Assembly (NCBI GenBank): GCA_028534125.1
Contig: JAPYYK010000093.1
Location: 682,001 to 746,000 of the forward strand
Source: Lama glama
Taxonomy: Eukaryota
Direction of reading: 5' to 3'
DNA length: 64,000 nucleotides
A program made the translations under genes and the position numbers. Within the stretch, counting starts at the first letter, position 1; each line of letters starts with the position of its first letter. The notes under the pieces are model-generated. The model was not told where the DNA came from, searched no databases, and saw only the letters and a program-made list of their open reading frames with translations. Shown here piece after piece: positions 1-64,000 of this stretch.

Positions 1-1655
1 ATCTCATCTTACAGACAAGGAAACGAACTGAAAAAGGCTAAGGAGCTTGCTCATGTGCTGGCTGAACTGGGATTCTGGCACAAGCAGAATGACCCAGGAC
101 CTGGACCTTTGCCATCACACCAGGCTTGAAGAGGATGAGGCACAGGACAGGGATAGAGCAGGCAGAGAGGGCAGTCTAGGCAGAAGCCTGGAGGCCTGAA
201 ATCATGTGAACAGGGATGTATAGGGGCAAGGCAGTGATGGTGGTGAATGCCCTTGGATGAGTTCTGAATGCATTTCTGGATACCAGGGGCCTAATTTAAG
301 TTTCAGGGTATCTGAAGATCCAGATGTTAACATTTGGGGATGTAGCCTGGAGGCAGCACTTTAGATGGAGTTGAGAAGACCACCCTTCCAGGCCTGAGGG
401 CTGTCAACCACAGTGACCAGGCATCTCCATGTGTAATGGTGCCATGTGCCACACATACTTTGTCATCAATCCTGTCTGCATATCTTGGGCGCCTTCCTAG
501 GCCCACTAGACAGATGAAAAGACTGAGGCTTAACCTGCCCAACATCACACAAGCAGGAAGTGGCTGTGGTAGTATTTGAGCCCAGTCCTCTGACACCCCA
601 GCTGGAAGGAGAGTGAGCAGGCCAACTGAGGCCAACTGCAGCTCAGGGCTCCAATTCCCCGGGGGGCCCCAGTGCCGAGCTGGGGTGGCCCCAGGGCTGA
701 CGTGGCCTTCCAGGGCAAAGAGGAAAGTGATGAGTCAAACAAAAAGCACCAGATGTGGAGTGAGCTTTCCCCCCTCCCAGCTGCCCGGGTGCCAGACTTT
801 CACACCCCACAGAAGAGGGGCCCATTGGGGAGGGGAGGGCAGTGAAAGTGGCTGCTACTGGAAGGAGGTTCCGATGTACTCCGGATGTGGGGTGGGACTG
901 GCAGACTCCCAGACTCTGGTTCCCAGCTGACAGGTGGGTGAGAAAAGTGAGTCCTGTCTCTGCGTAAGCGGGTATAAAGCCTCCTGTATCATGGGAAGCA
1001 CAGGTCCTCAGGTCTGGGTGGTTCCGGGAGGAGTGTGTGGATGTGCCTAAAACCCTTCTTGAAGGCATTCCACAGCTCAAGAACTGACCAGAGCTCCCCA
1101 CTGCCTGCCTGCATGGAAACCCTGCCTCTTGCTCATTCTGCCCAGCCCTCTTGCCCAGACCCCTAGAGCTGTGGAGTTTGTTCTGTTAAACTAAATTTCA
1201 CATGGAACTCAAATAATATATATTTTTAAAAGATAAAGACAGCATCTTAAACATAAATATATTTTATAAATTCAGATTCTCAACACTTTGTTAGTGTTAA
1301 GTCCATCAAGGTGAAGAGTGATGAGTACTGTCGTTTGAACGGGGGGCTAGGGTGGAAGTGAACCTTATGTTAGCCTCAGAGTCCAGTTTCTTTCGGTATT
1401 TGATTTTGGTGGCACAGGACCAAGTGACCCCTGATTCTCACAGATAAATGATTACAAAAGTAGCAGTGTTTCTGACCACCTTGCAGTCTCCTTCATTCGC
1501 AGGGACAGCAGGAGAAGCTTTATGCCAAGCTCAGTCCAAATCTGGTTCTCTGGACACACAGGAAAGATTCTAAATGGTCATAATTTGGTGTTGTGCCCAT
1601 TTGAGTCTATGTGTGGTTTTTTTTAAAATTGGGCTTTTTCAATAGTTAAAAATAC

Positions 1656-1722
1656 AAAAGAAAGAGGGGGAAAGGAAGAGAAGGGAAGGAGAGAGGGAAA
1701 GGCGGGCAAGGGAGAGAGAAGG
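1656..1722. repeat. Polypurine (GA-rich) low-complexity tract
   Basis: 47 consecutive purines at 1656-1702, continuing almost purely to 1722. Confidence 0.85.
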
Positions 1723-4149
1723 AACTCATGTGGGGCATCTGAGGATGCCCTCTCTCAGATTCTTGGTGAGGTTAGCCTCTGGCTCTCCTGGGAAGCCCAC
1801 CCTGACTGCTCCATCCCTACGGGTCCTAAAGGTTCCAGTGTCTCCTCTCACCCAGCATTTGTCCCAGCAAGTGAATCTGGACTGCATGCTCCTGAAAAGT
1901 CTCTGGAGTTCACGACCTACAGCATGGACCTTCCAGATACTCAGTCCCTGGTTCTGGGGTGGGAAGAAGGCCCCAAGCAGGGTACAAGGACTAGGGGCTT
2001 CCCTTCACCCTGTGTGGTGCCTCTAGGGGTGGGAGGACTGGGGAAGCCAGTGCCCCTGAGAGTCTGGGGTTTCTGTACCTTCATTTCTGGGAACTTGCTA
2101 TGCTTTAGAAAGAGAGAAATGAGAAGCAAAACCCTAGGGCCCCAGCACACCCCCCACTCCTGTCTTCCTTCCGCTGAGTCACAGCCAAGAGCCTAGCACC
2201 TCAGCCTCCTCTGAGGCCATCTGGGTGGGGTGGAATTCAGAGTCATGTGAGGACACAGCATCCGGGACAGGTCCTTTTTTCCTGCCAGTATCATCTGTGA
2301 GGGGCCCTGGGTTGCTAAGGCTGAAACTACCTCCCAAGCTTGGAGAAGGGGTGACTGAGGTCCTTATTTGTCGTGTCCCCCCTCCCATTCCCAGGCATTT
2401 AGCATCAACTGTAAGACAGATGAGGTGGTTCAGGTGGGAACCTGTCATGGACTTGGACATCAGCTCCTCCTGACAGGCCTCCAATGAGTGGTTGGGTCCT
2501 TAGGCTTGCTCTGGTCAGCAGTGGGGAGCCATGAGGGCCAGGCCACATCACACGTGCACATCACAGAACCTGCACACCTCTACACAGGTGACCATAGGTA
2601 CGTGCATGGTGACAGGTGTGGGACTTGAGCACTTCGGTCCATGTCCATGGTCACAGGTGTCCACACAGGGCCTCCCTTGGATGGGGGAACTCCAGGCTCT
2701 GGGAACCAGTTCAGGACTGTATGTGTGTGGCATCTGTGAGGGTCCCTGTGTTGCTGAGGGTTGAGGCTACTTTCCAAGCTTGGAAAAGGGGTGACACGTT
2801 CTTATGGGGTGTCACCCTGTTTTAGAGGCCCAGCCACTATCTCTGAGTCATGGGAGCTCATGGGAACTCCCATTTTATGGAAAACTGAAGCCGAGAGGGC
2901 CTATGAATTGCCCAGGGTCACACAGCAAGTTGGGGAAGATCCAGAGGGGAATGAGCCAGACTCGGGCACCTGTCCATGACCTTGACCTTTTTGGCCTGGT
3001 ATTTGGGGCTTGGCACCCCTTGATGGCCACACTGCATCAAACTCTGGGTTGATTCTCCCAGCAAACCCACCTGGGGACCAACCACAGTGTCCTCCCAAGC
3101 CTCACTGACTATGCCCAGGGATTTCTCACACATTACATCTTTGCTTGTTCTGTCCTAGCTGCCTGGAATGCCCTTTCTCTCAAGTAATCTCTGTCTCTCT
3201 GTGTCTGATTCCTCAGATAAAATCCAGACTTGCAAATTCTGCTGAAATTCTTCTTCCACTTTCTCTGGTCCCCCTGGAAATTTCCCCTGCCTCCAGCCTC
3301 CCTCAGCCTCTGTACCCCCTCACTCCCACCCACTGTTCACCCACCTATTCATCATAAAATTGACCCCCAGAGCCCTAGGCTGGGGGTACAGGGTTCTTTG
3401 GGGCTGAGAGAGTGGGAGCCACACCCAGGCCAGCTCCGCCCTTCTGACTTTGCCAGTCACTGGGGTGGGCCCGGGAACCAGGAGAGGAAACAGGGCCTCT
3501 GCCAGGCCTCACCCTTTGCCTGCAACTCTGCTTCTTCCCTGACTGTCCAGAGGCCTGGAGCACTGTACTCTAGGCAAGATTGATCCTTCAGAGTTTGCCA
3601 TTCCAGGTTTTGCTTATTCCCCTGCACCCTGAGTACACCTCAACTGGGAGCGAGAACTGTTTGGTAGGATGGAGGGTAGGGTTTGAACAAAGAGTAGAGA
3701 CCCCTCAGATTTGTTGGGTGCTGCTCTTATATTAAATGGCCCCAGACAGAGTTTTCTGCTCCTTTCCAGAGCTCTTGCCTTTCACTTGGTCTCAGGAAGC
3801 AGGTGAGAGGCTGCCTTTGCCCTATGAGACTGAGCCCCATCACTGCCTGGCTATCCCCTCGCTCCCCTCTACCCCTGAATGGGAGCCTAAGATTGTCAGG
3901 CCTCCCCTTGGTGCTGGAGTATGAAGGAAAAATTGACACTAACACTGCCCACAAGGAGCTCATGGCCTAGTGGAGGACAGAGGCAAGTAAACAGGCCCTT
4001 ATCCTTGGGCCCTGCACCATACATTCGGTCACTATCTGCTCAGCACTGTGCCAGGCACTGGGCAGGGGCAGTATTCAGATAAGGCCCTGCTCACATGGAG
4101 TATATCCCTTCACACTCAAGTTCCCACACAGCAGTTGCAATGCTTGGCT

Positions 4150-5022
4150 TGAGGTTTGTCTGCCTCAGAGGCCAGCTTGATAGGTGACCAAAATTGCCAG
4201 GGAGCTCACCCCCTGGAGTAGCCCTAAGCCAGCGAGGGGTGGCAGTTGGTGGATACGCACCCCAGCTTCCTTATCTCTTGGGTAGGACAACTCTAAGGTG
4301 TGTTCTGCACCATCTCTCAACCGAGGACTGACCTCAGTTGCCCACAGAGGGAACCCACTTACTAAGAAACCTTCTTTGGCTTCCTTTCTTTCCCTGTCTC
4401 ACTTCCCCTCTCCTCCGTGTCAGGAACTGGGAAGGTGCTGAGATTTCACCCAACCTGCAAGCTAACAAGTTGTCATACTGCTGAGGATGCTGGCAGAAGA
4501 CACAAGACTCCTGCTTTAGGAACAAAGGTCAGTTTATTTTCTACAGTAACAGAGTAGACAGAGGATCAGCATTTTCTTGTACCACTTCCTGGAACCCCAG
4601 TTCCCACAGAGTGACCCAATAAGGGCCAGATGATGCCTGCAAATGCAGTAGATTGACAAGAGAGGAACCCTGAGTTCAGGGAACCCAAATCTTTTATAAC
4701 AGGCTGTAAGCAAACTTGCCCAACCTTTGCCCCAGAGGGAGCTATTATCTTTATTAATGGTGGATAAAACAAATCTGCCTTTTTCCCTGGAGGGAGACAG
4801 TATCTCTACCTTCTAAGGCTGTTCACTATAATCACCCTTGAAAGTGTTACTTGGAACAAGGGCAGTCAGTGCCTCTACCAGCAAGTGTACAGAAGTGGAA
4901 GACAACCAGGAAACATTGTCTCCCAATACCCTACTGGTGCTTCTTGACATCACCTCCGAAATAAGCTATTTATGTTTGGATCCTTGTCCCAGAGCCTGCC
5001 TCTGGGGAAAACCCTCCAAGAG
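4150..5022 (+). mobile_element. LTR16C-like ERVL solo LTR, split by a nested LTR (pieces about 4150-4417 and 4929-5022)
   Basis: Recalled LTR16C motifs (gttggtggata...ccccagcttcc, ccctgtctcacttcccc) stop at 4417 and resume at 4929 (ccctactggtgcttc...aaataagcta...ccttgtcccagagcctgcctctgggg). Confidence 0.6.
4418..4928 (-). mobile_element. LTR40-like ERVL solo LTR (about 510 bp)
   Basis: Minus strand starts T(A)TTGGGAGACAA and ends ...CAGTTCCTGACA; TATAAAA at 4692-4698 and AATAAA at 4533-4538 occur in LTR order. Family name from memory. Confidence 0.6.
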
Positions 5023-5559
5023 TGGGAAGATGACACTAAAGGGCATTAATGGATTTCTGATGTGGTTCTCATTTCTCCAGACCTGTCCTGCAAATAATGC
5101 AGGGGAGCCACACGAAGGAAGGTGTTTCCCTACCCAGAATCAATACTGTTGTGACTCCCAGGGAGGTGCTCTGAAGGACTCTTAGGGTTTCATTTTTCAT
5201 GTTTAAATATTTAGTCCATATAGAATTTATCATGGTTGCCTGTGTGAAGTAGACATTGCACTTCATTTTTTCCCAATTGTTCCACTACCATTTATTGGAA
5301 ATTGTACCTGGTCTGTCACTCCTCTAATCTGCCTGGAGCCTATTATGTAGAATGTATCACAAGCACACAGATGATCAGTTCACAGTAAGTGGACTAAAGA
5401 ACACGTGGGTATCACCATCACTGGTGAGGTGACACTCACCACTGGCACAGTGCGAGACAAACCCAACACTCACAGTGACACCATTCAGGCCCCAGGGAAA
5501 TGCAGGGGGTTTTGAACCAGCCTCAGAGTTCACAGAGGATCTGAACGTGAATTGGGAAG

Positions 5560-6245
5560 GTTTATTTCTATAAAAATACTTAAAACTTAATAGAAATTTC
5601 AAAAAGTTGAATAAAATTTTAGTTTTAAATCTTTTTGATTTAGATTTTTACATTAGTTCATTATAACTCAATAGTTTGTATTTTGACTTAATTTTCACTA
5701 ATTTTGATTATTTTAAAAACAACTTTTTGGACTATATTATAAATACTTTCAGTTTTAAAATATTTTAAATTTAATTTAGTTCATATTTTTGTGACCTTGA
5801 AATTTAATATTTTATTTTAACCTGTTAAATCACTACTGGCAGTAGATAGAAATTATGAAAATCTTGATTAGAAAACATAATATTTTTCCTGGAATAAAAG
5901 CAAGAACAGTAAATGTTACAGAAAAAGTATGTAATACCTTTTGAATTAGGCACATCTTTACCTTCTGACTCAAATCACTGGACGCCTGGACATGAGTAAC
6001 AACTCTTAAACTCAAGCATATTTGATATCTGACTTTCTGATATTTTATATGAATTTCAGACATATGAAAACTGCAGATTTACAGATTTTTTATTGTTATG
6101 AAAGTTTATTTGTTGAGTAGGAGGATAGAGCATATTTTATTAGCAGTTTGTGGCTTGATTTATGATTTTAAATATTTAGATTCTGTAGTGAGGGCCTCCA
6201 TTTGCCTTTCGCCTAGAGCACTGTGAACATCAGGGCCTGTGCTGC
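5560..6245 (+). mobile_element. AT-rich fossil of a hAT-type DNA transposon (3' part)
   Basis: Abrupt AT-rich block in a GC-rich region; 5885-5917 translates FPGIKARTVNV, resembling the hAT transposase C-terminal F-A-x-x-K-A-R-K-V motif. Boundaries approximate. Confidence 0.4.
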
Positions 6246-7888
6246 TGTGGAAGGAGCGGGTGTGTCCAGAGTTCTTCCTGCTGCAGTAAGGGCCAGAGAG
6301 AGAGTGCTTCTGGGACTCATGTCTACATGGGCTCATGGCCAAGGGGGAGTCGGAGGAGTGGGATGGGACTAGGGAGGAGCCCCCAAGGAGAAAATTCATC
6401 AAATCTATACATTTACTCCTCACCAGGATTCTGTAAGATAAGAATTCATGACTGGCTCAAGTTATGCAGGGTGCCTGGCTCTGGAACCACCTATATGTAG
6501 CAGGACACCAGTGTCCCCTGCAAACCCAGTAGGTGCCACCTAGCAGCTCTTCCCGCTCAGGTCAGGTGATTCCAGGTTCAGTCCTCCCATGGCAGCCTCC
6601 CAGTCAAGGCCAGCCTGGCCTTGGTGCAGATGTCATGGCCTCTGAGTGGTGGAGAATGCAGTGCTCCCACCGCCTGCTGCTGCAGGTCATGCCAGAGAAT
6701 TATGATAATGAACTAGGTCCCTAGGCTGCCCCACCATCCTCCTGCAGGGCTCAAAGGACCTCTCAGTCACAGCCCCACCTCACAGCCCCTGCCCAGGCAC
6801 TGAATCTCAGCCCTTCTCAACCCCAGGCCTGGCCTCTAGGGGATGCGCTGGGGGCGCCCTTCTCTGTGACTTGTTGGGGATGGGTGGGTAGCAGGCCTGG
6901 GGCTGTGATCAGTCAGATCCAAGGAGTGACCTGAGGACATGAGGGGAGAGGCAAGGGAGAGGAGAGTCTTGGCCAGTTAGGGTTCTCCATTCTTCTGAAG
7001 GCAAACAGGTTCTGAGTGGTTAAAAGTCTGCCCCAAGGTCACCCAACCAGAAAGGGAGAACCTTACTTCTCTGTGCCAGCCCTGACATGCTCCCCGGTCC
7101 CCTCAGCCAGACTTCAAGGCCACTGCTGACCCTGGGACCCTGTGATACGAATACTTATGGCAGCTCCCTGGAAGTGTGACTAGGCCCCAACCCAGTCTCA
7201 GAATAGGGTCACAACCCTCATGGCCTTCCTGGGGGCCCTGCAGCTTCTTTTTATTCTCTAAATAGGGTAACTATGGCTCCAATGGGCCAGATGTGTGCTC
7301 AGGATGCACAGCTGTGCACCGGTGGTAGGATCACACCAAGTGGCCTGACACTGGAGCAGGCCCCGTACCTCAGCTGTGGGACAGGGATCTGAGGGAGAGG
7401 CCCTGTAGGAAAGGACTGGCCTGAAGGAGAGACAGAAGTCCTGACCAGAAGTTGTCTGTCCACCAACAAGGGACTCAGCAAGCAGGGCCTGGCATTTTGC
7501 TCTCCCTTCTCCCCCTTAGCCCTTCATACCCCTGGCTGCTCACTCACACCTAACATCCCGCTTTCACCTGTGTCCCCACGCCTGCACAATGCCCTTCTCC
7601 CCAGGCACACACTCCCCTTTTCTCCCTACTCTTTCTGGTTGTCAACACTGTGCCTGTCCCTGGGCTGGACGCTAGGTACTGAAGAGGCTGCACCAGATCT
7701 GGGCCTGTCCTGGCAGATCCCTTAGAAGGGCCCTCCAGACTCAGTGTCAAGATAGGGGAGTCTAAGGGGACACCCGCAATCAGAGAGGGCTTACTGGGGA
7801 CAAGGACCCCGGCTGAGGCCTCAGCACCACATTCCCTTACCTAGGTCACAGCCCTGTCTCTGAGCCTCTCCCTGGAGTGGCCAAGAGG

Positions 7889-8870
7889 TTCCAGGAAGCG
7901 TCCCCTCGCTCTGCAGCGCCAATTCCAAGAACTGAGGCTCCTGGCAGCTCTTGCCCAGGATCCTTTCCTGGAACACAGGCCTCACCCCGCCCCGGCTGCT
8001 GGGTCTTATTGGGCAGCTGGTGGAGGAAGGGAGGGAAGGGGTGCCCTGGGCGGGGCCTCTGGGGTCCAGACACTGAGAGGTGGGCTTAGGCTGTCAGTCT
8101 GGAGGGGGTGGCCACACTAGGGTGGAGGCGGAGGTCAATGTGAAGGCATTCTGACTCCCTGCCAACTATGGGGGTGGGGGTAGGCCCAGTGTGTTCAGCT
8201 CAGAGCCTCCCTGCACACACAGGAGACTCACCCTTTAGGCTCAGAACTTGGGCCCAACTTGCTCCATTCCACCCTCCATCCCTCCACCACCACCCCGAAG
8301 TCCCATCTAGCAGGCAAATGACATGAGCCTTACTTTGGCCCCAGAGCAGGCCTTCATCAGATAACCTCCAGCGGTACAAGCCAGGGGACAGGAGTGGCAA
8401 GTTCTGAGCAGGGAAGGGGAGTGGGATAGTCAGTTCTTGGAAGGACATGACACCTATATTATTAATCTTGTTATAATTTCACCCTGCCTGATTATGACAG
8501 AGGAAATCATCTCACCCCACACCCTCAGCAAGTTGGGTTGGGTAGGTGGGGTTGGGGGTGACAGGCCCTGATTCGTGGGCAAGGACAGGGCCCAACTTCC
8601 CTCAAGGTCACTGGGCCTCCCCCTCTGGGGCGTGTCCTCCACACACCCGGCTCAGCCTGAGCTGGCACCAGGCCCGCAGACCCGCCTGGGACCTGCCAGA
8701 TCACATTGAGCAACCAGTTCCTGAGGAGCGTTGAAGGCTGTTTGGTTTAAAATTAACTCCCCCACTCCCCCCTCCCCTGCCTGCAGGCCTCCTCTGAGTT
8801 CTTGGAAGAGGCCTCTGCTCTTACTTCCTGGGAAGAGGCCTCTAGCCGCAGCTGCTGCGATTCTAGCGAA
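7889..8870. promoter_or_regulatory. Candidate distal STAT5 enhancer 3' of CISH
   Basis: Five perfect TTCYNRGAA sites (7889, 7923, 7965, 8434, 8799), two TTC-N4-GAA sites (8825, 8861) and a GC box near 7985. Confidence 0.65.
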
Positions 8871-9500
8871 AACACCTCATCCAGGGTGGGGGCGGGGGTG
8901 CCCATGCCACGCCTTCTCTGCCTTCTACCAGGCCCAGGGATCCTCGTGGAGCCTAGCACTCCCTAGTTCAGTCACTGAGACCCAGAGGAGACGGTGGGGG
9001 AGGGGGAGATTACCACAGTGCTGAGAGAGGGTGCTACTGCCCCAAAGCTCACAGCCCCGGATCAGGCATCTGCTGGCTCTGAGTAGAGAAAAAGGGCTAT
9101 AGAAACCCAGCCTGGACTCCTCTGGCATAGAGAGAGCGTGAGCTGATCACACTGACAGCAAACTCAGGACTTTGGTCTACTTTGAGACATATATGGCCCG
9201 GAGAGATAAAGCAATCTGCCCAGGGTCACCCAGCTTTGCCTGCCTCAGCTCAGCCTGCCCACTAGATGCCAGGGTGACAACACTGACCTGGGCAGGATGC
9301 CGAGGAGCCAGCCCCCTTAGGCACTCACACTGAGGTTAAGAGCTCTCTATTAGGACACTCCTCTTTGTCTCTTACCCACAATCCTCTGCCCTGGGAACCT
9401 GTCTTCTGGATAAGCCTTCGTTTTCCAGTGTCTCCTTGCGCTCTTTGTCTCATGGGCTTTGGAGAAAAGATTTCCTGAGAACCTGCTCTCCTAACAGCTC

Positions 9501-9639
9501 NNNNNNNNNNNNNNNNNNNNNNNNNNNNNNNNNNNNNNNNNNNNNNNNNNNNNNNNNNNNNNNNNNNNNNNNNNNNNNNNNNNNNNNNNNNNNNNNNNNN
9601 NNNNNNNNNNNNNNNNNNNNNNNNNNNNNNNNNNNNNNN
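9501..9639. other. Assembly gap (139 N)
   Basis: Run of N. Confidence 1.
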
Positions 9640-10331
9640 ACTGGTGGCGGTAGGGAGCAGAGAGGGGCTTCTTTGGAGAGGGCTGAGAGGTTAGGGGCAC
9701 TTTTAGAACAAAGGTTTGGCTCAATCCAGACTATGAGTGAAATCCTCACTCCTGATGGAGGAGGAGCCCAGCTCTGGTGACAAGAATGGCACAGTCTGGC
9801 TCCTTGGTGCTGGGTGTGGGGCGAGTCACTCCCTCTCCAGCCACACCATTGGATTGTAGGTCTCCCTAGTGGGGGCTGTGCAAATGAACAATCCTAGAGG
9901 ACTGCCTGGAGGAGTTGTGGAAGTCTCAAGTTCCCTTAGCCCTCAGAGTCCACTTCTTGTGCTCTGGGCCTTGCCTGCTTCAGCCAGGCCTGGGTCATGG
10001 AAGCAACTGTCTTTCCATTGAGCATAAAGCTTTGGCCACACAAAAAGCCTCCTTCTTTGGGTCTGCTGCATCTCCTGCTTAGAGATGAACATCAGCTTCT
10101 ACTCATTCCGTATTTCCCCAAAGCCAGGCATGGCTACTCTCCAACCACTCTGTGGCATGGGCACTACCACTATTTCTGTTTGACAGATGGGGAAACTGAG
10201 GCTCCAAGAGGTTATCCGTCTGTGATCCCAGGGTGATTTTGAAGGGGCTGAAATTTGAACTCTGCCTGAGTTCTTTCCACTTGGCTGATTTGCCTCTTCA
10301 AAGACATCCCCAGGGAACTTTCATGGGAAGC

Positions 10332-10362
<31 letters not shown>

Positions 10363-10390
10363 CAGACAGACAGACAGACAAAGAGAGAGA
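10332..10390. repeat. Compound microsatellite (TG)n(AG)n(ACAG)n
   Basis: Read directly. Confidence 0.95.
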
Positions 10391-10529
10391 AAGGGAGAAA
10401 AAGGGAAATAGAGAAATTTAGCCAAAGAATGGCTGTTTTGAACCTATTATAGAAAGTATGTTTTCTCCTCCCCAGGCTGGAGAGACCTGAGAAAACTCAA
10501 ATTCCAGGGAGATTCCCTAGGATGCAGTG

Positions 10530-11090
10530 GGTGCCTAACACAGGCATGAATAAGTACTGGAGAAGTTAAGGAAGACTTCTCAGAAAAAGAGCATTTGAGT
10601 TTGGTTTTGAAGGGTGAGTAAGAGTTTGTCCTGGCAGAAGTGAGGAAGAAGGATATTCCAGGATGAATGATAGAGTTGGAGGGCTGTTTGGAGGAAACCA
10701 GAATGGAATGGCTTGGCAGTTTGAGAAGCCATATCTTGGAGCCTAGGGTGAGACATGGGCGAGGTATGAGGGGAGCCTGTGAATATCACTAAGTGGGGAA
10801 GGCTGGACAAGATTGGGTTTGCAAGCCCCTCACTCTGAAGATGGTGGTAGGGCTGAAGGGGCCGATGAGGAGGCCATCAGGATGGTCCAGTCAGGTGAGT
10901 GACCAATGGTAAGGCTAGATCTGGGCAAAGCAGCCAGCAGGAGCAGCAAAAGGATAGCTTGAGAGGGATGAGGGGCAAAGGAGAGGGACTTGGAAATCAA
11001 CAGGCTAGGGAGTTGAATGTGAGGGTTATCTCCAAGATGGGAGGAGAGTGGAGGCATGTCTAGAGGGCAGTGAAGAGTCCAGGTCTGGAC
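10530..11090 (-). mobile_element. L2 LINE fragment
   Basis: gcatttgagtttggttttgaagggtgagtaagagtttgtcc...ggatattccagg: typical antisense L2. Boundaries approximate. Confidence 0.55.
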
Positions 11091-12869
11091 AAAGGGAGTC
11101 TGGGGGACCTTGAACCAGGCCATTCAAGTTGCCAGAAGGCAGCCGACTCAAGTTCAAGAGTTCTAGGGTGGAGGGGGACAAGTCCTGGCCTGGGATTCAA
11201 AGCCCTGGGTTCCAACCCCATATGCCTGCTTCCTTTCTGGGTGTCTGGGTGACTCTGCCTCTCTGGGTCTCAGGCTTGCAGCTTTGAAATAGGACAGACC
11301 CAGAGGCAACTACCCAGCTTACCTCCCTCACTTATAACTTACCTCTGAGGGCACAGACCACTGAGGGCTGGGAGAGTAACAGGCCTGAGGGAATCCCATC
11401 TTCCAGGTGTGGGCAAGGGTAGCAGATGGCCTAGTCTCTACTGGAGCTACAAGAGAAGTTGCTAGACAGTTCGACTGGCTTAGCCTCCACCCCAGCCCAT
11501 GCAGAGACCAGACAATAGGTCTATTCACAAGGACTAGAACCCAAGGCCTTGGTTGGCATATGACGCCTTAGGGTGAAGGGCTGGGCTGGAAGAGAGGGCA
11601 ACATCAGAGCTGGTGGGGTGAAGGGCTGCTTATAGCTATGGAGAGTTCCAGCCAGCTGCCCTGCAGGCCCCATGAGGCCCTCAGGGGCCCACCTGCCTGG
11701 CCCACCTCTCAAAGGGGATTAAAACAATGGACAAGAAATAGTTACAGTGACAGCTGCCGTGCTGCCAGGTTGAACTGTCTCAGACTTTCCTCCGTATCAC
11801 CTCAAATAAACCCTCCTGGGGGCCCCCTGTCCCCTCTGAGAGATGTGCTGTCACTGTTTCATAGCTGAGGAATCTTCTGAGGTTTAGTGAGTTTGCGGGA
11901 AACCCCCCAAAACCAAGTACACAGAACATGATGCACTTGTGTGCATCACTTGAGGGAAGGTGGGGGTAAAAGCAGGATGTGGGGGATGTGCTCACCAGGA
12001 CTAGACCTTCAGCAATCTCCTCTACCTTGAGTCTCAGAAGTGGGAGCCCCAGCCTGCTGCCCCAGATTGTCCATTGGAATGACCCCTTGGGCAACTGGCT
12101 GTGTGGCCTGCCTAAGCTGGGGAGGGGGCCCCACACCCTGCAGTCAAAGGTGGGGAGGACACATTCACCAGGAGAGGATGTTGAATTCCTGGCAAAGCTC
12201 CAACCTGCTTTATATTAAAACTGGTCTAACAGGTTGGCATGAAAGGGCTGCCCAGGCCTGCACGGGCTCCACTTCTTCTGGAGGAAGAGGGCCTTTGTGA
12301 GGTCCCCAGAATCCTCCTGTCTTCTTGGTCAGGACTTATTTCAGGCTCTTTGCCCTTCTACTTCACTGTGGGCCAGGTGTGCAGGGTGGGAGAGTTCCCA
12401 TCTAAGAGTGGAGCCAGCCCAGCCATGACCCCTGCCCTATTCAGACCTTTCTTTGGCTCTGATCCAGCAGGATTTGCTCAGTTGGCAGATTAGAAGCTGG
12501 ACACAGGTACAGGGGCCCTGATGATTCAGGGAGTGTTAGGACATTCCGTGATCATAAGTAAAGCATCCCAGCAAGACCTTTCATTGATTGACAAGAGAAA
12601 CCTGGATAGCCTAGTGCCTCTGTCCCAGAGTCTTTCTAGAGGGACATCGTGAGTTCAAGGTGGGACACCACACAGGATCAATCTCTAAATCCACCTACCC
12701 TTGGTCTGGCAGAATCCTCCAGGGCCCAGCCCCTAGCCCTAACTCCTGCCCCCTCATCTGGAAAGCCCTCCTGAATCATCCCACCCCTTCTGCATGCCCC
12801 CAGGGCATTGTGAGTGCCAAGGCTTTAGCATGCCAGCCCCTGGGAGGCAGAGCAGAGCAGCAGTTACAC

Positions 12870-13030
12870 AAACAACGTCCTGAGTCAGGGTTTGAACCCC
12901 AGCTCTGTCCCTCACAAGCTGTGTGATCCTGAAAAAGCCACAGTTTCTCTCTCTGAGTCTTACTTACCTCTTCTGCTGTAAATGGGGACAACCTCTGCTG
13001 GTGTGGAAGGCTGCAGTGAGAACTTAATGG
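12870..13030. mobile_element. MIR SINE (representative; similar fragments near 1-120, 440-600, 10170-10280, 23050-23330, 28090-28260, 31070-31270, 36460-36660, 37450-37900, 45420-45700, 46930-47070, 57270-57400, 60440-60580)
   Basis: MIR core motifs gggtttgaaccccagctctg...gctgtgtgatcct...ctctctgagtct...ctgtaaatgggga. Confidence 0.7.
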
Positions 13031-13179
13031 GGCACGAACCCCACCCAGATCACCTAGTTGCAGCCCTCGCCTCCTCCACTCTCCACCACACCCTATTCTG
13101 CCATATCCCATACCTCTCAACCTCCTTTCTGGGCTCCAGCCCCCAGGCCCTCATTAGGCCATCCCCATTCAGCTAACAG

Positions 13180-13720
13180 GTTCACCCCTTAGAAATGAGT
13201 ATCAGATCATAGCATTTCCTTTCTAAACTCTGAAGAAATGCTCCACCACACCAGAACACAGTCCATGTGCTCCCTCTGCCCTCTCCACCCATCCTGTCTC
13301 TTCAGCTCTCCTGGGCAGCCATCCCAGACTTCTTACTCCTGATCTTACCAGGTTTGTTCTTGCTTCGGGGCAGTTCCCTGGCAGCTCCTTCCACCTGGAT
13401 ATCCTTTCTCTAAGTTGTCTGCATAACCAGCTCCTGCTCTTTGTTTGGATGTCCAGGATCAGTGCCACCCTGCTCCAGAGCTTTCCCCAACCCTCTCATT
13501 TGCGGCAATGTCCCCACCACCCAAAGCCACTCTCTTCCCTGCCCCTTGCTTTGCTTTCATTTCACTCTCAAAACCTGTCCTGAGTGCCCATTTGTCTACT
13601 TGTTTATTATCTGTCACCCACCAGCCCATGAGCCCCACAAGGTTGAGGAATGTGTCCATCTTGTTCCCTGCTGTGACCCCAGGGCCTGGGTGAAGTCTGG
13701 CCTAGTTGGTGCCCAAAGAG
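13180..13720 (+). mobile_element. L2 LINE 3' fragment
   Basis: Pyrimidine-rich L2 motifs (atcagatcatagcatttcc...; tgtttattatctgtc...tgagccccacaagg...cttgttccctgctgtgaccccagggcctgg). Confidence 0.55.
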
Positions 13721-15571
13721 CACATGCACTGGGAAAGGATTTAATTGGTAATGGGTTACCACCAGTTATTGTTTGTATGTGGTATCTTTCTTCCCAGCCA
13801 GTGTGTGCTCCTTTCACCAGCCCAGAACCACCCAGGGGTGACTGCAGTGACCAGAGGATTTTCAGCATCTGTTAGTCTGGGTCTCTGACTTGGGGCTGGG
13901 GCCCAATGACATGCCTTCCACTAATCCTGTTCTAGGCAGGCATCACTCACTCCCCTGATAGGTAAACGTGAAAAGAAGACTGAAGCAGAAAAATCTTGCA
14001 GATCAGAAGTAGCTGCCAGCTCCTCCTTAGGCAAGAGCTAGACCCTGGCTTGGGCTAAGGTGAGGATGAGGGGGATAGGACCCTGTTGTCTAGGCCACTG
14101 GTTCCAGAGACCTTAGCAGGTCTTAGCAGGCAGGGACACAGGGATAAAACCAGCATTCAAGAACAGCTTGCCTGAAAGCTGCCCCCCAGCCGCCTGTCTT
14201 TGCTGCCTCCTGTAGTGCAGGGACAGGTGGGTAGTCGGGATCCTGAAGGGTTAGCTCTGTTCTTTGCCTCACCTCCTCAGACAGTCCCCTGCCCCCTCTG
14301 GGCCTCAGTTTCCTCAACTATGGAGTATGGGTAATGTTTAGACACTCCCAGGGTTGTGGTGAACATGACATAAAGTGCAAAGCCTTTGTCCATTGCCAGC
14401 ACCCGGCGGGCACCCTGAGACATCTCCCTTCTGTGGACAACAAAGGGCTTCCTCCTGCTCCAGCAGCTTTTTGTCTGGGCCATGGCACCAGGTGGGAAAT
14501 AGCCTGCCTTTGACTGCTCTGTGTCCACTACCCCACTACTGGTACTTGATCTGGGGGTGGAGCAGACAGAGGGGTCACCTCAGGCATTCTGGGAGTCACC
14601 AAGGGGCTGAGATCCAGGCTGAAACAATGAGGAACCAAAGACATCACTGGCAGGGCCATGGTGACCTGGAGGAGGGCTGCTGTCGGGCCCTGCAGCCAGC
14701 AACAAAGTGCCAGGCAGGACATGTGGGCCTGGGCCCCACTCCCAGTACAGAGAGCCCTCACCCACCTCTCACTCACTCTTACCCAGTAGCAGGTCCTTTC
14801 TTGGCCACAAATATCTCCATGCCTTCAAGGTCCTATGCCTCCATAGTTCTTGCTTTTTATCCTTTCCTGCCTCCTCCTTATCAACATGTCACTCCTCACA
14901 CCTTCCTGCTTCCAACCTGCCAGCATTTGCCTCTTCTCAGCTGTAACTTCTAATTGCCTAGAGGCTAAGAAAATAGAAAGGTTAGAACTATTTCTAAACT
15001 AAGTGTTAAAAGGCTATGAATGAGGTTCAGAGGAGCTTTCCTGTGAGGTACTCAAGTAAAGGGGCAGAAAATTTCAGGACATAGTGGGATTCCAGGTGCT
15101 GAAGTGCTCCAAGATCAGACCATCAGACAATGGAGAGTGTTTACATTTTAGTTGCTCTTCCACCTACTTCTGGTGTCCAGGACCCTGAGTGTGAGAAGAG
15201 AGTCCTCAAACCCCAGCCAGCTGGGCCCAAACCCCATCACCACACCTCAGGTCAGATTCTGCCAGCTTACTGGCCACCATCCCCAACTCAACTGTCTGCA
15301 GCGCTGCACAGAATGACCCTTCCCCAGGCCTCCTTGTGGTTGGGAATATGAGCTTCCCAGTCATGCCCTGGTGCCTTTGCACTCCCTGTAAAGTGACTGG
15401 CCCTGACTTCTCTGACTGTTGGCCTCCTCATCTCAAAAGACACTGGCTCCTGGAGCTGTCCATAGCACCCATTCCCCCCAGAATTCTCCACTTTGTCTTT
15501 AATTGACATCTCCTGTCTGTACCTCTATCAGGTCTGATGCTCCTCTGCCACCACCCCAAACCTGGACCCTG

Positions 15572-15599
15572 CCCTAACCCTAACCCTAACCCTAACCCT
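15572..15599. repeat. Short interstitial telomeric sequence (CCCTAA)4+CCCT
   Basis: Exact vertebrate telomere hexamers read directly from the sequence. Confidence 0.95.
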
Positions 15600-15855
15600 G
15601 CAGGCAATCCAACTGGCCTTTACCTCCTGCCTCCCACCCTCCAGAGGGAACAAGAGGGAAGGAGTGGAGAAAGGCCATTCCCTGCCCCCTCCACTCTTCA
15701 GTGGTCCACTAGCAGGGCTGCTCAGCCACATAGGTCTCCGGGCCTCTGCTGACCCAGATATAAAGTGGGGGATAACAATAATAAGATTGAAGGGGACAAA
15801 CTGTGCAGAACTCAAAAGAGGCCCCACTGAGGGCTCTGTAAGTGAAAGATACAAT

Positions 15856-15861
15856 TTTATT
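15856..15861 (-). terminator. CISH: CISH polyadenylation signal AATAAA (3' UTR about 1.05 kb)
   Basis: Plus-strand tttatt at 15856-15861, preceded in transcript direction by a U-rich tract (plus-strand A-run near 15883-15892). Confidence 0.8.
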
Positions 15862-16410
15862 GTCGTTACAGAAAAATCAGTGAAAAAAAAAAGACTACCA
15901 AACTGTTTTTCAAAGTAATAATCACTTTATAAATTCTTCTCAGATATGTATTTCTTTTCCTCTCTCACGTGCAGGTACCTTCCTGGGCAGGAAACAGACC
16001 CAGAAGAACTGGAGAAGCAGCTCTCAAAGTAGCATGTCCTCCCCACCAGCCCAGTACCCGCACTCATGCAGGGCCTATGCCCCAGCGAGACCAGCTCTGT
16101 GCAGGCAGGGCTCTGCCCTGCGAGGGGGTGAGCAGCCAGCTCTGTTGGGCTCTAATGCCTTGGCTCCATTTTCTTGTCCATTTGCCCAATCTCCCAAAAC
16201 AAGGTTGGGGGCAGAAGAGAGTGGACACTTTCACAGGGGGTGGGGCAGCGCCAGGACATCCAGGACTGCCTTGGGTCCAGCAACACATCTCAGAATGGGG
16301 CTCTCCACCAGGAGGAGCTGGAGAAGCTGGGGCAGGGCTGGGGTCTCTGGAGCACTCAGGGCTCAGGGCAGAGAGGTATGGTTGGCTCACGCTGAGATCA
16401 ACCCAAGGAG

Positions 16411-16426
16411 AATAAATAAATAAATA
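16411..16426 (-). promoter_or_regulatory. CISH: AU-rich element in CISH 3' UTR (UAUUUAUUUAUUUAUU)
   Basis: Plus-strand aataaataaataaata equals three overlapping AUUUA pentamers on the transcript, including UUAUUUAUU nonamers. Confidence 0.8.
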
Positions 16427-16898
16427 CTGTATAACTGTGCAGTCCTTCAGCCTGGCCTGCTCTCCCATCAGGGGACTGTCACTGTTGACCTCAGTTCCTC
16501 TGGCTCCCATCCTCCCTGAGACAGAGGCTGGCTGGAAGGAGGGGGCCTGCCCCACTCTGTGGACTGAGAAACCAGGGCCAGCCAAGTCTATGCAGTTCAG
16601 GAGGCCACAGTAGGGAAGTGGGAGCCTGGGCCCAGCCCACAGGGTGAAACGAGGTCCTGCCTGTCTCCCTGTCTTCTGACAGATGGCCCACCACAATGGC
16701 TGCTGACCTCCAAGTCATGTGACACTTCCCCCTACCCCTGGCCCCAAGCTTTGCTCCTGCTGACTCTTCCTGGTCCAGCTGCCAGATGCATGCAGGCACC
16801 AGGATGACTGGAGGAGGGATAGTGGGAGCCCAAGTCCAGCTAGGGCCGGCATCCCCTCTAGGATCTGGCTGGGTGAGGCTAGGCGATGCCTGGACAGG

Positions 16899-17422
16899 TC
16901 AGAGCTGGAAGGGGTACTGTCGGAGGTAGTCAGCCATGCGCCGGGGCAGTGGGAGGCAGTCCACGTCAGCCACCAGACGGTTGATGACGAGGCGGCACAG
17001 GTGCTGCAGGCTTCGGGTACTGCTTCTGCGCACAAAGGGCTGCACCAGTTTTAGGTGCACAGCAGTAGCAGGCAGTGCTGGGTCACCAGGCACATCTTCC
17101 TTAGGGGTAGACAGAGCCGGGGTAGGTGCAGGGTCAGGACTGTCGCTTCGGGTATCTGCAGCACAGGAGGCCACATAGTGCTGGACAAGGCTGACCACAT
17201 CTGGGAAGGCCAGGATGCGCGGCCTGGACAGGCAGTTGGAGTCCAGGCGGAAGCTGGAGTCTGCATACTCAATGCGCACGTTGGTGGGGCCGCGGGTGGT
17301 TTTGACAGACAGTGTGAACAGGTAGCTGGGGTGGGTGCTGTCGCGTACTAGGAATGTGCCCTCTGGCATCCTCTGCAGGTGTTGCCGGGCCTCGCTGGCC
17401 GTAATGGAACCCCAATACCAGC
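16899..17422 (-). CDS. CISH: CISH coding exon 3: SH2 domain (GWYWG...GTFLVRDS), PEST-like linker and SOCS box ([12 protein letters not shown]...[18 protein letters not shown])
   Basis: Acceptor CTAG|GC TGG TAT at 17423/17422; ORF 16899..17369 gives the SH2 and SOCS-box sequence. Spliced CDS 20+221+524=765 nt = 254 aa plus stop. Confidence 0.98.
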
Positions 17423-17657
17423 CTAGGCAAGTGTAGAGGGGGCAAGAAAATGGTCACAGTGGAAATTAGCTGGGGGCACCAACCCAGGGCAGGGCAAGGC
17501 TCAGCTTCTCCCTTCATATGTCCCTAGGGAGGGCTGTACCTCCCCCATCAGACTCTTCTGGGCAGGGCCATGTCTCTCAAATTAGACTCAAAAGGCAGAA
17601 CTAAACTTCTCCTATCAGACTTTCCAGGACAAGGCCTGTCTTCCTCCTCAGACTCAC

Positions 17658-17878
17658 CAGATTCTCGAAGGTAGGAAAAGGTCTTGGCTATGCACAGCAG
17701 ATCCTCCTCAGGGTCCAGAACCTTGGGCTCACTCTCTGACTTGGCTTGGGTCTCGTCGGCTGCCTCCTCCAGGAAGGCGCCAGCAGGCAAAGGCTGCATA
17801 GCTGGTTCGGGCAGCTCCAGGGACTGGGCCCACAGAGGCCGCTGCCCGATCTGCTCCACAGCCAGCAAAGGACAAGGT
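17658..17878 (-). CDS. CISH: CISH coding exon 2 ([23 protein letters not shown]...[12 protein letters not shown]), N-terminal region and extended SH2 subdomain
   Basis: Acceptor TTCTTCTAG|A at 17879/17878 and donor G|GTGAGT at 17658/17657. 221 nt, in frame with exons 1 and 3; overlaps ORF 17548..17868. Confidence 0.97.
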
Positions 17879-18145
17879 CTAGAAGAAGGTAGATGGGCAG
17901 TGAGTGGAGGCCCTGTGTTCTCCCTATTTCCAGGGATCCCCTATGCCCCAAACTGGCACATGACCTCCTTCCAGTCTGTCTCACTATGAATCCCAGTTTC
18001 TCCTCTGCCCACCCATGGGCTCAATGAGACCAGTACCCCACTTCCCACTTGTCATCACTAAAGGCACCTTGATTACTTTCCCCACATATGAGCCCTCTTT
18101 TGAAAGAGACTTCTCCGCCCTCCCACATTTATTAAACAGTAATTA

Positions 18146-18325
18146 CAATCGTCCCTCAGTATTCATGGGGACTGATTCTAGTTTGTGGGGACTGATTCCA
18201 GGAGCTGCTGTGGATACCAAAATCTGCTGATGCTCAAGTTCCTTATATGAATGGCATGGTACACTGAACACATGGGGCCCTCTGTATCCATGGGTTTCAC
18301 ATCTGCCACTATGGAGGGCCAACTG
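18146..18325 (+). mobile_element. MER2/Tigger-type (Tc1-mariner) MITE in CISH intron 1
   Basis: TA target duplications at 18144-18145 and 18326-18327; imperfect TIRs caatcgtccctc / gagggccaactg; internal ggataccaaaatc...gatgctcaagt motif typical of MER2. Confidence 0.75.
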
Positions 18326-19798
18326 TAATCTCTGTATTTTGGACCAACCAAATACACAGATCATTCCCTATATGCCTTTTTAGCTCACAGTGGCCAGTTG
18401 GTGTCTCCACCACACTGATAGGATTCAATGCAAAGAGGCCTTACAATGGTGCTCTACTGGCAGTGGTGGGCTTATTAAATGGCACTAGTCCTGGTTGAGC
18501 CAAGGGATGGGCCTGTGCGGGGTCCTCCCAAGAGGCCCCAAGATTATGGTAGGATGTCTGAGGTCACATGTGACCTCTCCAATGATAAGAGTATCTGTTG
18601 GAGGGACCTAGGTCCACACTAACCAGGGCTTAGAGGCCAGAATAGTCTCCCCAAACAGATCAGACTCCCATCCTTTTCTCTGTTCCTCCAGCTGAGGGTC
18701 TGGGGTAGACAGTAGCCTCTAAAGGTGCTGGCAAGTCCCACCTCCCATAAACACAAGCTGCCACTGAAGGGCAGGGTGCTCGTTCCACCTTCTGGATCGC
18801 ACCCTGACAAGCCTTCCCTACCAGGCACTAGATCGTATACAAACCTTGCTCTTCCCTAGACCTCAGCTTCTCTACCCGTGCCCCACCCCTCTCCATGAGG
18901 GTTCCTAGCAGCCCAGACACTGAGGGGTTTGGCCGCATTATATTCTCAGATGGCTAGAGTTGGGTTGTTGAGCTGGCTGCAACTGGAGCAGTAGCTTCCC
19001 TTTAGGGGAAACCCACCCAGCATGGTGATCCTGGGGCTTCCTGGGAGTGAGGGGCATGGTCCTGGTTCCCAAGGAAGACTGCTTGTCCTCTCCTCGTCAC
19101 AAAATCCTTAGGCCTAAGTTCTGGGTCTGGTCCCTTGCTGGATCTCAGGACACCAAGGTAATGAAACCCTGGGCCCTGCCCTAAAGGAGAACTAACAATC
19201 CAAAGTCATAAAAGCAAAGAATGTCATGGGGAAGTCAGGGTCTGCCTGCTCCTGTGCTGAGTTTGCTAGGCCAAAGGGAGGAGTAGTGGGGAAGGGACTG
19301 CAGGCAGAAATGATGGCATGGGTAAACACTGCCAGGTATTGCCTATGAGGCAGGAAGAGGTGGGCAGGAGCCGACAGCAGGAGCCAGACACAGGAACCAG
19401 ATCTGGCAGTGTAGGTTATAGGTGACTCTTAGAAAATTTGAACAAATCAGGGCCCCATGATCACTTTGAGGAGAAGGGGCCCCAAGAACCTGGCACACCA
19501 CAGCCTGCTAATACTTCTCCACCCCGACTCCCACTGCACTACAGAGCCCTGGAATCCCTTTTGGGGAGCTGGAGGCTGAGTTCCGAGGAACTGACTGGTG
19601 GCCTGCCTGCTGGGATCCAGGGCTCAGCTCAGGCCCAGGAGACTTCTCGAAGTAGGGTAGGCTGCTAGTTGGTCACGCCAGATGGAGCCCCCGGAGTTTA
19701 GCAGGGCACATGTGAATGTGGGTACCTCTAGGGCCAACATGGTGTCTGGGTGTGTGAATGGCTGTATTGGTCACCACAAGCTCCTGGTGAGTGTATAT

Positions 19799-19868
19799 CT
19801 GGGAGGGGTGTGTCCACAGCTGTGTCATCATCATGGTGGGGGCGGTGGCTGGTGTGTTCCAGGTGTGG
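19799..19868 (-). pseudogene. CISH: Disabled counterpart of human CISH alternative first coding exon 1b
   Basis: Translates PHLEHTSHRPHHDDDTAVDTPLP versus the recalled human isoform-1B N-terminus MYLEHTSHCPHHDDDTAMDTPLPR. No in-frame ATG, and AG|AT stands where a GT donor is needed. Confidence 0.75.
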
Positions 19869-21216
19869 GTGGCCTGTACGTGTGTGTGCCTGCTATGGAG
19901 CTCAGCCTGTGAGTTCTGCCTGGGGACCAAGCCAATGAGGGCAAACAGCCCTGAGGGGGGATCCTTCAGCAAAGCCGACAACCCAGACCTACAGTTGAGA
20001 ATCCCTGCTCCCTTCCTCCGGAGGGCACCAGCTGGTCTGTGGCTGTGTGTGTATGTGTAGGTCTTAAAAATCTCACTCCCTGACACCCAGCATCTGAGGT
20101 TCCAAGGGCATCTTCAGCTGGAGCAAAGTGAAAGAGAGGGTGGGACCCCAGAATTGGGGGGTTCCTGAAAACAAAGGCAGTGGGGGTGTGGGAAGGTGTT
20201 CTAGAATCCCAAAATTCAGAGAGGAGGAAGGGAGATACTGGAGACAATTAAGGAGAAATACTGAATTATGTCCAGTCTTCCTATCACCTCCAGGACTCCT
20301 CCCTGGAAACAGGACTGCTCAGAACAAGGGGTACTTGAGCCTCGCTCCACCTTCCACCCTTCCTCATTTGGTACCATGCCAGTTTTGATAACAGCAGCCA
20401 CTGGGCCACTGAGCTTTCCCTGTCTGTGGAGCACCCACTCACATCTTTCTCTCTCCCTGGAGCTTTCTGAGCTCCTGTCAGATCAGTCTGGAGAGCATCA
20501 GACCCCTTGGTTGAAGGGGTCCCTGAGGCTCTGGGCAGAAAGAACGTGCTAAGAATGCTTAGCTGAGGCCAAGAGGTCTTATCAGTGCCCACCCCCGCAA
20601 GTCTTTGGGAAACTTGGAGAAAGCGGGGCAGAAGCCAAGTTCCTTCTCACACTGGGATCCCAGACTGGGCTGAGAGGAGGGGTGAAGCTATTGTGGGGGT
20701 GCCCCAGACAGGACGGGGCTAAACCTAGGCTCTCCCAAGAGCTGCTTGTTTAGCAGGTGCCACCCTGAGGAGAGTCAAGGATTTCAGGCTGGCTTCTCCA
20801 GAAGAGCCTAATTGCTAGCAGGAGAGTTGATGACAGGACAGAGAGGGGCAGGGGCTGGCCCAAGGTCACCAGTATGCCAGCAGGCCAGAGTAGAGCTTTC
20901 TGGGCCCAGAAGGGGGTCTGGGCAGGTGAGCCAAGTCTTGAAGTCCGCGCTGCCTGAGGCGTCTACCTGCTCCGGCCTGAACCCCAGCTTAGCCTACCCT
21001 GTGTTTCTCCCGTCGCCAGTCGACCCTCAGTTTCCCTACCCACGGTGCGAGTAGAGGTGGTGACGATGTTGTCACCCCTCCCTATTGTCACTTCCGAGGT
21101 CTTTCCGGCGCTTTCTGACCCGTCAGGCTCTCTTAATACTCGGCACCTAGCACGGAGGCCAGTACCCTGCCTTGTGCCAGCTCGGAGGCTGGGCGGGGGC
21201 GAAGAACAGCGCTTAC

Positions 21217-21236
21217 CCCTGAACGCAGAGGACCAT
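21217..21236 (-). CDS. CISH: CISH coding exon 1 (MVLCVQG)
   Basis: Minus strand reads GGAC-ATG GTC CTC TGC GTT CAG GG|GTAAGC: strong Kozak context, canonical donor at 21216, matches the known CIS N-terminus MVLCVQG. Phase 2. Confidence 0.96.
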
Positions 21237-21455
21237 GTCCCGGCAGCGGCAGCGGCAGCTCCGGAGCTGGGGCTCGGCCAGACGGCGGTGGCTGGAGAGA
21301 GCGGGTCGCGCTCGCAGGTCTGGGTCCCGGGGCGCACGGGCGGCGGGCAGGGACTGAGAGGTGGCGGTGCGGGCGGGCCAGAAGGGAGACGGGGGCAGGC
21401 CGGGAGGGCGGGGCGGGGCGAGCAGCCTAATCTTTTGTCCTCTGTGTTCCAGCCC

Positions 21456-21598
21456 TTCCCGGAAGCGATGTCTTCCTAGAACCGCCGGCTGTGCGGCCCG
21501 GCGGGGAGAGGTGCGGGCAGAGGCGTCGGCTCCCTAGTCTTGGGCCGAGGGCCGCTGAAGGAAACACCTTTGACAGATTTCCAAGAACTTTCCAGGAA
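21456..21598. promoter_or_regulatory. CISH: CISH proximal promoter: four STAT5 GAS elements in two tandem pairs
   Basis: TTCCCGGAA 21456-21464 and TTCCTAGAA 21473-21481 (8-bp spacer); TTCCAAGAA 21579-21587 and TTCCAGGAA 21590-21598 (2-bp spacer). This is the established four-GAS architecture of the CIS promoter; TTCCTAGAA is also a BCL6 consensus. Confidence 0.93.
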
Positions 21599-24500
21599 AA
21601 TGGGGCGGGACCCCGCTCACCGACCAATCGAACTGCAGGAGGAGGAGCAGAGAGGTTGAGGAGGACCAATTACAGCGCTTGGACCCGAGGCTGACGTGAC
21701 TATGTGGGGTTGAGCCTGACCTAGAGACCACTAGGGAATGACCGAGTAGAAGGCCAGGGAGGGGCCGGTGTTCTACAGACCCAAGTCCAGATTTTCTTCG
21801 GGCATTCCCCTTCCTTGGGGACAGGACCTCTTATCTCTGAAGAAGTGGTGACAGCAGGAGGGCGGGGTCACGGGCTCGTCTCCTTCAAGGCGGTTTGGTG
21901 TGCAGGCGCCCCCTGTGGGCTGCACCTGGACTCTGTGTGTGGGTCGCATGGGATATGGTTTGAAGAGGGACATTGGGAGATGGAAAAGGTGTGGAAGGAG
22001 TACTCAGAACCGAGCAGGTCCACGGGGGTCAATCCTGACATCACCACAGCCAAAAGGATCCAGGCAAGAACGTTTTCTCTGAGACCTGGGGGAGAAGTCA
22101 CCATAGCAACATTTGCACCAAGCAGGGCCATTCAGTCTCGACCCTAAGCTGGCCTCTGGCAGGCCCTCCAGTCAGGGAAGAAATGACTACTGACTTCGGG
22201 AGGCAGGCAAGGATAGTGAGCCCCCAGCTCCGCCCACTGGACAGTCTACATGTGTCTCTAGATTGGTGGGCCTCCTAAAAATGTGGGAGACCTGGAGCTC
22301 CAAACACCCAGAAACTGTAGGATGATAAGGTAGAGAGAAGGAGCAGTGACACCCCCTCCCATCTACATGGAGCACTTGCTACACTTTATCCTTAACAGCT
22401 GGTATTGTCCCCATTATGCAGACAAGACTGAGCCCTGGGGAACAAAAGTCAGAAGCCCATGCTCCTACCCGCAATCCTCTCCACCTTTTCTCAGTTCACT
22501 GGACTCCCCAGGAAGCATCTTGAAAGACTATAAGGACTACGTACACCTTCTCCAAGCCCTTACGCCAGAAAGAGAGGGAGAGAATTGGGGAAGTGACAGG
22601 GTCTGCTCCCCACTCCCCACTGTCCAATGTGTATCCTCATGTTCCCAGGGAAGAGGGTAAGATTCAGATCTCCTGCCAGGGATGACAGACTGCTGGCAGT
22701 GTCCAGAGGCCTGGATGGTAGTGTCCAGGCTTTCCCCAGGGCAGACAGGGCTGAGCTTGCCCTGCCTGGGAGGAGATGAAAAACAGAGGGATCCAAAAGC
22801 AAAGCCCTGTGAAACAGGACAAAATGACAAAATAATTGGTTCAAATGAGAAGTGACTTCAGGGGATCCACTTCTCCGTAAATTTCCTAAAGAGAAGTTGA
22901 GCTTCAGTGTAGCCCCACCAAAATAGGCTAGAAGCTCCTTTAATGGGATGCTGATGGGTGTGGAACCCTCGTTACTCACTTTGACGGCTGAGGCACCTGG
23001 AGATCCCAGCCTGGGGCTCCTGTGTAAGATGCTATCTCTTTAGTAGGAACTGCCTACTGCCCTGCATTACTGTGAAGGCAAAGGGCCTTTGCAGTTGCCA
23101 AGCAACAGAGCTGGGATTTGAACCTAGTTCTCTGTGGGGACCAATCCCAAGCTCTCTACCCTAAGGCTGTACCGCTTCCTTCTCACTCTACTTTACTGAA
23201 CACTTACTATGTGCCAGGTGCGCTCAGCAATTTCCAGCCCATTTTATTTTCTTACTACTACATATTGCCCCCTCTTAATAGGTGATGAAACTGAGGGAGA
23301 GAGAGGTTACAATATATCCTAGATCACTCAGGCCCCGTCCTTCCCCACACTTCCTCTTCTTGTGACATGCCAGCTTCTAGGCATCCTTCGGGATCCAACT
23401 TTCAGGTCCTCAGTGAAGCCTCCCTGTCTCCTGGCCAGTCAATGGCCAAGCACCAAGGATGTCCCCTTGAAAGCCCCCTACAGAAGTCAGTGATTATGCA
23501 GTACTTTGTGTAAACTAAAGGGCCCCAAGGGTTTTGCCCTCCAACCGTCCTTTGTGAATTTGACAGTATAATGCACCTTTCAGGCATGCTAGGGACAGTG
23601 ATATGCCTCTGTTTTGCCCCAGGTGCCTGCTTGCCCTAGGTGTTGTGAGTCCCTGGAACCATCTAATTAGCACCTCTCGCCCTGATTGCTGGGCCAACAC
23701 TGACACCCAGTGGCAATTCCTCTCCTAGTTTCTTGTGTCAAATCGCCTTAGATTCTCCCTTGCAGAAAAACCCCTGCCTTGCACCCCAGGAACTGGCCTT
23801 GCTGCAGAATCTCTCTGCCCCTCCCCACTCAGAACAGTCAGAAGATGGGACACAAGAATACACGGGAGTTCCTTCCTCAAGGTCTGGCTCATTTGTCTCT
23901 ATACTCTCACATGTGCAGCCTCTCTTCTCAAAGAACAGTTTGTGTGTGTTGGGGGAGGGAGGGTTCAGCTGCCCCCCTCCCATGCTGTTCAGGCACTTAC
24001 TGGACCCCTTGGTCATTGTAAGCTACTCCAAAGGCCTCAGCCCCCATCCCCATAGATGTGCAGCTATCATGGAGGGCTGTGTGGCAGAATCTGCCACCAT
24101 GAACCCACCCCTGCCCTGGCCCAGCCATCTCAAATACTAAATCCTCCCATCAGTGGGCAGGTGGCAGATACTTGCTGGAACATGAGCAGTGAGGGGAAAC
24201 CATGCATTCTGACTCACCTGGGTTAATCGGTCAGTTGCAAAACAGGTGTCCATGATGAAGCCATGTGGGGAACGTGTGTAAGCATTGGTACCGGTATGGA
24301 CACTGCAAGGGGACAGACATCACCATTGCGTACTTTTTACCTTTCTGTATGTTTTTTATTTATTATATAACAAGCAAGTTTTACTTATGCAATTAAAATT
24401 TTTAATAAAAAGAGACCAGTTTGAAAACTACAAGTATAAAAATTTTAGAACAATTGTAATCTAACTCTATTTTTAGAAAATAAGATATCTCAGAGACCAT

Positions 24501-24781
24501 GGCATGCAGAGAAGTCCTTGTCTGTGACAAGGAGCCTGCCTCCACCCTCAACTCCCTAGCCTGCTGCTTATGAGTTGAGACCTGCTTGTCCAGAATGAAA
24601 CATTGCTCAGCTTTGGGTTCATCTGGCTCAAACCAGCCACCCGCATAGAAGAAGGAGGATCCTTTTCTAGTCTCCAAGCAATGAAAACATCTGGATCACA
24701 GGCTTTCTTCAAGGCTCTGGGATCTTGGATCAGATTCTTAGGTGAGGCTCAAGGACAGAAGTCCTGGTCCAGCTAGGCATG

Positions 24782-24895
24782 AATGTGTGTGTGTTGTGTG
24801 CATGCCTGTGTATCTCTATGTGCATGTGTGCACACATGTAAATGTGTGATTGTGCATATGTGAACACGTGTGAGAATATGTACATATGGATGTGG
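24782..24895. repeat. Imperfect alternating purine-pyrimidine (TG/CA/TA) tract
   Basis: Read directly; similar tracts at about 39770-39975 and 55468-55516. Confidence 0.8.
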
Positions 24896-26245
24896 GAGGG
24901 GGCAGAGGGGCACAGGAGAGGAGGGCATAATTTGAGGGTGAGAGCTGGGCCCTGGAGTTGTTCTTTGGGGGTTGGGATGGCGGCTCTGCCATGACAGCTA
25001 CTGACCTCAGGCAGGTTTCTTGACCTCTCAAGACTTGTCTGTCTTATGTGTCTGTGTTGCAGGCTGTGTGGGATTGGTACTGCCCTCTTCTCCAGTCCTA
25101 GTGAGGTCATGGGGTGCCAGATAGAGGACTTCCCCAGTGTCTGGTCCAAAAGAATGGTTCAGTACACCTAGTTGAGTCTATCTTCAGGGCCTCTGCTTTT
25201 CTGAACCCTACTAGCTTGAAGGTCTCCTTAAGGAGACAGGGCAGACCCTCAACACACCCTCATCCAGCTCAATCACTGTACAGAGAGGGTGCCCTTTCTC
25301 CTGGAGCTGCTGCACTGAAGAGCTTGGATAAGGCATCAGTGTGCATCCACATGTGTGTGTATGTGTGTTGGGGGTGCATAGGACAGAGAGCTTGCGGGGC
25401 CCCAATCCCAGAGCCAGAAGATACCTTTGAATACTTAAGTATATACATAGACAACCCATGGTTGGGAGAGGTCGCGTTCCTGCAGTCCCGTTAATGGTCG
25501 GTAGATGGCAGCAGAGGACCGTGCAGGGATCCTGCCCCACCTCGCACCTTCCCAGTCCCAAGCCCGACATCTCGTTTGGGATTGGGGGCGGGGTGTGAGA
25601 AGGATGTACGGGAGTAGTGCAGATTTGTCCAAGGAGACAGCCACACACCCCGCGGCTCTAGACAAGTTGTTTCCTCTCAGGGGTCCTCAGTTTTCTCATC
25701 TGTGAAATAAGAGTTAACAGCCTGTGATAGGAAAACCAGTTTATTTATGTAAGGTAATCTAAGATGGGCTCAGAGTAGAGGCCTAAATGTGGAAGGGAAA
25801 ACCATTTAGCTAATAAAGAATATCTGCCACTGGAGTGGAAGGAGGGGACTTTTTAAACACACCAAAAGCTCAAACCATAAGGTGAAAAGTTGATGGATCT
25901 GACCAAATGGGAATTTAGAATTTTGGTCCAAGGACGCTGTATTCCCAACAGAATATGAGCAAGAGATGCACAGAAAAGGGAGAGATGCCAGTGCTAGAGA
26001 GACGCCCAGAGCCACCAGGAACCAGAGAGACGAGAATCACAAAATTCCATTTCACTTGGCACGTTGGCAAAAATTTAGACTTTAGGTACTCTGGCGATCG
26101 GTCACTATTAAGGAAGTCAGAAGACTTACAAGTTACTTTGGAGGGTTTCCTAGCAGCGTGCAGAGAAAACAACCGACTCAAGAGGCTACCTGAATCTCCA
26201 ACAGAAACAAGACGTCTGTGCTTTCACTTCCCTAGTGGTTGGTAA

Positions 26246-27337
<1,092 letters not shown>

Positions 27338-30300
27338 TAGAGACGGGGAAACTGAGGCTTAGCCTAGCTAAGCCCATGGTGTCCCAGGGAGCAGGGGGTG
27401 GAGTCAGTATGAGTAGAGCCTGCTGCACCCGGAAGTAGGGAAAGAGTGGCTCCTGATTCTGGGTTTCTGGCTGGGCTTATGTTTTTGGGCCCAAGGAGGA
27501 CCTTCACTCAGCTTGGCTGTTCCTTCCATGAAAAGCTCTTCTGACTGAAATGGGTTTGAGTTTCTTTCTGCCTGTGACGGAGTCCCCATGAAAGCTTGAG
27601 GTGGGGCTACATTCTCCTGTGGCCCCTGCCTGCCTGGCTGCAGTGGTGGGAGCCTCTTAGGGCTGGCTGGTGGGCAAGGCTGATGCCCATCACACCTGTG
27701 GGCAGGAAGGTGCTGATGGGCTCTAGCTGAGTCACCAGACCCGTGTTGAAAGGGGCCGGCCCTGTTTCAAGTCTGACCCACCCTGTTTCCTGGACAGAGG
27801 GCGGGCCAGCCATCTAGCCACGTCATGCCACTGTAGGCCTGGCTAAGACCTCACTGATACAGGTGGAATCCAGGCAGTCCTGGGGGTGGCTGATCTAGCC
27901 ACATAGTTCTGGGCCCAGGACCCTGCCCCATACCCAGAATCCCTTGAATCTGTCATCACTGGAAACTTTACTTAATTGCAGTTTGTGCCAGTGGCCACTT
28001 GGGTGGGTAGAGCATGGCAAGGAGAGTGGCTCCTGGAGGTTAGACTACAGCAAGGATCTTCTTATTTTATAGTCATTGCAATCATGAGCCTGAGCACAGA
28101 GTCCTGCAGATGTAGCTCTAATCTTTGGCCTGTATTTGCCAGCTCCATGACCTTGGACTAGCTCTTTGGACTCTTGAAATCAGGTTTCTGCCTCTCTGCA
28201 AGAGTTGATAAGATAAGGAGTTGATGTGAGCTTGGGATGAAATGATGCATGTAGAGTAATTGGTAAAGAGACTGGAGCAGCTCTGGAGAGGCTACAGGAC
28301 TTATTTAGCATGCAGGGTTTGCAAGTGTCTGAGCAGGGGCCTGGGCCTAACTCTCTGTCTTCCCCAGTGGCACTAGGACTAATAGTCGTCTCCCCATGGT
28401 GATCTTGGAAGGGATCATGAGAATGGGTCTTGAGGATGCTCAGGGCTGGGCCAGTGGGGCTAGGTCTCAGGCACAGCTTCTTGGCTTACTAACTCAGCAG
28501 TGGAGTGGGGTTAGGGGGCCCTTTTGGAGCCCCAGGCAGGGGATTCTCTGAGTTCTTCAGTGAAAAGGTGGCTCTTCTGAGGGGAGATGGGGGTAATGGG
28601 GTGAGAAGTGAGAATCTCCACCCTTTTCCTCAGCACTGTCTTAGCCCTTTCAGCCCTGCTAGGGTCAGGGGGCAGTCTGGGTAGACAAGAGTTTGACTGA
28701 GGCCAGAGTACCTCTTAATACTGAGGCTTTGGCCCTGTGAGCCAGGACTGAGCTCTGACCAGCCCCTGTGGTACTCCAGATGCTGTGAGGGAGGAATGGA
28801 GAGTGTGAGTGGCTAGAGATCATGGGCCCAGGCAGCGCTGGCTTTAAGCAGGACTGGGTCTAGGCCCTTCCCCATAGGTGCTGTGCCTAACAAGTAACTT
28901 GGGGGAACTTGTGACTGCAACAACTTCCAAGGCATCTTCTCTTGAATCTAGGGCCTCAGTGCTCTCTGTTCTGGGCTGAGAACTGGGACAGGCTTACAGT
29001 ACCCCTTAAGGCTTCAGGGGTGAGTGTGACTAGGGCTACTGGCTTGAGACCTTCAGGACCTGACCCTAGGTTGGCCCTCCAGGGGGACATGGATTAGATG
29101 TGGACCCCACCCCAGCACCTTCCTGTTCTTGCCAACTCCCACCCTCTCCAGTGACCAAGCCTAAAAGTCTGTACCCTACTGGGCAGGTTCACTCCATCTT
29201 TCAAGATGGGACAAACACAGCCTGAAGCACATTGTACCTATACTGTGAGTGATGGCTCTGCTTTGAGGAGGGAGGGGACACCTTTCTGCTTATAGCCTCT
29301 GCTCCCTACCCAGGAGGCCCAGGACAGGGGGACCTCAGCACATGGGCAGGCCTGGGCCCCAGGAGCTCAGCCAGCCTGTGGATGGGTCTCAGCCTTCTCT
29401 CTGCCTCTACCTAGCCCCTTCTCCAGTTGCTCCAGGTCAGCCTAGGTAGAGGCCCTGGGCTCTGTGTCTCTCAGCTTCCCCAGACCATCCCAGGTTCCCA
29501 GGCTGGCCTGTCCTTGTCCTGTAGCCTGGATTTGTCTAGCCCACTCCTTCCTGGTGGTCCAGGTCTAGCATCTTGATCGCTCTCTATGCCCATCCTCCTG
29601 GTCCTGTTGCTCAAGGTGGAAGATAGTGCTTAGTATGAAGCCTGAAACAGAGCAGGCGCTCATAAAGCAGGAAGAGCTGTGGTCGCTGTCCCTGTAGCTG
29701 TTGCTGCTCTTTGGGGGCCCTAGAGAAGTAGACTTCTCCTTCTTGGGGAGCTGGGCCTCTTCCCCTTTCCCTCAGCCCCTGATCACTGGCTTGGTCTATC
29801 TTGGCCTCATTCACACTCAGCGGCTCCTTCCCAAGGCCAGTTTCCGCCACCAGTGCTGTCAGTCCACTCTCCATTCCACCCTTAGCACTTGCTGCTGTCC
29901 CTTTGGCAGGAACTGGAGGTCTGCTTGCCAAGTATCCAGGGCAGGGGACTGCCTCCTACTGACCTCTTGCTTGTGACCCCTTCCAGTCCTAACTGGTTAA
30001 TTGACACCCCTTAGCTTCACTCCTAACTGGACACAGGTCTGCCCATCTGTCCCCCATCAGTCACCCCATCATAGCTGAGACCCAGCCCCTCAATCCTTAT
30101 CCCATATATGAAAATTGGGACCTGAAGTTAGTGGTCGGAAGTCACATGGCTTGACTGGGAGGGCGGATTATAGCAGAGGCCAGAATCCTCTTCCCTCCTG
30201 ACTTCCTGCCAAGCCCACTTGTGGTCCTCAGCCTCTTGGCAGGCAGAAGTGACTTAGATAAATAAAAACAATAAAAGAGGGGTTCTGCACATGGAGGAGA

Positions 30301-33300
30301 GATGGAGTCTTCTTTCTGCCCCTGCTCTCTGGGCTCTGGGTCCACTGGAGCCTGTTGGAGGCCCCCAGGGCTCCCAGTGCCCTCCTCTTACTGTCTTTGT
30401 GGAGTGGAGTGGTGGGGTGCCAGATCCCCATGCTCAGGAAATCCCTGCATTGCTCCACAGGTGGGGCTGGCCTGTTGGAGCTGGTGCTGTAGAGCTGGAT
30501 TTGAGGCTGGGTGGGGCTGCCAGGACAGCCAGGTACTTTCATCTGGCAGCTGCCACTCCTTCACCTGCCATCTCCAGACCGGTCAGATCAGCCTCTGCGG
30601 GGCCTCTTGTTTACTGAGTCAACAAATCAGGAAGCATGTGAAGGGCTGGCAGCCCTGTACAGTGGGGTCTGGAGTCTGCAGTAGTGGTTTCACTGCAACT
30701 GAGCATCTCCGCAGGCTGCCCATCTCCTGGAAGGAAAGGCTCTGAGGAGGTCAAGCACTACCACACTCAAGTGGAGCCTTTGGAACTGCCAGGAGTAGGC
30801 CATTTGCTTTTTAAATGAACATCCTAAGGAGGGCATCAAACCCTATGAAATGCCAATAGTGGGTTTTCCACGGAGGTGGGTTGTTTTGAGATGCTTCACA
30901 CCCTGCCCAGCCGGCCTTGGTCACAGCTTTAGAAGCTGTGCTCCTGGCCACTGTTGGGATTCCCTCTGCTGGGACTCCCAGAACCTTCTTCCCTTTCCAC
31001 CCAGGAAGTGACGCCATCTGTCCAGGTGTCAGGCCTTGGGGTTGTGGATTCTAATATTCTTGTAAATAGCTAACAGTTTTCCAGAGTGTTCTGTCTGGCT
31101 GACCCTGTTCTCAGTGTGCAATACGTGTTATCTTACCTAACTTGTTATTCCCATTTTATGGTTGAAGACACTGATACTCATAAAGGTAAATGCTTTGCCC
31201 AAGGTGGACAGCTGGTGAGTGGCAGGGCTGGGAGCCTTGGCAGTTTGATGACAGAGTCTTAGCACCTTAGTCATCTCATGCCTCGTGCAAGTCTGTGGGG
31301 ACATGGGAGGGTCTCTGAGACTTGGCCCCTGGAATGATGCTGGCAATGTCCTCCATGGTTCCCCTGGGTCCTAAGTGATGCTGCTGGTATTTGTCTGTAC
31401 CTGCCTAGCTCCCTCCCTGTACAGGACTCTATGCCTGTAAGTGGTGGTGGTCATGCAAGGCCAGTGCATGAGGACCATGATGGCCGTGGGACTGCACCAG
31501 AAAGGTTGTGTGGTTCATCCCAGGTCTTCTGAATTTCAGGCAAGCGCAGCCTAGCAGAGTCCAGGGTGCCACAGGCAGGAAGTCAGGTTGGTGAGTGGGG
31601 GAGAGAAAACTGTCAGGACCGGGCCAGCCAGGGGCAGTTTCCTGGAAGACATTGCCAGCTTTAATGCAGGCCTCTGGTCTGAGAAGGATGTGGATGACAG
31701 AGGAGGACCCAGGGTGTGACGACATGTCTGGCTTGGACAGCTCAGCGCCTGCTGTGCAGTACCGCTTCCCCACTCCTGAGTCTTGTGTCCTGGTCGGATA
31801 TGGCTCATCTCGGCAGGGCTGGGGTCCAGGCCCTGACAAACTCTGGGGAGCTGTGGAGGGACCAAAGTGCTCTGCGGAAGAAGAGGCATTTACATAGGGC
31901 TTGAAGGATGGAGAGAAAAGGCCAGAGTTGACTCTCACTCTCCATCTGCCCACAACTCAGATTCATAGGTTGTCCACTAGAGGCCTCTCTCTTTGGTGAC
32001 CTTCCCCACTAGGTGGGCAAAAATCTTCCCTCCTTCTCCTAGAGCTTTTTTTTCTAGCATCACCAGGACCACCCTTGTGGACCAGTGTTGCCAGGGGTTT
32101 TGTAGGGGCTTCTGGGTCACCTGGGCTGTTGTTCAGTTCAGGGCCTGGTCTCTATGACAACAGAGGTCTGTTATGTCTCTGCTGAGGTTTGCACTTGGGG
32201 AAGCTGTTTCCTACTTTGATCCCTTGTCTTCCTCTCCCAGGACCTCCTTGACACATCATCATAGGAGACCCCTGTGAGGGGGCAGCAGGTGGAGCATCTG
32301 GCTCTGTAGCCCCCCCAGCCTCCTTTCCTGGCAACGGGCTGCCATGTGTCCCAAGGTGATGGCCACCAGGCAAGAGCTGGGGACAGTGGTCATCCCTAGG
32401 TGAGGGCGTCTTCGCAGCACACCTGTATTGTAAAAGTGTTCACCAGGTCCCACCCGGATAGGTGAGTCTGCTGCTCTCAGGGCAGGGGGATCATGGCTCC
32501 AATGGACTCCCACAGGCTCCCATGTTTTCCGAGGAGAACTTCGGTTCTGCTGCCCTTTGTCCCACCTGTTCGAGGTCTCGTGTGGCTCCACATGAGAGGC
32601 CGCCTGGTGTTGAGAGAGGAACAGGGCTCTGTGCTTAAAGTCCTTCCTGCTACTTTCTCCCCAAGTGACCTTGGAAAAAGGCAGTTTTGGAATTTTTTGC
32701 AAAACCACCATCATTTTGGTGCAGTTGAACCCTGGATTTGAATGTGTGGTGGGGAACGGGATGCGGTCTGAGTAGCTAACTCTCCCTGGGCTCCTGCTAT
32801 GAGACTGCCCAGGCCCACAGACACTGTCAGAGAGCAGAGATCTCATCTGGGGCGGCCTGGGTACAGTTTTTGGTGGCACTTTATTGGCCTTCATGAGGTC
32901 TCACTTGGGCTTACCCTGCACCTGGGGAAGCCAGCCCCTTGCACGGTTGGAAAGAATGATGTGAAAGAAACCCCTCCCCACCTCTGCCCTTTTGGAACTA
33001 AGTGGATTAGGCCCTGTGTCATTGTGATGAGCACCCTGCTGTGTGGGAACCGTGGGGGCCCGTTTAGAGCAGGAGCACCAGGCGGGCCTTTTTGAGGATG
33101 AGGAGCCTCAGGAGGCCTTTTCAGCACTGGATGGACCAGGGATGCTGAGAAGATTGATTTTGCTTTTTTTGCAGGTTTGATATTAGGTTTACCTTTTTCT
33201 TTAGACCAGGGCTTTGTCCTTGCTACTTTCTCTTTGTGCTGCTTTCCCTCTTTCTGTCTTCTCTGCCTCCCTGTCCCTCTCCTTGCCCATCTCTGTTTCT

Positions 33301-36300
33301 TCTGCTGTTGCTCAGTCCCTCCTCTCTCGGGCTGCCACCTTCTATCTGTCTCATGGGTTCGGGCCTGGCTTGCCTCTTCTCCGCAGCCTGCGGGCTGAGG
33401 GCAGGCGGAGGACAGATGGGGGCTGGTCAGGTGCTCGGGACTCATCCTACTCATCCTAGTCACCCTGAAAGCCTGCCCCACCCCCCAGTATCTGGTAGGG
33501 GTAGGACAAGAAGGAGGCCGCTCACAGTGTTTCCTCCGCTCCTGGCCTTGACCGAGTGCTGTCCGCATTGGCAGCTGGAGCATTGGAGTCAGGGGCATTT
33601 GGGCCAAGCTTGTAACCTGAGGCTGTTCCCTGTGGAGTCTGGGAAGTCAGCCTTGGCTGTGGCTTCTGCTAGTGGGTCTCCTTTTATGGCTCATTGGTCT
33701 GAGACTTGCTGGGGACAATGGTGCAAGACCAGGAGCACTGTGACGCCCAAGGATTGCTGGATGAGGTCGGGGAGAGAAAGGGCCACAGTCTCCCAGCCAA
33801 CTGAGAGAGCCTATGGAGGGGATGGGGGGCTTGAGGTGCGAGGCGGAATGTGCCTCTGTTTTAGGTTCGGAACTGCGCTGCCCTGTGCTAGCTGGGATGA
33901 GCACCCCAGAGCTGCTGGCTCTCTAGCCTGCACCCTGAACTTGACCCCACCCCACCCCTTAAGTGATGATCAGAGTCTATTTTCAGGAGCATGAAAGGCC
34001 AGGGCCTTGACCTGCCAGTCATCACCCCATTCCTAAGGGTTCAGCCTCCAGGGGACTCAGCTTGTTCCATAGCTGTTCCCGCAACATAAACAAACCCCCT
34101 TATCAGGATGTGGCAGTGGGACTGGCAGGTGGTCTTCATGCCCTCTGACAGGCAGCAGCATGGGGCGGGGGGATAAAAGCACCCACTTATCCCTGGAGTG
34201 CTTTCTACACACTAAACACAAACACAGCAGAGTCTAAGAATGGGTTGGCACCACCCCCATGTCCTGGATGCAGAGACTGAGGTCCAGGAAGGCAAACTAA
34301 CTCACTCAGGATCACATAGCAGGACACACCCAGGTTGGGCTGGAACCCCAGCCTGTCTGGCAGCCAAGCTGTGCTCTCAGCCATCCTTCCCTGTGTGGCG
34401 GGCCCCCTCCCGGGCCTGTGTGCCCATCTGTAATAAGGGGCTGGGTGCTCTGCTTGACCGGGGTCCCCCTTCTGGCTGTGAAGACCGTTTTGATGGGCAG
34501 TGACCATGAACAGTGCCAGGGGAACAGTCAGCTGGGGTGACACCACTGTGGGGTGTGTGTTCTGCTGGGAACAGGAGCTCTGGGGTTAAGACCCTTCTCC
34601 AGCGCACTCCGTGGCTCAGTTCGATCTCTGAGTCAGGCCAAGCCTGTACCAGGGTGCGTCTTTACCCTAGGAAGGCTGAGAGAGTGCAGATGAGTCACTG
34701 CAGCCCATTCCCAGGGCAGGAGTGTCCCTCGGTGCTGCCAGGCCACCGCCCCAGTCTCCCAGAGGGCGAGGCCTTCCTCCCTCTTTCACTTCCCCTTCCT
34801 CATGGCTGTGGCTCCAGAGACCAGGAGTTTCCCAGGAGCTGGTTGGGTGTTGGAGGCTTGGGAGCCTCCTAGCTGAACAGGAGCAGCAGAGAGAGGGTCC
34901 TGGGCCCAAGGCTAAGGAGGCTGGAAGCCTGGGCAGCCAGTTCCCCTGCTTCCCCTGGGAGGAGCCTGAGGAGGGCGATGGCTGCCCACGCTCACCCAGG
35001 TCTGTGTGGGGAGCTGCAGGGACGTGGATGAAGCCCAGGGGAGTGCGAGAGCTGCCGAGCAGACTTGGTGTTGGCCTTGGGAGGAGCAGGTCTTGGGGGC
35101 AGAGTCAGACGGTTTTCTAGGGTCTCTGCAGCCCCCACTTCTTACTCTCTGTCATCTTTGTAACATCTCCTCTGGGAGAAAGAGACCAGCTGTCCTTCCG
35201 AGAGCTAGAGGCTGTTGGGTCCCCCTCTGCAGAGCTGGCCAGAGGCATGGCCAGCTGGGTGCCTCAGCAGGGGTCTCCTGGGCATGGCTTCACTCGCCCT
35301 GGTTGCCCCTGCTTAGGGAAGGTAGCCACTGCCTCTGTCGCCCCGCATGGGCTGGGCTGGCATGTCTGCAGCACAGCTGGGGCACAGCCTCAGTGGCCGA
35401 GGTGGGGGTCTCTGCATGAGGAAGGCCCACTGAAGAGGCATTTCTGAGTTCAGAATAAAACACTTGTGTTTGCTAAAAGTTTTTCAGTCTTACGAAGAAT
35501 ATGTCTTATTTTCACACTGTCATAGAAGGTCTAGAACCAGGGTAATGTTTCACCAATTGTGTAGCTGATTTTGACAGAAAAATCCTTTTCTCCTTTAAGA
35601 AGCTAAAGGAGAATAATAGAAGCTGGACCCTCTAAGCAAGCACTCGCAGGGCTCACGAGATGCCGTGTGGCCTCTCCTCAGCCCCGTGGGAAGGCCATGG
35701 GTGGAATGTGAGGGTCTGGCACCTGCCGGGGGCAGGGGAGTTCTGGTCCTGCCACTTACATACTGTGTAACCTCTGAGAGAGGGTGGAGGCCGTAGCTCT
35801 TTCTGTGCCTCTTTCCCTACCTGTAAAGCAGGTGCTGATAGTCCCAGACCTGCCTGCCCCACTCATGGGTGAGGAGAGTGTGTGCCCATTTCACAGATGA
35901 GGAGCTGGGGCTCAGGGAGGTTAGGGGACCAACGCAAGGTTACCACACACTTTGCAGAAGGGGGCGTTGCTTGAGAGGGTGCTCAGAGGAGTTGCAGATG
36001 TAAAGGTGTCTGTCGAAGAAAGTGGGGGTGCCCCCTCCTCCAGTCTGCCAAAGCTGAGGGCTGGGTTAATTCCTTGACTTGGGTCCCTGGCTTAGGTTGT
36101 TTCCCATGGCCAGGGTTCCCCCCTGAGATCAGCCACGATCTCCCCACCCTGGAGGGTCTGCCCCCTCCTCACTGAGCCTTTCACAGCAAAACATGAGCCA
36201 CAGACTCTTGATCCTTGGTCCACTTTTGCAAAGCCCAGTCCTGCCTCTCTCGGGATCTGAGATCATTTTCTGTGACCTGCTGGATTGGAGGGAGCCCACC

Positions 36301-39300
36301 TCCCTGGGCCCCAGAGGCTGCACCTGAATATCCCCATAATCTGAAGAACATGAAGGTGAAGACTGTGAGGCCACCTCAAGACAAGACACAGGAGAACCCT
36401 GAAGTCAAGCAAACCTTGAAGCCCATCTCTGCTCTGTGTGCACTTGGCCCTGTGCTAACCTGAGTTCTCTGTGTGTTCTCATTCCATCCTCATGGCCACT
36501 GGGGGATATGAGTACTGTCACTGTCCCCATTTTCCAGGTTGGGCCAGTAAGACTCAGAGAGATTGAATGGCCTGTGCATAGCCACAGGTGAGTGGAGGAT
36601 GGAACTGTCCTCTGCATCTGGCACGCAGGTCTGTCTGACCTGGAGCCCTGTGGCCATAACTGGTTCTTCTTAGCTCATGGACCCTGGCCTGGGGCACTGG
36701 GACCCCTTGGGCCTGCCCAGCTACCACTCATGTTCCTCTATCCCTCTCCCTCCCTGCCTAGGAGCCTAGCTTAGTTTTGTTTTGGAAACCTTCATCCCCT
36801 CCCCCACACCTCTCTATTCCTCCCCAGACCTGGCACTTCTGCCTGTTTCCAGGTTTTCTGGGGCTGGTGGGAAGCAAACAAACTGAGACCACCAATATTT
36901 AGCAAATTGAAGGAGTTTTGTGTTCTTGAGACTTGACAATTTCAAGTATGTGTTGGCCCTCCTGTTCGCAGAGCTTCCTGGGAAGACATTGAGCTTGGAG
37001 CCCCAGCTACTCCCTCCCCTCCCAGGACTATGGTGGGAGGTGAGGAGGGAGGCTCCCAGTCAGTCAGCTACTTGCACCCCCACTTCTGACCATCAGGTAC
37101 CCAGCCTTGGCCTGGAATGGGAGCAGCTGTTTGGGGGCCCTCTCTGTTCCTGGGCTCCCTTGAGAGGGGCTGGCCTTCCCCATCTTGCCTGCTTTGCCAG
37201 GTTGTGGCTCTGGAAAGAAAGGAGAATGAAAGAGAAGGAGCCAGGACCAGTTCCCTAGGGCTTACATCCTCATCAAGCATCCTGATGGGCAGTAACTCAT
37301 CCGTAGACCCACACATGCTTGAGGACAGAGTGCCTGTGGCAGCATTCCCAGCCGCAGCTTCAGGCCTACCCACCCCTCGGCAGGGCAGGAAATGTTTGCA
37401 GGCATCGGGAGGAGATTTGTAAAACGGGCAGGCCTTTCTGGGCATGAAAGTTGAATCCTGGTTCCCAAAGGACTCCTAGACTCGGAGATAGCCACGGGTG
37501 AACCCTGTGACCCAGAAAAGCTATACAACTTCCCTGAGTCTCAGTCTTCTCAGCTGAAAATGATGGTCAGTGATGCCATTGTTGAAAGGGGTGTAATTGC
37601 CCAGTACCTAGCAGGGGCCCTGTGAACATCCGCCACCAGCATAATAACTACCAAGTGGCAGAGCCTGGTCTAGCCCCAGGGACCTGGGGCCAAGCTCCAC
37701 GTACAACAGGAGCAGAGCAGCCGTTTGCATTGTCCACACTGCTAGCGCTAACAGGTATGGATTCAAGTTTTGACTCTCACTACCCAGAGGTGTGACTGGG
37801 CAAGTTACTTAACCTCTTAGAGTCAGTCTCCCCACAGGAAAAGGATGATGCTGGTTCTTCTCAGGATATAGTGAGTGATGACTGAGGTGGTGTCTGTGGC
37901 CAAGCGCTGTGGCCAACGCAGCACTAGCTGAGCCCCAGGGAGAGACTGTTGTTATAAAGGCAGTCCTCACACTGCATCAGGCCTTGGGCCTTCAGCTGTG
38001 GCCTGGACGTTTGGGGTCAGTGGTATAATGTGAGCCAACCCCAAGACAGAGGACTGTATGTGGCCAGAAGTTAATGCAGCGAGGTCTTTTCCCGCGTGGG
38101 GCCAACTAATCCGTAGCAGCAAAATTGGTTCCATTAGTTCCCTTACTGAGCTACTAAAGCTGGGGAAATGAGTGCGTGAGAGAATAATGGCACATGTCTG
38201 AGGCTCTCACTTGAAACTGTGGCTAAAACGTTAGATTTGACGTGGCCAGCAGATTTCCTGATAGCACTGGTGCCCTTGGGGGGAGGGAGAGGGTGAAGTC
38301 AGTGAGGAGGGGATGGCTCTGGCTTTAAAAGGAAGATACTGAGGCCCTACGGAGGAAATTCCTGCTTAGAACCCTGAACTTGAGGTCAGTCTTCATCATC
38401 CCCTCACGAAACTATGGCCTATCCCCCAAGTTGGCAAAGCAGCCAGCAAGGGTCCCACAAGCTGGCCAGGAGCCAGGGCGCAGTGCAGTAATGAACCTCC
38501 CTGGTGCTAACATCACAAAGGCAGGGTGGTCGCAACAACTGGCTGTAAAGTGAATCCTGCTCTTCCAGTGGTGTCTCTCAGAAGATTAGAGCTACAACAC
38601 ATGGAAAAATTATCCTCACTAATCACAGAACTGGGAGCCAGAAGGGATGCCAGATGTGACTGAGTTGAAGACTCTTACGAGGAGGGAGTTTTGTCAGTTC
38701 AAAGTGCTCTTCTCATCCATGATCTCCCTCTGTAGAGAACTGGGGTTCTCCACATGAAAAAAATAATGAGTCATTTTTACAAATCTATGTATTTGTAAAT
38801 ATTTTACAAATATGCAAACGTATGTTTTCCTGTAACATTCTGTTTACTTCGGGCCCCTGAGCGTGTTTGCTGTGGTGTCATCAACAGCCTGGTCATCAAT
38901 GCACCTTTTCACTGCTCCCGCCTGGCACTGAACAAAGCTGGAAGCCCAGGAAAGGGGAAACAATGTGAGTTGTGGTGGCCCATAGGGCAGTGAGAAGAAA
39001 TGGACCCGTGGCTTCCAGGAGGTTCCCTTTGCTATAGGGGTGGTGTCTATCAGGCTGTGGGTTGTCATGAAATCAAATTCGTATTTCTTAATTGCTGCTG
39101 CCTCACTGATGGGAGAGATTACAAGCCAGCTCTCCTCCCCTGGAAGGAGTGGGTGTTCCGGCAGAGGCCACAGAGCAGCTTGGCCTGGGCTGCAGGTTAA
39201 TTGGCTGGGAGTATGGAGGTTGGGGTGGGGTTGGGGAGGCTACTTGTCCAGGCCCAGGCCTTGGGGCCTCCTGTGTGTGTGTAAGACAGACAGAGATACT

Positions 39301-41909
39301 GTGAACACTTAACTTGGGAAGAGCCTGCCCTGGAGTGAGCTGGGTGTGGACACTGGCTATGTGTGTGTGCATTTGGGCCCGGGAAGGTGGCTGAAGAGGA
39401 GTGTTGGGGGCTGGTCCCAAGGCTGTCTTACAGAGTCACCGTAGACATCCCAGCTCCATTTGATGCTCTAGGAAGGCAGACAGGGTGCTTTTACAGCTCT
39501 GTGCAAGGGAGGCGATGGGCCCTGCCGTGGAGGTGGGGCCTCAGTGGGAGTGGAGGTCTGAGCAGAGTGGTCTGGGCTTGGTCACCTGCCCAGGCGAGGC
39601 TGTCAGAGGTTGAGTTGTTTTAGCAAAACCCCCAGTCTTTCTTGGGCACCTCTTTGTGCCTAGTTCTCTGTAGACACTTCAGAGAAATAGAAAATTTTGG
39701 ACAAATAAATGGATAGTTGGATGGGTCCTACTGTCTGGAGGGGTTCAGAGTCAACATCACAGAGTATAGAGACACAAACATACCCACGGCCCACACACTG
39801 ACACACATTCCTTGTCCCCAAACTGCCTACACCCATACACACCCTTGCACACACCCCTTACATGCAGGTGCTTCTGTATGCACGTACCCATGTTTCCATG
39901 GGCACACACATGCACCTACATACACCTACACACACCCCTGCTCATGCGCACACCTCTACACCCATGCACACATTTATTTCAGAACAAGTTGCCTGAGTTT
40001 TGCAAGCTGTAGTTTTGGCCAGGGCCCTCCGACTTGGGACCACACTGTCCTCTCAGTTCCCCTCGGGGGTTGGGGGGGTTGTCTGGATGCTCTCTCAAAA
40101 GTTCTGTTCTCCTCCCTGTCCCAGCCTCACCGTTCTCCAGCCTGGCGGCCCCAGGGCAATGACTTCATCCTCTGGAGCCTCTTTTCCCTCAATCTTTAAA
40201 TTGGGGCTGATGATCCCCACCCTGCTTGCCTCACAGGGTGGCTCTGAGCATTCCCATGAGATAAGGGAAAAGAGAGTGTCTTGTAAACTGCACATTGTTT
40301 TCCAAACAGTCAAATGCTGCTGTTGAATTCCTGAACTCAGGAATTCCTCCACCTACATGTAAACCCTGTCCGCGGGTGAGAAGGGACACAGCGTGGAGGT
40401 AGTAAGGAGGCCTGGCCAGTTCCGAGGCTCCCATTCCCGCTGGTGATGCTGGAGGTGCGTAGGCAGGTGTCTGTGGGGCACAGGCTGCTCTGCCCTCAGC
40501 CTTTGCTGGGTCCACTGTCGGGTCAGATTGGCAGGGGTCTCAGGTGTCTGGCTGCAGGCTCTTGGGTAGGTAAGAGACTTTGGCAAAGGAGAGTGAGGGG
40601 AGAAGGATGGGGTGGGAAGCATTTGATCAAAGCTTGAAGCTAGTGTAGTATCATTTGTTTAAGGAAATGTTGACTCAGATTCGATACTCGTCTGACTTCA
40701 GTGGGGACCCATGACACCAGTACACCTGGGAGCCAAGGTTCTGCCTCACAGGTGTGCGGGGATGCCTGTCGGGCACTAGCTGGAGCTGTGGAGCTGCCCA
40801 GGAGCCATCACAGACCCTCCAGCTTTGGTGGACCCCTTGTGGGGGTTGCTCAGGGGACATAGGATGGGAGTGAGGCCAGGGTGTAGGTCTGTTGGGTTGT
40901 CAGAAGGCCACCTCATCTTCTTTTCTCCAGAGCTGTGACTGAGGACCAGGACACCAGGTGGCCCCCATGAGGTTCAGGCATTTGGATATAGGGTCAGTGG
41001 AGACCCAGGGGCCAATCGATGGGGGCAGTGATGTGGGAGTGGGGCTACAGTAGGTACTTTGCAAGGAGCTCTGACCAGAGGTCCTCCTTGTGGTTCCCAT
41101 CCCCCTGGTCTAGCCCAAGCCTTGCCACTTAACACTGGGGAGAGAGAGGCACAGAAAGGCAAAGGACCAGCCCAAGGTCACACAGAATAGTAGAACCTCG
41201 TGGCCTCCCGTCTCCTAGCCCTGTGCTCATTCCTATGCCTAGGAAGGTGGAACCTGTGCTTGGGGACATCTTTTATGAAGGATGGTGAGGACTCATGTAC
41301 ACCTGCATGAATGAAGCCATCTTGTAATAATGGCCTTGTGAGCTGGAGCAGTCAGGATGGGCTCCTTGGAAGAGGAGGTAAAGTCTGGTTCACCAGAGAG
41401 GGTGGGTGAGGTACACTGGGGAGCAAGTTTGGCCAGGTTGTCATGTATCCCATTTGTTGAGCCTTCCTGGGGCCTCCTCAATTTAATCTTATTCTGTCCT
41501 CGTGGTTGTGAGAATTTCTTTCTCGTACCCCCACTCTACTGATTTGTTCATTAAATCTACAAATATTATCTGAGTCAGTGTTCTGGCCAATACTGGGACC
41601 CAGTGGTGACCAGGCAGACTGGCCCTGCCCTTGTGGGCCCACAGTCTGATGCAGTAGGCAGCATGGTGCCAGCCTTACTGGAAAACAGCTGTGTGATCTG
41701 GGGCCATTACTTTCCCTCTCTGTGCCTCAATTTCTCTGCTAAAGAGTGGTGGTAATAGTCTCTTCCTTATAATATTTGTAAAGTGCTCAGAACAGAGCCA
41801 GTCACATTGGAAGTACAATATCTATAGTATGTATTTGTTTAAGGAGTTGTCAAAGGAATGCACTAAGTGTAGGTGGTGAGAAAGTGCTGCACAGGAGGGA
41901 GGTAAAAAG

Positions 41910-42092
41910 AGCGATGATGGGAGCTTTCTGGGGAGCTGGCAGCATTTTCTGTCCAGGGCTGTGGGTCATAGGGTGTGTGCAGTCATCAAAATTCACTGAA
42001 ATGGACTTGAGGCCTGTATGAATGTAAAGTACACTCACTTCACTGTATGTGAAGTATACCTCAATAACCAAGCATCTATAGAAAGAAAAATA
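41910..42092 (+). mobile_element. L1M 3'-end fragment
   Basis: ctttctggggagctggcagcattttctgtc...tcaaaattcactga...cacttcactgtatgtgaagtatacctcaataa, followed by an A-rich tail. Confidence 0.6.
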
Positions 42093-44632
42093 AAGGATGA
42101 AGGGAGAATCAGGGATCCTTTAGGTCCTCTTTAGACAGGGAAGTCAGGGAGGGCTTCTGAGAGGAGGTGACGTTGGAGGGAACTCCTGGAAGAGGTGAAG
42201 GCCCTGGCTGTGGGGAAGAAAGATGAGAACATTGAGGCTCTAAGAGGTCTGGGGCTATACTCAAGGTCAACTCGAGGGATCCAGAGTGACAGCCCAGGAA
42301 ACTTGTTGGCAGCTGGCCCTGGTTGAGGCCACTGCAGAGCTCTGGCCCCTGTAATCTCCCCTGCAGAGAGGCCCGAGGGCACTCATTGTGTTTTCAGGAG
42401 GCAGCTTCCTCCCTGCCCCTGTGCCTGTTCTAGTGGCCTTGGCACTCAGGGAAGGACTATTTTAATCTGTGTGGGAAATTGGTTCCTAAATATGGACTGA
42501 GTAGGATGGGAGACATTGAGAGGCTCCAACTCAGGGCAGTTCCACCTGCTCCTCCACCTCAGCAAAGCACAGGGTGCAGGCCCGGGCCATGAGGCTCTCT
42601 GGCCTCTCCTTGACCATCCACCTCCATCCTCCCTCCCCTCTTATCATACCCCTCTTCCCATCCTTTGTTTGTTCAGAAGCCCAATGTTTTCTGCTAGGCT
42701 CCAGCCAGGGACTTCCAGGTTAACCTGACCTACTTCTGCCTTCAAGCTGCTTCCAGTCTGGTGGGAGGTACAGAGGCAAAAACCATTGAGGGAACTGCTG
42801 GAGAATTTTCCAGAGGACAAGACATCTGAACTGAGCCCAGAAGGTTCCTCAAAGGGAGAAAGTTGGCCCAAAGGCGAAGGAGATGAAGTGAGAGTTCACA
42901 TGGCATAAGCAGAGAGTGAGGCCTGTTTGGGACCAGCATGTACATCATTCTGACCAGAACCCAAAGTGTTCTGGGGTCAGAGGAATGAGCAGGGAGATGA
43001 AGGCAAGGCCTGGATGCCAAGGGAGGAGGTGGCCTTTATTTGGAGGACCAAGGGTAGGGATTTAAAGGTAGAGAAGGGCCAGAGAGAGAGAGAGGTGGGG
43101 CTGAGGAACCCACTGAAAGTGTTCCAGTTGTGGGCTTGGGGTCTTATGAGAGAAGAGAGAGTACCCTGGTATAGGGATTGGGTACCAGAAGCAGGGCAGA
43201 GTGAGGAGGGGGTCCAGGAGCCAGCCTGGGGGCCCTGGTAGGACACAGTCAGGTCAGACTAGGGAAGAGGGGCCAGGGAGAAGTGTTAGGAGGCAAGCAG
43301 AGAAGGGGTGCAGAGAGGACAGAATAGGGAGGGAGGATGGCACATCTTTGACCCTGTGGCTAAAGTCTGAGGTCCCCCTGGCTAAAGCCACCTCAGGACA
43401 CAATGTGGGTGAACTGGTGTGGTGATTGGGGATGACCGAGCCTCTACCCCCAGCACTGTTAAGTAAGAAGCTGGGGCTTGGGAGCTGTGTGGGCGCAGAA
43501 CAGAGGGGTGTTCTGGGAGGCAGAGGCAGCATTCGCAAGGGATCCATGGTTTCCAGGCTGGGAGTGTCTCCTTACAGCCGCCTCCATGCACAGCCCGTCC
43601 TGGTCTAGGGAGTGGAGCAGGGACCCCGGAGTGGAGGGGCTGGCCCAGCTCCTTGCACTCCAGGCCAGAGTCAAGGTGAATAGCTCGGAGATGGAGCAGC
43701 CGCGGGCCAGCAGATGCGAGAACCCACCGCCTTCCTCTCTACCCCAGTTGGTCTTTGCCTAGAGAGCTTGGTCCCAGAGCCTGCCCCACACAGTGCCCTG
43801 GCAGGAAGCACCATTCTGTAGGGGAGGAAACCAAGACCAGTAGTGGCCCAGGGTCCTGTGGGTGCTGAGCAAGATGGACCTGATCTGAGCTTATCTGGTC
43901 CTCAGCCCTGCTCCACTAGGAAACAAATGTGAGCAGCCCTACTAGGGGATGGCTCATCCCTGCTCTCCCTACTCTGGGCCATCTCCCTCTGCATGCTGAC
44001 TTCTCTGCCCACTTCAGGATCTTGCTCATTTCCGGTGATTGGCCTTAAGGTTGGCAGCCAGAGCCCAGGGCTGAGTTAACCTGAACAAGGATCCTGCCGC
44101 CCGCCCACCCACCTGCTGCCTACCTTGCTGTGATGCATCCTGTGGGGCTGACTCTGTCATTACTCCATTTTACAGAGTTGTGGACTATGGCTTGGAGCTG
44201 TGATTGCCTGAGGTCACACTGAGTCATTGGAGGAATTTAGCCCCAGGCCCGGACCCCACGCCACCAGGCCATCTGTCACCTCCTTCAAGTAGGGTCCTCC
44301 GTGCCCCCAGACTCTATCTCTGGGTTTACATTCTTGTGCCATCCCACTGTGAAAATCAAGCTCAGGGATATGTGGCCCCTGGCCTGGGGTCTCACAGCTA
44401 ATATGTGATTTGACTACAAAACCTACTCAATTTCCACTTCCTTGCTGCCCCTGGGAAGGGAGACAGGAGCTTCTGTGGTCTTGAGCCCATCCATGCTTTC
44501 AGCCACCTCCCAGGCCTTCCCAAGCTACCAGCCGGGCTGCTTGAAGCTAACCTCAATCAAATCCAGGTGCTCATTGGACCACGAATCAGGAAAACCTGAA
44601 TTTGAGCCCTCATTTTGCCCTTCATAGGCTGA

Positions 44633-45001
<369 letters not shown>

Positions 45002-46082
45002 TAGCAGCCTCAGGAGACACCGCAGCCCCTGGGGGCGGGGGGGAACCTGTGCAGCTGGCCACAGGGCATCCTACAAGGGTGGGAAGGAAGTCAAAGGGCT
45101 CTAATATGTCCTCCCTCGCTGTGATTTCTGCTTTGCGAGGAGAAGGTGGAAGAGCTGTCAGAGAAGGCCTCCAAGCCCTGAACACGGGTTGGGGTAGATT
45201 TGGGGAAGAGCAGGACGTACATGGTCCCCTCAGCTTTCTCCTTCCCACCTGGATGTGTGCTCCCGTGGTCCCACCTGGTGCTGGAGCCAGCGGACTCCTC
45301 CACCTCAGGCTTCTCCACTAGTGCTGTGGCTCAGTCCTGACCTTTCTCAGACCCTGGGCCCTTTGTCTTGGCCTCCAGCTCCCCTCTGTCTTCCTTTCAA
45401 GTTCCCCCTCACCCCACAGGGTAGCAGCTCTTGAGTCAGATTTGGGGTTCAGATCCTGGCTCTGCTGCCCACTAGCTGTGTGGCCTTGGGCAGTTGCTAA
45501 CCTCTCTGAATCACTGTAACTCCCACATGAAATGTGGAGGAAGATCTTAATGTAGCATTCACCCTGTTCATTCTAAGTGTTCCAGTGTATTGCTGATTCA
45601 ATCTCCACTACTCTGTGAGGTTGGTGCTATAATCCCTGTTTTACAAACTAAGAAGCTGAGGCACAGAGAGGTGAAGGGACCAGCCCAGGATCACACAGCA
45701 GCACACATGAATGGTTTGCCCAGGGCACAGCCCACAGGAGATGCTCAGAGAACAATGGTCATGATGATGATAGTTGACATCCTCATTTGGGGAAACTTGG
45801 ATAAGTGTGGGGCTACCAGGTAGGGACTGTGCCACTGGGAACACAGGGACTCCCTGGTGAAGATCTGAGCCCACCATCCTCCCCTAGTTCTAAGAGTTCA
45901 GTTCAACCCACCCAAGCTAACAGCCCACCACACAGCAGGCTCTACAAGGCACAGGGAGGCTGAGAGTGACCTTTCCCCAGGGGAAGAGCAGCAGGGCTTG
46001 AGGCCTGGGCCTGTGATTCGGGGCAGGGGTGGGTTGACGCCTGATTCTCCCTCTCCCTGCTTACAGTCACCTTGTCTTATAG

Positions 46083-46147
46083 CATGGAAGGTGGTGAGTT
46101 GTTCAGCAGGATTCAGGAGCGTGGTGACCAGGCTTTCACTGAGAGAG
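46083..46147 (+). CDS. MAPKAPK3: MAPKAPK3 coding exon 3 (CMEGGELFSRIQERGDQAFTER)
   Basis: cttatag|C ... AGA G|GTATGT; 65 nt; phase consistent. Confidence 0.97.
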
Positions 46148-46564
46148 GTATGTGCGTGCAGCTGGACCAGGGATTTGGGCTGGGATGGATCATACAGAGT
46201 TTCTGTATGATGCTGGGCAAGGCTCTGCTCCTCTCTGTGTCTCAGTTTCCCCAGCTGAACAGGAGAGGGTGGGACAGAGTGTCCATCTCCCAGGGGGTTC
46301 TGTGAGTCTATGACACCTTGTCGGAGGTAGACTCTATGGCCTTGGGATGGAGGCTTCAAGGCCTCTTGATGCCAACCAGCAGCTGAGCTGGGGAGAGGTA
46401 GCCCAGGCCTGCAGAAAGGTCCAGGTGAACTGCAGGCATCCCCAGAGGAACCTAGGCTGGTCCGAGTCAGGGTATGGGATGGGGGTTCTAGGTGGCAAGA
46501 GTGCTGTTACAGGCTCGTGCTTTCCCAGGAGGGATGATAGGGTGGAGTCCTCTAGGCTGCCTGA

Positions 46565-46753
<189 letters not shown>

Positions 46754-48323
46754 TAGTCCCAGCATCCACAAGATGGAATCCAGGGTCCTTGGTCAGCATT
46801 CAGGACCTCTGCCCCCCGGCCCAGACTGCTCTTCTCAGCCTCTTCTCCCGTGGTCCCCGCAAACCCACTGTGCTCTAGTCAGACAGGTCTCCTTGTTTCC
46901 TTCAAAACTGTAATCTGAATTGCCATAAGAATGACTGAGTGCCGACCTCAAGCCAGTAGGTCCTAGTAAGAAGCATCTCATTTAATCCTCACCCAGCCTG
47001 TGAGATGGATGCTGTTACCCATTTTACAAATGAGGAGCCCTAGAGAGATTAAGTATCTTGCTCAAGGCTGTGCAGTTGCTGCACTGGGATTCATTCATTC
47101 ATTTGTTCATTCACCAAGGATTTTGGGGAGACACAATGTGCCAGGCCTCAGGCCGGGGCTGCCTGATGCTGTTGGGTCTTCTGTGAAGTAGCAGCCATAG
47201 TTTCAATAGGTTGGGCCCTCTAATGCCAGCATTTTAAGGCAAAGAAGCCATTGGCTGGGCACTGGAGAAAGGAGCAGAGGTAACCCAATTGCTGGACCTA
47301 CTTGCCCTTCCAGTGGACAGGCTTGCGAGATGTTCTCTCCAAATTTCCTGCCCAGGGAGGACTGGATCTCAGAGGTGATCGGGATCAGGTGGATGAAATG
47401 TAAACTGAGGCAGCCTCACATACACACATACACACACACAATGCACGTGCCAGCCCCCGTCAGAGCAGAATCTACAGCTCCCTTCGCCGCATTCCTAGAG
47501 CATGATCCCCTAGGCTGTTTCCTCCTGAGACTGGGCAGAGGAGACCTGAGGGTCCAGCTGCTGCATCAGGTCCTTCCTCTGGCTGAGTAACGCCAACCCA
47601 TACAGTTAGCCTTTGATTTTGGATACAAGTGAAGCCACAGTAGACTCACCTTCTGAACTCTTGCTTTATTTTTGGCCTTGGCTTCCTTTTTTCCCTTGAG
47701 GGGAGAAAAGCCTTCTGCAGAGAAGATTCCTTTGTGTAGACTAAAACTGCTTCCTTGTTTTATCCCGATCCAAGGTAAGATTTTCTCAAATAGAACCTGA
47801 GAAATAGCTTTCACTGGCTCCAGACTGGAACTCCATCTAACGTCCCATCCTTCTACCCAACTCTGCTGCCCTTCTCCATGGGCCTAGGTCCTACCTGTTC
47901 ATTAAAAACCAGCTTCAGGGCTGCCTCCTCCATGCAGCCTTCATCCCTCAGACTGTCTGTGCTCTATAACCAGGAAGGTTGGCCTCTGTGCAGCTCCTTG
48001 GGGCCTAAGCGGAGGGGCCTTCTCCCTGAACAACCTCAAGGGGGCCTGTCCTGTGGGCTCATCCTGGGCTGGGCACAGGAAGTATGCTCAGAAGTTCCTG
48101 CCCCTGGGCTTTCTGTGGCACTTGGTTATCCACACCCTTGGTTGAACACCTGCCTCAGTTTCCACTCTGCCAAGTTACTTCTTAGCCAGCTTAGTCTTCT
48201 CCATATTTGGCCCACATTGTTGGTGGCCGAGAACAGGGTCTTTTTAATGAGATGGGCCTGGCTTCTCCTGCCTCAATCTAGATGAAAGAGGGAGGGAGGA
48301 AGTCTGGCTAAAGATCACCCTGA

Positions 48324-48575
<252 letters not shown>

Positions 48576-48615
48576 TAAAGCCCGGTGAGGAGGGAGGGGA
48601 GGATTCTGTCTGCAT

Positions 48616-48747
48616 NNNNNNNNNNNNNNNNNNNNNNNNNNNNNNNNNNNNNNNNNNNNNNNNNNNNNNNNNNNNNNNNNNNNNNNNNNNNNNNNNNNNN
48701 NNNNNNNNNNNNNNNNNNNNNNNNNNNNNNNNNNNNNNNNNNNNNNN
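48616..48747. other. Assembly gap (132 N) in a MAPKAPK3 intron
   Basis: Run of N; no coding exon is missing because the spliced CDS is complete and in phase across it. Confidence 1.
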
Positions 48748-49445
48748 ATACGTGATAAAAGGCTGCCATCAGCTTGGGACAGAGCCCAACCGCGGTTGTT
48801 TTTCTCCAGTTTTTATCTTCCTGGGAGTCATATTCAGAGAGGGAGCAGGCGTTTCCTCCTACATTAGAGGGATACAGGGTACCAGCCACCTGCCTTGTGG
48901 GAGAGAGTCCCTTAGGCCAGGGCATGGCTGGGACCCAGGGTGGTGCACAGACTCATGCTTCCTGGAGAAACTCCCTGCTCCCGTGAGCGGGCAGCCCCCA
49001 GATCTGGACAGCCCCTGCTGCAAGTGGCCCATCCCGGAGAGTGGGGCGATGACTCGTTTTACAGAAAGCTCTTCTCCTTCAGAATAAGCCTCCCAAGAGA
49101 GCTAGCTGCTTAAGGGGTAGGAAGCCCCTTGAGACAGCTGGAACGGCACTGTTTACCAGGACGTGTTTTGCGGCATTTTAACTTGGAAGTCTTCTGGCCT
49201 CCCCCTGCCACTGCACAGGTGGGAAGACCAAGGCTCCGTGGGAGGGTAGCCAAGCTGATAGTGGAACTCAGAGCCCTGGCCCCAGCTCCTCCTTGCCCGT
49301 GGCCTAGCCTGTGCATTCAGGAGGCAAGGGACACAGGGCAGCTGGAGGGCTGAGGCCCTCTCACCTATGGCAGGACCCCACCAAACCCCAGACTGCCCCT
49401 TTCTCCCTCTCCTCTCTCACCAAGGCTGAGACTGGCCCAAAGTAG

Positions 49446-49760
<315 letters not shown>

Positions 49761-50085
49761 TGAGTATAACCACCTCTGACTCCTGCACCCCCACCCCCAT
49801 GTACCCTCAGTACCACTTCTGCCCCACCACCCGCCACCCTTGGTGAGGGGCTTAAGCAGGTCACACTTCATGTAGGTTGGCCTTCCCTCTGGTCATGGGA
49901 CACCCCTCCTTCAGGCTGCCTGAAGGCCTCCCCAGGCCAAGGGCAGATGGTGTTCCTGGGATGAACCCCAGACTTGAGAGGCCTGGTATTGTTGCCGTGG
50001 TGTCTGGCTGTCTGTCTCCCCAGTCAGGGTCTTGGGGAGGAGAAGGGGTCCACCCTGGCACTGCCCCCATACCTGTGCTGAATGA

Positions 50086-50232
<147 letters not shown>

Positions 50233-50477
50233 TGAACCTTTGCTCCAGCTTCTCCACCAGACCCCACCAGCCTTCCTTCTGGGAGAGACCACTTTTTTGA
50301 CCTGATGCTAGCTCCCCCACATCTCAGCTGTGACCCTAGGCAAGTCACCTAACCTTTCTGAAACTCAATTTTTATGTCTACCAAATGGGCTCAAAACCTC
50401 CCTCCTCAAAACTTCCCCTAACTGTGTCTTTCATCCATATTTTCCCTTTCAGGACCACAAACAAGTCTGCCTTTATC

Positions 50478-51011
<534 letters not shown>

Positions 51012-51082
51012 TGACTTGCCTTTGTCCCTCACTGCTCCTATCAGGCTCCTTCACCCCCTGGGGCCTTGGTTTCCCCATCTGA

Positions 51083-51304
<222 letters not shown>

Positions 51305-51942
51305 TAATGACCACCTAGAACCTGGGTCTTCCGCCCCCTCTCCCATTGACACAAGGTGTCAGTGACTGCACCAGTGATCCAATCTTGGCACTCAGAGCAC
51401 TGGGCTGCTACCCCATTCAGGGTAGTGCTCTGGGCTTGCTCCCTCAATGAAGCGGGCCAGGGACTCAGTGAAGGGGCTTTTGCCCCAAGCTTTGGCCACA
51501 ACCCCTATTATAATCTGCAACATTGAGAGTGTGGTCAGCATGGTTTTAAACTCAGCAGAGGCCAGATTTGAGCATATGGCACAGCAACTCAGAGCCAGGG
51601 CACCCAGGGCACAATCTTTGGGTCCTAGTGCCCTGGGTGCACAGCAAGATGGCATTCCCTGTGGGCCTTGTGGTTCTGAGCAGGTGACATTGGTCCAAGT
51701 CCCTGTCCTACTTATCCTTGGTGGTCCCAGGGATTCACTGTACTTTCTGTGCCTTAGTGGATAAGCTCAGAGTCTGCTGCAAGGGACTAGTGAGGATTAA
51801 GTGAGGCAAAAGGGTGGCAAGGTATACAGGAGGCCCTCGGGCAGCAAAGGCTGTCACTGACATAATTAAGGGGCTATCCAGACAGGAGGGTGATGGCTCT
51901 TGAGGTCAGTATATACTGATCTTCCCCCACACCCGTCCCCAG

Positions 51943-52095
51943 GAGGAAATGACCAGCGCCCTGGCGACCATGCGTGTGGACTACGACCAGGTGAAGATCA
52001 AGGACCTGAAGACCTCTAACAACCGGCTCCTCAACAAGAGGAGGAAGAAGCAGGCAGGCGGCTCCTCGGCCTCGCAGGGCTGCAGTAATCAGTAG
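51943..52095 (+). CDS. MAPKAPK3: MAPKAPK3 last coding exon (EEMTSALATMRVDYDQVKIKDLKTSNNRLLNKRRKKQAGGSSASQGCSNQ*): NES and NLS/p38 docking site
   Basis: ccccag|GAG ... CAG TAG; 153 nt. Total CDS 225+140+65+80+124+76+125+86+81+153=1155 nt = 384 aa plus stop. Confidence 0.97.
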   Translation, partial: EEMTSALATMRVDYDQVKIKDLKTSNNRLLNKRRKKQAGGSSASQGCSNQ

Positions 52096-53361
52096 CTCAT
52101 GGGGTCATGGAGGAGCAGGGCCTCTCAGTCTGGAGGACACAGTGGAGTGTGCGGAAGCCTTGACCTGGAGAGCCCAGGGTCATTTTTTAAACAAAAGAGT
52201 TATTTTATTGTGTTTTAATTTGTTACTTGGAACTTCAGGATGGGGGACTGTGACCCCAGTCCTTCAGGGTCCCAGCCTAGGTTGAGGCCCTAGAGAAGGG
52301 CCAAAGCCTGGGGGCTAGGGAGCGACCTGCTACAGCTGCTGTGCCTTTGGCCAGAGTGGCCTGAATGAACTGTGGCTCTGTGGTCCTGGGGCATGGCCTT
52401 AGACTTCTAGGCCACTGGGAGTTGTGGCTGGGCTTCCCTCCTTCTGTGGAAACAGTTCCCTGTAGGGTGGGCAGATGGGCCCGGCCTTGGCAAAGGCATC
52501 CGGTCACTGGTTGTCATGGTGACCAGGGACACGGTTGCTGTCTCTGAATGCTGAGTGAGTGAGCAAGGGAGGGAGAAGGGGCAATTGAGGGTCTGTGCGC
52601 CTTCTTGGGGAGGCTGCTCTCCCTCACGCTGCTTGCCCCGCTCAGACTCACCCCTCTTTGGTCTCACTGAGGACACAGGGTCAGTCTGCCAGCCTCCCGG
52701 GGTGGTCCAGCCCTGTCTTGCTGCAACCGCATCCCACAGGGCCCTTGGAATTCTCCTTCCATAGAGCCCCTGGGCCCAGCCACCCTGTTACTACGCCCTC
52801 TACCCAAAGAGTGGCCTCTCATCTCAACTGAGGGTAGGAAGTATTTTTAACCCTTTTTTATTTTGGAGAACGTCACTGTGACAAAAGCCAGTGCAGTTTC
52901 CCTGCCCTAACCTGCTCATCGGATCCCAGAAAGGAAAGCCTCTCTCCTTAATGGCTCATCCTGTACTCTTGGTTGGTCCTAGGTGATGGCAGGGGTTGTC
53001 TCCTAGTGTACATCTGTGAGAGTGGATGGCTGGAGGCAGAGCCAAGAGGCTCCCGTTAATCAGGAGTCTCTTTATCCAGGTCAGACCCGAGGCAGCAGAA
53101 GGCTGCTCTGTGATGCTTAGAAGGTCTAGTCCTGGCTTTGGCCTGAGTCAGAGTGGAGAAGGCCCCTTCTTTCTGGTCCAGGCTCACCTAGTCCCATGCT
53201 GCCCACATAGCCTCAGGGTGCTGAATGCCTGATGTGGGCCCGGCAAGTGCCTGACACCCAGCTTGGTTCCTGGCTCCCAGTCCTTCTCTCACTGGCTGGG
53301 AAACCCTAGACCACCTTAGATAGGGCAACACTAACACTGCTGGGTTTTACATCCAAATATT

Positions 53362-53367
53362 AATAAA
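53362..53367 (+). terminator. MAPKAPK3: MAPKAPK3 polyadenylation signal AATAAA (3' UTR about 1.3 kb)
   Basis: First canonical AATAAA I see after the stop codon, followed by U/GU-rich sequence (ttttcccctggtccctgggtttctctctgt). Confidence 0.8.
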
Positions 53368-56300
53368 CGACATTTTGGCATTTTCCCCTGGTCCCTGGGT
53401 TTCTCTCTGTCTATATGAGTGGACAAAAGTGGCCCAAGGGCTTGTGCCCATACCCACTAGTGGTTTCACTCCTGCTGCAGAGGGTGCCTCAGGCCTGGTA
53501 AACATGCCAGGCTGACTCCAGGGCCACCCTGGTCTCAGCAGGTATGGAGAGGTCAGAGGAGCTGAGGGATGGCAGCTGCTCTGCGCCGCTCCGGTGCACT
53601 GAGTGTGTGACACCCGCCCCCGGCCTGGTGTGCACCAGTGTCTGCCCACAGTGGCCACCCCCAGCTGTGTGCCAGCCTGCTGAAGGGCGGGCAGAGCGCC
53701 TGCTGCAACGCTGAGCTATTTTCAGAAGCTGCCAGATTTCATTTGGCAGCGAGAATGTCGAGGAGGGGAGGAGGCGGGACGCTGGAACCTGTCTTTTGAC
53801 GACTCCAGCGACAGAGCACCCTCAGCCCTTGGGAGCCCTTGCGGGCAGCCTTGGGGGGGCCCTAACTGTGGCATATTCCCCCAGCCCCTGTCCTCCCAGT
53901 TTCCCAAGAGCTCATCTGGCACCCACAGCCCCCGCCTCCCCCTCCATTCCCCCCAGGGTGTGGGGGAGGGTACGAACATGTTAGAAGGCAGGGACAGGCA
54001 AGCGCATCTGAGAGGATGCTGCTTCCTAGCCTGCCGACCTTGGACAAGTCTCCCAGCTTCCCCGCCTCACACTCCTCAAGGGTGTAGTGGGGATGGTAGT
54101 GCCCACCCTGGGGAGTCATCTGGGGGATCTGGGCAGATGATGTGTGTGAAGTACTTGGTGGGGTGCCTGGTACATGGCTCGTGCCCAGCACCCATTTGCC
54201 ACCCCAGCATACTTAGCTGTCAGGAAGGAGGGAAGTACCTGAAGTTGCTCAGAAAAAAAGCAGCCAGCATCAAATCTACCTCTGGGACTTTCCACCCAGA
54301 AAATTAGGCTCTCTCCACCCATGGGGTCTCACTCCCAAAGGCCTGCTCTCCAAAGCAACATCATATGGGCCTCCTGGACGTTGATTCCGGCTTCAGGCTT
54401 CAAGGACGGTGGCCCACCCTTCTGAAGGGCTCCTGGGCTCCCCAAATGAATTCTGGGGCCTTCACGGAGTCTGTGGTTCAGACTGACCCTCAACATGTAC
54501 TTTGCCCAGTAAAACACAGGGCAGATGCAAAGGCAGGTGATTCTACCTAGTCACAAAGCTGCAGAGTTGCCAACTGACTCCTTCACTTGGCTGCTGAGTG
54601 GCCACTGCCTGAGACTGCTGGGTGCACGGGAGGCAGCAGTGGACGCTGTGCACAGAGTCTCACCTCGGGGAGTTTACACTCGTGAGGGAGAAGGACAAAA
54701 TACCACACAAATACGTGTTCAATCATGGGCTTGATACGGTCTGTGAAAGGAGGATTTGGCTTGAGAAGGTGTCATTATGTGGTTTAAGGCAAAGAAGGTA
54801 TTTATGCTGCAGTGGCTGGGAAGTCTGCCTGATAGACTGCAGGGTTAAAGGCAGAACTGCAGGGACCAGGCCTCAGGGACAGAGGGGCTCTGTGCGCCCC
54901 TCAGCTCTGCCTGGCTGTGCCTCTGCTGAGGGCCAGCCTGGACCGTTCCCACATGAGGACCAGAGGTTCAGCATTCCCAGCAGGGAGGCATCTGCTCAGG
55001 TGTCTGCACGCCAGCCCCAGGGAAGGATTCTTATTGGCCATACTTGGCCCCTGGCTGTTGTTGGGGAGGGCATGGCCTCTCCTGTGACTAGGTGGGGAGG
55101 GGTGCAGCAGAGGTAGTTAGCAGAGGATGGGAAGTTCACTCCCGTATCTCCCTCATCTGCTTGGCCACATCCAAGAGCCCATGAGGAAACTAGCCCAGGG
55201 ACAAGCCCAGCCCTGCTGATTTCTGGCATCAGGTGCAACTCTCACGAGTCAGACCTGGGAGGCTGGATGCCTGGCTGAGTCACACTCTGGGGCCTCAATG
55301 TGGCTGTCTGTGAAATGGGAGCAAACCCTGACAATTAGCTGGTATCAGGTGAGCTAAGAAGCCAAGGGGCTACACGTGCACATTAGCCTATTTAGATACA
55401 GGTGTTTGCACAGGTTTCATGTGGCTTCCATGGGAGCTTTTGGTAAACAACCCATTAGAGGTGTATTCACATGTGTGTGCACGTGAGTGCACATGTATTT
55501 GTATGTGTGCATGTGTGGCGGGGGTTTCTTCCCAGTGATGCTCCCCCTGACCCAGCTGACAGCAGAGTTCTCTGTCTTGCAAACCTGGTGCTGGCTGGCT
55601 TCCAGAGGCCTGGCTCATTGCTATTCCACACCAGCCCCTCTCCACCCTCGATTCAGCCCCTCCACTGCAGCGGCAGAATTGAGCCTCAAAATGCATCCTG
55701 CCGCAACCTCTGCAGGGATCTCGATGATTCCAGACCTACTTGAAATTCTCTCTCTCTGGCAGGCATGCAGAGAGGGCACAGGCCCGGGGAGCTGTCTTCA
55801 GACCTGGCTGCCTTGGATGAGCTTTTGCATCCCTAGTGAGTCCTCACAGCTGTCCCCATTCCTGGCAGGTTAAAATTCTTCCCTTTGTCCCTCTGGGCAG
55901 CCAGCATGTTCACCTCTTGGAATCGAGGCCAGCAGGCAGAGAAGGGTCTGGGAAGCCCACCTCCCACCCTGTGTGTGGGGTGGGCTGGGATTATTCAGTT
56001 TAGGGCCAGATCTGAGTTTTGGTTTACACGAAGCTGTGGACAAGGGAGTTCCTCTTTTTGAGGTTCTCCATCAATAAAATGAGACAATGATTAATCAGGG
56101 CCAGATGCTCTGGGCACCCTTGATAGACACGCTGCCATTGCTTCCTGGATTAGGAGTATACTCTGTGGTCTCAGGCAGAAAGTGCACTTTGCTGGGCCTC
56201 AGTTTTCTTATCTCTTAATATAGGAGTAATCCTCACAAGGGCGGGGCAAGGCTTCAGTGGAGAAGGGAAAGGGTGGCCAAACCCAAAGGCGGTGGTCATC

Positions 56301-59300
56301 AATGCAGCCCAAGTGTCTGCTAGTCTGCCCAGCTGCCAAGACTCTGCCAGGTCTGCCCTCTCTCCAGTTCCCCTGACCAGGAGAAGGCAGCCAGTGACTC
56401 AAGGGAACCAGTTTCCTGGGACTCAGAGCACCTGGTCAGGGCAGGTTAATTGGGGTATGGGGCCACCTGCTGGTCACCTGATGAGTATTTAGTAGATGCC
56501 TACTGTGTGCCACAGCCTGAGGGAGCTGTGGTCCTGCCTGGGTGGAGGGGAAGACCACAACATCATAATGAATAGCTTGTTTACTGAGTGCCCGTTATAC
56601 TCTAGGACTGTACGGGATCACCTGGACCATCTCATTGAGTCCTCACTCTCCCATCTTACAGAGGGGGAGACAGCCCTCAATCTCTTAGGCAGAGGAGGTC
56701 AGAGGAAGGAATGCTGCTTTTGACTGGTGATAAACATACAGGGCTTCCGAGAGGTGATGGCACGTGAATTTGAAGGGCAAATTTGGATAGACGAAGATTT
56801 GGGAAAAGGGCATTCCAGCTGGCGGGTAAAGGGTGAGGCAACAAAAGGAGGCAGGAATGGGACGTGCCATATGGAGAACAAGTCTGCTTAATGAGTGAGA
56901 GGCAGCCATGGCAAGGAAGTCTCTCATTTCCTCATCCCATCTCCTGGAGGATGGGGACCTCAGGAGTGAAGCAGTCCCTCCTCCCCATATCCACATCTGC
57001 CTCCCCTAGAGATATACCTGGCTTTTGATGCTAGCTTGTCAGTCTGTCTACTTCCTACTGGTACAGCCTTTTCAGGTGGCTCCTGAAAATAGTTGCATCT
57101 TTTTACACTGGACTCCCTGGACCCTCAGGGTGTGGCAGGGGAGTCCTAGGGCCCGCCACCCCTGCTTCCAACAGAGCTGTTTTTTATATTGGAGTTTCTC
57201 CTGAGATTTGATTTGAATAAGAGCTTGTGTGCTTTTCAAAAGTGTACAGACCACTGAACTAGACACTTAACAAAATGTATCTCAAATCCTGTAGGTAGGC
57301 ATTATGATTCCATTTTACAGATGGGAAACCAAGGCTCAGCATGATGAAGTAGCTTGCCAAGTTCCATGACAGGGTTCTGACATGGCAAAGTGGCTTCAAG
57401 ATTATTCTTTCTCCCATTGCTCCTGTCCTCAGAATGTCCAGACTACTGGGGACAGGTGGACAACAGTTGCCTATACTGTCTGCTGGGCTGCTGCGGAGTG
57501 CCAACCAGGGAGCAGGGCTGACAGGGTGAGAATGGCTCTCTTAGGCAGGGTTGCTTTCCTCTTTCTGGTGGGGAATTGAGAGAAAGTTGGGCAAAGGGGA
57601 GCCTACCTTATCCCCTAAAACCTGCCCCTGCTGCAGGGGCTGTGTGGATAAAGCATACTATCCCCTATTCCCACCCCTAGGCTTCAGCTATGTTCACAGC
57701 AAGACAGGGAGACCAGTCAGCTGTCAGACCTGACAGCTTCTCTGTGCAGGAGCAAGGTAGGCCCTTCAGCTGCCCTCGGGAGTAGCCCCCAGTGTGGAGA
57801 CCCTCCCTAGGGCAGCCTAGCTTTCAGTTGATGGGACCTCGACTCATGGGCCATGTCTCCCCACCTGGGCGCTCAGAGCCCACCAAGGGAAGGGTGAGGG
57901 GCAGGCCTACTCAACTCTGAACCTGGTTTACCCCAGTCAATCCTTGGAGCCCATGTTTTGAGCACCCAGAGTGTGCCAAAGTGTCTCATACATGACCTCC
58001 TTTACATTTCTGTCCTTCCGATAGCCCTCCTAGGCAGGGTTTATGGCGATCTTGCAGATGAAGTCACTGAGGCTCGAGTGGCACTGGGATAAAGTGCCCA
58101 GGTCCCTATGTGGTGAGTGGCAGGGCCAGGGTCTGAACCCAAGAACATGGGGCTCTGTGATCCCCTCCCTAACAGAAATGCTGTCCCTGCCCAAAGAGTC
58201 CCAGCCCTACCAGGTCCCTTCCCTAACCTGGCCTGGCTGGTGGTGTCACAAGCCTGCCTGTCCCTTCTCTGGATCTTCTGTGTCCTGGGCTGCTAGAGGA
58301 AGGGCCCTTCAGGGGAACCTCCCATTCTCTTTGCCCCCTGAACCTGGGCAGGGAGTGCCAGGTACCTCCCAGCAGGGTTTAAGGTCAGGACATTCCCTTG
58401 TAGATGAGATGGAAGGTGGGCTGGGTTGCAAAGCCTGGGACCCCATTCCAGCTTTGATCTGTGACCTTTGACAACCCCCTTAACTTCTCTGAGCCCATCT
58501 CCTCATTAGAACACGAGGACAACGACACTTGCCGCCTGGATTATGAGACTGAAAGGTAAGGAATGATGCCCTGAAGAACTCTTGGCATATCATAGGTCCT
58601 GGAAAATGTCACCTCACTCGAGAGACTGTGGGGTTAGATGGTGTATTGGGAAATGTTGAGTTGTAGGCTAAAAGTCTTCAGAAAGGAGGCTGTCTTCCTG
58701 GGAAAAGCTGCAGTCAGAGCCCCCATTTAAGTGAGCCTGCCCACCTGCCCTGGAGACCTCTCTCTTCCTGCAGGTCCCTGTCAGTAGGCCACTGAGGGAG
58801 ATAGCAAGGCAGAGGAGGCAGCCAAGGCACGTCCAGAGAACTCCTCACATGGTCATGAAGGTATCCAGGGACTGTGGGGCACAGGGTTGGTCACCACATC
58901 AGCCAGATGAGGCAATGGTCTGGCCTCAAGTACCTACTGTGAACAAGCCTCCTTGGACTATTGGCTGGGGCAACCTAAGCAGACGAAACTCCTTCTTTAA
59001 TGACAGAGTCCATAACCAAAATGGGATAACCAACAGGAATATGAGGTTCAGGGAAAGTCTCTGTGAAGAGGAGACTCAGTTGAGGATGAATGACAAGAAG
59101 AGCAGAAGGCAGGGTATCCCAGGCAGAGAGAATAGCAAGTGCAAAGGCCCTGGGGCTGAAAAGACCTTCAAATATCTGAGGAGCAAAAATGAGTGCAGTA
59201 TGCCTGGAGAGTGCTGGTCCAGCCTCCCTTGAACAGAAGGTGAGCATGTAAACAGCCTTATGGGGCCCCAGGAAATTGGGCTTTTTGGAGCCTTTCTATA

Positions 59301-61389
59301 GGCTCTGCTACCGACTGCCTAGGGTCTTGCCCAGGGCTCAGGGTAGCTTGGCTAGATGTGAATCAACTACCCTCACCTGGCCCTCAAATCTACAAATGCA
59401 CCATCTGCCCCTGAGATGGCTTTAATACCTTATTGTTAGCAATAAATTGAACTCACTAAACTGTGGATGCAAAGCTTGCTGGGGCTGTTAACATCAGGAA
59501 AACCAGTAGCTGTGTTTATGTCCACTTGGAGAAATAGCAATAAGATATAACTCACCTCTGGAGATAGATTCTATAAAGATAGGGCCTGTCTTCTGGGTCC
59601 CAGGAGAGAGAGGATCAATTCCTCCTAGTGAGCTCCCGTAAATGGGGTTCAGTCTTGTTGGAATTATGGAAATTCTCTGGTGGGAAATCCTAGAGGGTGG
59701 GCTGTACAGAGATTCTCAGCAGTAACCATGCACCATAATCTCAGCCAGCAGGAGACAAGGCCCTACTCTCTCTAGCCCATGAGTCAATGCAGGCCAGGGA
59801 CCTGGGCTGGGAGCACTGCCAAGGGGTGAGTTGTCCCCAAGGTATTCTCCCCAGGATAGGCACCCCACTTCTCATACCTGCCCTTCAGGTCCTAACCCTG
59901 GTAAATTTTCTTCCTTTTGTTATTATGGTGGTCTAGTGGGTTTTCTCATAGAGCTAATTAGGTGGAATAAATCCTGCCCACTTGAAGATAGGAGGGCTGC
60001 CTGGAGGAGACAGAGATGCAGTGGATATGAAGAAATTTAGGAAAAGAGCAGGCAACCAGGTGCTGCCTTCTATGATGAAGGTAATCAGAGGTCAGTTGAC
60101 TCATCCAAGGTCATTCAAGGTTATTAGTGGGAGCTGTGAACAAAAGAAGGCTCCCTGGATATGGTCCTAAATTTGAGGGTAAGGGAGGAGGGCATTGGGA
60201 CTAGAGAGGCCTAGAGGAGCTTGTGGATTTCAGCTTCAGGGCTTCTGATGTTTCATTCTCAGAGTCCAGTTACCTGGATGTCATGGTCCTAGGTCTGGCA
60301 CTGCCGATTCTAGGCTTTGCAGAAGGTTAAAGGTCAGCCCTTTTCCTCAAGGATTATAATCCTTCCTCAGCCTTATAATCCTCAAGGATTATAGCCACTG
60401 ATCTCTCCTGGTATAGAGAAGGGGGGTTGGTGTCAGGAAACACCTGGAGCTCTGGGGCTGGCTGCTGTGCACCATCCTGGACAAGTTTCTTCCTCTCTTT
60501 GGAATCTCAGTTTCCTCACTGTAAAATGGCCACAATGATACTCATCCGGTTCTCAGGAGGATTCAGTGTGAGAACATCATAACCACAGAACCTGCTGCTT
60601 CAAGAATTGAGATACTCCAACTCAGCTGGAGGGAGTGGTGGGCCCTGGACCATTTATACTGTGAGGAGGGGAGGGGAAGTGGTATCTGATTGACAGAGAG
60701 GGTTGGGGCAGCCAGGAGGCCAGATGCTCCTATGCTCTGCCAAGGCCTCTGCAGTGCATTGAGGGTTGTCCGCCACTTACTCAGCAGCGTTTCTAACAAT
60801 CAAAAGTTTAAGGTCCAGGGAGCCAGAAGAAAACAGTCTTGAGAGGCCAGCAGCCAGCCTGGAGGAAAGAGAGAATAGGTGGAGGCAGGAGATGGATTCC
60901 TTTTCTCTGAAGGCCACACACATACCCCTAAACTTGAATCACCCCCTGACTCCAGGACCAGTTGACAGGGCTGAGAAATCTTCAGATTGGGTAAGGGCCA
61001 AGGGCTACCTCCCAAGCACAAAACCAACCCTGAGGGTACATCTGGTCCTGGTCCAAAGAGGGAAAGCCTTTAGCCCCCTGTTAGAGCCTCATCCCCTGGC
61101 AGTCCTTGTTCACCTGCCCCAGCACATATCTACAGCAACTCCTGCTTTCCAGGACTGAGATTCTGAGTCCAGTAGTCAAGGCCTGGCTTGGACCTGATGA
61201 ATAATCAGATCGAAAACATGCAGTATGCTCCCAGGCCTAATTTACCCAACACCTCCAGACCACATCCACATTTCATCTGAGTCCACACCTTGGTTTCCAC
61301 AAGAAGTAGCACTGGGTTTGTGGTGGGCTTTAAAAACAGTCCATAGGTTTGTCAGTTGGTCACTTATGGTCAAACAAGTAACTTCCAAA

Positions 61390-63215
61390 GTTTGATTCTT
61401 TGGTATAATTGATATAAAGTGAAATCTTAAATGTAAAGTTAAATCATTTTAAATGAATGCATATACCGATGTAACCAGGGTCCCAGTCAGGGCATAGAAC
61501 AACCCCATCATCTTAGAAACTCCCCAATAACCCCTCATCACAGAATGCTGATCTGATTTCTATCATCATAGATGATATGATAACTTCTATTCTAGAAGTT
61601 CATATAAATGAAATTATATGGAATTTCAGCATGGAAGTAAATAGCTTTTTTGTGTCTGGTTTCTTTTGCTTCCTTGAGATTTATCCATGTTTTTGCAGTA
61701 GTAGTTCTTTCCTTTTTTTATTGCTGAAGAGTATTCCATTTTATGAATATTCATAATTTGGTGGTTATTTGACTCCAGTTTTTGACTATTATGAAAAAAG
61801 CTGCTATGAACATTCATGTATAAGTCTTTGTGTGAACATATGCTTTCATTTCTTTTGGGTAAATACTTAGGACTGAAATGGCTAGTAAATACCTAGTAAA
61901 ATTTCTGGAAATAACATTAAGTGTATGTTTAACTGTCTGAGAAACTGCTAGATTTCAAAAGTGGTTGTATTATTTTGCATTCCCATCAGCAACTGATTGA
62001 TTGACTGATTGATTGACTGAGGGGAGTAACTAAGTTTACTTATTTATTATTTTCTTTTTATTTAACAGAGGTACTGGGGATCAAACCCATGACCTCATGC
62101 ACACTAAGCATGCGCTCTACCACTGAGCTATATCCTTCCCCCACCATCAGCAATTTATGAGACTTCCAGTTACTCCACATCCTCATCATTTGGTGTTATT
62201 TGCCTTTTTTATCTTAGCCATTCTGATGGATATGTGCTAGTATTTCATTATAGTTTTAGTTTGCATTTTCCTGGTGATTAACGATGTTGGGAGCTTTTTC
62301 ATGTGATTATTGGCCATTGACATACCTGTTCAAGTCTTAAGCCTATTTTCAAACATTGGGTTGCTTGCCTTTTTTATTATTGTGTTGTGGAAGATTTTGA
62401 TGTACTCTGGATACACAGCCATTGTCATAGGGTATGAGTTGGGAATGTTTTCTCCTGCACTATGGCTTACCTGCTCATTTTCATAATGGTGCTTTTGATG
62501 AGCAGTTTTTCATTTTTTTGAAATTCAATTTATCATTAGTTACTTTTATGATTAGTGTTTCCTATGTTTTCTCTAAGAAATTTTTACTTATCCCAAAGAC
62601 ACAAACATATTCTTCATTTTTTCCCCTTTCCTAGAATCTGTATAATTTTAAATGCTTTTACATTTGGGGCCATGAGCCATCTATAATTGATTTTTTAGTA
62701 AGGTGAGAGCTCAGGATTGAGATTTATATTTTCATATGGATATCTAGATAGCTGCATTCTTCAAGAAAAATAAACATTTCTTTCCCTGCAGAATTGCTGG
62801 GGCACTCTTATCAAAAATCACTGGATTCTATTCTCTTCCATTGATTGTCTATATAATTGCCAACACCATACTGTCTTGATTATGTTCGGTCCATCATCAT
62901 GGCATATCTTTCTATTTATTTAGGTCTTAATTTTTCTTAGCAATATTTTATAGTCTAGAACATCTAGCATTACATTAAATCCCACCTAGTCTTTTTAGTT
63001 TTGGGGTTCTATTGAGAGTAGAATTTAAACAATTTTAATTTCCCTATAGTTGATTACTATTTTATGACTAGTTTTTGAAACTACAATCGATTTTTATATA
63101 TTAATCTGTATTCTGTGACATTGCTAAATTTTCTCATCAGCTCTGGTAGTTTTCTACATTCAGAATAACATTATCTGTGAATAAAGAGAGCTTTACTTCT
63201 TTATTTCGAATCTTT
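61390..63215 (-). mobile_element. Old L1M-type LINE-1, 3' portion (ORF2 end and 3' UTR), degenerate
   Basis: T-rich block with classic antisense L1 motifs (gctgctatgaacattcatgtataagtctttgtgtg...gggtaaatac; ttagccattctgatgga; ttgcattttcctggtgatt). Confidence 0.85.
61993..62143 (-). mobile_element. tRNA-derived SINE (camelid Vic-1-like) inserted in L1
   Basis: Minus strand GGGGAAGGATATAGCTCAGTGGTAGAGCGCATGCTTAG...GGGTTTGATCCCCAGTACCTC; perfect 10-bp TSD ccatcagcaa at 61983-61992 and 62144-62153. Confidence 0.85.
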
Positions 63216-63289
63216 ATGCCTCTATTTTTCCTGCAGAGTAAGACAGAGTAAGTAACTGAAGCTTTGTTTCTTGGGAGGCCATTCTATTG

Positions 63290-63950
63290 ACTGCAAGGAT
63301 GCCATGCTGTGATTTACACTTAAAAAACAATTCCTCTGGCTGCCTGGGAAGAATTGTAAGGGCAAAAGGGGAGGCAGGGAGACTGACAAGGAGGCTGCAG
63401 AATTCCAAGTGAGACAGGGTGGTTTAGCTTGGGAGGATGGGAGATCTGGAGTGTATTTGGCCTTGGAGTCACAGAATTCACTGTGGAATGGATATGGGGG
63501 AAGGAGAAGGGAACCAAAGGTGATGCTAGACTGTTGCCTTGAGCTGCTAGGCAGGTGGAGATGCTGCCTTTTGAGATGAGGACATTGGGGGTGAGGGTGC
63601 AGCTTTGGCCACTTTCATTTCAAGATGCTTTTAGACTTTCAGGGTGTCAGGAAGGCAGCTGGAGTGATGGAGCTTGAGGCACAGCGTTTTGGAAACATCA
63701 TGATTTAGATGGACTCCAAAGCCACACAGCCAGACAAGACAGAAGAAAATGTGGAGAAGGATGAAAAGCAGACTTAATCCTGGGATAGAGGTTGGGAAGA
63801 CATGAAGGAGTCAGGAAAGTAGACTGAGGAGGAACAGTGAGGTAGGAGGAAAACTAAAAGAGTATAGTCTTTTTGAAGTCTTTGAAGTAAGTGTTCCAAG
63901 AAAGAGATGGTCACTGTGTTGGATGCTGCCAGACAGGAAAAATGGAACAA
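63290..63950 (-). mobile_element. L2 LINE fragment
   Basis: Purine-rich L2 motifs (gatttacacttaaaaa...ctctggctgc...ggaggcagggagac...ggaggctg). Confidence 0.6.
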
Positions 63951-64000
63951 TAACAGAGAAACCTTGATGACTGTGTCGACTGAAATAAATGCACAGCCTA

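What the first reader, a model, noticed from the sequence alone, without database searches (positions are those of the whole stretch)
7889..7992. Three perfect STAT5 sites in 85 bp, about 8 kb downstream of CISH: candidate distal enhancer core
Seen: TTCCAGGAA (7889-7897), TTCCAAGAA (7923-7931) and TTCCTGGAA (7965-7973), then a GC box near 7985-7992, in sequence that does not look repetitive. All fit the high-affinity TTCYNRGAA form, and the same 9-mers occur in the CISH promoter. With equal base frequencies such a site is expected about once per 16 kb, so three in 85 bp is far above chance. Established: CISH is a direct STAT5 target. Inference: a second STAT5 module about 13 kb from the promoter, acting on CISH and perhaps MAPKAPK3. 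It may already appear as a ChIP peak in human or mouse.
Basis: partly seen in the sequence, partly recalled or inferred. Interest (0 to 1): 0.7.

Follow-up and report, generated by a model that had tools for sequence, protein, structure and literature searches.

The report
STAT5 sites in known CISH enhancer
Three real STAT5-type binding motifs sit about 8 kb past the end of the cytokine-brake gene CISH, at the likely counterpart of a published human binding peak and just beside an enhancer already shown to drive CISH, so this is likely an untested sub-part of a known control region rather than a new element.

Summary
Observation confirmed: three TTCYNRGAA sites in 85 bp (7889-7973) and a GC box, far above chance (0 of 20,000 local shuffles; 32 such loci genome-wide, one of them at BCL6). 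Two more sites follow at 8434 and 8799. The region is already in print. Guides, primers and SNP context from human papers map onto window 8352-10152, which makes it the counterpart of the CISH enhancer deleted in K562 (PMC8198806) and of 'CISH-2' (PMC7337896). A 136-bp peak in a HEL-cell table (PMC3607218; inferred to be in its STAT5 list) projects to about 7850-8000, over the triple. A mouse paper reports STAT5 binding over 'five conserved GAS motifs' in the Cish 3' flank, only at raised STAT5 levels (PMC3378893); the window has five here. The triple lies about 395 bp outside the published deletion, so its own contribution is untested in what I read. Spacing (25 and 33 bp) is not tetramer-like. 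Verdict: real, likely functional, largely known; the open point is whether it is a dose-gated booster of CISH feedback. The contig is a mirror-image assembly artefact, so the second copy is not a duplication.

The parts
7889..7897 (.). GAS site 1 (TTCCAGGAA)
7923..7931 (.). GAS site 2 (TTCCAAGAA), 25 bp after site 1
7965..7973 (.). GAS site 3 (TTCCTGGAA), 33 bp after site 2 (42 bp centre to centre)
7985..7993 (-). GC box (SP/KLF-type consensus, label recalled)
7848..8002 (.). projection of the 136-bp human HEL-cell peak chr3:50612776-50612912 (two anchorings: 7848-7984 and 7866-8002); inferred to be a STAT5 peak
8434..8442 (.). GAS site 4 (TTCTTGGAA), inside the counterpart of the K562 deletion
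8369..9952 (.). counterpart of the 1636-bp human enhancer deletion that lowers CISH in K562 (left guide 8352-8371, 19/20; right guide 12-nt core 9937-9948)
8566..8877 (.). counterpart of the human 'CISH-2' enhancer amplicon; main STAT5A/B peak projects to about 8530-9150
8799..8807 (.). GAS site 5 (TTCTTGGAA), identical in human (inside a published guide matching 8791-8813 at 21/23)
8878..8878 (+). base that corresponds to human rs143356980 (hg19 chr3:50638812), reference C kept; anchor for all projections
16899..21236 (-). CISH coding region, three exons (21236-21217, 17878-17658, 17422-16899), SH2 + SOCS box
21456..21598 (.). CISH promoter, two pairs of GAS sites (gaps 8 and 2 bp)
26960..27184 (+). 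first coding stretch of MAPKAPK3

Best explanation
The three motifs are likely the outer STAT5-binding module of the known enhancer region downstream of CISH, and would add to CISH induction when active STAT5 is abundant or the chromatin is already open. Mechanism: cytokine (IL-2/7/15, EPO, IL-3, GH, prolactin) activates JAK-STAT5 (established); dimers first fill the tandem promoter pairs (established); the neighbouring, constitutively acetylated CISH-2 core keeps the region accessible (shown in Ishikawa cells for its effect on CISH-1, inferred for the triple); up to three separate dimers then bind the triple, too far apart for a classical tetramer but within one nucleosome length, so they would cooperate by displacing a nucleosome (inferred); the module would contact the CISH promoter 13.5 kb away and raise output of the feedback inhibitor (inferred).
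For: Cluster far above chance; the same filter picks out the four-site cluster at BCL6, a known STAT5 element (PMC7660478). Orthology to the human enhancer is fixed by independent anchors in the right order: guide 19/20 at 8352, amplicon primer 16/20 at 8566, guide 21/23 at 8791, primer 18/20 at 8858, SNP context at 8878, guide core at 9937, primer 19/20 at 10133. In PMC3607218 Table S1 two peaks lie 868.5 bp apart centre to centre; GAS 5 and the triple's centre lie 872 bp apart, a comparison that needs no genome build. [quoted passage not shown] PMC3564941 and PMC3561979: cell-type-specific STAT binding downstream of Cish in T cells and liver. 18 of the 28 enhancer calls I saw that contain the SNP also contain the projected triple. 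Deleting the neighbouring 1.6 kb lowers CISH.
Against: No human or mouse sequence of the triple itself was obtained, so per-site conservation is not shown; the mouse 'five motifs' match by count and side only (no coordinates or figure seen). That row 1843 belongs to the STAT5 list is inferred from row order, not from a heading; it is the narrowest of the six distinct CISH peaks (136 bp) and is not repeated in what looks like the STAT5+H3Y41ph overlap list. The triple is outside every tested fragment I could map, and 10 of 28 enhancer calls exclude it. The same mouse paper's main message is that much STAT5 binding does not change expression, and wild-type MEFs did not show this binding. In IL-2-treated human CD4 T cells the enhancer singled out for CISH lies more than 40 kb downstream (PMC9839710). 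No data from this species.
Confidence: 0.72

Rival explanations
1. STAT5 binds the triple but the binding is opportunistic or fully redundant; the promoter pairs, the CISH-2 core and the far (>40 kb) enhancer account for CISH output.
For: Binding to the 3' motifs seen only on STAT5A over-expression in MEFs, in a paper on non-productive binding; narrow peak; neighbours carry the tested activity.
Against: A three-site cluster is very unlikely to arise and persist without selection; the mouse motifs are described as conserved and Cish mRNA rose with their occupancy.
Confidence: 0.17
2. The main readers are other factors with overlapping motifs (BCL6 or Ikaros as repressors; STAT1/3/4), so the module damps CISH at rest or serves other cytokines.
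For: All three 9-mers also fit a BCL6-like consensus (consensus recalled); Ikaros competes with STAT5 at GGAA motifs of Cish (PMC7660478); STAT4/5/6 bind downstream of Cish in T cells.
Against: The projected peak comes from a STAT5/H3Y41ph table; no BCL6 or Ikaros data at this position seen. Not exclusive of the best reading.
Confidence: 0.06
3. The module acts mainly on MAPKAPK3 or HEMK1.
For: Of the 28 enhancer rows seen, several are assigned to other transcripts than CISH's by proximity; HemK-type coding exons end about 16 kb on the other side and MAPKAPK3 starts about 19 kb away.
Against: CISH is the strongly cytokine-induced gene (60-fold by IL-2) and the one shown to fall on deletion of the adjacent element; the other genes were not reported there.
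Confidence: 0.03
4. Chance, repeat-derived or assembly-derived cluster with no function.
For: About 10 such clusters are expected genome-wide by Poisson and several of the 32 loci look like tandem repeats; the contig is a mirror artefact.
Against: Not a repeat; present in one 12.6-kb contig of an independent DNA run with no difference at the sites; coincides with a human peak.
Confidence: 0.02

Closest known systems
Five conserved GAS motifs in the mouse Cish 3' flank (PMC3378893)
   Same: Same gene, same side, same number of motifs as 7889-8807; STAT5-bound
   Different: No coordinates seen, so identity is by count; binding shown only at raised STAT5A in MEFs; no deletion test
HEL-cell peak chr3:50612776-50612912 (PMC3607218 Table S1) and the boxed regulatory region downstream of CISH
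   Same: Projects over all three sites
   Different: Listed, not discussed; the paper's ChIP-qPCR amplicon maps about 550 bp to the right (reverse primer at 8528-8543)
rs143356980 CISH enhancer deleted in K562 (PMC8198806)
   Same: Same enhancer region; contains GAS 4 and 5; STAT5A/B peaks
   Different: Deletion starts about 395 bp right of the triple; tested without STAT5-activating cytokines in the passages read (unstimulated, LPS, IFN-gamma)
CISH-2 estrogen-receptor-bound enhancer (PMC7337896, PMC6769255)
   Same: Neighbouring core (8566-8877) that supplies open, acetylated chromatin and activates CISH under CRISPRa
   Different: Studied for estrogen; about 590 bp from the triple
CISH promoter STAT5 tetramer sites (PMC13006268)
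   Same: Same 9-mers as the distal promoter pair
   Different: Promoter sites are tandem pairs 8 and 2 bp apart; the triple is spaced 25 and 33 bp
BCL6 four-site STAT5 cluster (PMC7660478)
   Same: Homotypic cluster caught by the same genome-wide pattern
   Different: Lies in a CpG-rich 5' region and mediates repression

Membership tests
STAT5-responsive distal enhancer module | High-affinity GAS motifs (TTCYNRGAA) beyond chance | tested here: met
   consensus as given in PMC3607218
STAT5-responsive distal enhancer module | STAT5 occupancy in cells at this position | tested here: met
   By projection only: human peak over 7848-8002, spacing 868.5 vs 872 bp; list membership inferred from row order; no data in this species
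STAT5-responsive distal enhancer module | Sites conserved across mammals | tested here: inconclusive
   GAS 5 identical in human; no distant sequence of the triple obtained; a ~98%-identical relative keeps sites 1 and 2, which has P=0.71 under neutrality; mouse 'five conserved motifs' by count
STAT5-responsive distal enhancer module | Active enhancer chromatin | tested here: inconclusive
   18 of 28 seen human enhancer calls include the projected triple; rows were pre-selected for the neighbouring SNP
STAT5-responsive distal enhancer module | Cytokine-dependent binding and loss of target induction when the sites are mutated | not testable with these tools
   No published test of the triple found
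STAT5 tetramer site (tandem GAS pair) | Two GAS sites closely spaced as in the CISH promoter (gaps 8 and 2 bp here; roughly 6-16 bp recalled as usual) | tested here: not met
   gaps 25 and 33 bp
Published, functionally tested CISH enhancer fragments (K562 deletion; CISH-2) | Lies inside the deleted or cloned fragment | tested here: not met
   about 395 bp and 590 bp outside
Tandem-repeat or multicopy-element-derived GAS array | Repeat units or many genomic copies | tested here: not met
   the genome search skips very common words and no repeat library was available

The most novel reading that the evidence does not exclude
The triple is a separate, dose-gated STAT5 switch: empty at low STAT5 activity while the promoter is saturated, filled cooperatively at high activity, and so it sets the ceiling of CISH negative feedback in T, NK, erythroid and liver cells. 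All published deletions missed it by 0.4-0.6 kb, and editing three sites would blunt only the high-dose response.
Probability: 0.3. Interest if true: 0.45.

Novelty: already known. Interest (0 to 1): 0.2.

Why it matters
CISH is the feedback brake on IL-2/IL-15, EPO, GH and prolactin signalling and a checkpoint in NK and T cells, and a variant 0.9 kb away is tied to septic-shock mortality. The enhancer region is known; what this adds is a precise map (five sites, which fragments were tested, which were not) and a cheap, specific test of the one untested module. It would not surprise a specialist.

Tried and rejected
Relatives search: none held. Metagenome scan with a conserved anchor: 1 hit, unrelated bacterial-looking DNA with no alignment to the window. 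Public runs (4 of 24 listed runs laid on 6500-8600): only close relatives; RNA-library contigs cover patches all along the stretch at depth 2-7, no silent control, so no evidence of enhancer RNA; site 3 not covered in those runs. Six further human guides (3 of 4 CISH-A, 2 of 4 CISH-B, 1 of 4 CISH-3) did not map (best 6-7 mismatches of 23); of four CISH-1 oligos only one mapped weakly (16/20 at 14487). Second genomic copy rejected as a duplication: the contig is its own reverse complement about a 100-N gap. Earlier findings of this scan: nothing. Papers that gave nothing on this element: PMC8047016, 10.1101/163113, PMC2741462 (its 'CISH enhancer' is the 5' site), PMC13006268 (promoter only). 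PMC5699083 is not held, so mouse STAT5 looping data at Cish were not seen. A second genome-wide cluster (G000:C1039020) was fetched but its gene not identified. Tetramer reading rejected on spacing.

Full report
Observation. The gene context is right: an SH2 + SOCS-box gene on the minus strand (best PDB match SOCS2, E 1.5e-41; named CISH from recall of its N-terminus and because human CISH-locus oligos map around it), MAPKAPK3 on the plus strand (E 5.5e-21) and HemK-type exons 8-14.5 kb left of the window (motif scan). The triple is 7.9 kb past the poly(A) signal and 13.5 kb from the promoter sites. Two further sites at 8434 and 8799 make five in 920 bp.

Chance. Even so a triple within 85 bp appeared in 0 of 20,000 local dinucleotide shuffles and 0 times in 6.4 Mb of order-5 Markov sequence. 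Genome-wide the pattern with gaps of 1-45 bp has 45 matches (16 for the reversed control), 32 loci after I merged overlapping and mirrored rows by hand; about eight look like tandem repeats by eye, and the count may be a lower bound. I followed two of the other 31: one is a four-site cluster about 13 kb from a BTB exon whose best matches are BCL6, a known STAT5 element; the other was not identified. The triple is not a tandem repeat or local duplication.

Second copy. The genome search found a 100%-identical inverted copy 369 kb away. It extends over all 50 kb tested, and the contig's centre and ends show that the 1.75-Mb contig is its own reverse complement about a 100-N gap. This is most likely an assembly artefact.

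Mapping to human. PMC8198806 deleted 1636 bp around rs143356980 in K562 cells and CISH fell. Its left guide matches 8352-8371 (19/20, NGG following), the right guide shares a 12-nt core at 9937-9948, a screening primer matches 10133-10152 (19/20), and the fourth oligo did not map. The SNP context in its Table S8 matches by eye around 8878, giving hg19 = window + 50,629,934 locally. STAT5B and STAT5A peaks over the SNP project to about 8529-9153 and 8607-8963, centred on site 8799. The 'CISH-2' enhancer of PMC7337896 maps to 8566-8877 (3 of 4 oligos), and one guide contains site 8799 unchanged. So the functionally tested enhancer is the neighbour: the triple lies about 395 bp outside the deletion.

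The triple itself. Table S1 of PMC3607218 (HEL cells) has nine CISH rows. One, chr3:50612776-50612912, projects to 7848-7984 or 7866-8002 under two anchorings, covering all three sites; its centre is 868.5 bp from the main peak's centre, against 872 bp between site 8799 and the triple. The build is not stated in the passages seen; a 25.0-kb offset to hg19 is implied by the peaks. I infer that the row is in the STAT5 list because it lies after two rows that are repeated later with identical coordinates (the apparent overlap list) and is not itself repeated; I did not see the headings. [quoted passage not shown] The count and side match; no coordinates were seen. PMC3564941 and PMC3561979 report cell-type-specific STAT binding downstream of Cish, PMC7667885 IL-2/IL-7-dependent open sites in the locus. 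18 of the 28 enhancer rows seen (part of a longer list, all chosen for containing the SNP) include the projected triple.

Against. No distant sequence of the triple was obtained; a relative about 98% identical keeps sites 1 and 2, which is uninformative. The projected peak is narrow. Wild-type MEFs lacked the 3' binding, and that paper argues much STAT5 binding is non-productive. [quoted passage not shown]

Mechanism. Shown: motifs, position, spacing (gaps 25 and 33 bp; promoter pairs 8 and 2 bp), orthology of the neighbour and its effect on CISH. Inferred: STAT5 occupancy of the triple, binding as separate dimers within one nucleosome length rather than as a tetramer, dependence on the open CISH-2 core, and a contribution to CISH at high signal. 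Confidence 0.72; main rival, bound but dispensable, 0.17.

What I saw of each paper. PMC8198806: abstract, section 2.7 whole, passages, supplement rows from Tables S6-S8 and S10 (file cut when stored). PMC7337896: passages, whole supplement text. PMC6769255: passages, CISH rows of Table S5. PMC3607218: passages, CISH/HEMK1 rows of Table S1. PMC3378893, PMC3564941, PMC3561979, PMC9839710, PMC7667885, PMC7660478, PMC13006268, PMC8047016, PMC2741462, 10.1101/163113: passages only. No figures; peak tables of the mouse papers and bioRxiv supplements were not seen and could settle the coordinates. PMC5699083 not held. That no functional test of the triple is in print rests on searches of an open-access library only.

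Verdict. Real and probably functional, but part of an enhancer region known since 2012 as STAT5-bound and since shown by deletion to drive CISH. Novelty: already known. Interest 0.2. The residual value is a well-defined untested module.

Noticed in passing
G000:C994580 (whole contig; centre 874324-874423): The 1.75-Mb contig holding the window is a mirror image of itself about a 100-N gap (100% identity at centre, ends and 50 kb tested); every gene on it appears twice. G000:C1039020 shows the same mirrored coordinates. Likely assembly artefact that will inflate copy counts.
   Followed up: yes
G000:C4:50291273-50291345 (L032:9273-9345): Four TTCYNRGAA sites in 73 bp in a CpG-rich region about 13 kb from the BCL6 BTB exon; the known BCL6 STAT5 cluster, serving as a positive control.
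   Followed up: yes
G000:C1039020:418666-418772 (L033:9666-9772): Four TTCYNRGAA sites in 107 bp of non-repetitive-looking sequence with three more within 4.3 kb; gene not identified; a candidate STAT5 element.
   Followed up: partly
one search list, e.g. G000:C14:23100215, C18:9065798, C3:47498496, C90088:1221, C24:20875635: About two dozen other non-repeat triple-GAS loci genome-wide; a short candidate list of strong STAT5 elements.
   Followed up: no
window 8825-8834 and 8861-8870: Two TTC-N4-GAA (STAT6-type, label recalled) motifs beside GAS 5; 8785-8842 scores as a weak 27-bp tandem duplication, so the first may be a decayed copy of GAS 5.
   Followed up: no
window 14487-14506 and 14654-14666: A CISH-1 primer maps weakly (16/20) and a near-ERE (2 mismatches) lies nearby, but both CISH-1 guides fail to map: the human estrogen element may be degenerate in this species.
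   Followed up: partly
window 4586, 5886, 10577: Single TTCYNRGAA sites flanking the cluster; 8 sites in 6 kb against 0.68 expected.
   Followed up: no
window 15571-15600: Short run of TTAGGG-type units (read on the minus strand) just past the CISH poly(A) signal.
   Followed up: no
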